Shown piece by piece: positions 1-51,879 of a DNA stretch of 51,879 nucleotides. How positions within the stretch are numbered: the stretch's first letter is position 1; the number at the start of each line of letters is the position of its first letter. Below the pieces are notes generated by a model, which did no database searches, had not been told where the DNA came from, and saw nothing but the letters and a program-made list of their open reading frames with translations. Made by a program: the position numbers and the translations under genes. Source of the DNA: Candidatus Buchananbacteria bacterium RIFCSPLOWO2_01_FULL_39_33 (lineage in GTDB: Bacteria > Patescibacteriota > Patescibacteriia > 2-01-FULL-39-33). The DNA lies in the NCBI GenBank assembly GCA_001817505.1, contig MHIM01000012.1, positions 1 through 51,879 of the forward strand, in the 5' to 3' direction.

Positions 1-209
1 GAAACGCCGGAAGAATTGGCTATCTTGCCTTGATAAGTTATTTGTTGGTTGATGCCTAAGGCGGCGCTGGTGATATCAGCTTTAGTTGAATCAAACCACA
101 ACCAAAACGCCGCCGTTATAAATGGCACGACAAGCAGAATTAAAGCCGTCATCATTTTTCTGATGATTTTGCTTTTTCCTTTAAATTTTTCTATTTCCAG
201 AAATGGCAT
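1..209 (-). CDS. hypothetical membrane-anchored protein, N-terminal fragment (gene continues beyond left edge)
   Basis: Not in ORF track because open at the edge. Minus-strand ATG at 207-209, open to position 1: MPFLEIEKFKGKSKIIRKMMTALILLVVPFITAAFWLWFDSTKADITSAALGINQQITYQGK. One hydrophobic helix. Starts 2 nt after the stop of the upstream HTH gene. Confidence 0.45.
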   Translation of the reverse strand, partial: MPFLEIEKFKGKSKIIRKMMTALILLVVPFITAAFWLWFDSTKADITSAALGINQQITYQGKIANSSGV

Positions 210-211
210 AT

Positions 212-433
212 TTATTTATTTCTCCTCTTAGCTTTTTTTTGTTTGGCATAAACAAACTTGATAAAATCGCGTTCAAAAATCCGGTAAGTCCGTTTTCCAA
301 CGTAACTTACCGGTAATTCGCCGCTATCAATCCAACGATAAATGGTCTTGAGGGAGACCCCAAGTTTTTTAGCTACCTGTTCCATTGTTAGCAGATCATA
401 ACCTGCCATATTTTTCGGACTATATTTATCCAC
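212..433 (-). CDS. excisionase-family / HTH_17 helix-turn-helix DNA-binding protein
   Basis: 73 aa. LLTMEQVAKKLGVSLKTIYRWIDSGELP fits the Xis/AlpA-like (MerR-superfamily) HTH pattern; basic C-terminal tail. Confidence 0.7.
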   Translation of the reverse strand: MDKYSPKNMAGYDLLTMEQVAKKLGVSLKTIYRWIDSGELPVSYVGKRTYRIFERDFIKFVYAKQKKAKRRNK

Positions 434-490
434 AGGCCTATAAATACCTATTATTAGTATATCAAAAAATGTCCTCCAATGTCAATATAA

Positions 491-560
491 TATCTTTAAT
501 TATCTTTTATTTATCTTTATTATCTTTAATTATCTTTTATTTATCTTTATGTATCTTTAT
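491..560. repeat. helically phased 10-bp tandem repeats (30-bp unit x2 plus one), candidate binding array
   Basis: TATCTTTAAT TATCTTTTAT TTATCTTTAT repeated exactly at 491-520 and 521-550, then GTATCTTTAT. Lies 60-130 bp upstream of the minus-strand HTH gene. Confidence 0.8.
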
Positions 561-756
561 GTCCTATAAATATGACTATATTATCTAAATTAAGATAAAT
601 AAATTTTAGATATTTTTCCTGAAAATTAATAAAACAATCAATTAAAAGTGATTTTAAGGTTAATAGCTCGGTTATATTCGTATCGCTAAAATTTTGTAGC
701 TGGCTAAAATTATTAAGAAAATAAAAAGTAATTTACCAAAAGAATAATTCTGCCTC

Positions 757-784
757 TTGACTTTTTTGGGGAATGCCTTAAAAT
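757..784 (+). promoter_or_regulatory. sigma70-like promoter of the small RNA
   Basis: TTGACT (757-762), 16-nt spacer, TAAAAT (779-784). Predicted start near 791-793 coincides with the first base of the RNA closing helix. Confidence 0.55.
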
Positions 785-791
785 GATTTTT

Positions 792-1020
792 AAGCCTGGG
801 AACGGTTCTTGGCGGCAGTTCAGAGAGTTCGATTCTCTCTGACCGGCTCTATGAGGGGCGAGCTATTGTATAGTTTAGCTGGGAGGCCAGGAAGTTTTGG
901 CGCCAGCCAAAATGGAGCCGCTGCTGGAAAACCATCCTTTAGCGAGCCGACCCCGTTACCCGTTAACGGTCTTAAGAGTTCCAGGCTTGGGGAGAGCGCA
1001 GAACATCGCCTCTCCTTTTT
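792..1020 (+). ncRNA. unclassified structured small RNA (about 230 nt); a 6S-like rod is one possibility
   Basis: GC-rich island in an AT-rich spacer, with only mutually overlapping ORFs on both strands. AAGCCTGGGAAC (792-803) pairs with GTTCCAGGCTT (978-988). Hairpins at 821-841 (stem CAGAGAG/CTCTCTG, loop TTCGATT) and 895-912 (TTTTGG/CCAAAA). Possible nested pairs GACCG 841-845/CGGTC 967-971 and GGGG 855-858/CCCC 951-954. Ends in a GGAGAG..CTCTCC hairpin plus T5 (991-1020). Confidence 0.6.
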
Positions 1021-1135
1021 CATTTGTAAAATTATTATTTTACCAAGACGATTCGTTTAAGAAATCGTCTAGATCATGATTTTTGAAATAACTTAGCGGA
1101 TCTGATACAATTAATTAAATGATTAATATAATGAT

Positions 1136-1150
1136 TGATAATCATTATAA
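1136..1150. promoter_or_regulatory. PerR/Fur-family-like 7-1-7 operator upstream of trxA
   Basis: TGATAATCATTATAA is one mismatch from the PerR-box consensus TTATAATnATTATAA and close to the Fur box TGATAATnATTATCA. Embedded in a longer palindrome (about 1127-1150), about 35 nt upstream of the trxA ATG. Confidence 0.4.
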
Positions 1151-1183
1151 TAATTTTTTAATTTATTAATTTTTGATATTATT

Positions 1184-1501
1184 ATGCCTGAAGTAATTTT
1201 TACCGATTCAAATTTTGAAGCCGAGGTTTTAAAAGCCCAGTTGCCGGTTTTGGTTGATTTTTACGCCGATTGGTGCGGACCCTGCAAAATACAAGGCCCG
1301 ATTATTGAGGTGGTGGCCAAAGAAATCAGCGGCCAGGCCAAAGTGGGCAAATTGGATGTTGAGGCTAATCAGGCAACAGCTCAAAAATACCAAGTGATGT
1401 CTATTCCGACTATCATAATTTTTAAAAACGGCCAGGAAGTTGAAAAGATGGTAGGGGTGCAAAACAAAGATAATTTGATTGATAAATTGAGTAAATTATA
1501 A
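1184..1501 (+). CDS. trxA: thioredoxin
   Basis: 105 aa with the WCGPC active site (DFYADWCGPCK) and typical thioredoxin length and fold pattern. Confidence 0.95.
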   Translation: MPEVIFTDSNFEAEVLKAQLPVLVDFYADWCGPCKIQGPIIEVVAKEISGQAKVGKLDVEANQATAQKYQVMSIPTIIIFKNGQEVEKMVGVQNKDNLIDKLSKL

Positions 1502-1622
1502 AAAATTAAGAAATCGGAAATTAGTGACTATCAATTAGAATTTTAAAATTTTCAATTTTCAATTTCAAAACAATTTAAAAATTATTTAATTTTAAAATTA
1601 TAAAATTAAGTCATTGTTTGAA

Positions 1623-1658
1623 CCTGCCGGCCATGCCTACGGCAGACAAGCCGGCAGG
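1623..1658. repeat. GC-rich inverted repeat of the CCTGCC..GGCAGG family
   Basis: CCTGCCGGC (1623-1631) and GCCGGCAGG (1650-1658), set in an AT-rich spacer between mirrored GAAAATT-type arrays. Related cores at 11027, 15015, 34970 and 50817. Confidence 0.8.
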
Positions 1659-1757
1659 CATTGAAAATTAGAAATTGAAAATTTTGTCATAATTTTATAT
1701 TTTTATAAGTTTGACTTTGTTTCTTACAAGATTTTGATTTATTATTTAATAATACCT

Positions 1758-2759
1758 ATGCCAGAGAAGAAGCAGTATGATCTTTTGATTATCGGCGCCG
1801 GCCCAGCTGGGCTGACAGCGGCAATTTATGCCACCAGGAGAAAATTAAAAACAATGGTGGTTTCTTTGACCATTGGCGGCCAAATGGCCTTAACTAATGA
1901 AATAGAAAATTATCCCGGCTGCGATTTGGTTGATGGCCTGGTCTTGGCTACTAAAATGCAAGACCAAGCCGTTAAGTGGGGAGCCGATTTTGATTTTAAT
2001 GAAATAACTGAAATAAAAAGTAAAGATAATATTTTTATCGCCTCAACCAATCAGACCGATTACGAAGTCAAATCAATCATCTTGGCCTTTGGTTTAACCC
2101 CGCGAAAACTTGGCTGTCCCGGCGAAAAAGAATTTACCGGTCGCGGTGTGGTTTATTGCGCCACTTGTGATGGCCCGCTTTTTAAAAATAAAGTGATAGC
2201 CATAGTTGGCGGCGGCAATTCAGCCGTAGAATCAGCTGAATATATGTCTAAAATCGCCAAGCAAGTTTATGTTCTCAATCGCAGTGATCAGTTTCGGGCT
2301 TCGCCTCATATATTGGAGAAAGTTAAGGGTCTCAAAAATATTGAAGTTTATTGTTTTACGGAAATTGCTGAAATTAAGGGTGATATGGTAGTTAAGGCGG
2401 TTAAACTTGTTAATTCTCAAAATAAAAAAATTGAAGAATTAAAGGTTGACGGGGTTTTTATTGAAATTGGCTATGAAGCTAAGACCGATTGGCTCAAGGG
2501 CGTGGTTGATTTAAATGACTGGGGGGAAATTATTATTGACCACCAGAGCGTAACTTCTACTCCCGGCATTTTTGCCGCCGGCGATTGCACTGATACTCAC
2601 CATAAACAAATTGTCATCTCGGCTGGCGAAGGCGCCAAGGCCTCTTTAGGCGCTTATAAATATATTATTGCCAAAGAAGGCGGCTCAACTGTCCCTGATT
2701 GGGGCAAATGCGAGCTGGTGGGCACTGCTAAGACCGCTAAAATTCAACTGGAAAAATAA
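1758..2759 (+). CDS. trxB: thioredoxin-disulfide reductase
   Basis: GAGPAG FAD motif, CATCDG redox-active disulfide, GGGNSAVE NADPH motif. ATG at 1758 preferred over the upstream TTG at 1734. Confidence 0.92.
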   Translation: MPEKKQYDLLIIGAGPAGLTAAIYATRRKLKTMVVSLTIGGQMALTNEIENYPGCDLVDGLVLATKMQDQAVKWGADFDFNEITEIKSKDNIFIASTNQTDYEVKSIILAFGLTPRKLGCPGEKEFTGRGVVYCATCDGPLFKNKVIAIVGGGNSAVESAEYMSKIAKQVYVLNRSDQFRASPHILEKVKGLKNIEVYCFTEIAEIKGDMVVKAVKLVNSQNKKIEELKVDGVFIEIGYEAKTDWLKGVVDLNDWGEIIIDHQSVTSTPGIFAAGDCTDTHHKQIVISAGEGAKASLGAYKYIIAKEGGSTVPDWGKCELVGTAKTAKIQLEK

Positions 2760-2846
2760 CCAAAACAGCCAGTCAGGATATTTATTTGATTGAATCATTA
2801 TTTTAAGATTGCTATAATCAATTTATTAATTAATAGCCCTAAATCT

Positions 2847-3392
2847 ATGCCAGCTAATAGCGGCAATGAGCTTATTAAAGTTAATATTTTTGAAAAAGTA
2901 GGACTGGAAGAAGCAATGAATGTCGGCGATTTGGGTGTTGGCAATTTGGCTTATTTTTCCGTGCCAGCAGCGAAAATTGTCGGCAAAAAGGGGACGGTCT
3001 ACGCTGTTGATATTTTAAAATCAGTCCTGCAATCCGTGGAACATATTGCTAAGCAAGAAGGATTGAATAATATTAAAACGGTTTGGTCCAATTTAGAGAT
3101 GGTCGGCGCCACCAAGATCCCCGCGGACAGTTTGGATTTGACTATGCTGATCAATATGCTTTTTCAATCGGCTAAAGACGAGGTGGTATTTCAGGAGGCC
3201 TACCGGCTAGCCAAACCAGGTGGAAAATTATTAGTGATTGACTGGTCAAGTGTCAGTGCTCCGTTTGGACCGGCGGTCAAGGACAGAATTAAAAAAGAAG
3301 AGGCTATAAAATTAGCCCAGAACTCCGGCTTTAAATTCTTAGAGGATTTTCAAGCTGGTCCGTACCATTTCGGCTTGATTTTTGTAAAGTAG
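2847..3392 (+). CDS. class I SAM-dependent methyltransferase
   Basis: VGDLGVGNLAYF (motif I-like), VYAVDI and LKPGGKLLVIDW. ATG at 2847 preferred; the track ORF begins at TTG 2790. Confidence 0.7.
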   Translation: MPANSGNELIKVNIFEKVGLEEAMNVGDLGVGNLAYFSVPAAKIVGKKGTVYAVDILKSVLQSVEHIAKQEGLNNIKTVWSNLEMVGATKIPADSLDLTMLINMLFQSAKDEVVFQEAYRLAKPGGKLLVIDWSSVSAPFGPAVKDRIKKEEAIKLAQNSGFKFLEDFQAGPYHFGLIFVK

Positions 3393-3516
3393 TGTTGTTA
3401 GCTTATTAGGATTTATAATGTTGCTGGCCTCGCCATGACAGTATATAAAATTTAATTTCTCATTTTCTTATTTTCTCCACAGAAGGAACTGGTAGCTTTA
3501 ATTTTTTATACCCTCT

Positions 3517-3930
3517 ATGCCCTTGGATTTAACCAATTTTTTCAAATTAGAAAGATTTTTTAGTTTGCAGCCGTCTATTGCTCTTAACACGGTTTATTTT
3601 CTCTTGGCGATTTTTGGAGCGGTTATTATAGCTGGCATTTTTTTTAAAGTTATTCAAAAAATCGGCCGAGGCGATTCTTTTTCCAAGAAATTATGGCAAA
3701 AATATCATCTGATGTTTTTGACCCTGGGAGTTATCGGAGTGATTTTGACTTGGTTTCGCTATGAGAGGGTTTATGTTCTTTCGGCCAGATTTTGGTTGTT
3801 GGTTTGGCTGCTGGGTTTGGTTTTTTGGCTGGCGCTTATTTTAAAATATCAGATTAAAAATATTCCCCCAGCCAGGGAAAAGTTGCAGAGGACCAATGAC
3901 TTCAATAAATACCTGCCCAAGAAGAAATAA
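3517..3930 (+). CDS. hypothetical integral membrane protein
   Basis: 137 aa with three to four hydrophobic helices and a basic C-terminus. No recognisable motif. Confidence 0.5.
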   Translation: MPLDLTNFFKLERFFSLQPSIALNTVYFLLAIFGAVIIAGIFFKVIQKIGRGDSFSKKLWQKYHLMFLTLGVIGVILTWFRYERVYVLSARFWLLVWLLGLVFWLALILKYQIKNIPPAREKLQRTNDFNKYLPKKK

Positions 3931-3940
3931 TCATTGATTG

Positions 3941-4306
3941 ATGGAAGGACATAATTCTAAAATCGGCAGATTAGGTGAAGATCTGGCTGGCCGATTTTTA
4001 GAAAAAAACGGTTATCAGATAATTGACAGGAATTTTCAAACCCGCTACGGAGAAATTGATCTCATTGCTCGGCAGGCAGATGAGATTTTATTTTGTGAGG
4101 TCAAAACCCGTTTATCACTACAATATGGCTATCCGGAGCAAGCAGTTGACGGGAAAAAAATTAATCATTTGCTTCAAGCGGCTAAAATATATTTGAAAAT
4201 AAAAAATTTTAATTGTTTTTGGCGTTTGGATATTATCAGCGTGGAACTGGTCGGTAACCGGGAACCGAAAATAGAATGGTTTAAGGATGTGAGTAGCCAG
4301 TATTGA
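3941..4306 (+). CDS. yraN: YraN-family (UPF0102) endonuclease-like protein
   Basis: GRLGEDLAGRFLEKNGYQIIDRNF..YGEIDLIA....ILFCEVKTR is the typical YraN pattern. Confidence 0.8.
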   Translation: MEGHNSKIGRLGEDLAGRFLEKNGYQIIDRNFQTRYGEIDLIARQADEILFCEVKTRLSLQYGYPEQAVDGKKINHLLQAAKIYLKIKNFNCFWRLDIISVELVGNREPKIEWFKDVSSQY

Positions 4307-4356
4307 CAAATATTTTTGACTGTGATATACTGATTACAGATTAGAAAAAGATGATT

Positions 4357-4383
4357 ATGACAGCCCGGTGGCTGTCATTTTTT
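4357..4383 (+). terminator. intrinsic terminator after yraN
   Basis: ATGACAGCC cggt GGCTGTCAT followed by a T-run. Confidence 0.7.
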
Positions 4384-4464
4384 CTTAGCTGCTAAGCAAT
4401 TAACTAATTATAAATAAATCAAATTCAAATATAATTATTTTTATATTTTTATTTTTTAAACCAT

Positions 4465-5823
4465 ATGACCCAATCAGCCATCCAAGCTGCTATCCAGCAA
4501 ATTTGCCAAGAAAAGCATATTTCCGAGGAATCAGTTTTATATACTATTGAACTGGCGCTGGCCGCTGCTTTCAGAAAGGACTTCGGCAATAAAATGCAGA
4601 ATATCATTACTGAATTTGACCCGAAAACCGGCCAAGTCAAAGTTTTTGATTTCAAAACCGTAGTGGAGGATTTGCCAGCAGAAGAATTGGCAGAATTAAA
4701 AGGACAGGCAGAAAAAGAAATTAAAGAAGTTGAAGCTGTTAGAGATGAAAAATCTTTTATCACTGAAGAAAGTTTAGAGAGCCAGGAGGAAGTCAGGCGT
4801 TTTAATCCTAAAACTGAAATCCAATTAAAAGACGCTAAACTTATCAGTCCCAAATACAAAGTCGGCGATGAAATCATTACTCCCTTGGAAGTCCCCGGTG
4901 ATTTCGGACGTATGGCCGCCCAGACCGCTAAGCAAGTAATCATCCAAAAAATCAGAGAAGTTGAGAGGCAGAATATTTTTGATGAATTTAAAGTCCTGGA
5001 GCATCAGGTCGTTAACGGCAGTATTCAACGGAAAGAAAGCCGGAATGTCTTGGTTGATTTAGGCACGGTTACCGCTTTGATGCCATTAGAAGAACAGGTT
5101 AGCGGTGAAAGATATAATGTCGGCAATCGCCTGAAATTTTATATCCGGTCAGTTGAACAAACTGCTCGCGGGCCGCAAATTATTGTTTCCCGGGCCAGCG
5201 CTGAAATGGTGAGGAAAATTTTTGAATTGGAAATACCGGAAATAGCCAGCGGTGTTATTGAGATTAAAGCCATAGCCAGAGAGGCCGGCAATCGGTCAAA
5301 AGTGGCTATTATGACCAATGATGATGGTATTGATCCGATTGGGTCTTGTGTTGGTCAGCGCGGCGGCCGGATACAAACTATTATCAGCGAGCTTAATGGC
5401 GAGAAGGTTGATATCATTCTTTATGATGAAAATCCGGTCAAGTTTATTACCAATGCTTTATCACCAGCTAAAGTGCTTAGTGTGGAAATCAAAGAATCGG
5501 GGCCTGATCAGGTAAAGGAAAAATCAGCCATCGCTACCGTCAAAGAAGATCAATTGTCATTAGCTATTGGCCGCGGCGGACAAAATGTTCGTTTAGCGTC
5601 AAAACTAACTAATTGGAAAATAGACATTATCTCGGCTTCAGAAAAAATACCGGCCGAAATTCCAACTGAAGCAGTTGAAGCTGAACCAGTGGCCGGGGAG
5701 ATCAAAGGAGCTGAACCGAAAGTTAAAGCCCGAAAACCCCGCCAGCAGAGAGCCAAGAAAGGAGAGCCAACTGAAGAAGTTGAAGTTGAAACAGCAACCG
5801 AAGATAAGACCGCCGACCAATAA
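4465..5823 (+). CDS. nusA: transcription termination/antitermination factor NusA
   Basis: S1 domain plus two KH domains (GSCVGQRGGRIQ, LAIGRGGQNVRLAS). Acidic insert in the N-terminal domain and a Lys/Glu-rich C-terminal tail. Confidence 0.93.
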   Translation: MTQSAIQAAIQQICQEKHISEESVLYTIELALAAAFRKDFGNKMQNIITEFDPKTGQVKVFDFKTVVEDLPAEELAELKGQAEKEIKEVEAVRDEKSFITEESLESQEEVRRFNPKTEIQLKDAKLISPKYKVGDEIITPLEVPGDFGRMAAQTAKQVIIQKIREVERQNIFDEFKVLEHQVVNGSIQRKESRNVLVDLGTVTALMPLEEQVSGERYNVGNRLKFYIRSVEQTARGPQIIVSRASAEMVRKIFELEIPEIASGVIEIKAIAREAGNRSKVAIMTNDDGIDPIGSCVGQRGGRIQTIISELNGEKVDIILYDENPVKFITNALSPAKVLSVEIKESGPDQVKEKSAIATVKEDQLSLAIGRGGQNVRLASKLTNWKIDIISASEKIPAEIPTEAVEAEPVAGEIKGAEPKVKARKPRQQRAKKGEPTEEVEVETATEDKTADQ

Positions 5824-5885
5824 TCAAAATAAGTTTAAAACTTAAAATCCAGGTAATTTAGTCAAACTAATCAAAGGAGAGTTTC

Positions 5886-6284
5886 ATGGATAATGACGAT
5901 TTTGAGGAAAAGGAAATTTTGGTTTTAGTGGAAAGTCCATTTGCCGGAGATAATGATTGGGTGATTGCTCTAAATATCAAGTATGCCAGGGCTTGCTTGC
6001 GTGATTCTTTAAGGCGCGGTGAGTGTCCCTTTGCTTCCCATTTGCTTTATACCCAGACCGGTGTTCTAAGAGATAAAGTGCCTGAAGAAAGAAAATTAGG
6101 GATTAAAGCCGGTTTGGCCTGGGGCCGGCGAGCCCAAAAAACAGTAGTTTATACTGACTTGGGCCTTACTAATGGCATGAAGTTAGGGATAGCGCGGGCC
6201 GAGGAAGCTAACCGGCCGGTTGAGTTTCGCACTTTGCCTAATTGGCAGGAGATATTGAGCAACACTGAACCGCTTAAATTTTAA
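5886..6284 (+). CDS. conserved hypothetical protein (phage-associated-type family, function unknown)
   Basis: 132 aa: VLVESPFAGD...NIKYARACLRDSLRRGECPFASHLLYTQ...VVYTDLGLTNGM. Higher GC than its neighbours; own terminator. Confidence 0.55.
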   Translation: MDNDDFEEKEILVLVESPFAGDNDWVIALNIKYARACLRDSLRRGECPFASHLLYTQTGVLRDKVPEERKLGIKAGLAWGRRAQKTVVYTDLGLTNGMKLGIARAEEANRPVEFRTLPNWQEILSNTEPLKF

Positions 6285-6324
6285 ATCCCGCGCCGAGTTT
6301 TCTCTGGAGCGGGATTGATTTTTT
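6284..6324 (+). terminator. intrinsic terminator
   Basis: AATCCCGC (6284-6291) pairs with GCGGGATT (6309-6316), followed by a T-run. Confidence 0.7.
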
Positions 6325-6370
6325 AAATTTTTAGTTTTATTATTAAAATATAAATAATCATCAATAATTT

Positions 6371-8341
6371 ATGTTACTTACTTGGCTTTCTCTTATTATC
6401 GCTCTTGGCGGTTTTGGTTTTGCCAGCTTTTTAGTTTTTAAACTAATCAAGCAAAAAGTAGCCAGCCAAGGACTTGAGGTCATTTCTGCTTACTTGGAAA
6501 AAGGCGTGATGATTTTTATTTTTAAAGAGTATTTTATTTTATCCATTTTTATTTTAATTATAGCGGTAATTTTAGCCGCCTTGCCCATGGTCTCTTGGCA
6601 AATAGTTTTAACTTTTATTTTAGGAGCGATTTTTTCTATGACGGCCAGTTTTATTGGTTTAAAGATCACTGTTTTAGCTAATAGCCGGACAGCCGAAAAT
6701 TGCGCCAAAGATTTGCGTTCAGGTTTTGATTTGGCTCTTTCAGCCGGTTCAGCGGCCGGCCTGGCTATTGCCAGTTTGGGCTTATTAGGACTCTCCTTGC
6801 TTTATTTAATCTTTAAGGAACCGGCAGTAATTTACGGCTTTGGTCTAGGCGCTTCTTTAGCCGCTTTATTCATCAGAATCGGCGGCGGCATTTATACCAA
6901 GGCGGCCGATATGGGCGCTGACTTGGCCGGCAAATTGGAAAACAATATTCCGGAAGATGACCCGCGCAATCCGGCTTCTATTGCCAATAGCGTCGGTGAC
7001 AATGTTGGCGATGTAGCCGGAGTAAGCGCCGATCTTTTTGAAAGTTATGTTGATGCGCTGATGGTAGCGATGGTTTTAGGCGTGGTCTTTTTGCCGCTTT
7101 TTGGCTCTCAAGCCATTGCTTTGCCGCTCTTAATAGCCGGCCTGGGCCTTATCGCTTCTATTTTAAGCAACTTGTCAGCCAAGTTTTTTAAAGTCAGTTT
7201 AGCTTTATTATTAAGTAGCCTTAATTGGCTGGCTGTCTTACTGGTTTTACTTGCTTCATTTTTAGTTATTAAGTACGCTATTGGCGATTTGAACATTTTT
7301 TTCGCTTTAGCCAGCGGACTGGTGGCTGGCGTGATTATCAATCTTTCAACCGAGTATTTTACTTCCAATAAAAGGCGGCTAGTTCAAAAACTGGCCCAAA
7401 GCTCCCAAACCGGTTTGGCGGCTAATATAATTTCCGGTTTGTCTTTGGGATTTTTCAGTTCCCTTATTCCGGTTTTAACGACCGTTATAGTGATTTATTT
7501 TTCTTATGACTTGGCTGGCTTTTACGGCTTAGCTCTGGCAGTTGTTGGTTTACTTTCCACCTTAGGTCTGATTTTAGCCACTAATATTTATGGTCCGATA
7601 ACCGACAATGCCGCCAGTTTGGCGCTAATGGCCGGCTTAGGCAATGAAACCTTAGAGCGCGCCAAAGAGTTGGACGCCTTGGGCAATACTACCATGACTA
7701 TCGGCAAGGGCTTGGCTATAACCAGCGCTACTTTAACCGCTCTATTGCTTTTAATCGCTTTTGCCAAAATAATAAATTTGGAAATTATTAATTTAATCAG
7801 TCCCCAGGTCTTGGCCGGTTTGCTTATCGGTGGCTTATTGCCTTTTGTTTTTACGGCTTTAATTTTAAAATCAGTCAGCCAGGCCACTGCTAAAATAGTT
7901 GAGGAAATTCGGCGCCAGTTTAGAGAAATTGCCGGACTAATTTCCGGCCAAGCCGAACCGGATTATAAGAAATGCATAGAAATTTCAACTTTAGCCGCTT
8001 TAAAACAAATGATGGCTCCCGGGGTTTTGGCTATGGCCACTCCAGTTATAGTCGGCTTTTGGTTGGGTGAAGAGTCCTTGGCTGGACTATTGGCTGGTTC
8101 AATTATAGTCAGTTTTCTTTTGGCCTTGTTTATGACTAATGCCGGCGGCGCTTGGGATAATGCTAAAAAATTTATTGAAGCTGGCAATTTAGGCGGCAAA
8201 AACAGCGAGGCGCATAAAGCGGCCATAGTCGGCGATATCATCGGCGATCCGCTCAAAGACGTGGCTGGCCCGGCCTTGAATATTCTGATAAAATTAATGG
8301 CGATTATTGCTATAATCATTGCGCCGCTATTATTGTTATAA
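6371..8341 (+). CDS. hppA: membrane-bound ion-translocating pyrophosphatase
   Basis: 656 aa polytopic protein. GGGIYTKAADMGADLAGK, DDPRNPASIANSVGDNVGDVAG, GGAWDNAKKFIE and GDIIGDPLKDVAGPALN are signature motifs. Confidence 0.95.
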   Translation: MLLTWLSLIIALGGFGFASFLVFKLIKQKVASQGLEVISAYLEKGVMIFIFKEYFILSIFILIIAVILAALPMVSWQIVLTFILGAIFSMTASFIGLKITVLANSRTAENCAKDLRSGFDLALSAGSAAGLAIASLGLLGLSLLYLIFKEPAVIYGFGLGASLAALFIRIGGGIYTKAADMGADLAGKLENNIPEDDPRNPASIANSVGDNVGDVAGVSADLFESYVDALMVAMVLGVVFLPLFGSQAIALPLLIAGLGLIASILSNLSAKFFKVSLALLLSSLNWLAVLLVLLASFLVIKYAIGDLNIFFALASGLVAGVIINLSTEYFTSNKRRLVQKLAQSSQTGLAANIISGLSLGFFSSLIPVLTTVIVIYFSYDLAGFYGLALAVVGLLSTLGLILATNIYGPITDNAASLALMAGLGNETLERAKELDALGNTTMTIGKGLAITSATLTALLLLIAFAKIINLEIINLISPQVLAGLLIGGLLPFVFTALILKSVSQATAKIVEEIRRQFREIAGLISGQAEPDYKKCIEISTLAALKQMMAPGVLAMATPVIVGFWLGEESLAGLLAGSIIVSFLLALFMTNAGGAWDNAKKFIEAGNLGGKNSEAHKAAIVGDIIGDPLKDVAGPALNILIKLMAIIAIIIAPLLLL

Positions 8342-8358
8342 TAATTTTTATCTCAAAT

Positions 8359-8388
8359 ACTGCCGATTGATTTTTCGGCAGTTTTTTG
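8359..8388 (+). terminator. intrinsic terminator after hppA
   Basis: ACTGCCGA (8359-8366) pairs with TCGGCAGT (8375-8382), followed by T5. Confidence 0.75.
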
Positions 8389-8404
8389 TTAAGCTTAGTA
8401 AATT

Positions 8405-8429
8405 GTCATTGCGAAAAATGAAGCAATCC
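8405..8429. repeat. half copy of the GTCATTGCGA..GAAGCAATC element
   Basis: GTCATTGCGAAAAATGAAGCAATCC resembles the left arm of the palindromic element at 11249-11324. Confidence 0.6.
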
Positions 8430-8479
8430 CATGTTTTCTATACTAAAATATAAAATTATTCTGTTAACTTAAATATTTT

Positions 8480-9772
8480 ATGAAATCCGAGGTTAAAAAA
8501 TTAGCCAAGTCGCAGGTGGAAATAACCATTGAAGTGGCAGTTGAGGAGATAAAGCCCTATTTGGCTAAAGCGGTCAGTAAAATTTCTAAGGAAATAAAAA
8601 TCGAGGGCTGGCGTCCCGGCAAAGCGCCTTATGAAATTATCAAGCAAAAAATTGGTGATATGGGCATTTTAGAGGCAGCGTTAGATGATATCATCTCAGC
8701 CACTTATTATGACGTTTTAAAAGAACAAAAAATTGTCACTATCGGCCAGCCGCAAATTGATATTGTTAAAATTGCCCCCGACAATCCTTTTGTCTACCAA
8801 GCGACAGCCGCGGTTTTGCCCAATGTTAAAATCGGCGACTATCAGAAAATTAAAATCAAAAAAGAACCGATTAAAATTAGCGATGAGCAAGTCAATAAAA
8901 TTTTAGCCGATATCAGGAAAATGCGGACTAAAGAAAAATTAACAGAACAGCCAGCTAAAACTGGCGACAAACTGGAAATAGATTTTGAAATTTTTTTGGA
9001 CGGCCTGCCCATTGAAAGGGGTCAGCACCAGAAATATCCGATTATTATCGGCGAGCATAAATTTATTCCCGGCTTTGAAGACCAGCTGGTTGGTTTAAAA
9101 GCCGGCAAGACCAAGGAATTCCAGCTTAGATTCCCGGAAAAATATTTTGCCAAGAAATTGGCCGATAAGGAAGCCGAGTTTAAGGTAAAATGTCAGGCGG
9201 TTTATGAAGTGGAATTGCCAGAGTTAAATGATGAACTGGCCAAGTCAATTTCGGCCGATAAATTCCAGACCCTGGCTGAACTCAAAAATAGTATCCGAGA
9301 AAATTTAGAAACCGAAGAAATCATTAAACAGGAACAAAGATTAGAAATTGAAATGCTGGATAAGTTGGTGGCTATTGCCGATTTTGAGGCTATTCCTGAT
9401 CTTTTAGTGGTCAGTGAAGTCCATAAAATGATCCAGGAGTTGGAGCACAGTCTAATCGACCAGGGCTTTGATTTTGCCGATTATTTGAAGAGTTTGAATA
9501 AAAGTGAAACTGACTTGAAGGAAGAGTTTAAACCTCAAGCCGAGAAAAGGGTGAAAATTGCTATTTTGACCAGAGAAATATTTTTAGAGAAAAATTTTGA
9601 AGTGCGTGAGGATGAACTGGCCAAAGAAATTGAAGCCGCTCTTAAAAATTATCCGGCTAATCCAGAAATCAAAAAACAATTGGCGAGTGAAACCTATCGG
9701 GATTACTTAAGGAATGTTTTGGGCAATAAAAAAGTGATTGAATTTTTGAAAAAAGAAATAATCAGTGATTAG
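8480..9772 (+). CDS. tig: trigger factor
   Basis: 430 aa. N-terminal ribosome-binding region (GWRPGKAP), central FKBP-type PPIase segment (FIPGFEDQLVGLKAGKTKEF), C-terminal helical arm. Confidence 0.9.
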   Translation: MKSEVKKLAKSQVEITIEVAVEEIKPYLAKAVSKISKEIKIEGWRPGKAPYEIIKQKIGDMGILEAALDDIISATYYDVLKEQKIVTIGQPQIDIVKIAPDNPFVYQATAAVLPNVKIGDYQKIKIKKEPIKISDEQVNKILADIRKMRTKEKLTEQPAKTGDKLEIDFEIFLDGLPIERGQHQKYPIIIGEHKFIPGFEDQLVGLKAGKTKEFQLRFPEKYFAKKLADKEAEFKVKCQAVYEVELPELNDELAKSISADKFQTLAELKNSIRENLETEEIIKQEQRLEIEMLDKLVAIADFEAIPDLLVVSEVHKMIQELEHSLIDQGFDFADYLKSLNKSETDLKEEFKPQAEKRVKIAILTREIFLEKNFEVREDELAKEIEAALKNYPANPEIKKQLASETYRDYLRNVLGNKKVIEFLKKEIISD

Positions 9773-9870
9773 TGCCACCAACGATTGACTAAAATATTTA
9801 ATTGTGCTAAAAATATTGGGTCATAGCACCTTAACATTCCAACCGCAACCAGCCGAAGGAGGGTAATAGT

Positions 9871-10788
9871 TTGAGCCAAAGAAAACAGACAACCATTCTT
9901 GATATTAATGATGTCAGCGAATTAACTCCCAAAATGTTAAAATCATGTCTTCAAAAGGCTGGGGAAAGGTTACGTTTTCATAATGTTTTACTTAATAGTG
10001 AAAGCAGAAAGGAAATTGTTGGAGATTTTTTTGCTAATTTCGATCACGGCCTAAGTCATTCCCAAGCTGTTTGGAACCGCTGCCAAGAAATTATCAGTCA
10101 ATCGTCTCTTCTTTGGAAGGTGGCTGTCGAGCAAGCTAACCGAGTCGGCCGTGACGGAAACCAGGCTCGGCAAGCTCTGCTCTTGGCTTCCATTTTTCAT
10201 GATTTAGGCAGATTTTTAGGATTTAGTTTTAGTACCCACGAAATAATTGGCGCGAAGTTAGCGGCCGCCATTAATCCTGATGACACGGGTTTTGCCAATG
10301 TACTCTATAATTTAATTATTCATCATGATTATGTTTGTCCGATTATCAATGGTTATGATTTTCCTTTTGAGGCAGTTTCTCCGCTGGCGGAAATTTTTCG
10401 TTTGGCTGACAAAACATCAAACTCTCCCAGTGAAGAGATTAGGCGGTATTATGAAGTTGGTCGGCGCTTAGCGCCCGATAAGCCATTATTTAAGCCCGAT
10501 ATTCCGGCTGAAGTCAGATTTGATTTTACCAACAGTTCTCCGGCCGGGAAGGATATGTTAACTTGGTTTTTACTGCTTTTTGCTCTGCAGTCAACTGATT
10601 TTCTTTACGGCGATACCCGCGATGCTTATGCTTATTGGGCCAGAGGGAAGAAAGAGGCATTGGAAGTTATTGGTGATTTGTGCCGCCAGGAAGAATATCT
10701 GGATGGCAGAACGCCGACTGAGCCCGAAGAAGCCATGGCGGTGGTGATTCGCTTCTGTCAAAAGCACAATTTAATTATTTCTGCCTAA
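9871..10788 (+). CDS. HD-domain phosphohydrolase-like protein
   Basis: TTG start 7 nt after GAAGGAGGG. LSHSQAV..., SIFHDLGRF (HD motif), IIHHDY, FRLADK. GC higher than surroundings. Confidence 0.6.
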   Translation: MSQRKQTTILDINDVSELTPKMLKSCLQKAGERLRFHNVLLNSESRKEIVGDFFANFDHGLSHSQAVWNRCQEIISQSSLLWKVAVEQANRVGRDGNQARQALLLASIFHDLGRFLGFSFSTHEIIGAKLAAAINPDDTGFANVLYNLIIHHDYVCPIINGYDFPFEAVSPLAEIFRLADKTSNSPSEEIRRYYEVGRRLAPDKPLFKPDIPAEVRFDFTNSSPAGKDMLTWFLLLFALQSTDFLYGDTRDAYAYWARGKKEALEVIGDLCRQEEYLDGRTPTEPEEAMAVVIRFCQKHNLIISA

Positions 10789-10934
10789 ACCAAACAATCC
10801 CGCTTTGATTTTATATCAGAGCGGTTTTTTTTAACTTAATATTTACTCATACTTTTTTTTCTAGTATTCTTTTGCCACCTTTTTTAGAAAAAATAAATTC
10901 TTCTGGAACCTTTTGGCCGCAAATATTTCTTTTT

Positions 10935-11127
10935 GCCACTTCTTTAGAAGAAGTGGCACAAAACTCCGAGCGATGAAAAATTTGGCGCTTCAAGTAAAAT
11001 TCTTTCCCCTCCTTTCCAAGGAGGGGCCTGCCTGCCGGCAGGCAGGTTGGGGGTGGTTGGCCGAAGTTTTAGGCAAACCCCTCTGTCTCCGCCAACTGGC
11101 GGATTCGTCTCCCCTTGGCAAGGGGAG
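10935..11127. repeat. cluster of GC-rich palindromes
   Basis: GCCACTTCT ttaga AGAAGTGGC (10935-10957); CCCCTCCTT tcc AAGGAGGGG (11006-11026); perfect 20-bp CCTGCCTGCCGGCAGGCAGG (11027-11046); CTCCCCTTGGCAAGGGGAG (11109-11127). The ORFs here overlap each other on both strands. Confidence 0.85.
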
Positions 11128-11248
11128 AATTAAAACTTTGTAACTCATTTTACTTATTATTTTCTCCAAATTTTTCAAATGCTCGCCTATTTATTTATAA
11201 ATTATTATAAATAATAAATCGAGCCTATGAAAAATTTGGTTTTTTATT

Positions 11249-11324
11249 GTCATTGCGAGGAACGAAGCAATCACACTTCAAACACATGAGATTGCTTCAA
11301 TCGCTTGATCTCTTTCGCAATGAC
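11249..11324. mobile_element. MITE-like palindromic element (no coding capacity)
   Basis: GTCATTGCGAGGAACGAAGCAATC (11249-11272) is mirrored by GATTGCTTC (11290-11298) and TCGCAATGAC (11315-11324). Partial copies at 8405 and 34777-34826. Confidence 0.55.
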
Positions 11325-11430
11325 AAATAAAAGTTAGAAAAAAGAAGATATTTCAAAGAATGTAAAAATTGCCAAAAACACCCAAATTTACTAAAATTAA
11401 AGTATCTCAATTATTAAATCATCATTATTT

Positions 11431-12165
11431 ATGTCGAAAATCGGCATCATTGGCGGTTCAGGATTGGATGATCCGCAGATTTTAAAAGAACCGCAAATCA
11501 AAGAAGTGGGCACTAAATTCGGCCGTCCTTCATCAGCTTTAACTATCGGAAAAATCGAAGGAGTGGAAGTGGTAATTTTAGCCCGCCATGGCAAGGAGCA
11601 TAGTATTATGCCAACTAAAGTTAATTTTTTAGCCAATATCATGGCGCTAAAAAATGAGGGCTGTACTCATATTCTGGCTGCTACCGCCGTTGGATCTCTT
11701 CGAGAAGAAATCAAGCCCGGCAACTTGGTTTTTCCCAATCAGTTTATTGATTTTACCCGCCAGCGCCATTTGACTTTTTTTACCGATAAAGTTATCCATA
11801 CGCCCATGTCCGAGCCCTATGACATTATGTTACGTAGCTTGCTACGTAACACTTGTGATGAGTTGGGCTATGCTTACAACAGCGAGGTGACTGTCATTAC
11901 CATTGAGGGACCAAGGTTTTCTACCAAAGCCGAGAGTTTAATGTTTAGAAATTGGGGCGCCGATATTATCAATATGTCCACTTGCCCGGAAGTAATTTTA
12001 GCCAATGAGCTTAACATTCCCTATCAGACCATAGCTATGTCCACCGATTATGATTGCTGGAAGGAAAGTGAGGCGCCGGTAACTTTTGAGATGGTGATGC
12101 AAACCATGAAAGCCAATGCCGAAAAAGTTAAACAATTATTAATCAAGGTGATTCCCAAGATTTAG
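11431..12165 (+). CDS. mtnP: S-methyl-5'-thioadenosine phosphorylase / purine nucleoside phosphorylase family 2
   Basis: IGIIGGSGL N-terminus, ARHGKEH, ATAVGSLREE, INMSTCPE. TTGCCA-17-TAAAAT promoter upstream. Confidence 0.88.
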   Translation: MSKIGIIGGSGLDDPQILKEPQIKEVGTKFGRPSSALTIGKIEGVEVVILARHGKEHSIMPTKVNFLANIMALKNEGCTHILAATAVGSLREEIKPGNLVFPNQFIDFTRQRHLTFFTDKVIHTPMSEPYDIMLRSLLRNTCDELGYAYNSEVTVITIEGPRFSTKAESLMFRNWGADIINMSTCPEVILANELNIPYQTIAMSTDYDCWKESEAPVTFEMVMQTMKANAEKVKQLLIKVIPKI

Positions 12166-12335
12166 AAATTAGAAATAGGAAATAGGAAATTAGGGAATTA
12201 ATAAAATAAGAATATAAGAATTTTCAATTTACAATTTACATTACATTCTCAAGAAGCCAATTTAAAAATTATTTGAAAATTAGAAATTAAAAATTATTTA
12301 AAAATTGAAAATTGGAAATTAAAAATTGAAAAGAT

Positions 12336-12863
12336 ATGCCCATCAAATCCCGAATCCGCACGGTCGCTGATTGGCCCAAAAAGGGCGTGATGTTTCGCGA
12401 TATTACCACTCTTTTAAAAGACCCAATCGGTTTGAAATTATGTTTGGATAATTTTTTAGAGCGTTATCAAAATAAAGACATTGATGTTGTTGTCGGCATA
12501 GATTCAAGAGGTTTTATCTTAGGCGGCGCTCTGGCTTATGAGTTAAACAAGGGTTTTGTCCCAGTCAGAAAAAAAGGCAAATTACCAGCCGAAGTGGAAA
12601 GCGAGGAATACGCCTTAGAGTATGGCACTGATGTTATTGAAATCCACAAAGATGCCATTACTCTCGGCCAGAAAGTTTTAATCATTGATGATTTGATTGC
12701 CACCGGTGGCACCGCTTTGGCTGCGGCCAATTTAGTCAAAAAATTGGGCGGGGAAATAATAGAACTGGCTTTTATTGTTGATCTGCCGGATTTAGGCGGC
12801 GGTAAAAAATTAAAAGAAGCTGGTTTTAATTATTACAGTCAGACAGCTTTTGCGGGGGAATAA
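12336..12863 (+). CDS. apt: adenine phosphoribosyltransferase
   Basis: 175 aa. FRDITTLL and the PRPP-binding loop [17 protein letters not shown]. Confidence 0.93.
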
Positions 12864-12873
12864 ATATTTCAAT

Positions 12874-13713
12874 ATGCATATAGGCGCACACATTTCGGCG
12901 GCTGGCGATGTTACCTTAGCGCCAGAGCGATCTAAAAAAATCGGTGGCGAATGCTGCCAATTTTTTTCCCGTCCGCCCCAAGGCGGTAAAGGCAAAGAGC
13001 TGACTGAAGCCATTGGTCAAAAATTTAAAGCCAATATGAAAAAATACGGCCAAGCGGCCGCTTATATTCACGCGCCTTATTACCTTAATTTTGCTTCACT
13101 AAATAACCGGATTTATTATGGGTCAATCAGCGTCATCCGAGCTGAATTAGAACGGGGCAATATTTTGGGAGTAAAAGCTCTAATGTTTCATCCCGGCAGT
13201 TACAAGGAAGCGGGAGAAAAAAAGGGACTGAAATTAGTTTGCGAGGGCTTAGAAAAAGTCTTGAATGACTATCAGGGAAAAACTGAATTACTGATTGAAA
13301 TGTCGGCTGGCGCCGGCGCTATTATCGGCGATACTTATGAAGAAATAGATAAAATCATCAATTCCAAAGAATTGAAAAAATATAAAATCGGAATTTGCTT
13401 TGACACCGCCCATGCCTTTGCCAGCGGCTATGATTTAAGGGCTGAAGCGGCAGTCAAAAAAACTTTTTCCGATTTTGATAAAGTGTTAGGTTATAAAAAT
13501 TTAAAACTGATTCACGCCAATGATTCCAAAGTGGAATTAAATGCCAAAAAAGATCGCCACGAGCATATCGGCCAGGGCCAAATCGGCTTGGTCGGTTTTC
13601 AAGCGATTGTAAATTTTGCCAAAGCCAAAAAAATTGATTTGATTTTAGAAACCCCTGACTTAGCAGGCAGGAAAAAAGATATTGAAATTTTGAAAAAATT
13701 AAGAAATAATTAA
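12874..13713 (+). CDS. nfo: endonuclease IV
   Basis: MHIGAHIS start, HAPYYLN, HPGS, CFDTAHAFASGYD, HANDSK..DRHEHIGQGQIG (metal ligands). ATG 12874 preferred over the overlapping upstream start 12850. Confidence 0.92.
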   Translation: MHIGAHISAAGDVTLAPERSKKIGGECCQFFSRPPQGGKGKELTEAIGQKFKANMKKYGQAAAYIHAPYYLNFASLNNRIYYGSISVIRAELERGNILGVKALMFHPGSYKEAGEKKGLKLVCEGLEKVLNDYQGKTELLIEMSAGAGAIIGDTYEEIDKIINSKELKKYKIGICFDTAHAFASGYDLRAEAAVKKTFSDFDKVLGYKNLKLIHANDSKVELNAKKDRHEHIGQGQIGLVGFQAIVNFAKAKKIDLILETPDLAGRKKDIEILKKLRNN

Positions 13714-13726
13714 ATAAGAAACAAAA

Positions 13727-13841
13727 TACAAGATACAAAAAAGATACAATAACCAATAATTAAATATCAAAAAATAATTAAAAATAAATTTTGAATATTA
13801 GAATTTGAAATTTGATATTTATCTGTAACTTGTATCTTGTA
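13727..13841. repeat. nested AT-rich inverted repeats (long hairpin/cruciform) in the spacer
   Basis: TACAAGATACAA (13727-13738) pairs with TTGTATCTTGTA (13830-13841), and AAATATCAAA (13762-13771) with TTTGATATTT (13811-13820). Both pairs are perfect. Confidence 0.7.
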
Positions 13842-13882
13842 TCCTTAATATTTATATATCTCACTCCTTTCTATTTTTATAT

Positions 13883-14413
13883 ATGAGAATAGCTATAATA
13901 TCCGATTCCCATGATAATATTGTTAATACGGAAAAATTTTTAGCTTGGGCCAATGAAAATGAAATTGCCATCATTATCCATTGCGGCGATGTTTCAGCTC
14001 CCTCAATGATAAAAAAAGTTATGGTGCCAATGTTTTCTGGGCCGATTCATTTAGTTCATGGCAATGTCTCGGATCGAAAATTACTGAAAAAAATTTGCGC
14101 TGAATTTAAAAATGTCACTTTGCACGGCGATGAAGGTGAAATAGAAATAGGGCGGGATATCCCCCTTCAGGCCGGGGGAGAAAAAATGAAAATCGCTTTT
14201 TGTCATTTTCCCGAACGAGCCAAGAAGCTGGCTCAAAGTGGCCAGTATAATTTAGTTTTTTACGGCCACACCCATAAACCCTGGATAGAAAATATCAATA
14301 AAACAATTTTAGCCAATCCTGGTACTTTGGGCGGCCTGTTTCAAAAAGCGACTTTTGCGATTTTTGACACCACCACCAAAAATTTGGATTTAAAAGTTTT
14401 AGAAGATATTTAA
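13883..14413 (+). CDS. YfcE/MJ0936-family metallophosphoesterase
   Basis: ISDSHDN, HCGD, HGN and GHTH motifs in canonical order. Contains a GC-rich insert coding GRDIPLQAGGE. Confidence 0.85.
   Translation: MRIAIISDSHDNIVNTEKFLAWANENEIAIIIHCGDVSAPSMIKKVMVPMFSGPIHLVHGNVSDRKLLKKICAEFKNVTLHGDEGEIEIGRDIPLQAGGEKMKIAFCHFPERAKKLAQSGQYNLVFYGHTHKPWIENINKTILANPGTLGGLFQKATFAIFDTTTKNLDLKVLEDI
14150..14180. repeat. GC-rich hairpin element in frame inside the phosphoesterase gene
   Basis: GGGATATCCC perfect palindrome (14154-14163), and CCCCC (14161-14165) pairing with GGGGG (14174-14178). Local GC far above the gene background. Confidence 0.7.
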
Positions 14414-14415
14414 GT

Positions 14416-14646
14416 ATGACAGCCAAAAGAATCATTATTGAAGTTAAACCCAATGCCAAAGAAATTAAAGTTGAAAAAATAACTGATAATATTTATAAAA
14501 TCAAACTCACTGCTTCACCTATTGGCGGGCAAGCCAACCGGCAATTAATTGAAGTTTTAGCCCAATATTGGGGAGTGGCTAAAAGCCAAGTGGAGATAAA
14601 ATCCGGCAGAAACAGCAAAAGTAAGGTGTTAATAATATATGGATAA
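14416..14646 (+). CDS. DUF167 (YggU-like) protein
   Basis: 76 aa. VKPNAK...LTASPIGGQANRQLIEVLA...VEIKSGRNSKSK matches the UPF0235/DUF167 pattern. Confidence 0.8.
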   Translation: MTAKRIIIEVKPNAKEIKVEKITDNIYKIKLTASPIGGQANRQLIEVLAQYWGVAKSQVEIKSGRNSKSKVLIIYG

Positions 14647-14766
14647 CTAAGAGTTGATAATCAATCTAATTTCTTATATAATGCCACTGGATTATTGATG
14701 ACTGGCGGTGGTTATGGAAAATTTCGCTAAAATAAGCGATTTTTTGTTTATTTTCAATATAAACCC

Positions 14767-14795
14767 TTGACATTAAAGATTAATTTTGCTAAAAT
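14767..14795 (+). promoter_or_regulatory. near-consensus sigma70 promoter of the long noncoding unit
   Basis: TTGACA (14767-14772), 17-nt spacer, TAAAAT (14790-14795). Confidence 0.65.
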
Positions 14796-14801
14796 TATAA
14801 G

Positions 14802-15243
14802 TTAAATGTTAAAAATAATATCCACAGCTCTGCAGGCACGACAAGCATAGGAATTATAAAAAGGATTATTTTGGTTTCGACTGGAATTTTTCCTTTAAGT
14901 AATTTCTTGTCTGCAGGGTCGTGGATAGTATTTGCTAATCTGTAGGTCTTGTACAAAAACAATTTGTCACCTTCCATTTGAGAAAGTTTTTATCTCTTTT
15001 TCTCATTCCGCGAACCTGCCTGCCGGCGCAGGCCAGAGCGGAAATTACGCTTAGGTGGGCTGCTACGGCTAGGCACGACAAGCATGGGAATTTTTCTAAG
15101 CTCTTTTGGGGCTTCGGCTCGAAAACTGCTTGGCAGAATTTTTCTTGCCTGGCCATAAAAGCCCAACTAAGTATTAATAGACCTACAGATTAGTGGATAT
15201 TATAAAATCCACCCCGATATCACATCGGGGTGGATTTGTTTTT
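14802..15243 (+). ncRNA. unclassified large structured RNA (about 440 nt) with internal duplication
   Basis: Promoter and strong terminator bracket about 440 nt with no credible ORF. Perfect 15-bp long-range helix CTAATCTGTAGGTCT (14935-14949)/AGACCTACAGATTAG (15179-15193). Hairpin of about 115 nt (14817-14930) has G-U pairs valid only on the + strand. cUUCGg tetraloop hairpin at 15108-15120. 22-nt direct repeat AGGCACGACAAGCATRGGAATT (14834-14855, 15071-15092). Confidence 0.6.
15207..15243. terminator. strong bidirectional intrinsic terminator
   Basis: ATCCACCCCGAT (15207-15218) pairs with ATCGGGGTGGAT (15224-15235), followed by TTGTTTTT. Also lies just downstream of the minus-strand gene ending at 15248. 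Confidence 0.85.
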
Positions 15244-15247
15244 GAGA

Positions 15248-15685
15248 TTATATTTTATGTCGCCAGACCTCTTCAATTTCTCTCTGATTCTTAAAAGTAT
15301 AATGATGGCTTTTTATTTTTCCAGTTTTAGAATCATTACTAACGGCTTTCTTATCGCCCAAATAGAAACCAATATGCTGATGATTATTTTTTGCCTGCCA
15401 GATGATAATATCACCAGGCGAAATTTTGTTTTTTGTTATTTTTTCCCAGCCGGAATTTTCCAGGTCTTTTATGGTACCAGTTACTGTTAAGTGCAAATTG
15501 CCTATTAAATCAAAAATTTTTAAAATTGAAGAAACAAAATAGGCGCAGGCCAAATCACCGTTTTGAGTAAGATTTTTTTTCCGGCCATTGATTAAGCCAT
15601 AGGCCTGACGCCAAGTCGTGCCGCCGATACTATTCTTTATTAAAACCAAATAATTGTCTTTTTTAATAATGGTTATTTTTTCCAT
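15248..15685 (-). CDS. NlpC/P60- or CHAP-like cysteine peptidase (probable cell-wall hydrolase)
   Basis: 145 aa. Candidate catalytic Cys (DLACAYFVSSIL) and His (HQHIGFYLG) in papain-like order. Adjacent to the VanW-domain gene. Confidence 0.5.
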   Translation of the reverse strand: MEKITIIKKDNYLVLIKNSIGGTTWRQAYGLINGRKKNLTQNGDLACAYFVSSILKIFDLIGNLHLTVTGTIKDLENSGWEKITKNKISPGDIIIWQAKNNHQHIGFYLGDKKAVSNDSKTGKIKSHHYTFKNQREIEEVWRHKI

Positions 15686-15686
15686 T

Positions 15687-17642
15687 TTAGAGGATTAAAA
15701 TTTCATCGGTAGTGGTGGCATTATCCGGACTCAAAGTCTCGACGCCGATTAAGCAGACCGCCTGCCAGGGCTTATAGTGGGAAGTAAAAGTGGTTTTATC
15801 AACTTTACCGTTAGCGTAAGTGATAGTGTAATCAAAGGTAGCATCAACGCCTTTATGGGCGGCTTCGGTGCATTTTTTGGCGCCGACCGGTATATCGGTG
15901 CTTTCAACATATTTGGTTGGCGGCGGCGCCACCCAATTCCAAACCCGAGGCGTGGTTCTGGCCATTTTCCGGCCATCTTTAGTTCCCCAAAAATCAAAAT
16001 AAAGATGATCGCCTTCAATTCTGGTTTGAATTAAAATATAATTGCCAGTGTCATTGATGAATTTTAAATCAGGCGCCGGGTTGTAAATAGTAGCATCGGT
16101 ACCGGGCAGGCCGTTTTCCAAATAATAGCTGACACTATAAGAATGACTGCGCCGGGCGGTAATCGGTAAACCAGATTCCAAAGCTGCGCGAAAAACGGTA
16201 GTGCCTATTTGGCAGAGACCGCCGCCGTATTCAGGCACGGTTTTATTGCCCTTGATCACCAATTCCTGTTTATAACCGTGTTCGCCATCAATTTCTCCCA
16301 AGGCCTTTAGCAGCGAAAATTCTTCTCCCGGCTTAATTAAGATACCGTGCAATTTATTAGCGCCGGTTTTAATGTTATGGCGCCGATTAACCGGACTGCC
16401 AGTAAAGTTGGAATGGCCAGTGCCGATTATTTCTTTGATGCCCAGATCATTAATGTCTTCAGTCAGGATTTTGGGCGAGGTGGTATCAACTACTATTTCT
16501 ATTTTTAAATTGCCCTGGTTTAGATAAGGGTTTATTTTTTTATAGGTCTCTGCCAAATTAACGGTCTGGCCGTCGCGATGGACCTCAAATTTAGTGACTT
16601 TGCCGTCAGCGATTTCAATAGTCGCGTCTTTAGGTTCAATATTAATTTGGGAGGAAATATTTTTCAAGAGCCAAGCGGCAAATTTTTCTTGATTTAAGCC
16701 GACAATAATATTATTATTGTCGTCTGCCGGCCCGGTCGGCGCCGGCCGGGCAGACCAGCCTTTTTGAAATTCCAGCATTGAGCCAAGATCTGGCTTGGTT
16801 AGCGGCCATTTATGGTCGCCATAAAATAATTCTGGCGTGGTGGTGGTTAAAACTTGCCTGACTAAATCTTCTTTATTGATCACTTCGGCTAAGCGTACCA
16901 AAGGACTGACGGGCATTTTTTCTATTTCTATCGGTTCATTTTTTAATTGACTCAAATTATTTTTTATTTTAGCAATAGCATCATCATAGTTTATAGTAAC
17001 GCCTGCCTGTTCTGGTAAAAATTCCAGCCTATAATCATTGCCTTGCCAATCAACTTTAATGACTGGATTTTGAGCAATAGTTTCTAATTCAGAGAGACCT
17101 TGTTTGATCAGTAACCTCATCATTAACTCATCCAAAGAAAACTTGGCTTCAAAATATTTATCTTGGGAAAGCATTTTTATTTGAGTAATCAGGTTTTGCC
17201 ACCAGGACCCTCGGCGGCCGAAAGCCAAGGCCTCTTTAATGGTTTTGGCATTATCAAATCTTAGAAGCTGGCGTGACAGGTCAGGATCATTTAAAGCATC
17301 AATGGCTGGAGTAATTTTCAAATAAGAGTTGCCGTTGTTTTTGTAAATTATTCTGATTTCCTGCTTTTCCAATTTTTCCGTCAGCTGATTGATAACCGCC
17401 AGGGCTTCTTGAGAAGTCAAACCCGCCAAACCGACATCGCCCAAGCGACTGCCGGGGAAAAATTTATTTTGGTATTTTAACTCATAAGCCAAAACCGCCG
17501 AGCTCAAAATCAGCATTATAACAAAAACAGCGACTATAATAGTAATTATTAGCCACCGCCTTTTTATTTTTGCGTAAATCTTGTTTTCAATGACACCCTT
17601 AAGGTCATTTAAATGTTTTTGGGGTTGGAAATTAATAGGCAT
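15687..17642 (-). CDS. VanW-domain protein with N-terminal membrane anchor
   Basis: GGGLCQIGTTVFRAALESGLPITARRSHS is the VanW core; one N-terminal TM helix. ATG at 17642 (MPINF) preferred; the longer track start overlaps the hsp20 coding end. Confidence 0.8.
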   Translation of the reverse strand: MPINFQPQKHLNDLKGVIENKIYAKIKRRWLIITIIVAVFVIMLILSSAVLAYELKYQNKFFPGSRLGDVGLAGLTSQEALAVINQLTEKLEKQEIRIIYKNNGNSYLKITPAIDALNDPDLSRQLLRFDNAKTIKEALAFGRRGSWWQNLITQIKMLSQDKYFEAKFSLDELMMRLLIKQGLSELETIAQNPVIKVDWQGNDYRLEFLPEQAGVTINYDDAIAKIKNNLSQLKNEPIEIEKMPVSPLVRLAEVINKEDLVRQVLTTTTPELFYGDHKWPLTKPDLGSMLEFQKGWSARPAPTGPADDNNNIIVGLNQEKFAAWLLKNISSQINIEPKDATIEIADGKVTKFEVHRDGQTVNLAETYKKINPYLNQGNLKIEIVVDTTSPKILTEDINDLGIKEIIGTGHSNFTGSPVNRRHNIKTGANKLHGILIKPGEEFSLLKALGEIDGEHGYKQELVIKGNKTVPEYGGGLCQIGTTVFRAALESGLPITARRSHSYSVSYYLENGLPGTDATIYNPAPDLKFINDTGNYILIQTRIEGDHLYFDFWGTKDGRKMARTTPRVWNWVAPPPTKYVESTDIPVGAKKCTEAAHKGVDATFDYTITYANGKVDKTTFTSHYKPWQAVCLIGVETLSPDNATTTDEILIL

Positions 17643-17643
17643 T

Positions 17644-18078
17644 TTAATCCTCAAGTGATTCAACTACAATGGAAGTATTTTTATATTTCTTAGGCAAGAT
17701 AATGGTCAGGAGGCCTTTTTTTAAGGTGGCTTTAACGCGATTTTGGTCGATTTCTTGGGGCAGGACAATGGAGCGGCTGAAAGCCCCCCAGTAGACCTCA
17801 CGAGCGAAATAATTGCTTTCTTTCACTTCTTTATCTTCTTCCCGATAGCCGCGAATAGTCAGCAAATCATTGCTAATGGAAATACTCAGGTCTTTAGGGT
17901 CGACACCGGCCATGGCTGATTTAACGATAATATTGTTTTCATCTTGATAGACATCGCAGGCTAGTTGACCCTCGCCGGCAGCAAAATTGTCATTTTCCGG
18001 CAAACTGCTGGACAGGAAAAAATCACGGGCCTTTTCCTCGTTTTGGCTTAAAGCATTTTTTTGGTTTTTATCAAGCAT
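17644..18078 (-). CDS. Hsp20/alpha-crystallin small heat-shock protein
   Basis: 144 aa alpha-crystallin domain: DVYQDENNIIVKSAMAGVDPKDLSISISNDLLTIRG...GAFSRSIVLP...ATLKKGLLTIILPK. Confidence 0.9.
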   Translation of the reverse strand: MLDKNQKNALSQNEEKARDFFLSSSLPENDNFAAGEGQLACDVYQDENNIIVKSAMAGVDPKDLSISISNDLLTIRGYREEDKEVKESNYFAREVYWGAFSRSIVLPQEIDQNRVKATLKKGLLTIILPKKYKNTSIVVESLED

Positions 18079-18160
18079 AGATTTGTAACTATCTCACTAT
18101 ATTATACTAAAAAAATGAAAAACCAGCAAATAAAACCGGTAAGTAGTTCTCAAAACAAAT

Positions 18161-18184
18161 ACACTCGCTGAAGTTAACGAGTGT
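18161..18184 (-). terminator. intrinsic terminator after the membrane protein gene
   Basis: ACACTCG/CGAGTGT 7-bp stem with a 10-nt loop, followed on the minus strand by a T-rich tract. Confidence 0.6.
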
Positions 18185-18187
18185 TAT

Positions 18188-18604
18188 TTATTTCTTATCA
18201 AGTTTTAAGAATTTATAAAGGCCAAAAGAAATTAAGCCCAATTGCAGAGTCGGTGTCAGACCGGTTTTAATAAGTGGGATGATTGGCATCAAATCGTTGT
18301 AGGCCCAACGGCCAGTAGAAAGCGCGAAGCGCTCTAAAATAACGGCAAAAATAATACCGATAACCAGCGACCACCAAAGCCGATTTTTAAAATAACCGAC
18401 TGCTATAAAAATTACAGCCAAGAGAGTGGTAAAAATCGCATCAAACAGCGCGGCTTTCAACAGAATCCATTCAGTGATTTTTCCGCCTTGATAATGAACG
18501 TATAAGTAGGAATGAAGATTTTCCCAAATTAAATTCAAGCTAAAGGCCAAACCAAAGATTATCAGTAATTTTTTTCCGTTTCTGACGGACATAATACTTT
18601 TCAT
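18188..18604 (-). CDS. hypothetical integral membrane protein (4 TM)
   Basis: 138 aa with four hydrophobic helices. WENLHSYLY and ERFALSTGRWAY motifs; no confident family. Confidence 0.55.
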   Translation of the reverse strand: MKSIMSVRNGKKLLIIFGLAFSLNLIWENLHSYLYVHYQGGKITEWILLKAALFDAIFTTLLAVIFIAVGYFKNRLWWSLVIGIIFAVILERFALSTGRWAYNDLMPIIPLIKTGLTPTLQLGLISFGLYKFLKLDKK

Positions 18605-18679
18605 AACATCTTCATCTCCCTTGGTTTTAAACCATCGGTAATAATACTTAATAATTTATTAACTGTCAATTATTATAAA

Positions 18680-18712
18680 ACAAAAAACCGTCCCGATTTA
18701 TCGGGACGGTTT
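18680..18712 (-). terminator. intrinsic terminator after cspA
   Basis: AACCGTCCCGA ttta TCGGGACGGTT, with A/T runs on both sides. Confidence 0.8.
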
Positions 18713-18734
18713 TCTTATTTCTTAAAAAGAAATA

Positions 18735-18932
18735 TTAAGCTTTTTTGACTTTGACAGCTGCTTGTCCTTTGGGGGTGTCAATGACTTCGAAAGAGACAGT
18801 GTCGCCTTCTTGAAGATCAGAGAATTCAATCCCGTCAAGTTCATTAGCGTGGAAAAACAAATCCTTTTGTCCTTCGCCTTGACTAATAAAGCCAAAGTTT
18901 TTGTCAGTCAGCCTTTTGATTGTTCCTTGCAT
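18735..18932 (-). CDS. cspA: cold-shock protein (CspA family)
   Basis: 65 aa. RNP1 NFGFI and RNP2 FFHAN. TTGACA-17-TAGACT promoter about 150 nt upstream gives the long 5' UTR typical of csp genes. Confidence 0.95.
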   Translation of the reverse strand: MQGTIKRLTDKNFGFISQGEGQKDLFFHANELDGIEFSDLQEGDTVSFEVIDTPKGQAAVKVKKA

Positions 18933-19283
18933 GAATTTAGAAATGAAGTGAATTAGCTCGCACTAGTTATGAGAAATTCGACTTTATTTCTATACATAAC
19001 TACTACTTTAGTAGGTTATTGGCTATTTGACTAAATCAGCCAAAAGTCCAATCTTTTACCATCTCCAGTCTATCACTCTTAGATTAATATGTCAAGAGGT
19101 TGAAAATTTTAAAGTATTGACAAGCAGTAATTTGTTTGTTAAACTGACCAAAGTTAAATAACCACCTGCAATTTGCCCCAAAATGGTTTTTCTATATTTT
19201 TAGGGCAGGAAATTAATAAATAAAAAGCAGGGCTTCCTAGATGGGTGATAAGACTAACCACCGGAGGTTAAGGGATTAAAATA

Positions 19284-20561
19284 ATGGCGATTGGAGTTAA
19301 AAAAGAATCAGAATTTAAGAAACTGCTTGAGGATAAGCAGTATTTTAATTTGCCCAAAATTGGTGATCTGGTTAAAGGAACTGTGATCTCGGCTAGTAAA
19401 AATGAGGTTTATATTGATCTTGGCGGCATTGCTACCGGTCTGGTTCGCGGCAAAGAATGTTATGGCGAATCGGAAGAATATAGGAATTTAAAACCCGGTG
19501 ACGAAGTAGAGGCAACTGTTTTAGAATTGGAAAATGAAAATGGCGAGGTGGAATTATCCTTTAGATACGCTGGCCGGCAAAGAGCTTGGCAAGACATTAA
19601 AAAAGTTGAAGAGAGCGGCCAGATAATCAATGCCATTATCACTGATGCCAATAAAGGCGGATTAATGGTCAAGTTGGGCAGTACTCTAGGCTTTCTGCCT
19701 GTTTCCCAATTATCTCCGGAACACTACCCTCGTGTCCCCGGCGGCGATAAAAATAGGATATTGGAGATACTTAAAAGTTATGTCAGCCAGAAGTTTGAAG
19801 TGAAAATTATTGATACCGATGAAAATGAAGATAAATTGATTGTCTCGGAAAAAGCTGCTTGGGAAGAAACCCAAAAAGATGTTATTAATAGATATAAAGT
19901 TGGCCAGGTTGTTGAAGGTGTGGTAACAGCAGTTACCGATTTCGGAATTTTCGTAGAATTTGACAAACTTGAGGGTTTAATCCATATTTCTGAAATTGCC
20001 TGGAAAAGAATTGATAATCCGTCTGATTTTGTCAAAGTTGGCGAAGTAATCAAAGCGGAAATAATCAGCATTGAAAATTCTAAGATCTTTCTTTCAATGA
20101 AAAAATTGCAAAAAGATCCCTGGGAAGGAATTACCAATAGGTATGAGATTGGACAAAAGGTCCCGGGCCTAGTTCTCAAAGCCAATCCCTTCGGTCTTTT
20201 TGTGGAATTAGACAAAGACATCCACGGTTTGGCGCATATTTCCCAACTTAGCGAGAAACCGGTTAGCAATGTGGAGAATGTAGCTAAAGCCGGCGATGAG
20301 ATTGATTTTTATATTGTTTCTATGGATCCGAAAAACCATCGGCTGGGACTAAGCTTAATAAAGCCGGCTTTAAAGAAGAAAAAAGAAAATGTCAGCGATT
20401 CAGACAGGCCGGCGGGCTTAGTGGCAGTAGCCGGAGAAAAATCAAAAGACCAGGAAATTAAAAAGGAAATAAAGCCAGTATCTAAAGATAAAGCGGTTAA
20501 AAAAACCAAGAAGGATAAGAAAACCGAAGAAGCTAAAGCCGAAACCAAGACCGGAACTTGA
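19284..20561 (+). CDS. rpsA: 30S ribosomal protein S1 (four S1 domains, Lys-rich tail)
   Basis: Repeated S1 OB-fold units (GDLVKGTV, GQIINAIIT, GQVVEGVVT, GQKVPGLVL). TTGACA-17-TAAACT promoter and a structured leader upstream. Confidence 0.9.
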   Translation: MAIGVKKESEFKKLLEDKQYFNLPKIGDLVKGTVISASKNEVYIDLGGIATGLVRGKECYGESEEYRNLKPGDEVEATVLELENENGEVELSFRYAGRQRAWQDIKKVEESGQIINAIITDANKGGLMVKLGSTLGFLPVSQLSPEHYPRVPGGDKNRILEILKSYVSQKFEVKIIDTDENEDKLIVSEKAAWEETQKDVINRYKVGQVVEGVVTAVTDFGIFVEFDKLEGLIHISEIAWKRIDNPSDFVKVGEVIKAEIISIENSKIFLSMKKLQKDPWEGITNRYEIGQKVPGLVLKANPFGLFVELDKDIHGLAHISQLSEKPVSNVENVAKAGDEIDFYIVSMDPKNHRLGLSLIKPALKKKKENVSDSDRPAGLVAVAGEKSKDQEIKKEIKPVSKDKAVKKTKKDKKTEEAKAETKTGT

Positions 20562-20608
20562 TGCCCGGAGATAAAAAGTCAAGCAGATATTAAAAATAGA
20601 TGCTAAAA

Positions 20609-20640
20609 AATACTCCCGCCTTTTTTAGGGCGGGAGTATT
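20609..20640. terminator. bidirectional terminator between rpsA and pgsA-like gene
   Basis: AATACTCCCGCC pairs with GGCGGGAGTATT; loop TTTTTTAG. Confidence 0.8.
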
Positions 20641-20648
20641 TGGTTTAA

Positions 20649-21257
20649 TTATTTCCTTTGTTTTATCAGTTTCAATGACCGGTGGCTGTAATTGAACCAG
20701 CTAAGGAGGCCAGTGAAGATAGCCAGATAAAGAAAGATTAGCGAGATTGGCAGCCAGATCGGCGAAGACGTTGTCAGGTAAAGGAAAATTGTTATTAGAC
20801 CCATAACCTGGAAAATCATCTTGCTTTTGCCGGTCCAATCGGCTGAGGGCGTGGTGATATCATGATTGATGATAACCAACCCCAAACTTTCCACCAGGAT
20901 TAAAACATCGATTATTACCATTATCAGTAGAATCTGGAAATAAGGATAGTGCCAGAATAAAAATAGAGCCGAAAGAATCACCAGTAATTTATCGGCTAAG
21001 GGATCAAGTATAATTCCGTATTCGGATATTTGTTTTCTTTGCCTGGCCCAGGAACCGTCAAAACTGTCAGTCAAGGCCGCCAAGAAGAAAAAAAATAAAG
21101 CTCCCCCGAAATATTCAGTAGCTAAAAGATACAAAATCACCGGAATCAGAAAGAATCTTAAGCAAGTTAGATGATTGGGCTTGAGACCTTTTGGCCAGAA
21201 CTTAAAGAGCGTCCGATTCCAAAATTCATCCACTAATTGCTGGAACTGGTTTGACAT
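20649..21257 (-). CDS. CDP-alcohol phosphatidyltransferase (PgsA-like)
   Basis: DSFDGSWARQRK...GIILDPLADK matches D(x)2DG(x)2AR...G(x)3D(x)3D; polytopic membrane protein. Confidence 0.85.
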   Translation of the reverse strand: MSNQFQQLVDEFWNRTLFKFWPKGLKPNHLTCLRFFLIPVILYLLATEYFGGALFFFFLAALTDSFDGSWARQRKQISEYGIILDPLADKLLVILSALFLFWHYPYFQILLIMVIIDVLILVESLGLVIINHDITTPSADWTGKSKMIFQVMGLITIFLYLTTSSPIWLPISLIFLYLAIFTGLLSWFNYSHRSLKLIKQRK

Positions 21258-21325
21258 TTTAAGGAAAAATAATTAATATATTAATTAGACCTAATTAGAT
21301 TATAATAAAAAATTACTTATTTGTC

Positions 21326-23146
21326 ATGAAAAAAATAACTAAACAATTCTTGATCGCTTTTTTGTTTTTTTTGATGTTTGCCAGTATTTTAAGCTTCATC
21401 ACTTTGCCGGCCGAAAGACCAGCTGCTGTCAATGTCACTACACTTTTAGCTCAAATTGATGAGGAAAAAATCGAATCAATTACGGTCCGAGAAAACCAAT
21501 TGGATATCACCTTAGTTGGTGGCGCCAAACAGGTATTGGAAAAGGAATCATCGGAAAGTTTGAGCACGTTATTGAAGAATTATAATGTCAATCCGGACAA
21601 ATTAAAGAAAATCGCCATTGATGTTAAGAGTGAGAGCGGAGTTAAGTTTTGGGCGGTGGCCATCTTGCCTTTCTTAATACCCTTTCTGTTTATTTTCGGT
21701 TTTTTCTGGTTTATGATGCGCCAAGCCCAAGGGGCCAATAATAAAGCTATGAGTTTCGGGCAAAGCCGAGCTCGGGAGTTTAATCCTAACAAGAAGTTAA
21801 AAATTACTTTTAATGACGTAGCCGGAGTCAAAGAGGCCAAAAAAGAATTGGTGGAAGTTGTTGATTTTCTAAAAAATCCCAAGAAATTTTTGGCTTTAGG
21901 CGCCAAGATTCCTAAAGGCGTCTTGCTTTTAGGCGCGCCGGGAACCGGTAAAACCCTTTTGGCTAAGGCCGTAGCCGGTGAAGCCAATGTGCCGTTTTTT
22001 AGCATTTCCGGCTCGGAATTCGTGGAAATGTTTGTCGGTGTCGGCGCTTCGCGTGTCAGGGATTTATTCAATAAAGCCAAAAAAAATGCCCCTTGCATTG
22101 TCTTTATTGATGAAATTGACGCTGTTGGCCGGCAACGCGGGGCCGGGCTGGGCGGCTCGCATGATGAAAGGGAGCAAACGCTTAACCAAATATTGGTAGA
22201 AATGGATGGCTTTGACCCAAGAACCAATGTCATTATCATGGCGGCCACTAATCGGCCCGATGTTTTGGATTCAGCTCTTTTAAGGCCGGGCCGGTTTGAC
22301 CGCCGAGTGACTTTGGATATGCCGGATATCAATGACCGCGAAGAAATTTTAAAGGTTCATTCCAAGGAAAAACCGCTGGCTAAAAATATCAGCTTAAGAA
22401 AAGTGGCCGAGAGAACTCCCGGTTTTTCCGGAGCTGATTTATCAAACCTGCTTAATGAAGCGGCCATCTTGGCTGCTTTGGAAAATAAAAAAGAAGTCAG
22501 CGAATACCACATTCTACACAGCATTGATAAGGTCTTGCTGGGCCCGGAAAGAAGGAGTTATATTTTAAATGAAAAGGAAAAAGAAATCACTGCTTATCAT
22601 GAGGCGGGCCATGCTTTAGTGGCTCATGAATTGCCCCATACCGACCCGGTCAGCAAAATTTCTATCGTGGCTAGAGGCAGCGCGGCCGGCTTTACCTTGA
22701 AATTGCCCACTGAAGACCGACGGCTTCATAGCAGATCGGAATTTTTAGAAGATCTGGCCGTGATGTTGGCCGGGCAAGTAGCGGAGAGGATTGTTTTCAA
22801 TGAAGTTACCACTGGCGCCCAAAGCGATCTGCGCCAAGCTACTACGTTGGCCAAAAAGCTAATTACCGAATATGGCATGAGTGAAAAAATGGGATTAAGG
22901 ACTTTCGGTGAAAGGGAAGAACTGATATTTTTAGGCAAGGAAATTCACGAACAACGCGATTATTCCGAAAAAACCGCTGAAGAAATAGATAAGGAAATTC
23001 ATCGTTTAACTGATGAGGCGGCGGTGCTGGCTGAAAAAATAATTAAGGAAAAAAGAAGATACCTGGATAAGATCGTGATCGCTTTAAAAGCCAAGGAGAC
23101 CATAGAAACTGATGAGTTCAATGCTTTGTTTGCCGATAAAGAATAA
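21326..23146 (+). CDS. ftsH: ATP-dependent zinc metalloprotease FtsH
   Basis: Two N-terminal TM helices, Walker A GAPGTGKT, Walker [12 protein letters not shown] region, HEAGHALV zinc site. Confidence 0.97.
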
Positions 23147-23272
23147 TTTATCCCAATAATAATTTATCAATTAAAAGCGCTGGCCTTAAAGAGGGCTGGC
23201 GCTTTTTTCTTTTATTTTTTAATTTATGTTATAATATTAGCAACCAGTTGGATTAATAACTTTTTAAAATAT

Positions 23273-24307
23273 ATGGAGGAGAGAACGCTTTATAGGCCGA
23301 TTTTAAAAGAGGCCTGGCAAATTACTAAAAATTTTAAATCATTGTGGTTTTTAGGGTTGTTTGCCGCTGTCTTGGGCGGTAGCGGAGAATTTGAATTATT
23401 GGCGAGGATAATATTCAAACCGGGGAGTAATCAGGGCTTAATACTGGGCGCTTTTGAAAGTTTTAAGACCGGTATCCAGAACACTCTGCCAACTGGGGCT
23501 GATTTATGGTCAAATCTTTTAACTCTGTTAATTAACGCTCCGCTTAATTTGATTTCGCTGATTTTGGTCTTGGTCGCCATTGTTTTAATAGCCCTATTTG
23601 TAATTTGGCTGGCAGTTGTTTCCCAAGTCGGTTTGATTAGAAATATTGATTCCATTATTGATAAGAATCCCAAACCCACTATTAATGAGGGCCTAGAGGC
23701 GGGAGTGGAAAATTTTTGGCCGATCATAACCGTCCAATTGATTTACAAAGCCATATTATTTATTGTCTTCGTTTTATTGGGCAAAGAAATAATACTTTTG
23801 ACTCTCTTGCCAACAGCCGGCATCGTTATCCATATTATTTTACTGATTTTATTTTCCCTGATTATGATTGTGATTTCATTTGTCATCAGGTATCAGATAA
23901 TTTTTATTATCCTAAAAAAAGAAAAAATTATCACCGCCCTAAAATCAGCTTGGAAATTATTTATCGGCAATTGGCTGATATCTTTGGAAATGGCTTTTAT
24001 ACTTTTTATTGTCTATTTATCAGCGGCCTATCTAACTGCTTTTATTTTTGCCTTGTTTTTAGCAGTCCCCTTGGTGTTTTTGACTTATTCTTATCAAATA
24101 CCGGCTATCTTCATCTTAGTTATCGGCGCTATATCAATTTCGGCAGTCCCTGTAATCATCTTTTTAATAACTGCCATTGTTAACACTTTCCAGTGGGCGT
24201 CTTGGACGCTTTTATTTAAACGAATAAGCGCTGGTAAATCATCAAGTAAAATAATCAGATTATCGGCCCAATCTCCCAATCTCAAGAATCCGTTCAATAA
24301 AAAATAG
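23273..24307 (+). CDS. hypothetical polytopic membrane protein
   Basis: 344 aa with about 6-7 hydrophobic helices and no recognisable catalytic motif. Confidence 0.55.
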   Translation: MEERTLYRPILKEAWQITKNFKSLWFLGLFAAVLGGSGEFELLARIIFKPGSNQGLILGAFESFKTGIQNTLPTGADLWSNLLTLLINAPLNLISLILVLVAIVLIALFVIWLAVVSQVGLIRNIDSIIDKNPKPTINEGLEAGVENFWPIITVQLIYKAILFIVFVLLGKEIILLTLLPTAGIVIHIILLILFSLIMIVISFVIRYQIIFIILKKEKIITALKSAWKLFIGNWLISLEMAFILFIVYLSAAYLTAFIFALFLAVPLVFLTYSYQIPAIFILVIGAISISAVPVIIFLITAIVNTFQWASWTLLFKRISAGKSSSKIIRLSAQSPNLKNPFNKK

Positions 24308-24432
24308 GACTGGCCTTAAAACCGTTCTGATTTTTCGCTGACCGGCGAAGTTGGAACGGTTTTAAAATTAGTCGGAACTTGTAATAATACTGCAAAGAAA
24401 TTATAATTAATCCATAAACAGATAATTAAATT

Positions 24433-26133
24433 ATGGCTATTGGCCCGTCATTGGAAGATTTATTAGCTGAATCGGCTAAAGAAAAAGAGGACTCAACGGC
24501 TTCTGAACTCCAAGAAAAAATCAAAGAAATCACTATCAAAGAAAAAGAAGAGGAAACCGAAAGGCAAGCCGCTGCCATCGGTTTGCCTTATATTAATTTA
24601 GTGGGTTTTAGCATTGGTCCTGATGATTTGGCTACTCTAGCCAAAGATCAATCGCAAAAACTGCAGACCATCTGTTTTTTCAACGATGGCCGGGAAATAC
24701 GCTTGGGCTCGGTAGATTATAATAATGAAGTTAAAAACCTTGAAGCCGAGCTAAAAGAAAAGTATCAAGCCAATGTTGCCACTTATCTGATATCTTTAAA
24801 TAGTTTTAACCACGCTTTAAAAATTTATGAAACCCTGCCAGCAGTTAGAAAATTCATCAAAGGTATAGAAATTAAAGAAGAGGAGATAAAGAAATTTGAA
24901 AAGGACATTAGAAACTTTCATGATTTGAATGAAAAAATCAAAAATGTTTCCATGACTGAACTAATTACCTTAATCATTGCCGGCGCCATCAAATCCCGAG
25001 CTTCTGATATCCATATTGAAGCTGAAGAAAAGGACTTAAAAGTGCGCTATCGCATTGACGGCGTTTTAAATGACGTGGCTATTTTAGCCAAAGAAGTCGG
25101 ACCTAAAATCACTTCGCGCATTAAGCAACTGGCCAGATTAAAAATAAATATAGTTGATCGACCCCAAGATGGCCGCTTTTCTATTTTTCTGAAAAATGAT
25201 CGGGTTGATGTCAGGGTCAGCGCTCTGCCGACCGGTTTTGGCGAAAGCATTGTTATCAGGTTATTGATAGCTTCAGCTGTCAGCTTGTCTTTTGAGGAAT
25301 TGGGTTTAAGGGGTCGGTCTTACAAAACTTTAGAGAAAGAAGTCAAAAGGCCCAATGGCCTGATTATCGCTACCGGTCCGACGGGTTCAGGCAAGACCAC
25401 CACCCTTTATGCCATTTTAAAAAAACTCAACGATCCGGAAACCAAGATAATCACCATTGAAGATCCGATTGAATATGAGTTAGTTGGTATCAACCAAAGT
25501 CAGGTGACTAAGGAATACACCTTCGCCAAAGGCCTGCGTTCAATCGTCCGCCAGGACCCGGATATTATTATGGTCGGCGAAATCCGCGATTTGGAAACAG
25601 CGGAAATTGCCATCCAGGCGGCTCTAACCGGCCACTTAGTCTTATCAACTATTCATACCAATGACGCTTTCGGCACCATTCCGAGATTTTTAGCGCTGGG
25701 CGCCAAGCCGTTTTTGCTGGCGCCGGCTTTAAACGTGGCTATCGGCCAGCGCTTGGTCAGAAAAATCTGCACTGATTGCAAAACCGAAACCAAGTTAGAC
25801 GAAGAAACTTTAGAGCGAGTCAAAAAGCTCTTGAGCGCTTTGCCGGTAGAAGATAAGAAAGAATATAAAGTTGATTTGGATAAATTAAAATTTTATAAAG
25901 GCCAAGGCTGCGATGTCTGCCAGGGCCTGGGTTACAAGGGCCGAATCGGCATTTATGAAATTATGCCCATTGAAGGCGAAATTGAAGACACGATTATCAA
26001 AGGCAATTTATCGGAAAATGAAATTAAGGAAATGGCGGTTGAACGAGGGGTGATTTCTATGGTGCAAGATGGGTTGCTTAAGGCCTTAGAGGGTATTACT
26101 TCAGTGGATGAGGTTTTTAGGGTGGCGGAGTAA
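24433..26133 (+). CDS. type II/IV secretion-system ATPase (PilB/GspE family)
   Basis: Walker A GPTGSGKTTT, Asp box, Walker B IIMVGEIRD, His box GHLVLSTIHTND, C-terminal CTDC...CDVC zinc motif. Confidence 0.93.
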   Translation: MAIGPSLEDLLAESAKEKEDSTASELQEKIKEITIKEKEEETERQAAAIGLPYINLVGFSIGPDDLATLAKDQSQKLQTICFFNDGREIRLGSVDYNNEVKNLEAELKEKYQANVATYLISLNSFNHALKIYETLPAVRKFIKGIEIKEEEIKKFEKDIRNFHDLNEKIKNVSMTELITLIIAGAIKSRASDIHIEAEEKDLKVRYRIDGVLNDVAILAKEVGPKITSRIKQLARLKINIVDRPQDGRFSIFLKNDRVDVRVSALPTGFGESIVIRLLIASAVSLSFEELGLRGRSYKTLEKEVKRPNGLIIATGPTGSGKTTTLYAILKKLNDPETKIITIEDPIEYELVGINQSQVTKEYTFAKGLRSIVRQDPDIIMVGEIRDLETAEIAIQAALTGHLVLSTIHTNDAFGTIPRFLALGAKPFLLAPALNVAIGQRLVRKICTDCKTETKLDEETLERVKKLLSALPVEDKKEYKVDLDKLKFYKGQGCDVCQGLGYKGRIGIYEIMPIEGEIEDTIIKGNLSENEIKEMAVERGVISMVQDGLLKALEGITSVDEVFRVAE

Positions 26134-26202
26134 TTCATGAAACTTGAAGCCTATCATTAATTAAAACAACGCTGTTACAGGTGTTGTTTTATGTTTCAGG
26201 TT

Positions 26203-26643
26203 TTAGGTTTTATGAATTATAATTTCCCTTTTATTCCCTCTTAGAGTTTTGAAATTTATTTTAAGGCAATCTTTCGGCCAGCTAGCGCGTACTCTATCAG
26301 CCCATTCAATCACGGTGATATATAATGGATTATTCAGGTAATCATTGATACCAATCGCTTCTAAATCTTTGCCACTTAATAAACGGTAGGCATCGATATG
26401 AACCAGCTTCCGTAGAGACGGGGCATGCCCCGTCTCTACATCATAATTCTTCATTAAAACAAAAGTCGGGCTGGTAATCATATCGGCTACTCCCAGGCCT
26501 TTGGCCAGGCCTTTGACAAAAGCCGTTTTGCCACTGCCCAAATCGCCAATCAGACAAAGCGTTTCACTGCCTTTTAGAGTTTGGGCGATATTTTTAGCAA
26601 ATTCGAAGGTTTCTTTTTCAGAATTAGTGATTATTTTATTCAT
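26203..26643 (-). CDS. tsaE: tRNA t6A37 biosynthesis protein TsaE
   Basis: GDLGSGKT P-loop, SPTFVLM, HIDAYRL. Carries the 28-bp palindrome in frame (codes ..VETGHAPSLRK..). Confidence 0.9.
   Translation of the reverse strand: MNKIITNSEKETFEFAKNIAQTLKGSETLCLIGDLGSGKTAFVKGLAKGLGVADMITSPTFVLMKNYDVETGHAPSLRKLVHIDAYRLLSGKDLEAIGINDYLNNPLYITVIEWADRVRASWPKDCLKINFKTLRGNKREIIIHKT
26412..26439. repeat. perfect 28-bp palindrome GTAGAGACGGGGCATGCCCCGTCTCTAC (copy 1, inside tsaE)
   Basis: Identical copies at 34736-34763 and 34919-34946. Confidence 0.95.
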
Positions 26644-26746
26644 AGATTTAGTATAAAGTTAAAAGTTTATAAAGTTTATAAAGTTTTTTTTAAAAAGATA
26701 ATTTATTATAATGCTACTTTCAACTTTATAACTTGCAAACTTTCAA

Positions 26747-27841
26747 CTACTCAAGTTCCCAATTAGGGTCCGCTTTAATATTTTGCCAATTATCCAGAGC
26801 CGGCATTTTTTCCTGGGTTAAATAATAAGCGGCCAGGCCGATCATAGCGGCGTTATCGGTGCAATACTGAAATTGAGGCACAAAAAATTCCAAGTTTTGA
26901 ATTCTGGCAGCTGATTCTAATTCCTGCCTTAATTTTTTATTAGCCGCTACCCCGCCAGCTAAAAAAATTGTTTTGGCTGAAAATCGGCTGGCTGCTTTAA
27001 TGGTTTTTCTGACTAAAACCTCAACGACTGCCGCTTGAAATTCATGACAAATTTCCGGTGTTCGCTTTTTGATTGCCTGCTTGGTCATTTTTTGCACGGC
27101 GTATAAAACTGCGGTTTTCAGACCGGAAAAACTGAAATTAAAATCGCCAGAATCAATCATTGGCCGCGGCAAAGATAAATTTGAAATTTTAAATTTTAAA
27201 TTTGAAATTTTTGTCGCCTCTGAGGCGACAATTGGTCCACCCGGATAGCCCAAGTTAAGCAGTTTAGCGACTTTATCAAAGGCCTCGCCAGCTGCATCAT
27301 CAACGGTTTGGCCGATTTTTTTGAACTTATTATAATCCTCCACTAAAACCAATTCAGTGTGTCCGCCGGAAACTATCAAAGCCATGACGGGGAATCGGCT
27401 ATTTCCCCTGCCTGGTTTGAAGGAGGGGGCTGGGGGAAGATTAAAATATAAAAAATTAACCGCTAAGTGCGCATAAATATGATTGATTGGCATTACCGGT
27501 TTATTCCAGGCCACACCAAGTGACTTGGCAGATTCTACTCCGACAATTAAAGAGGTAATTAAGCCCGGTCCGGCAGTAACTGCAATTAAATCAATATCTT
27601 TAGAAGTAACGCCGGCCTTTTCTAAACTTTCTATAATGACTGGAATAATATTTTTTACATGTTCGCGCGCTGCTACTTCTGGCACCACTCCGCCATAAGC
27701 TTTATGGATATCAATCTGGGAAGAAACGACATTAGCCGCTACCTCAAAAATATCTTCATTAACTTTAATAACAGCAGCCGATGTTTCGTCACATGATGTC
27801 TCAATAGCTAGTATAGTTAAAATTTTATTTTGTTTTTTCAT
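26747..27841 (-). CDS. tsaD: tRNA N6-adenosine threonylcarbamoyltransferase TsaD
   Basis: ILAIETSCDETS, SGGHTEL, FSFSGLKT and CTDNAAMIG motifs. Two lineage-specific inserts (NLPPAPSFKPGRGNSRF and ISNLKFKISNLS). Confidence 0.93.
   Translation of the reverse strand: MKKQNKILTILAIETSCDETSAAVIKVNEDIFEVAANVVSSQIDIHKAYGGVVPEVAAREHVKNIIPVIIESLEKAGVTSKDIDLIAVTAGPGLITSLIVGVESAKSLGVAWNKPVMPINHIYAHLAVNFLYFNLPPAPSFKPGRGNSRFPVMALIVSGGHTELVLVEDYNKFKKIGQTVDDAAGEAFDKVAKLLNLGYPGGPIVASEATKISNLKFKISNLSLPRPMIDSGDFNFSFSGLKTAVLYAVQKMTKQAIKKRTPEICHEFQAAVVEVLVRKTIKAASRFSAKTIFLAGGVAANKKLRQELESAARIQNLEFFVPQFQYCTDNAAMIGLAAYYLTQEKMPALDNWQNIKADPNWELE
27389..27439. repeat. GC-rich hairpin element in frame inside tsaD
   Basis: GGGGAAtcggctaTTTCCCC hairpin followed by GGAGGGGGCTGGGGGAAG. 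Sits just before the SGGHT motif codons. Confidence 0.7.
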
Positions 27842-27864
27842 AAACAGTTAAATTCATCGTCTTG

Positions 27865-27897
27865 CCCCGTTGTGAAGCGAAGCTTCTACAACTGGGG
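27865..27897. repeat. GC-rich imperfect palindrome between the tsaD start and its relic 5' end
   Basis: CCCC GTTGT GAAGC gaa GCTTC tACAAC tGGGG. Confidence 0.75.
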
Positions 27898-27947
27898 TCA
27901 CAGGAGGTCTCAATAGCTAAGATTACAAATGATTTCTTTTTAATCAT
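27897..27947 (-). pseudogene. relic duplicate of the tsaD 5' end (17 codons)
   Basis: The minus strand reads ATG..MIKKKSFVILAIETSCD, then runs into the palindrome. A 21-nt direct repeat at 27897-27917 and 27788-27808 matches 19/21. Confidence 0.6.
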
Positions 27948-28011
27948 TGGGGGTTGGCTTATTTTGATAATTAATGTTATCAAAATAAGCATTTTTTATC
28001 AATCACTACCT

Positions 28012-28040
28012 TGACTTTTTTAAAAAAATACAATATAATA
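28012..28040 (+). promoter_or_regulatory. consensus-like promoter upstream of the tRNA locus
   Basis: TTGACT (28012-28017), 17-nt spacer, TATAAT (28035-28040). Confidence 0.65.
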
Positions 28041-28085
28041 ATTCTCGTGGTTAGTTATTAACCGTTTTTTTATATCAAATATCAT

Positions 28086-28197
28086 GCCGCCGTTGTCTAG
28101 TGGGTCGCGAAGCGACGGGGGCAGTAGCGAGCGAAGCGAGAGTCGCTAAAGGCGAGCAAGGGCGAGCCTTCAGCGCTGCCCAGGACTAGGACATCAG
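28086..28197 (+). pseudogene. tRNA-Glu 5' half copy interrupted by an 82-nt GC-rich structured insert in the D loop
   Basis: GCCGCCGTTGTCTAGTGG [82-nt insert, 28104-28185] CTAGGACATCAG parallels the first 31 nt of the downstream tRNA-Glu, but no anticodon loop or T arm follows. Confidence 0.6.
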
Positions 28198-28224
28198 TTA
28201 GTTTTTAATATCATCAAAGTTTAT

Positions 28225-28296
28225 GCCGCCATCGTCTAGTGGTTAGGACATCAGGTTTTCATCCTGGCAACCGGGGTTCGATTCCCCGTGGCGGTA
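28225..28296 (+). tRNA. tRNA-Glu (anticodon UUC)
   Basis: 72-nt cloverleaf: acceptor GCCGCCA/TGGCGGT, D arm GTCT-AGTGGTTA-GGAC, anticodon stem TCAGG/CCTGG with loop TTTTCAT, T arm CGGGG-TTCGATT-CCCCG, discriminator A. No encoded CCA. Confidence 0.93.
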
Positions 28297-28342
28297 CATC
28301 AAAAATAAATATTCAGCTTACGCTGAGTATTTATTTTTGATG
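28297..28342 (+). terminator. 21-bp stem hairpin immediately after tRNA-Glu
   Basis: CATCAAAAATAAATATTCAGC ttac GCTGAGTATTTATTTTTGATG, with one G-U pair on the + strand. Confidence 0.6.
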
Positions 28343-28443
28343 TAAAGTTATGCTGGGGAATCAGCGGGTCTTTTTAGCTAAAAAATATCTCCATTTTTTG
28401 CTTGGCAATTAGCAAGTTATTTTATTTTTGCTATACTGACAGT

Positions 28444-29559
28444 ATGAAAAAAATCCTCATAATCATCTTAATTATTATAATTTTAGCCGGTAGTTTATAT
28501 TTTTTAAGAGTCCCGATCCAAAAATTATTTTTCCAACCCATCAACCCTAATGACGAACTTGGCCTTTCCAAAAATCAAATCAAAACTCCTGATATTGAAG
28601 TGATAGTTGATAATTTAACCATCCCCTGGGAAATAGCTTTCTGGCCAACCGGAGAAATATTAGTCACTGAAAGAATCGGCAATTTATTGAAAATCGGCCA
28701 AGCTAAAAAAGTCATTAAAATTGAAGGCGTTACAGCTGTGGGCGAGGGCGGCTTACAGGGACTAACACTTCATCCTGATTTTAAAAATAATAATTGGCTT
28801 TATTTATATTTAACTACCCAAAACAATAGTGTTTTAGTGAACCGTGTTGAGCGCTATAAATTGGTTGATAATAAATTAGAAGACAGAACAATTATTATTG
28901 ACAATATACCCGCTGCCCAATTTCACGACGGTGGCCGAATAGCTTTTGGCCCAGATGAAAAATTATACATCACTACCGGTGATGCCGGCCAGAGCGATAA
29001 GGCCCAGGATTTAAAATATTTAGGCGGGAAAATTCTGCGCTTAAACGACAATGGCTCAATCCCGGAAGATAATCCTTATGGCACAGCCGTTTATTCTTAT
29101 GGCCACCGCAATCCGCAGGGTTTGGCTTGGGATAATAAGAACCAATTATGGGCCACTGAACATGGCCGTTCTGGAGTGTTATCCGGCTACGATGAGCTAA
29201 ATTTAATCCAAAAAGGCAGCAACTATGGCTGGCCGATAATCCAAGGACCGGAAACTAAAGCTGGAATGATAGCCCCCATTATCCAATCCGGTGCTAATCA
29301 AACCTGGGCGCCAGCCGGGGCAGTTTATTGGGACAATAGTATTTTTTTCACCGGTCTAAGAGGCGAGGCGCTTTATGAATTTAATATCATTACTCAAAAA
29401 TTAACTCCCCATTTTTTTAAAGAATATGGCCGGCTAAGGGCCCTGGTTTTAAGTCCTGACAAGTTTTTTTATATCAGCACTTCCAACAAAGACGACCGAG
29501 GCCAAATCAATGAAGGCGATGATAAAATTATTAAAATCAATCCAAAGATTTTCAGATAA
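28444..29559 (+). CDS. PQQ-dependent sugar dehydrogenase-like beta-propeller (YliI/sorbosone dehydrogenase family)
   Basis: N-terminal signal anchor. HDGGRIAFGPDEKLYITTGD, GHRNPQGLAWD and NYGWP motifs. ATG 28444 preferred. Confidence 0.8.
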   Translation: MKKILIIILIIIILAGSLYFLRVPIQKLFFQPINPNDELGLSKNQIKTPDIEVIVDNLTIPWEIAFWPTGEILVTERIGNLLKIGQAKKVIKIEGVTAVGEGGLQGLTLHPDFKNNNWLYLYLTTQNNSVLVNRVERYKLVDNKLEDRTIIIDNIPAAQFHDGGRIAFGPDEKLYITTGDAGQSDKAQDLKYLGGKILRLNDNGSIPEDNPYGTAVYSYGHRNPQGLAWDNKNQLWATEHGRSGVLSGYDELNLIQKGSNYGWPIIQGPETKAGMIAPIIQSGANQTWAPAGAVYWDNSIFFTGLRGEALYEFNIITQKLTPHFFKEYGRLRALVLSPDKFFYISTSNKDDRGQINEGDDKIIKINPKIFR

Positions 29560-29642
29560 ATTTAATAGATAGCTAAATTATTATTTTTAGGATACAATAA
29601 CTATAATTAATAAATAACTAAAAAATAAGTTGTAAAAAACTT

Positions 29643-29969
29643 ATGCCCCCCATAACTAAAGTTAAAAAGGGCACTAAAACTGTTAGTAGAGTGGCAGTCC
29701 TTTTAATTATTTCAGCGGTAATTGCCGTTGGAGTGGGAATAGTAACTTTAACCACTTTAGGTCCGGCTTCCAAGCTGTCCGGTACTACACCCAGCTGGTG
29801 TTTGAGCAATGGTATTTTAGACAGTTTTGATACGGTGATTGGTAATACGGGCGACTCCTGTTTTCTGCAGACCACCCTATATCTAATGGTACTGAAAAGA
29901 TCCTCAAAGCCCCCAGTGGCTGTATTGAGCAAGAACCAGCCGTTTCGGTCACTGGCAACGTTTACCTGA
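29643..29969 (+). CDS. signal-anchor N-terminal piece of the cysteine-rich protein (frame changes near 29846-29870)
   Basis: MPPITKVKKGTKTVSRVAVLLIISAVIAVGVGIVTLTT is a basic N-terminus plus a TM helix. The later part of this frame looks non-protein-like, while the downstream frame is open from 29846. Confidence 0.5.
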   Translation: MPPITKVKKGTKTVSRVAVLLIISAVIAVGVGIVTLTTLGPASKLSGTTPSWCLSNGILDSFDTVIGNTGDSCFLQTTLYLMVLKRSSKPPVAVLSKNQPFRSLATFT

Positions 29970-30004
29970 ACAGTGCTCACACCATCACTGGCACACCTAA
30001 TTCC

Positions 30005-31321
30005 GTGGCCTGGAAATATGATGGCTCTGGTCTGCACCTAAAACTCTGCGATGATCCATATAGTGATAACTCTGGCAGCTTTACCGTCAAGGTCCAATGG
30101 CAAAAGGAGGGCACATTTTACACTTGCCATCCCAATGACGCTACTCGCTGTCAATTGGTTACTGGCTGTCCGGCTGGTCAAATTTGCTACGGTGATTCAA
30201 ATAGCTGCGGCAATGTCTGTTATTCATACATCACTCGCTACGCCTCTCGTTGCAGTTCAGCTACGGCTTGTGCGACAGTGACCGAAGCCGAATGCGCCAG
30301 CGGCAATAAACCTTGTTATACCACTGGTGATGTTTGTCTTAAATATGCGGCCAACGACTGCGCGGCGTCAACTCCAGTTACAACCTATACGACTTACAAG
30401 TGTTCAGGTAGTCCTAATTATAGCTGTACTCCAACTGTTTGCACTTTAGGAACTGATGGTTGTTATAATTCTCTTGATAGCTGTTCTTCATCTTGTAATG
30501 TCCAGGCCTTGTCAAAATATAAATGCAGTTCTTATCAATGCCAGGCCTGCACTGCCAGCGATCCCAGTTGCAGCCAAAATTATGCCGAGTGCGGGGTGGC
30601 TTGCCCGTTAGAATCAGAGTCGAGGGGTTGCTGTATCATTCTCAATGGTTTCAATAATCCGGTGGCTCGGTATGATAATTTGACCAGGGCTGAGTGTAAT
30701 GCTAAACCCATACGTTGGAGATTACAAAAAGTCGGTTCTTTCTGCCCGGGGAAAATTTGTACGGCCAACTATGGCTGTACCAATATTAATTATTGTTACC
30801 AATCAGGTGATTTAACCAAGGCAGACAACTCCTGTCCAGCCAATACCACTAAATGCGGCGGTTTCTATTGTAAAAGCGGCGAAGAGTGCAAATCTTACCT
30901 ATTTAAAAAGTTTTGTTCAGCCACTATTAATAGTTGTCCAGCAGCAAAAGGCAAACTTTGTGCTGCTGGCCAACGCAACACCTGTTGTCCCCTTAATTCA
31001 GTCTGTGGAAAATCCACGATTTTGGGCGCCGAAACGGCAGTTTGTCTGGCACCAGGAATTTGTACTGAAGAAATGTCTAGCTATTGCGGTAAAACTGATG
31101 ATGGTAAATTGTCGTGTTGTACTGCCGCTCCTAATCTTTCCTGCAAAAATGATGGTGAAACTGGTAATATTCCCGTTTGTCAAACCAAAGACGAAACTGC
31201 CTGTATAGCAGTGGGTCAAAAGTTTTGTCAGGGCACGGGCGACAAGGTGAATTTTAAGCGTTGCTGTCCTACTGGTACCTGCGAACATCATTCAAACGGC
31301 CTGCCTTTCTGTAACGATTAA
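30005..31321 (+). CDS. cysteine-rich secreted/surface protein (frame open upstream to 29846)
   Basis: 438 aa with about 55 Cys by my count. Recurrent C-x-G-x-C, CCP and C-x3-C spacings, rich in S/T/G/N, no TM helix. GC above the local background. The upstream in-frame extension ..GTEKILKAPSGCIEQEPAVSVTGNVYLNSAHTITG.. looks coding. Confidence 0.75.
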   Translation: MAWKYDGSGLHLKLCDDPYSDNSGSFTVKVQWQKEGTFYTCHPNDATRCQLVTGCPAGQICYGDSNSCGNVCYSYITRYASRCSSATACATVTEAECASGNKPCYTTGDVCLKYAANDCAASTPVTTYTTYKCSGSPNYSCTPTVCTLGTDGCYNSLDSCSSSCNVQALSKYKCSSYQCQACTASDPSCSQNYAECGVACPLESESRGCCIILNGFNNPVARYDNLTRAECNAKPIRWRLQKVGSFCPGKICTANYGCTNINYCYQSGDLTKADNSCPANTTKCGGFYCKSGEECKSYLFKKFCSATINSCPAAKGKLCAAGQRNTCCPLNSVCGKSTILGAETAVCLAPGICTEEMSSYCGKTDDGKLSCCTAAPNLSCKNDGETGNIPVCQTKDETACIAVGQKFCQGTGDKVNFKRCCPTGTCEHHSNGLPFCND

Positions 31322-31340
31322 TCATCTTAACAGTGGGAAT

Positions 31341-31386
31341 AAAAAAACGACCGCCATCTATTCTTTTCGATGGCGGCCTTTTTGTG
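31341..31386. terminator. bidirectional terminator between convergent genes
   Basis: CCGCCATC (31351-31358) pairs with GATGGCGG (31369-31376), flanked by an A-run and a T-run. Confidence 0.8.
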
Positions 31387-31398
31387 TTCTTTAACGGA

Positions 31399-31947
31399 TT
31401 AGCCGACAGCCATGATGGCCGTGGCGATTTCGTCTCCGATTTGGTTTAAGAACAATTTGTCCCGGACCGACAGATGGTTGACATCCAGCCACGGGAACTG
31501 GCTGATCAATTGATAGTATTCTGTCGGGGGTGGGCTTGAGGCCAGTCGGCGATCAAAGTTAGCCATTGCCTCGCGATCCTCGCGAGTGAGCGGCTTGTTT
31601 TGGAGTTTGAACCACAGTCGATAGGCCGAAAGCAATTCTCGTTCTTGGTTGACGAATATTAGATCGCGGATTTCTGGCTCTCTGATTTTAACAAATGGCA
31701 ATTGTTCTTTGATAAACTGTTTGAAATCAGGTGAGAGGCCAGCAAAATACCAGTGAGCGTCAAATTGCTCGCTTTTAGAGATATTTACTAAGTCAATGGC
31801 CAGGTAATGGTCATGGAAATAGCACAAAGTTCGCGTTCTGACTGCCGCTTTTTCAACCGCCACAGTAGCACAGTTGATGCAGTTGATAATAATTATTATC
31901 AGTCCAATTAAAATAAATGATTTTAATGTTCTCGTGGCTATCATCAT
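31399..31947 (-). CDS. hypothetical secreted/membrane-anchored protein
   Basis: 182 aa with an N-terminal hydrophobic segment (FILIGLIIIIINCINC). No known motif. Higher GC. Own TTGACA-17-TAGACT promoter. Confidence 0.6.
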   Translation of the reverse strand: MMIATRTLKSFILIGLIIIIINCINCATVAVEKAAVRTRTLCYFHDHYLAIDLVNISKSEQFDAHWYFAGLSPDFKQFIKEQLPFVKIREPEIRDLIFVNQERELLSAYRLWFKLQNKPLTREDREAMANFDRRLASSPPPTEYYQLISQFPWLDVNHLSVRDKLFLNQIGDEIATAIMAVG

Positions 31948-32018
31948 TGGTCGAATCCTCCTCTAAGCGGTTTTGGTGCGAACCTTCATCTCAATAAGAC
32001 AACCGCAGTCTATCATAC

Positions 32019-32035
32019 TTGACAAATTTTGTCAA
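32019..32035. promoter_or_regulatory. perfect 8-1-8 palindrome containing back-to-back -35 hexamers
   Basis: TTGACAAA T TTTGTCAA. On the minus strand TTGACA is followed after 17 nt by TAGACT (32007-32012). Confidence 0.5.
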
Positions 32036-32097
32036 TCCGATAGCCAAATGGTTATTTTTAAGGTAAAATAATCTTAATTAATAAATAACTAAAAAAT

Positions 32098-32934
32098 ATG
32101 ATTTTATTTAGAAAAATCTTAATTTTTTCTTTGATTACCGGTCTTTTTGTCAGTATCAGCGCTGTTTTAGCTGTTAATCTGCCAGAGCCAGCCCAAGAGG
32201 TAGTTCCCGAACAGGCCGGTGTTTATGATGTTTTAGGACGACCCGATTTAAAATTAAAAGTTTTTGTTTATGAACCAAGAGTTGATCAGTCGGCTAAAAA
32301 TAATAATAATGGCAAACCAACTACTCAAGTTCCGCCAGAAATTTGCGCTTCAACTTCAGTGGCTGACCCTGATTCTCCAGCAGTGGTAGCTGGCGCCGGT
32401 TGGAAAATGCCGGCCCATTGGGTTTATAGATTAAACTTAAATAATGTTCCAACCGGAGTCGGCTCTCTCAACTTGCCGACTATTACTGATAACGCTTTTA
32501 ATCAATGGTCTATAGCTATTAATAATTTAGTTGCCATTGAGCGAGGGGAAGACACCACTTTAAATAAAGCCCAATTAGACAGCCAGAATATTATCGCTTG
32601 GGGACGGACACCGGGTACGGCTTTGGCGGTTTCTTATGTTTGGTATTATAATATTAGCGGGGAATTAGTTGAAGTTGATACGGTTATGAACAGTAAATTT
32701 ACTTGGTATTGGTCTAATCCTAATAATTGGCCGACTGATCAGACCTGCGCTTACAGCGGCGTTTATGACGCTCAAAATATTTTAACTCATGAACTTGGCC
32801 ATACTATCGGACTTGATGATGAATATGAGAGTAGCTATATAAATAACACTATGTATGGTTATGGCTCAAAAGGCGAAACCAAGAAAAATACTTTAACTAC
32901 TGGTGATAAAAATGGCGCCCTGACACTTTATTAA
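32098..32934 (+). CDS. secreted matrixin-like zinc metalloprotease (metzincin)
   Basis: Signal peptide. HELGHTIGLDDEY (HExxHxxGxxD), Met-turn candidate NNTMYGY, C-terminal LTTGDKNGALTLY resembling the matrixin D-x-x-G-x-x-x-Y motif. Confidence 0.8.
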   Translation: MILFRKILIFSLITGLFVSISAVLAVNLPEPAQEVVPEQAGVYDVLGRPDLKLKVFVYEPRVDQSAKNNNNGKPTTQVPPEICASTSVADPDSPAVVAGAGWKMPAHWVYRLNLNNVPTGVGSLNLPTITDNAFNQWSIAINNLVAIERGEDTTLNKAQLDSQNIIAWGRTPGTALAVSYVWYYNISGELVEVDTVMNSKFTWYWSNPNNWPTDQTCAYSGVYDAQNILTHELGHTIGLDDEYESSYINNTMYGYGSKGETKKNTLTTGDKNGALTLY

Positions 32935-32994
32935 ATTGAATATTTTTTAGATAAAAACGCCGGCTTAATAGCTGGCGTTTTTATTTACTTATAT

Positions 32995-34206
32995 TTATTT
33001 CTCTAAAGCGCCGCGGGTATAAACATTTTTTGCGTTCCACAAAAGCCAACCGGCAGTTTGGTTTTCATCACTTGCTCTGATTTGCGCTTTAACCATCTTA
33101 GCGTCATAATCGGCGCCTAAATCAAAGTCCTGCAGCCAAGGGCGGGTGGTAGCAATGGAACTGGTCGCTGTCTCTAAAATCAATTTACCTTCTTTCAGCG
33201 CCTGATTGACCACTTCATAGGGGTGAGCGGCTGGGTTGGCTAAAGATAAGTAGCCGGGCGGATAATGCGAAGGATAAACCATGGGCGAAATAAAATTAAA
33301 ATAAAGAGCCGCATCTACTAAGCGCTGGCCGATATTCAAATCATAATTAGGATCATTTCGCCTTTGGTAGGTGAGACCGAATAAATCAATAGACAAAGGA
33401 ATAGGCAGTTCCGCTAATTCTGATTTTAGATATTTGAAAAATTCGGTTATGATTTCATATCTTCTTTGGCTGTCAGAAAAATTATGATATTGGATTTGCT
33501 TAATGTTGCCATCGGAAGGAAAGCGGATGTAATCAAACTGCACTTCATCATAGCCGATTAAAGCCGCCTCTTTAGCTTGTTCAACTATTAATTGCCAAAC
33601 TTCGGGGTTAGTCAGATCGAGCCAAGTAACGCCCTTATAATCAGACCAAACACCGCCAGATTTATTTTTTAGAGCTAAAGCCGGAAATGTTTTTACTGCT
33701 GTCGGATCCTGAAAAGTGGTGATTCTGGCAATAGTATAAATTTCTTCATTTTGTAACTGATTTAAAATATTCTGATAATCAACTCTTGACCTGGCTACTG
33801 GTGAAAGCGGCCAATTTTTTAGCTTTTCTGAAAAAGGCGGGAACATGAATTTGCCGGCCGGGTCTTTTAGGTCAATGACTAGGGAATTTAATTCGGTCTC
33901 TTTGATTAAATTAATTAATTCTTCCCGTCTTCTCTGATTGGAAAAAGTATAACCGGTTAAATAAATCCCCTTGGCTTTTAACGGAGTAGCCAAGGCCTGG
34001 GGATAAGGAGAATTGCTCGTTTCTGATAAAATCACCTGCTTGTTTATTTTTAAAAATGACAAAAACTTTGTATTATCTCTGCTTTCAATAATAATTGAAG
34101 CGGCGCTTAATAGGGAAATTATGGCTAAAACAGCCAAAGCTGCCAGCGGAGGAATTTTTTTTTCGCTCAAAACAGAGCCGTCCCCGTTGAATCCGGTTCC
34201 CTTCAT
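32995..34206 (-). CDS. putative TIM-barrel glycoside hydrolase-like protein (DUF4015-type) with membrane anchor
   Basis: GYDEVQFDYIRFPSDG motif and an N-terminal TM helix. Confidence 0.65.
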   Translation of the reverse strand: MKGTGFNGDGSVLSEKKIPPLAALAVLAIISLLSAASIIIESRDNTKFLSFLKINKQVILSETSNSPYPQALATPLKAKGIYLTGYTFSNQRRREELINLIKETELNSLVIDLKDPAGKFMFPPFSEKLKNWPLSPVARSRVDYQNILNQLQNEEIYTIARITTFQDPTAVKTFPALALKNKSGGVWSDYKGVTWLDLTNPEVWQLIVEQAKEAALIGYDEVQFDYIRFPSDGNIKQIQYHNFSDSQRRYEIITEFFKYLKSELAELPIPLSIDLFGLTYQRRNDPNYDLNIGQRLVDAALYFNFISPMVYPSHYPPGYLSLANPAAHPYEVVNQALKEGKLILETATSSIATTRPWLQDFDLGADYDAKMVKAQIRASDENQTAGWLLWNAKNVYTRGALEK

Positions 34207-34340
34207 AACATCTTGATTTAAGACAATAAAATTACCTGTTTATTATATCAGTTTTTACCGCCTTTTAGTTTTTTAAGGTTGGGCTATTCATGGCTGTTGT
34301 TTTTTGGGATTTGGGTGGTATAATGGAAAATATTTATTTT

Positions 34341-34673
34341 ATGAAAAAATTTACTAAGAAAAAAGAAAATTTTGTCTGCGAGCATTGCGGTAGAGCAGTT
34401 GAGGGCACTGGTTACACCAATCATTGCCCGAAGTGTTTGTGGTCTAAGCATGTTGACGTTAACCCTGGTGATCGCCTGGAGAAATGCGACGACCTGATGA
34501 AGCCAGTGGATTTATACAAAGAAGGACAGAATTGGATTTTAGTTCACCGGTGCGAAAAATGCGGAATCATTAAGCGTAATCGGATTTCCACTGGAGATGA
34601 TTTTGACGAGGTGATTAGATTAAGTCAGGAAATTGCTGATCGTAAAACCAAAAATAATTGTCATGGCGGGTGA
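34341..34673 (+). CDS. RNHCP-domain zinc-ribbon protein
   Basis: FVCEHCG...GYTNHCPKCLWSKHVD...HRCEKCG. ATG 34341 preferred over the longer track ORF. Confidence 0.75.
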   Translation: MKKFTKKKENFVCEHCGRAVEGTGYTNHCPKCLWSKHVDVNPGDRLEKCDDLMKPVDLYKEGQNWILVHRCEKCGIIKRNRISTGDDFDEVIRLSQEIADRKTKNNCHGG

Positions 34674-34693
34674 TTTACTATAGATTCTGGCTA

Positions 34694-35021
34694 AATTCCG
34701 CAACCCTATGTTTTTTAGTTGTCATGGCCAATACAGTAGAGACGGGGCATGCCCCGTCTCTACTTGATATTAATATGGGATTGCGGAGTTTATTCCGAAC
34801 AAAGTGAGAAACCTGCTCGCAATGACATACAATGAATGTTTTATAATGTTGCTGGCCGAATACCCCTGGCTTTTAAGCCAGGGGATGAAGGCCAGTATGA
34901 GAAAAAATATTGTCAGCAGTAGAGACGGGGCATGCCCCGTCTCTACTAGTCATTCTGAATTTGCCCAGACCTGCCTGCCGGCAGGCAGGTACTGCGGTCT
35001 TTAGACCACAGTCAAATTCAT
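34694..35021. repeat. nest of GC-rich palindromes in a 0.4-kb spacer
   Basis: 28-bp palindrome copies at 34736-34763 and 34919-34946. CCCCTGGC..GCCAGGGG (34863-34884). Perfect 20-bp CCTGCCTGCCGGCAGGCAGG (34970-34989). Flanking inverted repeats AATTCCGCAACCC/GGGATTGCGGAGTT and GAATTTG/CAAATTC. Right half of the GTCATTGCGA element at 34777-34826. Confidence 0.85.
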
Positions 35022-35094
35022 AATTTAAAATTATTTAAAATTTAAAACCCGCTTTGGCCTAGAGCTAGAGCGGGTTTACTGTATTGTTGTAAAT

Positions 35095-35262
35095 TTAGAA
35101 CTGCCAGCTGATTTGAGCAGAGACCGTCAGGGTTTCTGCCTCATACTGGCCGGGATAAAGAACGCCAAAGTCGCGTTCAACATCATTTTCACCCCAGCCA
35201 TAGATGGCAGAAACGCTGAAAGAGAGGTGATCTTTTTGGCACTCCAGACCCAAGGTAGTGTT
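35095..35262 (-). pseudogene. C-terminal relic of an outer-membrane beta-barrel protein
   Basis: The minus frame reads ..LGLECQKDHLSFSVSAIYGWGENDVERDFGVLYPGQYEAETLTVSAQISWQF stop. Alternating hydrophobic strands and a terminal Phe. A stop lies just upstream and there is no start codon. GC well above background. Confidence 0.55.
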
Positions 35263-35374
35263 AATTAAATAGATTATTTATTGTGCTATGATTGACAAAA
35301 TATTAAAATATAGTACACTTTCATTAGTACCTTAACAATCTAAACCAAGAACAAACCAACTAAGGAGTGTTTGT

Positions 35375-36466
35375 ATGGATATCAGAAAAACCGTATTAAT
35401 TACGGGTACAACTGGTGCTATTGGATCGATGCATCTCTTAGAACTGCTCAAACGAAACTATCGAGTTATTTGTCTTGTTCGGGGCAATGATGAAGTTGAT
35501 CGATTTAAGCGATTAGCTGCTGTAGTCGGTCAAGATATAGCTTCTCGAGTTCAAATTATTAATGGTGAAATTACTCAACCATTAGCTGGTGTTGGTTGGG
35601 AAATTATTAACAGATTAAGGGGAGAAGTTGATATCGTAATTCACCATGCCGGTTCAATTAAATTTGATCGCAAATGGCAAAATGAGATTATGGCCACTAA
35701 TATTGGTGGAACCGCTAATATGTTAACTTTAGCTAAAGCTTTGTCGGTGAATTATTTTTGTTATGATAGCACGGCTTATACTCTAAACCAGATACCCCGC
35801 AATCCTTATGAAGAATCCAAACAAGTAGCAGAAAAAATGGTACTTGATTGGCACAGCGGCAAGTCAATGGTTTGGCGTCCAAGTATTGTGGTCGGCCGTC
35901 TATCAGACGGCGTAACCCACGGCTTTAATGGCTATTATGGATTTTTTTCTGGGTTTTTCAAACTTAAAGAGCATCTATCTAAAAAATGGGCTCTTAACCC
36001 AGAGCAGTGTCGAGTTGAAGGGTTTGAATTTACCGAGAAAGGAATATTGATTTTATCCCAACCTCTCTGTATTGATTATTCTCGCGAATCAACTCTTAAC
36101 TTGGTAGCGGTTAACTGGGCAGTTTCAGCTATGACCGATCTAATGGAAACAGCCAGGTGGAACACAGCTTATAATGTAGTAAGTACTGATCCACCGAAAG
36201 TAGCTTGGGTCATTGAGCGCTCTTTTGACATTTTAGGAATTGAGAATGTAAAACGTTTAACTGGCAATATTAATGTTGGGATGACTAGCTTTTGGCGCAA
36301 TATTCAAACCACCATCAATAGCCAATTGGAACGTTTTTGGCCATACATCAATTATGAGCCAGTGTTTATCTCTGATGCTTTAACTCCAGCACCAATTGTG
36401 GATTTGCAGTTTCTCAAGATTATGCTTCAATATGCTATTCAAGAAAATTTTGGCTACAGGAAATAA
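35375..36466 (+). CDS. SDR-family NAD(P)-dependent reductase (acyl/thioester reductase-like, NAD_binding_4 type)
   Basis: TGTTGAIG Rossmann motif, YEESK catalytic Tyr-x3-Lys, HHAGS. Confidence 0.7.
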   Translation: MDIRKTVLITGTTGAIGSMHLLELLKRNYRVICLVRGNDEVDRFKRLAAVVGQDIASRVQIINGEITQPLAGVGWEIINRLRGEVDIVIHHAGSIKFDRKWQNEIMATNIGGTANMLTLAKALSVNYFCYDSTAYTLNQIPRNPYEESKQVAEKMVLDWHSGKSMVWRPSIVVGRLSDGVTHGFNGYYGFFSGFFKLKEHLSKKWALNPEQCRVEGFEFTEKGILILSQPLCIDYSRESTLNLVAVNWAVSAMTDLMETARWNTAYNVVSTDPPKVAWVIERSFDILGIENVKRLTGNINVGMTSFWRNIQTTINSQLERFWPYINYEPVFISDALTPAPIVDLQFLKIMLQYAIQENFGYRK

Positions 36467-36485
36467 TGGATAAAAAGGAGGTGTC

Positions 36486-37583
36486 ATGAAATATGTAATT
36501 GCTGATGGAGTTATCAAATTATTTCAATTAGAGAGTAATAGAGTTTTTTCGATTGATATTTATAAATATTTTCCTCGTTATTTAATTGATAAACCCAGTC
36601 TAGAATGTGGTTGGTTTAAATATTGGTGCTTGCAGTTTATACAATTCTTAATTTGTAGTGGCATTAAACTGTTTCTTTGTCCCAGAAAGGGTGAGGTTGG
36701 TAATCTTTCTCGGGAAGAAGTGGCAAGTGTATATGATCGAGAAGCAAATACTTATGATGGTAAGCACCATCTTACCACTCATGGAGCAGATATTAACTGG
36801 AGGCGAAAAGCAGCAGCAGCTGTTGTTACGATTGGTCGTTTACGTACAAGTCAAAATCGTTCAGATGTTTTTAATGTTCTTGATCTTTGTACTGGTACAG
36901 GACTGACTGTTTGTGAAATTTTGCGCCAACTAGCCATTTGGAATATTCCAGCCGAAGTGATTGGCCTTGATTATAATCAAAAAATGCTACAACATGCACA
37001 AAATAGGAAGTTAGTTGATTGCAATATTAAGACAATATTTGTTCGCGGTGACGCTATGGATCTTTATTCTGATTTATCTTCTAGTCAGACATCAGATCTA
37101 ATACAATTCCCAGCTGGAACTTTTGATATTATTACTCAGATGTTTGGGATTGGCGGCATTAATAATCCTATTAGGGTTTTTGAAGGAGTGATTAATATCC
37201 TTAAACCGGAAGGTCAATTTTTTCTCATTGATATGCACATGCCAATAGTCGAGCAGGCTGGTGAAATGTTTCTTTTTAAATGGTTTAAATTTCCCTCATT
37301 GGAAATGATGACTTATTGGAAAACAACAGTTCCATTAGCTCTATCTCGTCTTTGGGGATGGAGAGATTCAACTTTAGATTTTTATCTTCTACCACTTATT
37401 ACCTGTCAAGATGCGCAGGGTGTGTTGTGGGGTTTTGAAGTTGTTAATTTTGAAGTAGAATCCCAAATCTGGTGGTTGGGGTTGCCAATTATGCCGGTTG
37501 GCAGCATAGTTGTTAAAAAAATAGAAATTACTCTAGAAGAGATGAACAAGCGCCAGGCGCTTCTATTGATGGTAATCGCTTGA
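36486..37583 (+). CDS. class I SAM-dependent methyltransferase with N- and C-terminal extensions
   Basis: VLDLCTGTGL (motif I), GLDYNQKML, GDAMDL, LKPEGQFFLIDMH. Starts 20 nt after the reductase stop with a GGAGG SD. Confidence 0.7.
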   Translation: MKYVIADGVIKLFQLESNRVFSIDIYKYFPRYLIDKPSLECGWFKYWCLQFIQFLICSGIKLFLCPRKGEVGNLSREEVASVYDREANTYDGKHHLTTHGADINWRRKAAAAVVTIGRLRTSQNRSDVFNVLDLCTGTGLTVCEILRQLAIWNIPAEVIGLDYNQKMLQHAQNRKLVDCNIKTIFVRGDAMDLYSDLSSSQTSDLIQFPAGTFDIITQMFGIGGINNPIRVFEGVINILKPEGQFFLIDMHMPIVEQAGEMFLFKWFKFPSLEMMTYWKTTVPLALSRLWGWRDSTLDFYLLPLITCQDAQGVLWGFEVVNFEVESQIWWLGLPIMPVGSIVVKKIEITLEEMNKRQALLLMVIA

Positions 37584-37619
37584 ATATTTTAATATTGTTG
37601 AAAGACAATAACTTAATAA

Positions 37620-37652
37620 CCCGCATTGATTTTAGATCAGTGCGGGCTTTTT
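37620..37652 (+). terminator. intrinsic terminator
   Basis: CCCGCA (37620-37625) pairs with TGCGGG (37641-37646), followed by CTTTTT. Confidence 0.7.
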
Positions 37653-37696
37653 AAATTAACTGTGAAATGATATTATTATAAGGAAATAAGAATATC

Positions 37697-39334
37697 ATGA
37701 ATATATTTGCTATATCAGGATTACTTATTGTAGTCACTTGCAGTGTGATGACTTTTTTAATGTTTGTGCAAGGCAGTGAACGATCTCATCGAATCTGGGG
37801 TATTTTTTGTATTACCGTGTTTTTTTGGGGTATTGGCGTATTTAAAATCGCTAGTACCGCTGATCCGGAAATAGCAATCTTTTGGTGGAGGATTGGTTAT
37901 ATTGGTGTTATTTTTATTCCCATAATTTTTACTCATTTTGTTTATGAGTTTTTGAAATTAAAAATAGGCTGGTATATATGGGCATTATACTTATTAGGAG
38001 TTATTTTTTTGTATCTCAATTTATTTACAGATTTATTTATTGGTCAAGTTAGGCTGGTTTTTAATCAGTTTTATTATATTTCCTCTCCCGGACTTTTATA
38101 TAGTTTATTTTTTGTATTATTTATCGTATTTGTTCTTTTCAGCCATATTAAATTATGGCAAGCTCTTAGAAAATCTCATGGAATTTTAAAAGTACAATTA
38201 AAATATTTTTTTTTAGCTACCATAATTGGTTTTAGTGGAGGTACATTGAGTTTTTTACCAGTTTTTAACATAAATTTATATCCATTTTTGAATTTAACCG
38301 TCTTTCTTTACCCCATAATTATGGGGTATGCTATTTTTAAACATCATTTAATGAACATTAGAGTTATTGCTACCGAATTATTTTCCGGTTTTTTAGTAAT
38401 TGTAACTTTTGTTAAAGTATTTTTTTATTCTTCTCTCACAGAATTATTTCTAGGAATTGCAGTATTTTTAATCACTGTTATTTTTTCTATTTTATTAATC
38501 CAATTAGTTTTAAGGGAGGTTAACCGTCGCGAACAAATGGAAATCTTGACCAAGAACTTGCAAAAAGTAACCAAGGATTTAAAAGTGGCTAATAACAAAA
38601 TAGAGAGATTGGACCAAGCCAAGCTGGAATTCTTATCCATCGCTTCCCATCAGCTTCGCACCCCGCTGACTGTTATCAAGGGCTATGTGTCTATGATGCT
38701 GGAAGGCAATTTTGGCCCGATATCCAAACCAATCAAAGAGAATTTAAACAAAATTTATTTGGCTAATGAACGGTTGATAAGTTTAGTGGAGAGTTTGCTC
38801 AATATTTCGCGTATTGAAGCTGGTCGTTTGGAATTTAATATTAAACCCACTAATTTGGTGGCAATAATCGCACCCTTGCTTAGCGGCTTTAAAGAAAAAG
38901 CTAAAGAAAAGAATTCAAAATTGAATTTTTTGCCGGCCAAAAATATTGAACAGGTCTTAGCTGACGCTCAAAAAATAAAAGAAGTGTTAACCCATTTATT
39001 AGACAACGCTATTAAATACACCAATGATGGCACTATTACTTTAAGATTATATCAAGCAGGCCAATCAGTAGTTTTCAGTTGCCAGGATACCGGCCGAAAT
39101 ATTTTAGCGCCGGCCTTACCTGATTTTTTTGATAGATTTATTCAAAAAAATAAAACCGTTACTGCCTTAACTCAAAATACCAACTTAGGTCTTTATTTTT
39201 CTCAAATGGTTATAGAAAAAATGGGTGGAAAACTTTGGGTAGAAAGCGCCGGAGCGAATCAGGGTAATAAATTTTATTTTAGTCTGCCCGGAATCGGTAA
39301 AAATCAAATTAAAAAATTGGGGATTAAAAATTAG
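37697..39334 (+). CDS. multi-TM sensor histidine kinase paralog with degenerate ATP-binding boxes
   Basis: About 7 N-terminal TM helices. H box SIASHQLRTPL and N box LLDNAIKYT are intact. The G1 box reads DTGRN and the G2 box reads NTNLGL, both having lost their glycines. Confidence 0.8.
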   Translation: MNIFAISGLLIVVTCSVMTFLMFVQGSERSHRIWGIFCITVFFWGIGVFKIASTADPEIAIFWWRIGYIGVIFIPIIFTHFVYEFLKLKIGWYIWALYLLGVIFLYLNLFTDLFIGQVRLVFNQFYYISSPGLLYSLFFVLFIVFVLFSHIKLWQALRKSHGILKVQLKYFFLATIIGFSGGTLSFLPVFNINLYPFLNLTVFLYPIIMGYAIFKHHLMNIRVIATELFSGFLVIVTFVKVFFYSSLTELFLGIAVFLITVIFSILLIQLVLREVNRREQMEILTKNLQKVTKDLKVANNKIERLDQAKLEFLSIASHQLRTPLTVIKGYVSMMLEGNFGPISKPIKENLNKIYLANERLISLVESLLNISRIEAGRLEFNIKPTNLVAIIAPLLSGFKEKAKEKNSKLNFLPAKNIEQVLADAQKIKEVLTHLLDNAIKYTNDGTITLRLYQAGQSVVFSCQDTGRNILAPALPDFFDRFIQKNKTVTALTQNTNLGLYFSQMVIEKMGGKLWVESAGANQGNKFYFSLPGIGKNQIKKLGIKN

Positions 39335-39337
39335 TTT

Positions 39338-40984
39338 ATGGATATAAAAAACATAGCGTTAATCATTGTCAGCTTGATTAATCTAATCTTGGGTTTTATT
39401 ATTTTAATTCAGCGTCCAGTCAAAAAATCAAATACTATTTTTAGTTTGATGGTTTTTAATGTGGTTTTATGGGCGGCTATTATTGTTGTTTACCGTCATA
39501 TTGCCCAACTGGAAACAGCTTTGATTTTAGTCCGTTTATTTTTTGCTATTGCTATTTTTATACCTTTGTTTTTTCTATTTTTTACTTTTATTTTTCCTTA
39601 CCAGAAAAAATTATGGAAGAAAACAGTAATTTTTATTATTTGTCTGCCGCCAATTATTATTTTTCTGCTGACTTTGTTCACTAATACTATTATTAGCGGC
39701 CTTCAGCCGGTGGTGGGAGCTGAAAGTTTGATTATTTTTAGCCGCTGGTTCTTTTTTTACGCTCTGACCAGTTCTCTTTATTTTATCTGGACACTGTTAA
39801 ATCTTTTTCTTGATATCTTTAAAACTTCGGGAATTATCAGAACTCAATTAAAATACATTTTTATTGGCTTGTTAGCTTCCTCGATAATTGCGCTCGGCAC
39901 TAATTTATTTATGCCCTGGTTCGGCTATTTCGGTCTTGATTGGATCGGCCAAACCTCAACAGTTATCTGGATAGCTTTTGTGGCTTATGCCTTGGTCAGA
40001 GAGCGGTTAATGGATGTGAAAATTATCACCACCATCTTATTTTCTATTTTTATAGTGGTTATATCGGTCTTTTACATTTTTGAAGCTCAAGATCAATTTG
40101 AATTAATGTCTAGGATATTGATGTTTATTTTAACCCTCGTTTTTATATTGTTGCTGATTAAATCGGTTTTAACCGAAGTCAATCGCCGCGAGGAAATAGA
40201 AAAATTAACCGTTAATCTGCAAATAACCACTAAAGACCTTAAAAGAGTTAATAAAGAATTGAAAAAATTAGATAAAGCCAAATCAGAGTTTTTATCAATT
40301 GCTTCGCATCAACTACGCACTCCTTTAACGGTTATTAAGGGCTATGTTTCGATGATGTTAGAAAACAATTTTGGTCAAGTCCCAAAATTAATTAAGGACA
40401 ATTTAAATAAAGTTTATTTATCTAATGAACGATTGATTAGTTTGGTGGAGAGTTTGCTTAATCTCTCACGCATTGAATCCGGTCATTTGGAGTTTAATAT
40501 CAAACCCGCTGATTTAGCGGAAATAACCAAGTCCATAGTTGAGGGTTTTAAACAAAAAGTCAGCCAAAAAAACTTGAAATTGGAATTTTTGCCGGCTACC
40601 AACATTCCCCAAGTTTTAGTTGACGCTCAAAAAATCAAAGAGGTTATCTCTAATCTAATTGACAATTCCATCAAATACACTAAGACTGGCGGCATTATTA
40701 TCGGGCTTCATCAAGAAAGCCAATCGGTGGTTTTTTCTTGCCAGGATACCGGCATCGGCGTTTTGCCAGAGGACTTGCCCAGGTTGTTTGAAAAATTCGT
40801 CCGGGGCAAGGGTATGATGCAGGTCTATACCGAGGGTACGGGCTTAGGGCTTTATTTTGCCCGCATGGTCATAGAAAATATGGGCGGGCGGATTTGGGTA
40901 GAAAGCGCCGGCCAGGATCAGGGCAGCAAATTTTCTTTCAGTTTGCCGATAGCTGATCAGAGTAAGGTGAAGAAAATTAAATAG
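39338..40984 (+). CDS. multi-TM sensor histidine kinase
   Basis: Paralog of the upstream gene with all boxes intact: SIASHQLRTPL, LIDNSIKYT, DTGIG, GTGLGL. Confidence 0.88.
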   Translation: MDIKNIALIIVSLINLILGFIILIQRPVKKSNTIFSLMVFNVVLWAAIIVVYRHIAQLETALILVRLFFAIAIFIPLFFLFFTFIFPYQKKLWKKTVIFIICLPPIIIFLLTLFTNTIISGLQPVVGAESLIIFSRWFFFYALTSSLYFIWTLLNLFLDIFKTSGIIRTQLKYIFIGLLASSIIALGTNLFMPWFGYFGLDWIGQTSTVIWIAFVAYALVRERLMDVKIITTILFSIFIVVISVFYIFEAQDQFELMSRILMFILTLVFILLLIKSVLTEVNRREEIEKLTVNLQITTKDLKRVNKELKKLDKAKSEFLSIASHQLRTPLTVIKGYVSMMLENNFGQVPKLIKDNLNKVYLSNERLISLVESLLNLSRIESGHLEFNIKPADLAEITKSIVEGFKQKVSQKNLKLEFLPATNIPQVLVDAQKIKEVISNLIDNSIKYTKTGGIIIGLHQESQSVVFSCQDTGIGVLPEDLPRLFEKFVRGKGMMQVYTEGTGLGLYFARMVIENMGGRIWVESAGQDQGSKFSFSLPIADQSKVKKIK

Positions 40985-41078
40985 AAATAAGAAATAGGAA
41001 ATAGGAAATAAGAAATAAGAGATAAGGGGGAAAAAAGTGAAGTAAGAATTAAGAATTATGAATCAAGAAAATTGAATA

Positions 41079-41107
41079 GAAATAGGAAATAAGAAATAGG
41101 AAATAAG
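41079..41107. repeat. left arm of a perfect 29-bp inverted repeat flanking the four-helix-bundle gene
   Basis: GAAATAGGAAATAAGAAATAGGAAATAAG is the exact reverse complement of 41513-41541. Confidence 0.9.
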
Positions 41108-41119
41108 AAAAAAGAAATT

Positions 41120-41506
41120 ATGGACAAAAAGTCACAATATTTAGAATTAAAAGATTTAGAAGTATATGTTGTTTCGAGAAAATATAGTAGTTTTGCTTGG
41201 AATATTTATAGTAGATTAAATTGGCAACAGAAAAAAATAATAGGTGATCAATTTATAAGAAGTACCGACTCAATAAGCGCCAATATCGCAGAAGGATATG
41301 GGCGCTTTCATTATTTAGATAAAAATAAATTTTATTATAATGCTCGTGGTTCTCTTTTAGAGTCACGACATTGGGCTGGATTAATGTTAGAAAGATTAAT
41401 AATTACCAAAGAAGAATTTTCGGTTGTTATTAGATATTTCATTGACATTTCTAAAATGTTGAATAAGCTAATCAAGTCACAAAACAATCGCAAACAACAA
41501 TTATAG
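41120..41506 (+). CDS. four-helix-bundle protein (23S rRNA intervening-sequence protein family)
   Basis: 128 aa. IRSTDSISANIAEGYGRF...YNARGSLLESRHW is the family signature. Confidence 0.85.
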   Translation: MDKKSQYLELKDLEVYVVSRKYSSFAWNIYSRLNWQQKKIIGDQFIRSTDSISANIAEGYGRFHYLDKNKFYYNARGSLLESRHWAGLMLERLIITKEEFSVVIRYFIDISKMLNKLIKSQNNRKQQL

Positions 41507-41512
41507 TTTATC

Positions 41513-41541
41513 CTTATTTCCTATTTCTTATTTCCTATTTC
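41513..41541. repeat. right arm of the 29-bp inverted repeat
   Basis: CTTATTTCCTATTTCTTATTTCCTATTTC. Overlaps the last 7 nt of thrS, including its stop. Confidence 0.9.
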
Positions 41542-43286
41542 TTATTCTTTATTTCTTCTTTAATTTCGCTAATGAAATCTTGAATTTTTTTCGAGCCTTG
41601 ATCGCCCTCGCCACGTTTTCTCACTGCCACGGTTTTTTCTTTTTGTTCTTTTTCACCCACTACTAAAATGTAAGGAATTTTTTGTTTTTCGGCAGTCCTG
41701 ATGCGTTTGCCTAAAGATTCGTCGGACTTATCGATTTTGGCTCGACTATCGGCGGCTTTCATTTTTTCTAAGACCTGGTTGCCGTAATCGTTATATTTTT
41801 CTGAAACCGGAATAATTATGACTTGAATTGGCGCCAGCCAGAGAGGAAAGGCAGCGGCATAATGTTCGATTAGAAAACCAATGAATCTTTCATGGGTGCC
41901 CAGCGGCGCTCGGTGGATGCACAACGGGGTTTTTTCTTCACCCCGGTCATTTTTATAAGTCAAACCAAATCTTGCAGGTATGGCAAAATCCACTTGATTA
42001 GTGGCTAAGGTAAATTCCTTGCCGATAGCGCTCCAAACTTGCACATCAATTTTCGGCCCGTAAAAAGCCGCTTCATTCTTCACTTTGACATAAGGAATAT
42101 AATTTTTTTTCAGAGCCGTTTCAACCATAGCTTCAGTTTTTTGCCAAAGCTTGGCGTTATTAACGTATTTTTTGCCCAAGCCCTCGGGACTATGAGTTGA
42201 AAATCTCATAACATATTTTTCAATGCCAAAAATTTTAAAGTATTTCAGATACATCTGGCAGACAGCGATAAATTCTTGTTCAAATTGGTCTTCGGTGCAA
42301 TAGATATGAGCGTCATTCATTTGCATGGAACGCACGCGCATTAAGCCGAATAATTCTCCGCTTTGTTCATAGCGATAGCAGGTGCCATACTCAGCTAATC
42401 TTAGGGGTAAATCACGATAACTGCGCGGTTCAGAGCCGAAGATTTTATGGTGATGCGGACAATTCATCGGTTTAAGGTAATACTTGATTCCATCTACCTC
42501 CATTGGCGGGAACATACTGTCGGCATAATAAGGCAAGTGTCCGCTTTTTAAATACATAGATTCTTTGCAAATATGCGGTGTCTTAACGCGGACATAGCCA
42601 GCTTCTTTTTCAGTTTCTTTGGCTAACTTTTCCAATTCCTCAATTAAAACTGCGCCATTGGGCAGCCAGAGAGGCAAGCCCGGTCCCACATCATCATCTT
42701 GGATGAAAATTTTAAATTCAGCGCCTAATTTACGGTGGTCTCTTTTTTCCGCTTCCTGAAGCATTATTAAATATTTTTGCAACTCATCTTTGGTATTGAA
42801 AGCCGTGCCATAAATTCTCTGGAGCATTTTGTTTTTCTCATCGCCGCGCCAATAAGCGCCGGCGATTTTTAGAAGCTTAAAATGACCCAATTCTTTGGTC
42901 TTCTCAACATGCGGCCCTCGGCACAAATCCTCAAACTCGCCAACCCGATAGAAACTGACTTTTTTCTCTCCCTCTTTTTGCAATTCTTTAATTAACTCTT
43001 GTTTGTAGGGCTGGTCGGTAGTTTTTTTAAGCGCTTCTTTGATAGTGGTTTCAGTTTTGGTAAATTTCAGTTTTTGCTTAATCAATTCAGCCATTTTTTT
43101 TTCGATTTTTTCCAGGTCATCAGTAGAAAAAGTTTCCCGGCCCAAGTCAAAATCGTAATAAAAGCCCTCATCAATGGTCGGGCCGATGGCGAACTTAACA
43201 TCACCGAAAATTTCTTTGACGGCATAAGCCAGGAGGTGGGAAGTGGAATGGCGGATTTTATCTAAGTTGTGTTTAGCCTCGGGCAT
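41535..43286 (-). CDS. thrS: threonine--tRNA ligase (no TGS domain)
   Basis: HSTSHLLA editing-domain motif near the N-terminus, class II motifs (YRYEQSGE..RVR, GLTYK...HRAPLG), anticodon-binding C-terminus. ATG 43286 preferred; the upstream track extension reads through the promoter. Confidence 0.93.
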   Translation of the reverse strand: MPEAKHNLDKIRHSTSHLLAYAVKEIFGDVKFAIGPTIDEGFYYDFDLGRETFSTDDLEKIEKKMAELIKQKLKFTKTETTIKEALKKTTDQPYKQELIKELQKEGEKKVSFYRVGEFEDLCRGPHVEKTKELGHFKLLKIAGAYWRGDEKNKMLQRIYGTAFNTKDELQKYLIMLQEAEKRDHRKLGAEFKIFIQDDDVGPGLPLWLPNGAVLIEELEKLAKETEKEAGYVRVKTPHICKESMYLKSGHLPYYADSMFPPMEVDGIKYYLKPMNCPHHHKIFGSEPRSYRDLPLRLAEYGTCYRYEQSGELFGLMRVRSMQMNDAHIYCTEDQFEQEFIAVCQMYLKYFKIFGIEKYVMRFSTHSPEGLGKKYVNNAKLWQKTEAMVETALKKNYIPYVKVKNEAAFYGPKIDVQVWSAIGKEFTLATNQVDFAIPARFGLTYKNDRGEEKTPLCIHRAPLGTHERFIGFLIEHYAAAFPLWLAPIQVIIIPVSEKYNDYGNQVLEKMKAADSRAKIDKSDESLGKRIRTAEKQKIPYILVVGEKEQKEKTVAVRKRGEGDQGSKKIQDFISEIKEEIKNKK

Positions 43287-43296
43287 AATTAATAAT

Positions 43297-43325
43297 ATTA
43301 TAGATTTTTTACAAAAAATTTTCAA
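43297..43325 (-). promoter_or_regulatory. thrS promoter placed for a leaderless or near-leaderless mRNA
   Basis: On the minus strand: TTGAAA (43320-43325), 17-nt spacer, TATAAT (43297-43302). The ATG is 10 nt after the -10 box and there is no SD. Confidence 0.5.
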
Positions 43326-43424
43326 CTCTTGACAAAAGACCGCGCTGGTAGTAAATTAGAGGGTATTATAAATTAAAGCGTAGGTTTTAGTAAACTGTAC
43401 CTTGATATCAAAAGGAGAAAATCC

Positions 43425-43760
43425 GTGGGTGAGGAAAGATATATTTTGAGCCGGCGAGTCGCAGACGGCTTTAATGAGGTGATTAAAGCCAAATCAGCGC
43501 CTCTGCCAGAATCGGTGGATTTCAACGCTTTTATTGCCAGCCATTCCTTAGACCCCCTGGAGGTGGCTCAATTCTTGAAAGTTTCTCATGCCGATGTCCA
43601 TAATTTAATCAAATTTGGCGGTTGGATAGAACCGGCAGCTAGAAGCAATTTATTAAAGCTGTTGAGTGAAACTTGCAATCGAAGCCGAAAAGAGTTTTGT
43701 AGGTTTTTAATGGCTCAGGCCGGCAATGTTGGCACTAAGAATATTCCTTTGGGATATTGA
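43425..43760 (+). CDS. hypothetical protein
   Basis: 111 aa. GTG start 8 nt after AAAGGAG. TTGACA-17-TAAATT promoter at 43329-43357. No recognisable motif. Confidence 0.5.
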   Translation: MGEERYILSRRVADGFNEVIKAKSAPLPESVDFNAFIASHSLDPLEVAQFLKVSHADVHNLIKFGGWIEPAARSNLLKLLSETCNRSRKEFCRFLMAQAGNVGTKNIPLGY

Positions 43761-43785
43761 TTTCAAGATTGAATCAGTTCAAAGT

Positions 43786-43820
43786 AATAACCGTTTCTTT
43801 TTAGAAACGGTTATTTTTAT
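43786..43820 (+). terminator. intrinsic terminator
   Basis: AATAACCGTTTC pairs with GAAACGGTTATT, followed by a T-run. Confidence 0.75.
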
Positions 43821-43855
43821 TTGAATAATTGAGTATTTTGGGATAGAATAAATTA

Positions 43856-45586
43856 ATGGAATACACGATTTTCAAAATCAAACGGCAAATAATTGATTTA
43901 GTCGCTCAAGCCATTGAACAGGATTTTGATTTAACTAATTTGGAAGTGACTAGACCGCCGGATTGGCAGCTGGGCGATTTAGCTGTGCCTTGTTTTTATC
44001 TTTCCAAATTAACCAGGCAGGCGCCGAATAAAATAGCTGAGGAGTTGGCCGGTAAAATAAATCCAGGCGGAGTCATTAAAGCCATAAAAAATATCGGTCC
44101 CTATCTCAATTTTTTTATTGATCCAGCTGTTTTTGGCAAAAGCGTCATTAATGAGATTCAAAAATATCAAGCTACTTATGGTTCTTTTAAATCGGGCCAG
44201 ACAAAAATTATGTTGGAGTATTCCCAGCCCAATACCCATAAGGAATTTCATATCGGCCATTCCCGCAATGTCATTTTAGGCCATAGCTTGGTTAATTTAT
44301 TAAAACTCATGGGCCATAAAGTCATGGCTGTCAATTATATCGGTGATACTGGAGCGCACGTCACCAAATGTTTATGGGCTTACGATAAATTCTATAAAGA
44401 TAAAGAAATTCCCAGCGATAAAGGAAAATTCCTGGGCCAGATCTACGCGGCAGCGTCTCAGAAAGTAGAGACCAATAAGGAATATAAGAAGGAAGTTGAC
44501 GAAATACTGCGTCAATTGGAAGCTGGCGATGCCCGGGCCTTCAAGGGAGCCGCTAAAAAATGGCTGGCTTTATGGCAGCAGACCAGAAAATGGAGCTTAG
44601 ACAGTTTTAATGATATTTATAAAATATTAGGCGTGAAATTTGACCAGGTTTTTTATGAAAGTGAAATGGCCAAGCCGGGCAAAAAGATAGTTGAAGATCT
44701 GCTGGCAAGGAAAATAGCCGAGAGATCAGAAGGAGCGGTGATAATTGATTTGGAAAAATACGGCTTGAAGAAATTCCTGCTTTTGAAGTCAGACGGCTCG
44801 TCTTTGTATGCCACCAAAGAATTGGCGCTGGCCAAGCTGAAATTTGAAAAATTTAAAATTGATGAGAGTGTTATAGTGGTTGATAGCCGGCAAAGTTTTT
44901 ATCTTAAGCAATTCTTTAAAACCCTGGAGATTATCGGTTGGGGCGGCAAAATGATCCATATTTCCTATGAATTCGTGACTTTAAAAGCAGGGGCGATGGC
45001 TTCCAGAAGGGGCAATGTTGTTTTATTTGAGGATTTTTATAATCAAGTTCTTGGCCGGGCCAAAATAGAAACCCAAAAAAGGCATAATGATTGGCCGGAA
45101 AAAAAGATTCAAGAAGTAGCTGACCAGATAGCTCTGGCGGCTATAAAATTTAATATGCTAAAAGTTGGCAATAACAGCATTATTGTTTTTGATATTGATG
45201 AGGCCCTGGACTTTGACGGCTTCAGCGGTCCTTATATACAATATACTTGTAGCCGGATAAAAAGCGTCCTTAAAAAAGCCAGTTTTCGGCCAGGCCAGCG
45301 GATTGACTATGCCAAATTAACAACCGAGTTGGAAAAGGAGCTTTTACTCAAACTAGCCAGTTTTCCCGAAGTAATTGCCGAATCAGCCCAGCAATACGAC
45401 CCCAGCGGCTTAGCCCAGTATTTATTTGAGCTGGCCAGATTGTTTTCCACTTTTTATCAAAAAATTCCAATTATCAACTCACCCCAGGAAATAAGCAAGG
45501 CCAGATTATTATTAATTGATTCAATCAGAATAGTTTTGATAAATGGTTTGGCGGTTTTAGGGATAAAATCACCCAATCAGATGTAA
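43856..45586 (+). CDS. argS: arginine--tRNA ligase
   Basis: 576 aa. HIGH motif (EFHIGHSRN), MASRRGN in the KMSKS position, DALR-type anticodon-binding C-terminus. Confidence 0.93.
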   Translation: MEYTIFKIKRQIIDLVAQAIEQDFDLTNLEVTRPPDWQLGDLAVPCFYLSKLTRQAPNKIAEELAGKINPGGVIKAIKNIGPYLNFFIDPAVFGKSVINEIQKYQATYGSFKSGQTKIMLEYSQPNTHKEFHIGHSRNVILGHSLVNLLKLMGHKVMAVNYIGDTGAHVTKCLWAYDKFYKDKEIPSDKGKFLGQIYAAASQKVETNKEYKKEVDEILRQLEAGDARAFKGAAKKWLALWQQTRKWSLDSFNDIYKILGVKFDQVFYESEMAKPGKKIVEDLLARKIAERSEGAVIIDLEKYGLKKFLLLKSDGSSLYATKELALAKLKFEKFKIDESVIVVDSRQSFYLKQFFKTLEIIGWGGKMIHISYEFVTLKAGAMASRRGNVVLFEDFYNQVLGRAKIETQKRHNDWPEKKIQEVADQIALAAIKFNMLKVGNNSIIVFDIDEALDFDGFSGPYIQYTCSRIKSVLKKASFRPGQRIDYAKLTTELEKELLLKLASFPEVIAESAQQYDPSGLAQYLFELARLFSTFYQKIPIINSPQEISKARLLLIDSIRIVLINGLAVLGIKSPNQM

Positions 45587-45648
45587 AATTTATTTTGGTT
45601 AGCCGCCACCAATCATTATCTTAATTGATTAAAGTTATAAATTTAGGT

Positions 45649-46023
45649 ATGCAAAAAAAATACAAAATATTATTAATTGAAGATGAGCCGGAGTTAATCG
45701 GTCTGTTTAGCGATGCGCTACGACTGGCTGGTTTTCAAGTAGAAGTGGTAGAGGACGGCATTCAGGCCTGCGGCGCTGTTAAAAAATTAAAACCCGATTT
45801 GGTTTTGCTTGATCTAATAATTCCCAAAAAAGACGGCTATGAGGTTTTAAAAGAAATTAAGTGTGATCAAACGGTCAAAAACACTTTAGTTTATGTTTTC
45901 AGCAATTTAACGCAAAAAACTGAAATTACCAGAGCTTTTAAATTGGGTGCTAAAGAATATTTAATTAAATCCGATTACACCCCTTCAAAATTAGTCGCCA
46001 AAATCAATCAGACCTTGAAATAG
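45649..46023 (+). CDS. single-domain response regulator (CheY-like receiver)
   Basis: KILLIEDE, phospho-acceptor context DLVLLDLIIPKKDG, conserved Lys region GAKEYLIK. ATG 45649 preferred. Confidence 0.85.
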   Translation: MQKKYKILLIEDEPELIGLFSDALRLAGFQVEVVEDGIQACGAVKKLKPDLVLLDLIIPKKDGYEVLKEIKCDQTVKNTLVYVFSNLTQKTEITRAFKLGAKEYLIKSDYTPSKLVAKINQTLK

Positions 46024-46114
46024 TTACCAAACTATTTCATTCTCTAACCTTGATTAAAAAGATAAAAGCTGGTAAACTACCAGCTACTATTAAATAATAA
46101 TCATTGAAATATTC

Positions 46115-46309
46115 ATGAAACCAGTTATCAGTGAAACTTGCATTGCTTGCGGCACTTGCGAGGCGCTTTGTCCGGAAGTTTTCAAAATTGAGGACCAGGG
46201 CGATAAAATGATGGCCGTTGTTCAGCCAGCTGATTACCAAAAACATAAAGATAAAATAGACGAAGCCCTGGCCGCCTGCCCGGTTCAGGCTATCAGTTGG
46301 GAGGAATAA
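46115..46309 (+). CDS. small single-cluster ferredoxin
   Basis: 64 aa. CIACGTCEALCP plus a distal CP (ACPVQAI). Confidence 0.85.
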   Translation: MKPVISETCIACGTCEALCPEVFKIEDQGDKMMAVVQPADYQKHKDKIDEALAACPVQAISWEE

Positions 46310-46320
46310 AAAAATTCATC

Positions 46321-46345
46321 AAAACGGGCTAATGACCCGTTTTTG
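46321..46345 (+). terminator. intrinsic terminator
   Basis: AAAACGGG ctaatga CCCGTTTT plus T. Confidence 0.75.
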
Positions 46346-46347
46346 TG

Positions 46348-46376
46348 TTGACTAAAATAGCTAAAATTGGTAAAAT
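46348..46376 (+). promoter_or_regulatory. ileS promoter
   Basis: TTGACT (46348-46353), 17-nt spacer, TAAAAT (46371-46376). Confidence 0.6.
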
Positions 46377-46406
46377 GTATTTAAGTTTTTATCTCATAAA
46401 AAATAA

Positions 46407-49400
46407 ATGACTGATCAAAAAAATAATCCTCTAATTGAAAAGGAATTAACAATCAAAAAATTCTGGGAGGACAATCAGATATTTCAAGAAAGTTTGGCTG
46501 CCACCAAAGATGGTGAGGTTTTTAGTTTTTATGACGGCCCGCCTTTTGCCACCGGCACGCCTCATTATGGCCATTTGGTGGCCAGTCTAATAAAAGACGT
46601 CGTACCTAGATATCAGACCATGAAAGGCAATTATGTTGAGCGTCATTGGGGCTGGGATTGCCATGGACTACCAGTGGAAAATTTAATTGAGCAGGAACTG
46701 AATTTGTCTAACCGTAAAGATATTGAAGGTTTAGGTATTGGTAAATTTAACGCCGCCTGCCGCTTAAGCGTTTTAAGGTATGCCGATATTTGGAAAAAAA
46801 CCATTCCACGTTTGGGCCGCTGGGTGGATATGGAAGCCGATTACCGCACGATGGAGCCCTGGTATATGGAAAGTATTTGGTGGGTCTTTAAGCAGCTTTA
46901 CGATAAAGATCTGATTTATGAGGGTTATAAGGCCATGCATATTTGCCCCCGCTGTGAAACTACTTTATCTAATTTTGAAGTGACTCAAGGTTATAAAGAT
47001 ATTAAGGATTTGGCGGTCACTGCTAAATTTGAATTGCTCCCACCCCCCTTACCCCCCCCTCCGGCAGGGGGGGAGAATATTCCCACTTATGTTTTGGCTT
47101 GGACGACTACTCCTTGGACTTTAATTGGTAATGTGGCCTTGGCGGTGGGCGAGGATATTGATTATGTGCTGGTTCAAGAAAACAAGAAAACAAGAAAACA
47201 AGAAAACAAGAAAGGTGAAGAAAAATTTATTTTAGCTAAAGATTTGGTTGATAAAGTTTTTAAAGATGAGGAATATGAAGTTATAGAAGAATTTAAGGGT
47301 AAGGATTTGGTGGGCAAGAAATATAAACCCCTCTTTGATTACTTTTTAGATAAAGATATTGAACACAAAGAAAATCTTTATACTATTGTCAGCGCTGATT
47401 TTGTCTCAACAACTGATGGCACTGGCATTGTCCATATTGCGCCGGCCTTTGGTGAGGAAGATCTGGCCCTGAGCCAGAAAAAAAATTTGCCCCTCATCCA
47501 ACATGTTGATTTAACTGGCCGGATTAAAACCGAAGCTAAAGAATTTGCCGGCTTGGAAGTCAAGCCCAAAGAAAATAGCCAGAAAACCGATGTAACCATA
47601 ATTAAATATTTGGCAGCTAAAAAATTATTATTTTCTGAAGAAGAATACGAGCATAGTTATCCGCACTGCTGGCGCTGTGATACGCCCCTCTTAAATTACG
47701 CCACCTCTTCTTGGTTTGTTAAGGTGACTGCTCTCAAAAAAGACCTGATTAAAAACAATAAAAAGGTTAATTGGGTGCCGGCGCATTTGAAAGACGGTCG
47801 TTTTGGCCATTGGCTGGCAGAAGCGCGCGATTGGGCAATTTCCCGCTCGCGGTTTTGGGGCACGCCCTTGCCGGTTTGGCGCTGCCAAAATTGCCAGGAG
47901 ATTAAAGTGGTCGGTTCCATTGAAGAATTGGATAAAAACAAGATTGATAATATTAATATTTACGCCATCCGCCACGGCGAATCGGAAAAAAACACTAAAG
48001 CCATTTTTAGTAATAATCTTAATAAATATCCTTTAACCGATTGGGGCCAAGAACAAACTGAGCAGGCCGTTAAAAAGTTAAAGGATCTTAAAATTGATTT
48101 AATTATTTCTTCGGAAGTTTTAAGATGTAAACAAACAGCCGAAATTTTAGCCAAAGAATTGGAGCGAGAATTAAAATTTGACTCTCGCTTAAATGAAGTT
48201 GACCCGGGCCAGTGGCAAGATCGGCCCGATAATAATGAGGCCGCTTTAAGAATGCTGACTCACTGGCGAACTGTTAATAATTACCAGATTCCTGATGGTG
48301 AAAGCGTTAGCCAGGTGGCAGAAAGGATGTTCAATCTTTTTAAGGCAATAAATAAAGATTACCAAGGTAAAAATATCTTATTGGTTTCTCATGGCGATAA
48401 TATCAGAATTTTAAATGGCCGACTCTTAGGCCTTAAAAATGGAGAAATTTTCCAAAAACCCATGCCGGAAAATACCGATGTTATCAAGTTGGCCGAAAAA
48501 ACCGTTGATTTACATAAAGATGTGGTTGATGCTATTGGGTTTGAGTGTCCGAAGTGTCAAAGCCAGATGAAAAGAATCAGTGAGGTTTTGGATTGCTGGT
48601 TTGAATCTGGTTCCATGCCTTATGCCCAATTCCATTATCCTTTTGAGAGTAAAGATAAATTTAAAAAAACTTTTCCAGCTGATTTTATCGCCGAAGGCGT
48701 CGATCAGACCCGCGGCTGGTTTTATACTTTAATGGTTTTGTCTACGGCTTTATTTAATCAGCCGGCTTTTTTAAACGTGATTGCCAACGGCATTGTCTTG
48801 TCAGCTAACGGCGCTAAAATGAGCAAGCGTCTGAAGAATTATCCTGAACCGGACTTGATAATGGACAAATACGGGGCTGATGCTCTAAGGTTTTATCTTT
48901 TGTCTTCGCCGGTTATGATAGCGGAAAACTTGAATTTTTCCGAAAGCGGCGTCAAAGAGATCTTCCAGAAAGTGATTATGTTGATGAATAATATCTTGAA
49001 ATTTTATAAGCTTTATGAGGTTGCTTCTCTAAAATCGAGTAATAATTCTAAAAATATTTTGGATCAATGGCTGTTAGCTAAACTGAATAAATTAATTGAA
49101 GATGTAACCAGGGCAATGGATGATTACCAGCTGGCCAAAGCTGTCCGGCCGCTCCAAGAATTCATTGACGAATTTTCCACTTGGTGGCTAAGGCGCAGCC
49201 GCGAACGTTTTAAATCCAGTGATGAGACCGACAAACAACAGGCCCTGATAACTTGCCAATTCGTTTTAATCGAACTGGCTAAGGTTATGGCTCCCTTTTT
49301 GCCCTTTTTAGCTGAGCAGGTTTATCAACAGGCCAACGGGCCGCTGAAGTCGGTTCATTTGGACAAATGGCCAAGAGCCGCTAAAGTCGACCAAAAAATT

Positions 49401-49928
49401 CTCGGACTAATGATCGGTGTCAGGAAAATTGTGGAATTGGGCTTAGCTAAAAGAGCCGAAGCCGGCCTAAAAATCAGGCAACCGCTGGCTTCGCTGAAAT
49501 TTTCAATTATCAATGATTCAGCTTTATTAGCTGGTTTTAAATTTTTAAACCAGCAAAAACAAGAAGAATTGTTTGGTCTAATTAAAGAGGAATTGAATGT
49601 TAAGGCCGTGGTTTTTGCTAAGGATCTCGGCCAGGAGGTGGAACTAGATACGGTGATAACTAAAGATTTGAGGTCGGAAGGATTATTGCGCGAATTAATC
49701 AGAACAATTAATAGCTTAAGAAAAGACCAAGGTTTAACTATCGGTGATAAAATTAAGGTTTTATGGCAGAGCGACAACCCGGAAATTATCAAAGTTTTAA
49801 CTGATAAAAAATTAGCCAATGAATTAAAAAACTCTGTCCTGGCTGATGAATTTGTAGCCACTGATAATACCGGCGAAGTCATAAAGATAAACGACGAAGA
49901 AATAAAAATCAAGATAGAAAAAATTTAA
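46407..49928 (+). CDS. ileS: isoleucine--tRNA ligase with three lineage-specific inserts
   Basis: 1173 aa. HYGH (HIGH), CP1 editing domain (WTTTPWTL), KMSKR, Cys4 knuckle WRCQNCQ / CPKCQ. Confidence 0.95.
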   Translation: MTDQKNNPLIEKELTIKKFWEDNQIFQESLAATKDGEVFSFYDGPPFATGTPHYGHLVASLIKDVVPRYQTMKGNYVERHWGWDCHGLPVENLIEQELNLSNRKDIEGLGIGKFNAACRLSVLRYADIWKKTIPRLGRWVDMEADYRTMEPWYMESIWWVFKQLYDKDLIYEGYKAMHICPRCETTLSNFEVTQGYKDIKDLAVTAKFELLPPPLPPPPAGGENIPTYVLAWTTTPWTLIGNVALAVGEDIDYVLVQENKKTRKQENKKGEEKFILAKDLVDKVFKDEEYEVIEEFKGKDLVGKKYKPLFDYFLDKDIEHKENLYTIVSADFVSTTDGTGIVHIAPAFGEEDLALSQKKNLPLIQHVDLTGRIKTEAKEFAGLEVKPKENSQKTDVTIIKYLAAKKLLFSEEEYEHSYPHCWRCDTPLLNYATSSWFVKVTALKKDLIKNNKKVNWVPAHLKDGRFGHWLAEARDWAISRSRFWGTPLPVWRCQNCQEIKVVGSIEELDKNKIDNINIYAIRHGESEKNTKAIFSNNLNKYPLTDWGQEQTEQAVKKLKDLKIDLIISSEVLRCKQTAEILAKELERELKFDSRLNEVDPGQWQDRPDNNEAALRMLTHWRTVNNYQIPDGESVSQVAERMFNLFKAINKDYQGKNILLVSHGDNIRILNGRLLGLKNGEIFQKPMPENTDVIKLAEKTVDLHKDVVDAIGFECPKCQSQMKRISEVLDCWFESGSMPYAQFHYPFESKDKFKKTFPADFIAEGVDQTRGWFYTLMVLSTALFNQPAFLNVIANGIVLSANGAKMSKRLKNYPEPDLIMDKYGADALRFYLLSSPVMIAENLNFSESGVKEIFQKVIMLMNNILKFYKLYEVASLKSSNNSKNILDQWLLAKLNKLIEDVTRAMDDYQLAKAVRPLQEFIDEFSTWWLRRSRERFKSSDETDKQQALITCQFVLIELAKVMAPFLPFLAEQVYQQANGPLKSVHLDKWPRAAKVDQKILGLMIGVRKIVELGLAKRAEAGLKIRQPLASLKFSIINDSALLAGFKFLNQQKQEELFGLIKEELNVKAVVFAKDLGQEVELDTVITKDLRSEGLLRELIRTINSLRKDQGLTIGDKIKVLWQSDNPEIIKVLTDKKLANELKNSVLADEFVATDNTGEVIKINDEEIKIKIEKI
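47047..47085. repeat. G/C-homopolymer hairpin element in frame in ileS (codes LPPPLPPPPAGGE)
   Basis: CCCCCCCT (47063-47070), ccggc, AGGGGGGG (47076-47083), within CTCCCACCCCCCTTA....GGGAG. Confidence 0.8.
47175..47214. repeat. 8-nt tandem repeat CAAGAAAA x4 plus one variant, inside ileS
   Basis: caagaaaa caagaaaa caagaaaa caagaaaa caagaaag. Codes QENKKTRKQENKK. Confidence 0.9.
47949..48506 (+). other. histidine-phosphatase (phosphoglycerate-mutase-like) domain inserted within IleRS
   Basis: IYAIRHGESEKN, LTDWGQEQ, ISSEVLRCKQTAEIL, NEVDPGQWQ, IPDGESVSQVAER, LLVSHGDNIR. Lies between WRCQNCQ and VDLHKD..CPKCQ. Confidence 0.75.
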
Positions 49929-49952
49929 CCAGTATTAGTTTGCTATTATCAT

Positions 49953-51296
49953 ATGACTAATAAAGTTATTAAGCCGGAATTATTAGCACCGGCGGGCAGC
50001 TTGAAAAAATTAAAAATCGCTTTGGCTTATGGCGCCGATGCCGTTTATATCGGCTTGCCGGCTTATTCCTTACGGGCCCAGACCGATTTTAATTTGAAAG
50101 ATATTAAAACGGGGATTGAATACGCTCATCAATTAGGCAAAAAAGTTTATATCACTATCAATATTTTTGCGCATAACCGGCATTTAAAATTACTGCCGGC
50201 TTATTTAAAACAACTGAAAAAATACCGGCCCGATGCTATTATTGTTTCTGATCCCGGCGTTTTACAACTGGTTAAAAAAATATTGCCAAAAGTGGCTATA
50301 CATCTTTCCACTCAAATGAATACGCTTAATTATGAAGCGGTCAGATTTTGGCAAGAGCAGGGGGTTAAGAGAATAATTTTAGGCCGGGAAGCGACTTGGG
50401 CTGATATTAAAGAAATACACCGAAAAGTTCCAAAAATGGCCTTGGAAGTTTTTGTCCATGGAGCGATGTGCCTGAGTTATTCTGGACGCTGTTATCTTTC
50501 GGCTTGGCTTTCCAAGCGCAGCGCCAATTTGGGTCTCTGTACTCAACCCTGCCGCTGGAATTATAAAATATATTTAGAAGAACAATTGCGTCCCGGCCAA
50601 ATGATGCCGATTGAAGCTGATGACCAGGGCACTTACCTAATGAACTCTAAAGATTTGAATTTAATTGATCATTTGAATGAACTAATTAAAGCTGGCGTTG
50701 TCTTTTTTAAAATTGAGGGCCGGACCAAAAGTATTTATTATCTGACAGTGGTCACTCGCGCTTATCGCCAAGCCATTGATTTGTTATCTCCCCCTGCCCG
50801 AGGGGGAGTGGCGCATCTGCCTGCGCAGGCAGGAAGCGCCGAGGGGGTGGGAGAAAAACAAAAATACAAAAAAGCACCAAAACAAAATTTAAAATTATTA
50901 AAACAAGAATTAAATAAAATTGACAACCGCGGTTATACCACTGGATTTTTATTGGGTGATGAAGCTAGTGGTCGGGAAGAATTTTCCACTGCCAAAGCGA
51001 TGAGCGATTGGGAGTTTGTCGGGGAGGTGGTTGGAATAAAAAAACAAGAAAACAATAAAACAAAAAAACAAATTATTATTATAAAGCCACATAATGCCTT
51101 AAAGGCCGGAGAAAAAGTGGAAATTATTACTCCCGCCGCTACTTATAAAACAAAATTCAAGGAATTTTTTGATAAAAATCATAAGTCAGTTAATAAAATT
51201 CGCGGCGGAACGACTGACCTTTACTCGGTGGAAATTAGTAATAAATATGATATAGTAAAGATGAGCTTAATCCGAAAAAAGAAACTCCTAAAATAA
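49953..51296 (+). CDS. U32-family peptidase-like protein
   Basis: EVFVHGAMCLSYSGRCYLS signature and the N-terminal TIM-barrel-like region. Carries a GC-rich insert (SPPARGGVAHLPAQAGSAEGVGE) and an A-rich insert (KKQENNKTKKQ). Confidence 0.88.
   Translation: MTNKVIKPELLAPAGSLKKLKIALAYGADAVYIGLPAYSLRAQTDFNLKDIKTGIEYAHQLGKKVYITINIFAHNRHLKLLPAYLKQLKKYRPDAIIVSDPGVLQLVKKILPKVAIHLSTQMNTLNYEAVRFWQEQGVKRIILGREATWADIKEIHRKVPKMALEVFVHGAMCLSYSGRCYLSAWLSKRSANLGLCTQPCRWNYKIYLEEQLRPGQMMPIEADDQGTYLMNSKDLNLIDHLNELIKAGVVFFKIEGRTKSIYYLTVVTRAYRQAIDLLSPPARGGVAHLPAQAGSAEGVGEKQKYKKAPKQNLKLLKQELNKIDNRGYTTGFLLGDEASGREEFSTAKAMSDWEFVGEVVGIKKQENNKTKKQIIIIKPHNALKAGEKVEIITPAATYKTKFKEFFDKNHKSVNKIRGGTTDLYSVEISNKYDIVKMSLIRKKKLLK
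50788..50853. repeat. compound GC-rich palindromic element in frame in the U32 gene
   Basis: CTCCCCC tgcccga GGGGGAG (50788-50808). GGCGC (50810-50814) pairs with GCGCC (50836-50840), enclosing the perfect palindrome CTGCCTGCGCAGGCAG (50817-50832). Confidence 0.85.
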
Positions 51297-51297
51297 T

Positions 51298-51879
51298 ATG
51301 ATCTCTTATCTTCGCGGGCAGATAAAATATAAAAGCGCCATACCTAAAAAAGACAATTTTGTGGTCATTGATGTGGCTGGTGTGGGTTATAAAGTTTATG
51401 TTTTAGATCGCTTTATTAATAATCTTTCAACCGGTCAAGAAATAGAAGTTTTTATTTACACCCAAGTGGCCGAGGGCGTTTTGGATTTATACGGCTTTGC
51501 TGTTGCCGAGGAACTTGGTTTTTTTGAAATTTTAATTTCCATTTCCGGCGTCGGCCCTAAAAGCGCTTTAAATATTTTGCAAAAAGCCAGAATTGATGAT
51601 TTAAGGGAGGCGGCCAATATCGGCAATGCCGATGTTTTAAGTCGGGTCTCTGGTCTTGGCCTGAAAACCGCCCAAAAAATCGTAGCCGGATTGAAGGATA
51701 AGATCGGCGGTCTGGAAATAACCAAAACCGGCGGTTGGAGCAACCAATTCAGCGAGGCGCTTGAAGCTCTGGCGGGTTTGGGCTATACTGCTTCTCAAGC
51801 CCGAGAAGCGCTGTCGCATGTTAAAGCTACCGAGACCGGAGATAAGATAAAGGAGGCCTTGAAGATTTTAGGGAAGAGG
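51298..51879 (+). CDS. ruvA: Holliday junction branch-migration protein RuvA (runs to right edge)
   Basis: Not in the track because open at the edge. MISYLRGQI...GVGYKVYV, HhH motifs ISGVGPKSAL and VSGLGLKTAQKIV, C-terminal domain LGYTASQAREAL. Confidence 0.9.
   Translation, partial: MISYLRGQIKYKSAIPKKDNFVVIDVAGVGYKVYVLDRFINNLSTGQEIEVFIYTQVAEGVLDLYGFAVAEELGFFEILISISGVGPKSALNILQKARIDDLREAANIGNADVLSRVSGLGLKTAQKIVAGLKDKIGGLEITKTGGWSNQFSEALEALAGLGYTASQAREALSHVKATETGDKIKEALKILGKR

What the first reader, a model, noticed from the sequence alone, without database searches (positions are those of the whole stretch)
14802..15243. Promoter-to-terminator noncoding unit of about 440 nt with long-range helices and an internal duplication; class unknown
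A near-consensus promoter (TTGACA-17-TAAAAT) and a 12-bp GC-rich terminator bracket a region whose only ORFs overlap on both strands and look non-protein-like. Structure signals are strong. They include a perfect 15-bp long-range helix (14935-14949/15179-15193), a hairpin of about 115 nt (14817-14930) with G-U pairs valid only on the + strand, and a cUUCGg tetraloop hairpin (15108-15120). Two modules share AGGCACGACAAGCATRGGAATT plus TTTTGG..TTCG..GAATTTTTC. A CCTGCCTGCCGGCGCAGGC element sits inside. ATCCAC at 15208-15213 can pair either with GTGGAT at 15193-15198 or with the terminator 3' arm, which suggests alternative folds. I could not fit RNase P, tmRNA, SRP or 6S consensus features.
Basis: partly seen in the sequence, partly recalled or inferred. 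Interest (0 to 1): 0.7.

Follow-up and report, generated by a model that had tools for sequence, protein, structure and literature searches.

The report
New structured RNA family in Patescibacteria
The region is a real, separately transcribed gene of about 440 nt for a highly structured noncoding RNA, built from two copies of a 113-nt bulged hairpin that recurs in dozens of ultra-small groundwater bacteria (Patescibacteria) and matches no described RNA family; its function is unknown.

Summary
Window 14802-15243 (+) lies between a near-consensus extended -10 promoter and an intrinsic terminator. It folds far better than shuffles (z = -12.9). It contains no conserved ORF.

The internal duplication is two copies of a hairpin module of about 113 nt. 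The module runs P1, GGCA/UGYC, an invariant 10-nt bulge CGACAAGCAU, RGGAA/UUYUY, variable helices, then an apical helix with an invariant G.U.

The 19-nt core recurs in 61 species-representative Patescibacteria genomes (Buchanan-, Kerfeld-, Falkow-, Veblenbacteria and others). It was also found in 88 metagenome stretches, of which 80 were searched with the model and about 70 carry modules.

Covariation is strong for the module, for the 22-bp long-range helix and for the whole two-module RNA. About half of the lineages carry one module as a complete small RNA. The Buchananbacteria-type lineages, including this window, carry two modules plus an invariant linker, GUCACCUUCCA..UUGAGAA.

Rfam 15 gives nothing, even at E <= 10. 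RNase P, tmRNA, SRP and 6S are excluded as memberships. Five literature searches found no description.

My best reading is a trans-acting, probably protein-binding housekeeping-type RNA. That mechanism is inferred, not shown.

The parts
14767..14795 (+). Sigma-70-type promoter: -35 TTGACA, 17-nt spacer, extended -10 TGcTAAAAT. The predicted transcription start is near 14802.
   Evidence: 11/12 matches, TG present. An equivalent promoter at the same relative position occurs in 45 of 60 homologous loci, 44 of them with TG, against 7 of 258 control windows.
14817..14929 (+). Module 1, a bulged hairpin. P1 is 14817-14834/14912-14929. P2 is GGCA 14835-14838 with UGUC 14908-14911. The invariant bulge CGACAAGCAU is 14839-14848. 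P3 is AGGAA 14849-14853 with UUUCU 14903-14907. The apical helix is 14868-14875/14880-14887, with the invariant G.U at 14873/14882.
   Evidence: Covariance model R1 scores 104.6 bits on + and 19.5 bits on -. Covariation on 77 modules: 88.5% paired against 70.1% shuffled, score 0.52 against 0.196, 0 of 500 shuffles as high. The minimum-free-energy fold is consistent across all 78 modules folded.
14927..14948 (+). 5' strand of the long-range closing helix of domain B. It pairs with 15180-15201.
   Evidence: RNAalifold consensus. Of 22 pairs, 18 change on both sides, and 90.2% of cells are paired (helix 5).
14963..14996 (+). Central linker, conserved only in two-module RNAs. GUCACCUUCCA (14966-14976) and UUGAGAA (14978-14984) are invariant. 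It is probably single-stranded and its sequence resembles the anti-Shine-Dalgarno sequence.
   Evidence: Invariant columns in alignment A3. CACCTTCC lies between the modules in all 31 Buchananbacteria-type two-module loci; it is absent from L059 and from all but one single-module locus, where a match ~510 nt upstream is probably chance. The only predicted helix here, UUCCA/UGAGAA, never varies and cannot form in this window because the loop would be 2 nt.
15006..15043 (+). Variable hairpin (UUCCGC..CCUGCCUGCCGGCGCAGG..GCGGAA). It differs in length and sequence among relatives and is absent in some.
   Evidence: Alignment A3, columns 280-330: it is replaced by unrelated hairpins or missing (L018, L032, L033, L074). 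It is folded.
15050..15171 (+). Module 2 with an extended P1. The R1 match is 15054-15167. P2 is GGCA 15072-15075 with UGCC 15146-15149. The invariant bulge is 15076-15085. P3 GGGAA is 15086-15090. The apical C(UUCG)G hairpin is 15108-15120.
   Evidence: R1 scores 92.0 bits on + and 22.2 bits on -. Helices 7, 9 and 10 are 90-94% paired, with 13, 5 and 9 pairs changed on both sides.
15180..15201 (+). 3' strand of the long-range closing helix. It pairs with 14927-14948.
   Evidence: (I2).
15205..15243 (+). Intrinsic terminator: 14-bp stem, 5-nt loop, then a U-tract.
   Evidence: A G+C-rich hairpin followed by a U-run sits at the same place in most of the 28 aligned relatives, but its sequence is not conserved.

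Best explanation
Window 14802-15243 (+) is the gene for a stable, independently transcribed, trans-acting structured RNA. It belongs to a previously undescribed family found in the Parcubacteria-group Patescibacteria.

The functional unit is a rod-shaped hairpin of about 113 nt with two sequence-invariant sites about two helical turns apart:
- the P2 / 10-nt bulge / P3 region (GGCA-CGACAAGCAU-RGGAA paired with UUYUY-UGYC);
- a G.U plus G:C step near the apex.

In many lineages this hairpin, with its own promoter and a U-run, is the whole small RNA. In the Buchananbacteria-type lineage, including this window, the unit was duplicated in tandem. The second copy became enclosed by a 22-bp long-range helix, together with an invariant single-stranded linker (GUCACCUUCCA..UUGAGAA).

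Shown here: the transcription signals, the strand, the fold, the conservation, and the absence of a conserved reading frame, supported by short, overlapping and variable ORFs and one ORF tested.

Inferred: the invariant bulge and its flanking helices are a recognition site for a conserved cellular partner, most likely a protein or protein complex. The RNA would then act as a scaffold or decoy in a ribonucleoprotein. The two-module form would bind two copies, and its linker would add a second activity, possibly pairing with purine-rich (Shine-Dalgarno-like) sequences.
For: Transcription unit:
- Promoter and terminator are present in the window.
- The promoter is conserved in 45 of 60 loci against 7 of 258 controls.
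- In single-module loci a U-run usually follows P1 directly.

Strand:
- The model scores 75-108 bits on + and below 35 bits on -.
- The invariant G.U pairs (columns 33:106, 35:103 and 62:79) would be A-C mismatches on the other strand.

Structure:
- z = -12.9.
- Module covariation is 0.52 against 0.196 in shuffles and at most 0.146 when partners are slid.
- For the full-length RNA, 65 of 114 pairs change on both sides.

Family:
- 61 true loci in one-genome-per-species GTDB contigs.
- 113 model matches in 80 metagenome loci.
- The lineages count as separate candidate phyla in the NCBI taxonomy.
- One locus per genome, including the complete chromosome CP066698.1.

Not known, not mobile, not coding:
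- No Rfam match.
- No phage or plasmid match.
- No conserved ORF.

A partner that reads sequence rather than simple pairing:
- Both strands of P2 and P3 are sequence-invariant even though they are paired.
- No complementary targets were found in the window or in neighbouring 5' regions.

Both modules keep the full invariant core after duplication.
Against: - No expression data. The metagenome scan returned only contigs longer than 1 kb, so it says nothing about transcripts.
- No partner was identified. The only neighbours shared across lineages are a convergent VanW-like gene and HSP20 (40 and 32 of 62 loci). Neither is an obvious RNA-binding protein.
- An invariant 10-nt unpaired stretch is also what a base-pairing seed looks like.
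- All family members were recovered through an exact 19-mer. The invariance of that core is therefore partly imposed by the search, although the 12-mer CACGACAAGCAT also holds in the second modules, which were not selected for it.
Confidence: 0.45

Rival explanations
1. It is a base-pairing riboregulator. The unpaired invariant bulge (CGACAAGCAU) in every family member would act as a seed that pairs with mRNAs encoded elsewhere in the genome. The complement of the bulge, AUGCUUGUCG, contains a start codon. In the two-module form, the CU-rich linker GUCACCUUCCA would add a second seed, pairing with purine-rich ribosome-binding sites.
For: - The conserved unpaired segments are 10-11 nt long.
- The linker resembles the anti-Shine-Dalgarno sequence UCACCUCC (sequence inspection).
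- Gene structure matches a trans small RNA: own promoter, own terminator, and no co-directional downstream gene.
Against: - Matches to the complements in the 52-kb window do not exceed chance: 7 against 6.5 expected, and 4 against 2.2 expected, including the element itself. None lies at a gene start.
- Duplex energies with the 5' regions of conserved neighbours equal those of shuffles.
- Seed pairing does not explain why the paired P2 and P3 strands, and an apical G.U about 25 layers away, are also sequence-invariant.
- Targets elsewhere in the genomes could not be searched.
Confidence: 0.2
2. It is a functional analogue of 6S RNA. The rod, with a closing stem (P1-P2), an open region on the 5' strand (the bulge) and a long terminal stem, would dock in RNA polymerase holoenzyme as a promoter mimic. 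The bulge might template a short product RNA.
For: - Overall layout: about 22 bp of closing stem, a 10-nt unpaired 5' strand, and about 25 layers of terminal stem with a second conserved site.
- Single copy, strong promoter, housekeeping context.
- In E. coli 6S RNA the template strand of the bubble is also the 5' strand (my own knowledge of 6S RNA).
Against: - No match to Rfam 6S, even at E <= 10.
- The 3' strand opposite the bulge has 0-1 unpaired nucleotides. There is therefore no bubble and no mimic of the non-template -10 strand.
- The unit is 113-130 nt, whereas 6S RNA is about 180 nt.
- Near-absolute sequence invariance is not typical of 6S RNA.
- Tandem duplication is not known for 6S RNA.
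Confidence: 0.1
3. It is a ligand-sensing or catalytic RNA, that is, an orphan riboswitch-like aptamer acting in trans or a new ribozyme. The invariant bulge and the G.U step would form a pocket or an active site.
For: - Very high sequence invariance inside a covarying scaffold is typical of aptamer and ribozyme cores.
- A tandem arrangement recalls tandem aptamers.
Against: - It is not in a 5' UTR. It is followed by a terminator and, in most loci, a convergent gene.
- The two invariant sites lie far apart on a rod. No covarying tertiary pairing was found between the bulge and the loops, and the apical loop sequence is variable.
- No match to any Rfam ribozyme or riboswitch.
Confidence: 0.1
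4. It is a cis element of the neighbouring convergent vanW-hsp20 operon. It would act as a bidirectional terminator, or as an antisense or 3'-UTR element, rather than as an RNA with its own trans function.
For: - A VanW-like gene ends within about 100-200 nt of the RNA's 3' end in 37 of 62 loci, across lineages whose upstream genes differ.
- In several single-module loci P1 is flanked by an A-run upstream and a U-run downstream, as in bidirectional terminators.
Against: - A terminator does not need a 19-nt invariant core, a covarying 35-layer terminal stem or its own strong promoter.
- In this window another gene (NlpC/P60) and a separate terminator lie between the RNA and vanW.
- The association is lost in Falkowbacteria-type loci and inverted in L030, L037 and L053.
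- The invariant G.U pairs would be mismatches in the vanW-sense transcript.
Confidence: 0.05
5. It is a highly divergent member of a universal RNA (SRP RNA, RNase P RNA or tmRNA) that Rfam models fail to recognise in these organisms.
For: - The single-module form resembles 4.5S RNA in general form: a single-copy hairpin of about 115-130 nt with invariant internal features.
- The two-module form is about the size of RNase P RNA.
Against: - No Rfam match at E <= 10, and ARAGORN finds no tmRNA.
- The apical loop is variable (UNCG or longer). There is no GNAR tetraloop and no SRP domain IV loops.
- There are no RNase P P4 sequences.
- The same RNA exists as one or as two equivalent modules, which no universal RNA does.
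Confidence: 0.03

Closest known systems
6S RNA (Rfam RF00013)
   Same: A rod-like small RNA with a closing stem, an unpaired stretch on the 5' strand and a long terminal stem. It is single copy, has its own strong promoter and acts in trans.
   Different: - No model match.
- The unpaired region is a one-sided 10-nt bulge, not a two-sided bubble.
- The unit is about 113-130 nt.
- The core is invariant in sequence.
- It occurs as one module or as two tandem modules.
Bacterial small SRP RNA / 4.5S RNA (RF00169)
   Same: A single long hairpin of about 110-130 nt, one gene per genome, with sequence-invariant internal features that in SRP RNA serve as a protein-binding site.
   Different: - No model match.
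- The invariant part lies near the base of the rod, not next to the apical loop.
- There is no GNAR tetraloop and there are no symmetric or asymmetric domain IV loops.
- It is duplicated in one lineage.
Protein-sequestering RNAs with repeated modules (CsrB/RsmZ type)
   Same: Repeated, near-identical structured units in one transcript. Each unit is plausibly one binding site for the same partner. GGA triplets are present in the conserved parts.
   Different: - There are only one or two units.
- Each unit is 113 nt, not a short GGA hairpin.
- The GGA triplets are base-paired, not in loops.
- The family occurs in lineages where CsrA was not examined.
Orphan large structured bacterial RNAs (raiA, OLE, ROOL, GOLLD classes in Rfam)
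   Same: A strongly covarying, lineage-restricted noncoding RNA with its own transcription signals. Its function cannot be read from gene context.
   Different: - No sequence or structure match to any of them.
- The architecture is much simpler, a rod rather than a multi-junction fold.
- It occurs in a different group of bacteria (Patescibacteria).
Tandem riboswitch aptamers (for example the glycine riboswitch)
   Same: Two homologous structured domains sit side by side in one RNA, and both keep the conserved core.
   Different: - It is not in a 5' UTR and has no expression platform.
- It is followed by a terminator and a convergent gene.
- Many lineages have only one domain.

Membership tests
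6S RNA (RF00013) | Match to the family covariance model | tested here: not met
   No hit at gathering thresholds or at E <= 10 on the region and on five relatives.
6S RNA (RF00013) | A central bubble that is unpaired on both strands, between the closing and terminal stems | tested here: not met
   The 5' strand has 10 unpaired nucleotides and the 3' strand has 0-1. P2 and P3 abut on the 3' strand in all 77 modules.
6S RNA (RF00013) | Binds sigma-70 RNA polymerase and templates product RNA | not testable with these tools
   This needs biochemistry or small-RNA sequencing.
Bacterial SRP RNA (RF00169 / RF01854) | Match to the family covariance model | tested here: not met
   no hit.
Bacterial SRP RNA (RF00169 / RF01854) | Domain IV: a GNAR tetraloop closed by conserved symmetric and asymmetric internal loops | tested here: not met
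   The apical loop is UUCG, UACG, UCCG, UUUUA or longer, and it varies. Next to it is a plain helix with an invariant G.U.
RNase P RNA (RF00010 / RF00011) | Model match, and the universally conserved P4 sequences (GGAAAGUCC .. ACAGAA) | tested here: not met
   No Rfam hit. The motifs are absent from the sequence. Single-module relatives are only about 130-190 nt.
tmRNA (RF00023) | A tRNA-like domain and a tag reading frame | tested here: not met
   ARAGORN finds only tRNA-Glu in the window. There is no Rfam hit in the region.
Riboswitch / cis-regulatory leader | Located in the 5' UTR of a co-directional regulated gene, with an expression platform | tested here: not met
   The RNA ends in its own terminator and the next gene is convergent. 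Downstream genes differ or are convergent in most loci.
CsrB/RsmZ-type sponge | Many short hairpins that present GGA in their loops | tested here: not met
   There are only 1-2 modules, and the conserved GGA triplets lie in the P3 and P4 helices.
Mobile-element or phage RNA | Multi-copy, or found in phage or plasmid records | tested here: not met
   No match in 50,697 phage records or 72,556 plasmid records. There is one locus per genome, in conserved housekeeping synteny.
The family defined here (bulged-hairpin RNA of Parcubacteria-group Patescibacteria) | A hairpin with P2 GGCA/UGYC, the bulge CGACAAGCAU, P3 RGGAA/UUYUY, an apical GGY..RCU helix with an invariant G.U, and covarying P1 | tested here: met
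   Both window modules match model R1 end to end at 104.6 and 92.0 bits.
The family defined here, two-module subtype | Module 1, a long-range helix, the linker GUCACCUUCCA..UUGAGAA, module 2, and a separate terminator | tested here: met
   The window shares all of these features with 27 aligned relatives.

The most novel reading that the evidence does not exclude
The module is the RNA subunit of a lineage-specific housekeeping ribonucleoprotein of candidate-phyla-radiation bacteria. It would be comparable in status to SRP RNA or 6S RNA. Its invariant bulge and G.U sites would be read by a core machine such as RNA polymerase, the ribosome or a cell-envelope or chaperone system. The Buchananbacteria form would be a fused dimer that has gained an anti-Shine-Dalgarno-like arm.
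Probability: 0.25. Interest if true: 0.85.

Novelty: categorically new. Interest (0 to 1): 0.66.

Why it matters
Patescibacteria (the candidate phyla radiation) make up a large share of bacterial diversity. They have tiny genomes and almost no experimental biology. I found no description of a lineage-specific structured RNA for them in Rfam 15 or in the paper library.

An RNA kept in genomes of about 1 Mb, with a consensus promoter, a 19-nt invariant core and heavy covariation across several candidate phyla, is very likely important to these cells.

It gives a concrete handle for three kinds of work:
- metatranscriptome mapping;
- pull-downs to find its partner;
- structure determination.

It also provides a new covariance model that would remove spurious 'hypothetical protein' calls over this locus in public annotations.

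Tried and rejected
1. Known RNA families. I ran Rfam at gathering thresholds on the window and on 18 relatives, Rfam at E <= 10 on the region and on 5 relatives, and ARAGORN. Only terminator-driven noise appeared.

2. Mobile or phage origin. There were no blastn matches in the phage or plasmid collections.

3. Coding potential. The 60-aa opposite-strand ORF that is annotated in public records gives tblastn matches only because the DNA is conserved. It splits across frames in several relatives. The longest ORFs over the locus range from 26 to 205 aa with no pattern.

4. Targets for base pairing. Complements of the linker and of the bulge are not enriched in the window. Duplex energies with the 5' regions of HSP20, VanW, RuvB and other neighbours equal those of shuffles.

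5. rRNA mimicry.
   - By eye, the P2/bulge/P3 strands resemble 23S H70-H71 (AAAUUCCUUGUCGG / GCACGAAUGG) and 23S 522-538.
   - By eye, the linker resembles the 16S 3' end.
   - Local alignments against E. coli rRNA were no better than 18-38 of 200 query shuffles, and the linker matched neither rRNA above shuffles, so I dropped the idea.

6. Hairpins in the linker (AAAUUUG/CAAAUUU, UUCCA/UGAGAA, GAGA/UCUC). They are either invariant, and so uninformative, or absent in some members including this window.

7. It is not conserved.

8. Transcript-sized contigs as expression evidence. The metagenome scan returned none.

9. Literature. Five full-text searches found no description of this RNA or of any Patescibacteria-specific structured RNA.

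10. TIGR-Tas arrays, known from parasitic bacteria (PMC12045711 abstract). I considered and rejected them because no adjacent Tas-like gene appeared among the neighbour Pfam hits. From my own recollection, TIGR repeat units are also far shorter than 113 nt.

Full report
**1. What is in the window**

Positions 14802-15243 (+) lie between two convergent genes. Upstream is a DUF167/YggU gene (14416-14646, +). Downstream is an NlpC/P60 gene (15248-15685, -), followed by VanW-like and HSP20 genes on the minus strand.

- A TTGACA-17-TAAAAT promoter with an upstream TG sits at 14767-14795.
- A 14-bp hairpin with a T-run sits at 15205-15243.
- As RNA, the + strand folds to -187 kcal/mol against -110.6 +/- 5.9 for shuffles (z = -12.9). 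The - strand reaches only -150.3 kcal/mol.
- The context is ordinary chromosomal housekeeping DNA with about 38% G+C.
- The same locus, with identical flanking proteins, is on record from groundwater assemblies, including GCA_001817455.1.

**2. It is not a known RNA**

- Rfam 15 at gathering thresholds finds only tRNA-Glu in the whole window.
- At E <= 10 the region gives only weak matches driven by the terminator hairpin.
- ARAGORN finds no tmRNA.
- Eighteen related loci give only tRNAs and one 16S rRNA.
- Five related loci searched at E <= 10 give nothing over the element.
- There is no blastn match in the phage or plasmid collections.

**3. The duplication is a conserved module**

I scanned one genome per species (GTDB) for the 19-mer shared by the two copies, GGCACGACAAGCATRGGAA. 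This returned 67 stretches.

- Six were isolated matches in high-G+C genomes, inside what look like coding regions and with no associated structure.
- The other 61 were in Patescibacteria assemblies: Buchanan-, Kerfeld-, Falkow- and Veblenbacteria, 'Parcubacteria group', and several assemblies labelled otherwise.
- NCBI places Buchanan- and Kerfeldbacteria in different candidate phyla of the Parcubacteria group.

Every true match lies in the same hairpin. From base to apex it has:
- a variable outer stem, P1;
- P2, GGCA/UGYC;
- a 10-nt bulge, CGACAAGCAU, on the 5' strand only;
- P3, RGGAA/UUYUY;
- variable middle helices;
- an apical helix with an invariant G.U next to an invariant G:C.

Covariation on 77 distinct modules:
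- 88.5% of cells pair, against 70.1% after shuffling.
- The covariation score is 0.52 against 0.196 (0 of 500 shuffles reach it), and at most 0.146 when partners are slid by 1-3 columns.
- 15 of the 19 pairs of P1-P2 and 6 of the 8 apical pairs change on both sides.

A covariance model built from this alignment (R1) scores true modules at 75-108 bits on the + strand and below 35 bits on the opposite strand. The invariant G.U pairs would be A-C mismatches on the other strand. The metagenome collection adds 88 stretches. The 80 loci searched gave 113 model matches.

**4. Two architectures**

*Single-module form.* In 29 genome loci (Kerfeld-, Falkow- and Veblen-type lineages and others) there is one module. 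Most are preceded by a promoter and a short, lineage-specific 5' hairpin. In most, a U-run follows P1 directly, so the module is essentially the whole small RNA.

*Two-module form.* In 31 loci, including the window, there are two modules. Eleven of these second copies were missed by the exact 19-mer and were found only by the model. They show that the 12-mer CACGACAAGCAT is conserved without having been selected for.

These two-module RNAs share four further features:
- a 22-bp long-range helix, window 14927-14948/15180-15201, that encloses module 2;
- an invariant linker, GUCACCUUCCA (14966-14976) followed by UUGAGAA (14978-14984);
- a variable and dispensable hairpin, 15006-15043 in the window;
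- a separate terminator.

On 28 full-length sequences:
- 93.4% of cells pair, against 83.9% in shuffles.
- 65 of 114 pairs change on both sides.
- The long-range helix has 18 of 22 such pairs.

The outer stem of domain B is itself homologous to P1 of module 1 (direct repeat D3). This fits an ancient tandem duplication. One other lineage (L059) has an independent tandem pair without the linker.

**5. Transcription and context**

- A TTGACA-17-TAnnnT promoter matching at least 10 of 12 positions lies at a fixed distance upstream in 45 of 60 loci, 44 of them with the TG extension. Only 7 of 258 control windows from the same loci score as well.
- The element is single copy: one locus per assembly, including the complete chromosome CP066698.1.
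- The only neighbours shared across lineages are a VanW-like gene (40 of 62 loci, 37 of them convergent) and HSP20 (32 of 62).
- Upstream genes differ by lineage: Metallophos-DUF167 in the two-module group, RuvB on the opposite strand in many single-module groups, and an RNase J-like gene in Falkowbacteria.
- The 60-aa ORF annotated on the opposite strand in public records is not conserved as a reading frame.

**6. How it most likely works**

*Shown.* This is an independently transcribed, strand-specific, noncoding RNA whose fold is maintained by selection.

*Inferred.* The functional determinants are the P2/bulge/P3 block and the apical G.U step. The P2/bulge/P3 block is invariant in sequence on both strands even though P2 and P3 are paired. 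The apical G.U step lies about 25 stacked layers away on a rod.

Sequence-invariant helices flanking an invariant bulge are what one sees at protein-recognition sites on RNAs such as SRP RNA, or at ribosomal-protein binding sites (my own knowledge). A base-pairing seed alone would not constrain the paired strands. I therefore favour a trans-acting protein-binding RNA, acting as a scaffold or decoy, with two binding units in the Buchananbacteria form.

The CU-rich linker of that form resembles the anti-Shine-Dalgarno sequence and may add a pairing function. I found no support for specific targets, but only local sequence could be searched.

The rivals, each with tests, are listed separately: a base-pairing regulator, a 6S-like polymerase ligand, an aptamer or ribozyme, a cis element of the vanW-hsp20 operon, and a divergent universal RNA.

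**7. Comparison with what is known**

In form it is closest to the rod-shaped housekeeping RNAs, 4.5S/SRP RNA and 6S RNA. It fails every testable defining feature of both: model match, domain IV motifs, and a two-sided bubble. It is not a riboswitch by position, not a CsrB-type sponge by unit structure, and not a mobile-element RNA. Five literature searches found no description.

I therefore treat it as a new RNA family with no detectable relative. The kind of thing it is, a lineage-restricted orphan structured RNA, has precedents such as raiA and OLE.

**8. Caveats**

- All members were recruited through an exact 19-mer. The true breadth of the family and the true variability of the core are therefore underestimated.
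- No expression data were available.
- The relatedness of the sequences inflates the shuffle-based statistics, although the slid-partner controls and the many independent pair types argue against an artefact.
- The mechanism is inference only.

Noticed in passing
window 14654-14745 (+), and the equivalent position in L018-L084: Between DUF167 and the RNA promoter lies a second small promoter-to-terminator unit. It has TTGATA-17-TATAAT (14654-14682), about 40 variable nucleotides, then a hairpin with a T-run (14724-14745). The stem of that hairpin is the palindrome GCTAAAWWTAGC. The palindrome sits 81-164 nt upstream of module 1 in 28 of 32 two-module loci and in 3 of 28 single-module loci, and it is almost absent elsewhere in 466 kb of these loci. 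It could be a tiny RNA, the DUF167 terminator, or an operator for a regulator of the RNA gene.
   Followed up: partly
L061:5705-5866: One relative carries a 162-nt insertion inside the conserved linker. The insertion is bounded by an 18-nt inverted repeat that matches at 17 of 18 positions (GGGTCTGTCACTTAATAG .. CTATTAAGCGACAGACCC). It looks like an inserted long hairpin or a miniature mobile element, and the rest of the RNA is intact.
   Followed up: partly
L059:2382-2497 and 2554-2670: A lineage with GGAGG-type P1 stems has two tandem modules without the Buchananbacteria linker or long-range helix. The second module is diverged (58 bits). This looks like an independent duplication.
   Followed up: partly
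L007:1576-1810 (ERZ4902915 contig): A short contig encodes the identical NlpC/P60 protein and the terminator, the 3' strand of the long-range helix and roughly the 3' two-thirds of module 2, whose 5' strand breaks off inside P3. It then continues into an HhH-GPD gene instead of the rest of the RNA. This is either a strain with a truncated RNA or an assembly chimera.
   Followed up: partly
window 14795-14977 (-); L002:4709-4891; L010:4380-4562 and 4575-4741: Gene callers on public assemblies place 'hypothetical protein' ORFs of 60 and 55 aa on the strand opposite the RNA. They have no Pfam hit. The 60-aa ORF, which I tested, is not conserved as a reading frame, so at least that call is probably spurious.
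   Followed up: yes
L035:4426-4581: One single-module relative has the invariant core, but a long insertion replaces the usual apical region (..GGGCTTGGTTTTATCTCTGAAACCTTTTTACAAAAAAGGTTTCAG..). The model therefore scores it at only 20 bits.
   Followed up: no
single-module loci, e.g. L027, L029, L031, L034, L055: P1 of the module is flanked by an A-run upstream and a U-run downstream, and the convergent VanW-like gene ends a few nucleotides away. The hairpin probably also serves as a bidirectional terminator in these compact genomes.
   Followed up: no

Follow-up and report, generated by a model that had tools for sequence, protein, structure and literature searches.

A one-base deletion splits the gene for a predicted cysteine-rich surface protein in a Patescibacteria genome

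Cysteine is scarce in the proteins encoded by the 51,879-nucleotide stretch of Candidatus Buchananbacteria DNA studied here (hereafter, the window): 30 of its open reading frames (ORFs) contain 100 cysteines in 12,372 codons (0.8%). The remaining ORF, 30005..31321 on the plus strand, is translated into 438 amino acids, of which exactly 55 (12.5%) are cysteines, in agreement with an earlier note on this DNA that had counted about 55. The rest of the sequence is rich in Ser, Thr, Gly and Asn, as the note had also said, and in Ala. What kind of protein this is, and whether the copy in the window still produces it, are the questions raised by the locus. The GC content of the gene is 0.454, and the earlier note placed it in an accessory block of higher GC. 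The increase is caused by amino acid composition, being concentrated at codon position 2 (GC2 0.554; codons for Cys, Ser, Thr, Gly, Ala and Pro), and is therefore not a sign of foreign DNA; GC3 (0.392) is equal to that of neighbouring genes, and foreign origin was rejected as a reading of the GC content.

The cysteine-rich ORF is preceded by an ORF of 108 codons (29643..29969, plus strand), whose product starts with an N-terminal tail of charge +5 followed by a 23-residue hydrophobic helix (residues 17-39, Kyte-Doolittle peak 2.84). The two ORFs do not share a frame, since a base is absent after position 29880. An independently assembled contig, L012, is 100% identical to the window over 29411..30231, apart from one extra C at 29880/29881; the site reads CCCTATCATCTAATGG in this intact allele and CCCTAT-ATCTAATGG in the window. 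Insertion of a C after 29880 produces a single 559-amino-acid ORF with 58 cysteines, the first 177 residues of which exactly match a protein from a read assembly (P0007). The junction of the intact allele is also present in another protein, P0028, which is derived from a nucleotide assembly, and the first 79 amino acids of both proteins are identical to those encoded by the window gene. In seven homologs (P0015, P0016, P0017, P0020, P0021, P0024 and P0027), anchor and cysteine domain lie within a single ORF, and the anchor pattern (TKTKV..K followed by a transmembrane helix) is common to four of them (P0015, P0016, P0024 and P0027). We conclude that 29643..31321 is one gene, split into two ORFs by a one-nucleotide deletion after 29880. 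The signal-anchor piece described in the earlier note is thus present but is part of the same gene; since it lies in another frame, the 438-amino-acid ORF of the window allele is not membrane-anchored. The features of the locus are as follows.

29568..29628, plus strand: AT-rich upstream element, a putative promoter or 5' leader, with a near-copy elsewhere in the window
29643..29880, plus strand: true 5' portion of the gene (codons 1-79 and the first base of codon 80), from hydropathy and charge
29691..29759, plus strand: signal-anchor transmembrane helix (residues 17-39), behind a basic cytoplasmic tail
29880..29881, plus strand: frameshift site where one C is absent, from DNA alignment with L012
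29881..29969, plus strand: out-of-frame tail of the 108-amino-acid product, 29 aberrant residues by comparison with P0007 and P0028, with the stop codon at 29967..29969
29882..30124, plus strand: Cys-poor ectodomain region in the true frame (that of 30005), which is open from 29849
30005..31321, plus strand: 438-amino-acid ORF with a GTG start as called by gene callers, a frameshift artefact
30125..30604, plus strand: four tandem type-1 six-Cys modules, from the cysteine map and homologs P0014 and P0026
30605..30805, plus strand: middle region, in which loops without Cys are longer and a CC doublet occurs, partly common to P0014
30806..31318, plus strand: conserved C-terminal domain of four tandem type-2 units, with 23 cysteines here, from 17 homologs and a structural model
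31336..31392, no strand assigned: bidirectional intrinsic terminator (hairpin) between the gene and a convergent 182-amino-acid ORF

Public annotation of the locus differs between pipelines run on identical DNA: products of 108 and 438 amino acids are reported in JGI/ENA, and of 139 (minus strand), 76 and 347 amino acids in NCBI. Both sets are artefacts of the one-base deletion. If the two ORFs, which gene callers do report, were instead genuine genes, they would specify a 108-amino-acid membrane protein and a cytoplasmic metal or iron-sulfur protein started at GTG 30005, whose 12.5% cysteine could in principle ligate metals. However, the allele longer by one base fuses the ORFs, in relatives a single ORF includes the export signals, the last 29 residues of the 108-amino-acid product are out of frame, the cysteines covary pairwise, there is one CxxC motif and few histidines, and the NCBI pipeline calls other ORFs on the same DNA. 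GTG 30005 also lacks a start context: unlike in other genes, the sequence upstream is neither AT-rich nor Shine-Dalgarno-like. No alternative start codon in the frame of 30005 was found between 29849 and 30005, and no signal sequence follows the GTG. We therefore consider two genuine genes hardly credible.

Compared with L012, the deletion leaves a 108-amino-acid product with a 29-residue aberrant tail, and the gene, which the earlier note had treated as intact, is interrupted. Since the 438-codon remainder has neither an export signal nor a convincing start, the allele most likely yields no functional surface protein. The sequence thus suggests that expression of the downstream part is lost, and that the window copy is probably a null (non-functional) allele. 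Some use of the broken gene may be conceivable, the downstream ORF having no further lesions and the frameshifted allele being far commoner than the intact one. In particular, a programmed -1 shift within the 29849..29966 overlap would allow the broken allele to produce the full-length protein, the downstream frame being fully open and this allele dominant. On inspection, however, neither an X_XXY_YYZ slippery heptamer nor a long homopolymer is seen in 29849..29966, there is no Rfam match, and relatives and the intact allele alike have a single continuous frame. A plain allele with the extra base exists, so mutation is the simplest account, and we give recoding almost no credence.

A missing base could be an assembly error, but this is unlikely, since the deletion is present in at least six independent assemblies. 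The frameshifted sequence is identical in contigs L001-L004 and L013, and the frameshifted 108-amino-acid ORF is found on at least 24 contigs; the intact form was recovered from only one contig (L012) and one protein-level read assembly (P0007). A scan of JGI metagenome contigs for intact-allele DNA returned no matches; the allele was later found by cluster look-up. L012 diverges past 30231, and a full-length intact copy is not documented. The frameshifted allele thus predominates in public data and in the sampled population.

Both alleles were obtained from the same sequencing run, SRR3989344 (P0007, intact; P0032, frameshifted), and the gene varies between strains in other ways: five SNPs fall within 29 nucleotides of it on a 7.2-kb contig that is otherwise identical, and assemblies break within it at 30231-30285. 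Hypermutation of the DGR type was ruled out as the source of the SNP cluster, the changes not being adenine-specific. These observations, together with the lack of secondary lesions in the broken ORF and the reported strain variation of CPR Cys-rich surface proteins (PMC4736985), would fit a population switch in which the deletion is one state, and in which both alleles persist because exposure of the protein is a liability under certain conditions (e.g., as a phage receptor) and an advantage under others (in host attachment). However, the site, CTAT(C)ATCT, is neither a homopolymer nor a short tandem repeat, and therefore offers no mechanism for rapid reversible switching; moreover, the intact allele was seen only twice, and its nucleotide contig is the one that diverges past 30231. 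An on/off polymorphism is, in our judgement, unlikely.

To describe the product of the intact gene, repeats were analysed by cysteine spacing, as the earlier note had proposed, and two kinds of six-Cys module were mapped. Among the recurring spacings listed in that note, CCP (two occurrences) and C-x3-C (three) are present and C-x-G-x-C is absent; there is one CxxC, and the dominant spacing is C-x5-7-C. The type-1 module follows the pattern C-x4-7-C-x2-7-C-x5-6-C-[YS]x5-C-x3-7-C. The type-1 region is 33% identical to P0014 over 236 amino acids (E 1e-22), and the alignment continues into the middle region via GCC...ECKP. P0026 carries a four-Cys version of the module, from which both central cysteines are lost together, repeated on either side of a GH16 domain (39% identity). 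Between the Cys-poor region upstream and the N-terminal part of P0020 there is weak similarity (second BLASTP segment, E 6e-4, including CDDPYSDNSGSF versus CDGSGVYNDNSGSY). Type-2 units, 40-48 residues long, follow the pattern C-x6-7-C-x3-11-CC-x4-7-C-x8-12-C. They align with one another in profile comparison (hhalign probability 72-77%), making the repeat evident; internal repeats did not rise above composition-matched shuffles in self-BLAST and windowed Smith-Waterman searches.

An exhaustive phmmer search of 1.84 billion representative proteins revealed about 20 relatives in total, with E values from 8.8e-26 to 6.4e-4 for 19 of them (P0008-P0013, P0015-P0025 and P0027) and from 1e-34 to 4e-12 when the domain only was used. 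It is because of this search that the family is known: a word-indexed search returned only the protein's own 90% cluster and, with a profile, two of the known relatives. All five genome matches are Patescibacteria metagenome-assembled genomes. The shared part is the C-terminal domain of about 165 amino acids, which consists of four C-C-CC-C-C units and is 32-45% identical in 17 homologs; the family alignment contains 16 invariant cysteines, each of them conserved in the window copy. No Pfam or NCBIfam match was found, even at E<=10, for the 438-amino-acid ORF, the 490-amino-acid open frame, four sub-regions or 18 family members, and phmmer and hmmsearch against PDB sequences returned a chance match only (E 0.26). 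Judged by sequence, the domain defines a small protein family that appears to be undescribed in any database. Of the two outcomes that the earlier note had named as refuting its reading, homology to a characterised family was thus not found, and the other applies in part: relatives exist, but the window allele probably gives rise to no functional protein.

The relatives bear Sec signal peptides or N-terminal anchors, and their partner domains are of cell-envelope type (Big_7, Kre9_KNH, PG_binding_1 and GH16). For the gene studied here, an export signal is part of the same polypeptide in the intact allele only (P0007, P0028 and L012). The conserved domain forms the very C-terminal end (residues 389-559 of 559), a position that it also has in P0015, P0017, P0020, P0021, P0024 and P0027; in proteins that end in PG_binding_1, it directly follows the signal peptide. 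The end of the protein that carries the domain is always the one away from the anchoring element (signal peptide, membrane anchor or peptidoglycan-binding domain).

When AlphaFold2 was given an alignment of 18 sequences, the C-terminal domain was modelled entirely as beta-hairpins, with a pLDDT of 85.5 and a pTM of 0.75; the prediction from the single 490-amino-acid sequence (pLDDT 35) was unusable. We consider the family genuine and the predicted structure of its domain confident. A Foldseek comparison of the model, also proposed in the earlier note, revealed no fold neighbour in PDB or BFVD. The best matches, to EMR2 EGF domains (E 0.9) and a cedratvirus EGF-like protein (E 0.28), were not significant (TM 0.12-0.18). 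Neither fold nor sequence comparison returned a relative with a known ligand.

The earlier note considered both a disulfide-knotted extracellular module and a metal-binding protein. The intact protein has an even number of cysteines (58) and five histidines. Across the family, optional cysteines appear and disappear in pairs. Alignment positions 141 and 159 covary perfectly, with both cysteines in nine sequences and neither in nine, including an independent joint loss in P0020; those at 17/28, 94/113 and 10/21 are also present together, and a variant of P0021 (L015) has its missing partner cysteine restored. The 23 cysteines of the C-terminal domain in the window are an odd number, Cys10 being kept and its usual partner, Cys21, absent. 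Paired gain and loss favours disulfides over metal binding, and a metallothionein-like or metal-cluster protein, in which dense CxC/CxxC motifs would be expected, is not supported, given the single CxxC, the x5-7 spacing, the relatives' export signals and the paired losses. Together with the envelope-type partner domains, these data support the supposition of the earlier note that the Cys-rich part lies outside the cytoplasm as a disulfide-bonded module. Covariation supports Cys2-Cys5 pairing in three units. In the first unit, one joint loss, common to P0011 and P0018, gives a hint of I-III. Disulfides would presumably form with the help of dedicated enzymes. MdbA-like and VKOR enzymes are encoded by CPR bacteria, in which the pair is enriched (bioRxiv 10.1101/335083); a look for disulfide-forming enzymes, MdbA and VKOR included, found none in the 52-kb window.

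Several known systems share part of this design. Very Cys-rich, large extracellular proteins, for which a role in attachment was proposed, were described in Peribacteria, another CPR group, from an aquifer (Anantharaman et al. 2016, PMC4736985), and the statement in the earlier note that such a composition is unusual for a small-genome bacterium was overstated. Compared by description, those proteins are like the present one in aquifer type, in being exported or membrane-associated, in extreme cysteine content and in variation between strains; they differ in averaging 1,655 amino acids and 7.2% cysteine, against 559 amino acids and 10.4% (58/559) here, and in a weak similarity to Myxococcus Cys-rich repeats. 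Membership in the latter (TIGR02232-type) was rejected, with no NCBIfam family matching at E<=1. Monoderm bacteria have surface proteins that are folded by MdbA/VKOR, such as the Actinomyces FimA pilin. These are likewise Sec-exported envelope proteins, and they depend for their folding on extracytoplasmic thiol oxidation, but their Ig-like domains contain one or a few disulfides, against a predicted maximum of 29 in Cys-knot-like modules here.

Granulins (PF00396) are also built of tandem, small, all-beta modules of stacked hairpins with laddered disulfides, CC doublets and CCPxG motifs. The granulin disulfide ladder starts with Cys1-Cys3 and Cys2-Cys5, and the tentative pairing in our units recalls this start. 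Membership was nevertheless rejected: there are six cysteines per unit rather than twelve, Pfam gave no match, hhalign against human granulin A gave 2.6%, and Foldseek returned no granulin. Knottins share the linear C-C-CC-C-C pattern of the four units and the Cys2-Cys5 pairing supported by covariation; they are single small peptides (I-IV, II-V, III-VI), whereas our units are fused into a 165-residue body and one covarying pair suggests I-III. No solved knottin was matched by sequence or, at E<0.9, in the Foldseek search of PDB. EGF-like and TNFR Cys-rich arrays are elongated, extracellular and made of small disulfide-bonded beta-hairpin modules, and the former provided the top, non-significant Foldseek matches; they differ in cysteine number and spacing, and there was no Pfam EGF or TNFR match.

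The flanks of the gene raise the matter of a partner. The gene is preceded by a gene for a glucose/sorbosone-dehydrogenase-like protein (GSDH). The AT-rich element at 29568..29628 contains a perfect TATAAT (29602..29607), and about 60 nucleotides of it can be aligned with a near-copy at 32039..32098, directly 5' of a gene for a zincin-like (M10-like) protein with a signal peptide and an HELGH motif (32098..32934). The exact core of 23 nucleotides, TAATTAATAAATAACTAAAAAAT, has just two occurrences, 29604..29626 and 32075..32097 (chance expectation, 0), and the element may serve as a promoter or leader. The zincin-like protein is the secreted metalloprotease of the earlier note; its gene is not adjacent, a convergent orphan ORF of 182 amino acids (31399..31947, minus strand) lying between the two. 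For the terminator hairpin, which is flanked by an A-run and a U-run, the predicted energy is -20.4 kcal/mol (z = -5.3).

Protease inhibition is the function of many small disulfide-rich domains, and progranulin is cut by protease into small modules. By analogy, the modules might form a membrane-tethered inhibitor of the zincin-like protease or a polyprotein substrate that it cuts apart, and the unique upstream element that the two genes have in common suggests co-regulation. However, there is no similarity to any inhibitor family, and a survey of homolog loci, another check proposed in the earlier note, showed that zincin, GSDH and 182-amino-acid genes do not recur beside homologs; the very short linkers between units and the modelling of the C-terminal units as one body also argue against release of separate peptides. 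A partnership with the protease appears very unlikely.

Based on these results, the explanation that we favour, with a probability of about 0.68, is that a single gene has been broken by the deletion and that its intact product is a disulfide-packed type II surface protein of a tiny groundwater bacterium of the CPR/Patescibacteria. The 559-amino-acid protein would start with a short, basic tail in the cytoplasm and a single signal-anchor helix, inserted by Sec, behind which comes an ectodomain in which the Cys-poor region, four type-1 modules, a linker and the conserved domain of four type-2 units succeed one another. Outside the membrane, its cysteines would be oxidised to up to 29 disulfides, by the MdbA-like oxidoreductase and VKOR typical of CPR. 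The disulfides would create a rigid, protease-resistant stalk holding the conserved terminal domain away from the anchor, and this domain would most likely bind a ligand on a partner cell, a cell wall or a polysaccharide. A rigid stalk with a binding tip is thus the most likely role suggested by the sequence, its geometry being extrapolated from the order of domains and binding being suggested by the architecture; the adhesin or host-interaction role put forward in the earlier note may be understood in the same way. In the window allele, translation from the real start would stop after 108 amino acids, and we view this allele as a recent loss-of-function variant that became dominant in the sampled population. 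An extension of this explanation must be regarded as tentative: the domain of about 165 residues, with 8-12 disulfides, might be a new fold specific to Patescibacteria, acting as the tip by which their surface proteins recognise partner cells or cell walls; the on and off alleles might be under conflicting selection, with host attachment opposed to recognition by phages or predators; and the upstream element common to this gene and the zincin gene might mark a small co-regulated set of secreted host-interaction proteins.

For the window itself, the practical message is modest, as the allele that it carries is probably null. CPR/Patescibacteria are believed to have a lifestyle of attachment to other cells, and almost no surface protein of theirs has a known structure or ligand. 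The domain family described here is probably very dense in disulfides, confidently predicted and without a relative in Pfam, NCBIfam, PDB or BFVD, which makes it a target for structure determination and binding screens. Natural populations hold both a broken and an intact allele of the gene, which makes the locus a marker for surface-protein turnover in an uncultivated symbiont.

The ORF at 30005..31321 (+) was translated and found to contain 55 cysteines in 438 residues (12.5%), which is the number estimated in the earlier note. Since cysteine accounts for only 100 of 12,372 codons (0.8%) in the remaining 30 ORFs of the window, the excess is real and far above chance. Among the motifs that the earlier note had listed, CCP (two occurrences) and C-x3-C (three) are present, but C-x-G-x-C does not occur; CxxC is found once, and the frequent spacings are C-x5-C, C-x6-C, and C-x7-C. 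The gene had also been assigned to a higher-GC accessory block. Its GC content is indeed raised (0.454), but the excess resides in codon position 2 (0.554), where it comes from Cys, Ser, Thr, Gly, Ala, and Pro codons, while GC3 (0.392) is that of the adjoining genes. An acquired origin judged from composition is thus without support.

The upstream ORF (29643..29969, 108 aa) contains the signal-anchor piece that had been claimed: an N-terminal tail with a charge of +5 is followed by a 23-residue hydrophobic helix (residues 17-39, Kyte-Doolittle maximum 2.84), which is a signal anchor and not a cleavable signal peptide. The two ORFs occupy different frames, 0 for the anchor ORF and 2 for the Cys-rich ORF; the latter frame is open from 29849, and its earliest start codon is GTG 30005. 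The exhaustive search described below recovered P0007, a 177-aa protein from a protein-level read assembly (SRR3989344), whose residues 1-79 match the anchor ORF and whose last 96 match frame 2, with the joint at 'SS'. Addition of one C between 29880 and 29881 creates a 559-aa ORF with 58 cysteines, the first 177 residues of which are P0007. The nucleotide source of P0028, the second member of the P0007 cluster, is contig L012 (ENA ERZ27254759). DNA alignment revealed that L012 is 100% identical to window positions 29411..30231 except for one extra C (junction CCCTATCATCTAATGG in L012 versus CCCTAT-ATCTAATGG in the window). We conclude that 29643..31321 is a single gene split by a frameshift.

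The deletion was present, with identical sequence, in five further contigs from different assemblies (L001 from ENA, L002-L004 from JGI, and L013 from NCBI MAG GCA_001817455.1), and is therefore not an assembly error; the 108-aa product is recorded on at least 24 contigs. Gene calls on identical DNA conflict (108 and 438 aa in JGI and ENA; 139 aa on the minus strand, 76 aa, and 347 aa in NCBI), and the pipeline ORF calls at this locus are artefacts. The site lies outside any repeat tract, and inspection of the overlap 29849..29966 revealed no slippery heptamer and Rfam no match there; plain mutation is the simplest account of the frameshift. About two thirds of the window ORFs lack a Shine-Dalgarno-like motif and are AT-rich up to the start codon, which suggests that initiation in this organism is mostly SD-independent. 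Before GTG 30005, the AT-rich or SD-like context of other window genes was not found, and no export signal follows it; for these reasons the window copy is most likely a recent null allele. The downstream frame carries no additional lesions.

The deletion is not the only variation among strain contigs. L001 has 5 SNPs relative to the window in 7.2 kb, all within 30285..30313 (L001 4581..4609) and three of them non-synonymous; scaffold L014 has a gap at 30270..30282, and L012 departs from the window sequence after 30231. The SNP cluster, together with the breaks and divergence in 30231..30282, may mark a local recombination or conversion tract; a DGR is an unlikely cause, as the substitutions are not adenine-specific. 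Given this micro-diversity, and the recovery of both intact and truncated products from one sequencing run, an on/off polymorphism affecting a surface protein competes with a plain dead gene as the explanation. In L004 (JGI 3300009285), the sequence 5' of the gene (1..63) is unrelated to the window and the start codon is ATT, not ATG; the difference stems either from rearrangement in that strain or from a chimeric contig end. The same segment carries a strong Shine-Dalgarno-like motif, AAAGGAGGT, which is absent from the window.

Searches of Pfam, NCBIfam, and PDB sequences with the Cys-rich protein gave no matches, and a word-indexed search of 5.8 billion proteins returned nothing beyond its own cluster. 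Exhaustive phmmer against 1.84 billion representatives (E<=1e-3) yielded 22 proteins, 19 of which (P0008-P0013, P0015-P0025, P0027) align with the final ~165 residues (34-46% identity). P0014 aligns to the first Cys-rich half (33% identity over 236 aa); P0026 is a GH16 enzyme whose catalytic domain is flanked on both sides by a four-Cys version of the type-1 module, the six-Cys repeat of that half; P0020 shares the anchor, the C-terminal domain and, weakly, the Cys-poor N-region. The window protein is thus a mosaic of three parts, each also found separately. When GTDB species genomes were scanned, five loci were found, and every one belongs to a Patescibacteria MAG (Vogelbacteria, Paceibacterota, a 'Patescibacteria group' MAG, and one labelled Saccharibacteria). 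The Cys-domain family is rare; every member that could be traced to a genome comes from Patescibacteria. No Pfam family overlaps any of the 18 aligned members.

The 18-sequence alignment of the C-terminal domain contains 16 invariant cysteines, arranged in four units of the pattern C-x6-7-C-x3-11-CC-x4-7-C-x8-12-C, with units 2-4 mutually alignable in profile comparison (probability 72-77%). Cysteines 141 and 159 occur together in nine sequences and are jointly missing from the other nine, which include a separate joint loss in P0020; pairs 17/28 and 94/113 behave in the same way, and 10/21 are jointly missing in P0011 and P0018. Cys28 is apparently absent in P0021, yet present in a strain variant on L015. 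Both central cysteines of the type-1 module are missing together in P0026. Because the non-invariant cysteines come and go in pairs, they are probably paired by disulfides, in most cases Cys2 with Cys5 of the same unit; metal ligands would not show this pattern. The disulfide-knotted extracellular module proposed earlier is supported. AlphaFold2 with this alignment gave a confident model, predicted to be all-beta-hairpin (pLDDT 85.5, pTM 0.75; 100 of 171 residues at or above 90). Foldseek, the check suggested for a predicted structure, found no significant neighbour in PDB (best E 0.9, TM 0.12) or BFVD (best E 0.28, TM 0.17), the best non-significant matches being EGF-like arrays and fibres. 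CC doublets and 'CCPxG' motifs are reminiscent of granulin, but no relation was detectable (hhalign probability 2.6%).

The following features lie around the gene:
28225..28297, + strand, tRNA-Glu (TTC), just 5' of a series of genes for secreted proteins (GSDH-like, Cys-rich, zincin, DUF4015)
31336..31392, downstream of the Cys-rich gene, strong bidirectional terminator (-20.4 kcal/mol, z -5.3)
31399..31947, - strand, orphan ORF of 182 aa, beyond the terminator and convergent with the Cys-rich gene

Upstream of the Cys-rich gene lie the tRNA and the GSDH-like gene; beyond the orphan ORF are the M10-like zincin gene (HELGH motif, signal peptide) and then the DUF4015 gene. At 0.51, the GC3 of the orphan ORF exceeds that of every other ORF in the window; its N-terminus is hydrophobic, and a good ribosome-binding site (GAGGAGG) precedes it. 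It matched no Pfam or NCBIfam family, and its position is kept in all strain contigs. A ~60-nt AT-rich element precedes the Cys-rich gene (29568..29628) and recurs before the zincin gene (32039..32098), its 23-nt exact core occurring nowhere else in the window. The two genes thus seem to have a promoter or leader in common, and so may be co-regulated. The element is also the sole support for the Cys-rich protein being a partner of the zincin protease, against which stands the lack of a zincin at homolog loci. Elsewhere in the window, an isoleucyl-tRNA synthetase-like ORF (46407..49928 (+), 1173 aa) carries a complete histidine-phosphatase domain (His_Phos_1, aa 518-695, E 6e-39) between its catalytic and anticodon-binding parts, an unusual fusion, and 37697..41506 contains two tandem HisKA_7TM histidine-kinase genes and a '23S rRNA intervening sequence protein' gene, with GC (0.28-0.36) markedly below the rest.

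The family comprises two subfamilies. In one, a signal peptide is followed directly by the Cys domain and then by Ig-like domains (Big_7, Kre9_KNH, Flg_new_2), with PG_binding_1 at the C-terminal end of P0011 and P0018; on L007-L010, these genes lie 3' of glycyl-tRNA synthetase and 5' of other large secreted proteins, in conserved synteny. In the other, which includes the window gene, an N-terminal 'TKTKV..K + TM' anchor and a spacer precede a Cys domain at the extreme C-terminus. Some anchor-type relatives (P0021, P0027, P0024) have LPGTG, LPVTG, or IPQAG directly after the TM helix, mirroring the usual C-terminal sortase signal; this is not conserved, and the window protein has LGPASK instead. 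Directly 5' of P0027 and of a P0021-like gene, on the same strand (L006 3..554 and L015 4883..5512), ~200-aa polytopic membrane proteins are encoded that are 51% identical, have a common 'N-C-V-x-x-S-C-F' loop, and match no Pfam family. Such a protein could be a dedicated partner of anchor-type homologs; none was found in the window.

Because the Cys domain lies opposite to the cell-attaching element in both subfamilies, we infer that the intact protein would be a rigid stalk, resistant to proteases, that carries a binding domain at its far end; candidate ligands are glycans, wall polymers, and partner cells. Such a role would fit earlier reports of extracellular proteins in CPR genomes that are very rich in cysteine, vary between strains, and may serve in attachment (PMC4736985), and the enrichment of MdbA-like oxidoreductases and VKOR in CPR (bioRxiv 10.1101/335083); neither enzyme is encoded in the window. 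Overall, the Cys-rich observation and the disulfide-knotted extracellular reading of the earlier note stand, its GC argument does not, and the locus is a single frameshifted gene. The window copy is probably a null allele; the Cys-domain family is undescribed and without a fold neighbour in the libraries searched, PDB and BFVD.

Follow-up and report, generated by a model that had tools for sequence, protein, structure and literature searches.

A histidine phosphatase domain inserted into the CP3 zinc knuckle of isoleucyl-tRNA synthetases from Patescibacteria

The isoleucyl-tRNA synthetase (IleRS) gene of Candidatus Buchananbacteria bacterium RIFCSPLOWO2_01_FULL_39_33 encodes, by profile matches and motifs, a normal, editing-competent type-2 (eukaryote-like) enzyme whose CP3 zinc knuckle houses a complete, nested histidine phosphatase (His_Phos) domain of the short-form CobC/PhoE type. 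The gene lies on contig MHIM01000012.1 (assembly GCA_001817505.1), all 51,879 nucleotides of which were analysed and are called the window here. The association of IleRS with this domain is old and widespread in Patescibacteria, and it has arisen or been rearranged repeatedly. We predict that the embedded domain is an active phosphomonoesterase tied to IleRS, with a small nucleotide-type phosphomonoester as its likeliest substrate, a reading to which we give about even chances. The features of the window on which the argument depends are as follows.

43856..45586, forward strand: argS (arginyl-tRNA synthetase), upstream of ileS
46407..49928, forward strand: ileS ORF in one unbroken frame, 1173-aa type-2 (eukaryote-like) IleRS with nested phosphatase domain
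46407..47948, forward strand: IleRS N-terminal segment, aa 1-514, from profile match and motif positions
46563-46574, forward strand: HIGH motif, here HYGH, in the N-terminal segment
47103-47120, forward strand: CP1 editing motif TTTPWT, in the N-terminal segment
47418-47462, forward strand: CP1 editing motif GTGIVHIAPAFGEED, in the N-terminal segment
47823-47861, forward strand: CP2-3 linker ARDWAISRSRFWG, in the N-terminal segment
47883-47894, forward strand: first Cys pair CQNC (Cys493/496), in WRCQNCQ
47949..48506, forward strand: inserted histidine-phosphatase domain (His_Phos_1), aa 515-700
47958-48491, forward strand: Pfam His_Phos_1 envelope, aa 518-695
47970..47978, forward strand: R522-H523-G524, the RHG motif with the nucleophilic His, within IYAIRHGESEKN
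48123..48125, forward strand: R573, second phosphate-binding Arg, within ISSEVLRCKQTAEIL
48195..48197, forward strand: E597, acidic residue at the superfamily's proton-donor position, in NEVDPGQWQ
48390..48392, forward strand: H662, second catalytic His (SHG motif), in LLVSHGDNIR
48507..49925, forward strand: IleRS C-terminal segment, including the remainder of CP3
48546-48557, forward strand: second Cys pair CPKC (Cys714/717), in CPKCQ
48591-48611, forward strand: DCWFESG, in the C-terminal segment
48816-48830, forward strand: KMSKR (KMSKS motif), in the C-terminal segment
49062-49487, forward strand: anticodon-binding domain (Pfam Anticodon_1)
49638-49922, forward strand: C-terminal DUF5915 part (Pfam)

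The identity of the host protein follows from the TIGR00392 ileS model (890.6 bits, cut-off 621.4) and from its HIGH, KMSKS and CP1 editing motifs, and Pfam finds tRNA-synt_1, Anticodon_1 and DUF5915 on either side of the insert. It belongs to type 2, with matches to 6LDK (E 6e-230) and 8C8V (E 3e-213) far stronger than that to the IleRS1 structure 1FFY (E 1e-86), and with a match to DUF5915. A structure prediction of the full protein, with a 67-sequence alignment as input, reached a pLDDT of 90.8 and a pTM of 0.81, and a fold search with this model returned synthetases alone, at TM 0.83-0.91 to the IleRS2 structures 8C8V, 1ILE and 6LDK. Across 67 fusion homologs, the motifs of the editing and synthetic sites show no change. 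Membership among the acquired mupirocin-resistance synthetases MupA and MupB was considered and rejected (738 and 726 bits, respectively, against an 'exception' cut-off of 1900). Following the domain naming of yeast IleRS (PMC7955072), the insert's host subdomain, CP3, has the CP2-3 linker on one side and the DCWFESG tryptophan on the other, both of them part of the lining of the pocket that takes Ile-AMP and the CCA end of the tRNA (PMC7955072).

Because (47949-46407)/3 = 514, the interval 47949-48506 comprises exactly codons 515-700. In 6LDK, the best solved homolog, residues 496 and 504 align with residues 509 and 699 of the window protein, so that a stretch of 189 residues here has a counterpart of about 7 there; relatives that share the Cys4 knuckle but have no insert (P0012, L129) show a linker of about 15-20 residues. 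The insert alone matches Pfam His_Phos_1 (PF00300) with E 1.4e-40 (139.5 bits, cut-off 21.7), and within the whole protein the match (E 6e-39) runs from aa 518 to 695 over profile positions 1-179 of 194. This full-length match, together with the presence of all five catalytic residues, assigns the domain to branch 1 of the histidine phosphatase superfamily. The motifs LTDWGQEQ and IPDGESVSQVAER were likewise confirmed in the translation. In the whole-protein model the insert shows the alpha/beta secondary-structure pattern expected of the superfamily (E517-522, H545-559, E565-568, H572-585, E588-591, E656-661) at a pLDDT of about 76-97. A preliminary description of this DNA, made from the letters alone, had proposed an insert of about 186 codons between the knuckle halves WRCQNCQ and CPKCQ, at a place where relatives have a short linker, and had read it as a complete PGM-like histidine phosphatase in a continuous frame with intact IleRS motifs on both sides. 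These points are borne out by the codon interval and linker alignments, by the presence of every motif that it quoted, by the single ORF with its ileS score, and by two of the checks that it had proposed, a profile search at about residues 515-700 (significant and near full-length) and a structure prediction of the full protein (fold matches to IleRS).

The five catalytic residues are under strong purifying selection. Among 259 embedded domains drawn from all insertion sites and copies, the equivalents of R522, H523 and R573 are each kept in 258 and that of H662 in all 259, while the position of E597 holds Glu in 250 and Asp in 9. The Arg and His of RHG are invariant in homolog sets A2 and A3, each catalytic residue is either invariant or conserved to at least 90% across 67 full-length homologs (mutual identity <50%), and stand-alone homologs retain the set as well.

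Assignment to a curated subfamily failed throughout. The CobC model TIGR03162 scores 108.4 against a cut-off of 162.9; among dPGM models, dPGM_arch reaches 111.7 against 225 and pgm_1 50.5 against 81.7, the others lower; and the SixA model TIGR00249 gives 34.5 against 74.5 in a partial match to residues 3-86 only. The top NCBIfam matches of the insert include dPGM_arch, GpmB and PspA, all below cut-off. With every curated subfamily model below its cut-off, the insert is not an ortholog of CobC, PhoE or PspA, and its substrate is not readable from homology. A GW.D motif after RHG is typical of dPGM and PhoE; by eye, the insert does not have it. The alignment to CobC and PhoE has no large gaps, which makes the cap region CobC-like.

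An identical 1173-aa protein, with the same neighbour genes, recurs in independent NCBI, JGI and ENA assemblies, on 18 contigs in all, and both junctions, at which the preliminary description had advised a search for chimeric reads, are therefore taken as genuine. When GTDB species genomes were searched with a custom fusion-specific DNA pattern, about 116 of 120 species loci among the matches listed carried the embedded domain; about 10 divergent inserts missed by tblastn were recovered by HMM. Among the best 150 protein clusters (50% identity), 148 of them new, at least 143 have it. The architecture is present in more than 100 species, the closed chromosomes CP060229.1 and OY970126.1 being among the loci, and named sources are nearly all Patescibacteria. 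Over-length relatives (1224-1275 aa) proved to be ordinary single-insert forms. Fragments are at present annotated as 'histidine phosphatase family protein, partial' or 'class I tRNA ligase family protein'. GC content over the insert's first 250 nt (0.33) is somewhat lower than in the flanks (0.44-0.46), as might be expected of a chimeric assembly or of a mobile, intein-like element splitting ileS, but 0.33 is inside the window's normal range, the frame is unbroken, the Pfam domains are those of the synthetase and His_Phos_1 with no Hint/intein or homing-endonuclease domain among them, and the same architecture recurs across those species and independent assemblies; we regard an artefact of either kind as vanishingly improbable.

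The preliminary description was aware of no aminoacyl-tRNA synthetase with such a domain, and had allowed that the insert might instead be a documented, common feature of IleRS. Common it is, an old feature of Patescibacteria IleRS and nothing singular to this genome; as for documentation, the searchable literature yielded no description of a phosphatase-bearing aminoacyl-tRNA synthetase. Neither a paper on the synthetases of the CPR (PMC5370408) nor the one on AARS Online (PMC11580382) mentions the fusion, and a preprint on host defence against Patescibacteria mentions a tRNA synthetase solely as a cloning tool.

The architecture varies considerably among relatives. There are two insertion sites in IleRS beyond the CP3 site of the window, making three that bracket the KMSKS region, each with its own clade of domains; some IleRS carry 2-4 tandem His_Phos copies whose mutual identity is only 33-40%; and there are ValRS fusions with His_Phos at the homologous CP3 site. 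Many fused relatives have lost the CP3 cysteines, whereas the window protein keeps Cys4 knuckle and domain together. At 6 of 9 informative loci, a stand-alone homolog (30-40% identity) directly precedes an insert-free ileS on the same strand or lies no more than 1.4 kb from it; at the other 3 it is not near ileS. Insert-free IleRS with a neighbouring stand-alone gene nest separately among the fused IleRS (NJ core tree, without support values). The order argS ... His_Phos ... ileS recurs, also where the phosphatase is a separate gene, as in L131, L133, L136 and L137 (argS-(x)-His_Phos-ileS); recO was called after ileS in the first three of these, and L133 has a gene of NYN nuclease fold between His_Phos and ileS. 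In L135 the genes for the stand-alone homolog, a Pol-beta nucleotidyltransferase and a P-loop kinase (weak PSTK/Pnkp-like matches) form one operon of overlapping genes. Three IleRS relatives, one cluster each, have a further domain beside His_Phos: NUDIX (P0250), P-loop NMP-kinase-like (P0251) and GNAT (P0259). A link of the P0251 kinase to that of L135, or to a known family, is not supported, since the shared similarity is confined to the P-loop and E values are 0.03-0.07 for the matches with shikimate, APS and Pnkp1 kinases; hence we draw no conclusion on either kinase.

The three sites with their site-specific clades, the divergent tandem copies, the ValRS fusions and the adjacent stand-alone genes together appear to be the product of selection on the association itself, and gene neighbourhood and repeated independent fusions strengthen the case for a real functional link of the domain to IleRS. 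The preliminary description had conjectured that the domain could couple aminoacylation to dephosphorylation of a nucleotide, a tRNA end or an alarmone-type by-product; the link is in keeping with this conjecture but singles out none of the three. In the proposed reaction, H523 would be converted to a phospho-histidine while E597 protonates the leaving group, and water would then free the phosphate from H523. Nesting in IleRS, or a place beside ileS, would ensure 1:1 co-expression and co-localisation with the site of aminoacylation. Because site and copy number vary, coupling probably operates through proximity and stoichiometry and not through a fixed channel between active sites; the same variability, with up to four copies, argues that the domain is not precisely coupled to the active site of IleRS, and a looser co-expression rationale would fit it too. 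Substrate identity is the weakest step of this explanation, and a small nucleotide-type phosphomonoester bound up with the aminoacylation cycle is our best guess: an adenosine-nucleotide by-product or an inhibitory phosphorylated nucleotide, as opposed to a glycolytic intermediate. By analogy, such a substrate is suggested by CobC and PhoE as best-characterised relatives, by the CobC-like cap and by the NUDIX and P-loop NMP-kinase-like domains of some IleRS relatives. Against it stand the confinement of the NUDIX, kinase and GNAT co-occurrences to single clusters and the lack of any obvious reason for a nucleotide phosphatase to partner IleRS specifically, and the 3 of 9 stand-alone homologs found away from ileS count against the IleRS partnership as such.

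The main rival to a nucleotide substrate is that the domain acts on tRNA, removing a 3'-phosphate, a 2',3'-cyclic-phosphate-derived phosphate or a 3'-pyrophosphate from A76 of tRNA(Ile) (of tRNA(Val) in the ValRS forms) and so restoring a chargeable CCA end where the acceptor end binds. The CP3 insert is bordered by elements lining the CCA-binding pocket, toxSAS toxins (FaRel2, CapRel) phosphorylate tRNA CCA ends, and suggestive companions exist in the P-loop kinase-like domain of P0251, the nucleotidyltransferase and kinase of the L135 operon and the NYN nuclease-fold gene of L133. The kinase likeness is, however, confined to the P-loop, the CobC-like cap suggests a small-molecule pocket, and we know of no member of the histidine phosphatase superfamily that is an RNA 3'-phosphatase. 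Damage to tRNA ends would moreover strike every tRNA, whereas almost all fusions involve IleRS, and up to four tandem copies at three sites are hard to reconcile with one positioned acceptor end; we consider end repair possible but rather doubtful. That the domain is instead an ordinary metabolic phosphatase or mutase (of PGM or phosphoserine phosphatase type) with no link to aminoacylation, whose expression in a streamlined genome would be secured by fusion or adjacency to an essential housekeeping gene, strikes us as unlikely. Patescibacteria genomes are small and gene fusion is plausible in them, dPGM_arch, GpmB and PspA are among the top matches, and variable site and copy number indicate that geometry is unimportant; but the phosphatase is of the short form, without GW.D and far below all dPGM and PSP cut-offs, its partner is repeatedly IleRS or its closest paralog ValRS and not a random housekeeping gene, and internal nesting is far less probable by accident than end-to-end fusion.

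We think it quite improbable that the domain is a protein phosphatase protecting its own host by stripping off an inhibitory phosphate that a HipA/HipT-like toxin kinase has placed close to the KMSKS/ATP site. The superfamily does include the protein phosphatases SixA, PGAM5 and Sts-1, the class I synthetases GltX and TrpS are targets of HipA/HipT-like kinases, and the bracketing of the KMSKS region and the weak, partial SixA match are in keeping with the idea. That match is nonetheless less than half of its cut-off, a capped CobC-like architecture is unlike open protein-phosphatase sites, and we know of no IleRS-directed kinase, nor was one seen in the window. Among PADLOC defence models, no family was matched by the insert or the whole protein, which counts against this reading and on the same ground rules out a defence-system component. 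Since many fused relatives are without the CP3 cysteines, the domain could substitute structurally for the zinc knuckle, merely stabilising CP3, or might bind a phosphorylated ligand as an allosteric sensor; a non-catalytic role of either sort is very improbable given the full catalytic set, proton donor included, in 258-259 of 259 domains, its retention in stand-alone homologs, and the coexistence of knuckle and domain in the window protein.

A bolder extension of the predicted phosphomonoesterase, which we put forward tentatively and think doubtful, is that the domain gives IleRS a dedicated third active site, next to those for synthesis and editing, and with it a new step of repair or quality control during aminoacylation in Patescibacteria. 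It might clear a blocking phosphate or pyrophosphate from the CCA end of tRNA(Ile), or break down a phosphorylated nucleotide poisonous to the synthetic site. On this view the IleRS of these bacteria would serve more generally as a scaffold for a toolkit of His_Phos, NUDIX, GNAT and P-loop kinase activities. Aminoacyl-tRNA synthetases are among the best-studied enzymes, and the searchable literature describes a phosphatase partner for none of them; several independent ties of a phosphatase to IleRS are a classic genomic signature of functional partnership. Identification of the substrate could expose a new housekeeping, repair or resistance step tied to tRNA charging, in organisms that rely on hosts for nucleotides and amino acids, and the three insertion points mark places where class Ia synthetases naturally tolerate an insert, which may be of use in engineering them.

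Among known systems, the best solved relatives of the insert are CobC (6NRU, E 2.5e-14; also 6E4B) and PhoE (1H2E). CobC (alpha-ribazole-5'-phosphate phosphatase), PhoE and PspA share with it the Pfam family and the Arg-His...Arg...Glu...His set and are similar in length and cap region, but are free-standing where the insert is nested in a synthetase; the best characterised are CobC, whose substrate alpha-ribazole-5'-phosphate is a nucleotide, and the broad-specificity PhoE. Recruitment of His_Phos to nucleotide or nucleic-acid enzymes has parallels in mycobacterial MutT1 (Nudix + His_Phos, NF052459) and the Rv2228c-type RNase H/acid phosphatase (NF005567), which are end-to-end fusions with other partners; the insert's weak matches to these models, far below cut-offs, indicate no orthology. 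In polynucleotide kinase-phosphatase systems, which may also include a ligase or NTase module, the phosphatase is of HAD or metallophosphoesterase type, a different fold, and their kinase domain is absent from the window protein, kinases co-occurring with the phosphatase only in relatives (P0251, L135) as weak, non-specific matches. The NCBIfam entry NF040702 (isoleucine--tRNA ligase, N-acetyltransferase domain-containing), on which we found no publication in the searchable literature, is an annotation-only precedent for an extra enzymatic domain embedded in IleRS; the window protein lacks the GNAT domain and scores 306 bits against a cut-off of 1999. The type-2 IleRS of Priestia megaterium (8C8V), Thermus thermophilus (1ILE) and Candida/yeast (6LDK, 7D5C) share the full scaffold (E 1e-203 to 1e-230), with HIGH, KMSKS, CP1 editing motifs, CP2-3 linker and anticodon-binding and C-terminal domains, and have 7-15 residues at the site of the 186-residue phosphatase domain. 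Nested insertions are otherwise familiar in class Ia synthetases from the CP1 editing domain and the leucine-specific domain of LeuRS, both of which occur throughout their families and have the aminoacyl moiety or the tRNA as their target, whereas the insert described here is a predicted phosphomonoesterase and nearly confined to Patescibacteria.

The ileS reading frame of the window runs unbroken through the insert and both flanks, as the preliminary description had held, and the interval it gave for the insert, 47949-48506, corresponds exactly to codons 515-700; each of the motifs it listed is present in the protein.

Reading frame and landmarks of the window IleRS
46407..49928, + strand: ileS, a single continuous open reading frame, 1173 aa
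aa 473-485: CP2-3 linker, ARDWAISRSRFWG, counterpart of the yeast linker
aa 729-735: tryptophan motif, DCWFESG, counterpart of the yeast Trp529 motif

The Pfam search that the preliminary description had proposed places His_Phos_1 at aa 518-695 (profile positions 1-179 of 194; 139.5 bits against a cut-off of 21.7), with E = 1.4e-40 for the insert alone and 6e-39 within the whole protein. The other Pfam domains are tRNA-synt_1 (two pieces), Anticodon_1 and DUF5915, and NCBIfam assigns the protein to ileS (890.6 bits against a cut-off of 621.4). In the alignment with 6LDK, the nearest IleRS of known structure, residues 13-509 of the window protein pair with 21-496 and 699-987 with 504-804, so that about 7 residues of 6LDK stand where the window IleRS has 189; insert-free relatives with an equal Cys-x2-Cys...Cys-x2-Cys knuckle (protein P0012, locus L129) have a linker of ~15-20 residues. 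A phosphatase domain within the window IleRS is thus confirmed.

We reject an assembly artefact, because this 1173-aa protein recurs without a single change on 18 contigs from independent assemblies (among them NCBI GCA_001817335.1; JGI 3300002502 and 3300002105; ENA ERZ4903125, ERZ28563641 and ERZ27254754) with shared neighbours: in all six places shown, and as far as each contig reaches, these are argS, a response regulator, a ferredoxin, ileS, peptidase U32 and ruvA. Base composition over the insert is ordinary relative to the rest of the window, and Pfam detects no intein or endonuclease domain in the protein. Two database fragments, P0001 and P0002, begin at internal Met617 of the window IleRS and match it exactly or nearly so until 'ALF(N/D)(Q/E)PAF', after which their C-terminal parts diverge to another IleRS sequence; in P0002, moreover, 27 residues are missing from the C-terminal end of the phosphatase. 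They are strain variants or chimeric contigs.

In yeast IleRS the Rossmann fold comprises residues 8-169 and 527-643, CP2 residues 420-458 and CP3 residues 459-526, the remaining parts being the CP core, CP1 editing domain, anticodon-binding domain and C-terminal junction domain; the pocket for Ile-AMP and the tRNA CCA end is lined by the CP2-3 linker (453-ARDWNVSRNRYWG-465) and Trp529 (PMC7955072). The insert lies mid-CP3, in the small zinc-knuckle loop between the window's CP2-3 linker and DCWFESG. An AlphaFold model of the full protein, a structure prediction suggested at the outset, was built with a 67-sequence alignment (mean pLDDT 90.8, pTM 0.81) and finds type-2 and eukaryotic IleRS as its best PDB matches (target-normalised TM 0.83-0.91), so the synthetase fold is predicted to survive insertion of the phosphatase domain. 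The HIGH, KMSKS and CP1 editing motifs are complete in the window IleRS and invariant or nearly so in fusion homologs.

CP1 of this protein also carries low-complexity sequence. An A-rich tandem repeat of 8-nt units (AACAAGAA; 47173-47231, aa about 257-275) yields a Lys/Glu/Asn-rich loop ('KKTRKQENKKGEEK', pLDDT about 53), and a similar A-rich repeat occurs at 51035-51085 in the peptidase U32 gene. The AT-rich window further contains short GC-rich palindromes or hairpin-like sequences, at least two of them in frame within coding regions, where they encode Pro/Gly/Ala-rich patches: 'PPPLPPPPAGGE' in CP1 (47040-47075, aa 212-223, low model confidence) and 'SPPARGGVAHLPAQAGSAEGVGE' in the peptidase U32 gene (about 50787-50855). 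Others lie at 26410-26447, 34734-34771, 34917-34954, 11027-11052 and 34964-34989. Other palindromes recur between genes (GTAGAGACGGGGCATGCCCCGTCTCTAC three times, CCTGCCTGCCGGCAGGCAGG twice), suggesting REP/RPE-like elements able to insert into genes. Elsewhere in the window, two adjacent paralogous genes share DNA segments at 69-78% identity, which indicates tandem duplication:
37697-39334: first tandem paralog, 545 aa
39338-40984: second tandem paralog, 548 aa

The feature is far broader than is visible from the window sequence alone. Comparison with orthologs upheld the insert as real and did not uphold it as an oddity of one protein, since at least about 116 GTDB species have a locus with such a fusion. 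A homology search with the junction region returned ~16 fragments with both Pfam domains (33-50% identity over the covered parts; where a source is named, it is Paceibacterota, Vogelbacteria or the Patescibacteria group). We scanned one genome per GTDB species with a DNA pattern specific to the fusion (W-G-x-x-[LIFVM]-P-x-W, 27-37 codons, R-H-G-E; zero chance matches expected in the window), which matched at least 120 loci, a count and not a share of all Patescibacteria. By tblastn and HMM, ~116 of the 120 matches listed are true fusions (115 IleRS, 1 ValRS), 3 fall by chance in IleRS genes that lack the insert (two in bins labelled Bacteroidetes and Nocardioides, one in an unclassified bin) and 1 is interrupted by a contig end. 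Named sources among the matches listed are essentially all Patescibacteria, many bin labels coming from automated pipelines: Parcubacteria (Nomura-, Jorgensen-, Giovannoni-, Lipton-, Zambryski-, Adler-, Falkow- and Magasanikbacteria, Sungiibacteriota, Spechtbacterales), Paceibacterota, Peregrini-/Peribacteria and many bins pipeline-labelled Saccharibacteria; two closed chromosomes (CP060229.1, OY970126.1) are included. In an exhaustive profile search of 1.84 billion cluster representatives, most of the best 150 (all E <=1e-113) gave one unbroken match over flank, insert and flank; of the 148 new representatives among them, 143 contain the embedded domain by the domain HMM, and the 5 that lack it are among the weakest.

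His_Phos occupies three sites in IleRS relatives, as called by regex and HMM, by which a few labels may be off. Site 1, in CP3 as in the window, holds the majority; site 2 lies ~20 residues past D.WFESG, ahead of KMSKS; and site 3 lies ~75 residues past KMSKS, where the anticodon-binding domain starts (relative P0050 is also of this type). Sites 1+3 and 2+3 occur in combination, tandem site-1 pairs are typical of Peregrini-/Peribacteria (loci L012, L021, L026, L116), and one fragment, P0253, has four phosphatase copies. Copies inside one protein are only 33-40% identical and domains cluster by kind (site 3 with site 3, site 2 with site 2, first and second tandem copies apart), so that the multi-site and tandem arrangements are ancient rather than recent duplications. 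A few cases of ValRS, the closest paralog of IleRS, carry His_Phos at the homologous CP3 position (locus L115 and proteins P0290, P0291, P0297); this domain has its nearest relatives in another group of stand-alone PhoE-like phosphatases, suggesting a separate acquisition. Three IleRS relatives, one for each kind of addition, have other extra domains, and an NCBI annotation model exists for 'IleRS, N-acetyltransferase domain-containing'; Patescibacteria IleRS seems to be a scaffold for nucleotide- or aminoacyl-directed enzymes.

Fusions and additions in relatives
L115, 6133-8000 of DAIDAM010000003.1: ValRS fusion (valS E 1e-149)
P0250, aa 226-343, CP1 region: extra NUDIX domain in IleRS
P0251, aa 747-863, site 2: extra P-loop AAA_18/AAA_33 kinase-like domain in IleRS
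P0259: one or two extra GNAT acetyltransferase domains in IleRS

Among 67 full-length homologs, mutually <50% identical, R522, H523 and H662 are invariant and R573 and E597 at least 90% conserved, equalling the level of core IleRS residues. We also aligned 259 embedded domains, covering all sites and copies, to the domain HMM (105 GTDB loci, 153 cluster representatives and the window): the first Arg, first His and second Arg are each present in 258, and the acidic position (250 Glu, 9 Asp) and second His in all 259. With overall identity between inserts of only 25-45%, such conservation is what one would expect of a working enzyme rather than of a relic or purely structural plug. The top curated models are dPGM_arch, CobC (alpha-ribazole phosphatase), RNase H/acid phosphatase, GpmB and PspA, every curated phosphatase subfamily model scoring well under its cut-off; among solved structures, the best matches are CobC (6NRU, E 2.5e-14) and PhoE. 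At 186 residues the insert has the short 'phosphatase' rather than the longer mutase form, and its alignment with CobC runs through the cap region without large gaps. By these comparisons it belongs to the histidine-phosphatase superfamily but lies outside every characterised subfamily, so its substrate is not readable from homology.

Stand-alone homologs are 176-206 aa long and 30-40% identical to the insert. Of the 9 with readable surroundings, 6 are encoded shortly upstream of, and on one strand with, an ileS that lacks the insert; the other 3 sit elsewhere. Gaps to ileS are a 4-nt overlap (L137), 17, 74, 132 and 173 nt, and one of 1.4 kb, and the usual order (loci L129, L130, L131, L133, L136, L137) is argS-(x)-His_Phos-ileS-recO. 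The neighbouring ileS products are IleRS 32-55% identical to the window's, and the alignment breaks exactly at the insertion point. Window argS is two genes upstream of ileS, and the argS-ileS gap that holds the phosphatase gene in separate-gene relatives is filled by two other genes:
45625-46023: single-domain response regulator
about 46109-46309: small 4Fe-4S ferredoxin

A rough neighbour-joining core tree, drawn without support values, places the four 'adjacent-gene' IleRS apart from one another amid fused ones and scatters the site-3-only IleRS, suggesting repeated switching between states. One of the three stand-alone homologs that sit elsewhere belongs to a cluster of overlapping genes:
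L135, 2194-4048 of a JGI 3300009503 contig: possible module with stand-alone His_Phos homolog

Its gene overlaps that of a Pol-beta-type nucleotidyltransferase (weak MntA-like match), and the latter overlaps a gene for a P-loop kinase with weak matches to adenylate/CMP kinase, PSTK and Pnkp; a LeuRS gene is found 2.2 kb downstream. The cluster may represent a module of kinase, phosphatase and nucleotidyltransferase.

We consider it very probable that the insert is an active phosphatase with a function tied to IleRS, on three lines that we count as independent: repeated nesting at different sites, adjacency when separate, and strict conservation of catalytic residues. The coupling would most simply come from expressing the two activities in fixed stoichiometry and keeping them together near the aminoacylation site; a rigid channel between the two active sites is unlikely, because site and copy number vary. 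For the substrate we tentatively favour a small nucleotide-type phosphomonoester, by analogy with CobC, the closest characterised relative, which acts on a nucleotide, and given the CobC-like cap and the co-occurring NUDIX and NMP-kinase-like domains. The main rival, in which the phosphatase would heal a phosphorylated tRNA(Ile) 3' end, gains from the CCA pocket adjoining CP3 and from neighbours that include a kinase, a nucleotidyltransferase and NYN, but it leaves both the near-confinement to IleRS and the tandem copies unexplained, and we think it unlikely. That the domain is a metabolic hitch-hiker strikes us as quite improbable; a self-protecting protein phosphatase is a slim prospect, and a non-catalytic module is scarcely credible beside the conserved catalytic set.

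Both parts are genuine members of their families, the scaffold of type-2 IleRS and the insert of branch-1 histidine phosphatases; at curated cut-offs the insert belongs to none of dPGM, CobC and SixA. No synthetase with an embedded phosphatase was found by full-text literature searches or in the aaRS reviews and databases checked; the sequences are public and machine-annotated, so the feature is unrecognised rather than unseen data. The fusion is likely to surprise aaRS specialists and is open to direct test. Nested extra domains are already known in class Ia synthetases (the CP1 editing domain, the leucine-specific domain of LeuRS), and His_Phos is fused to nucleotide enzymes in MutT1 and Rv2228c-type proteins too; next to these, the window IleRS would be a multidomain synthetase whose partner activity, putatively that of a phosphatase, is without precedent.
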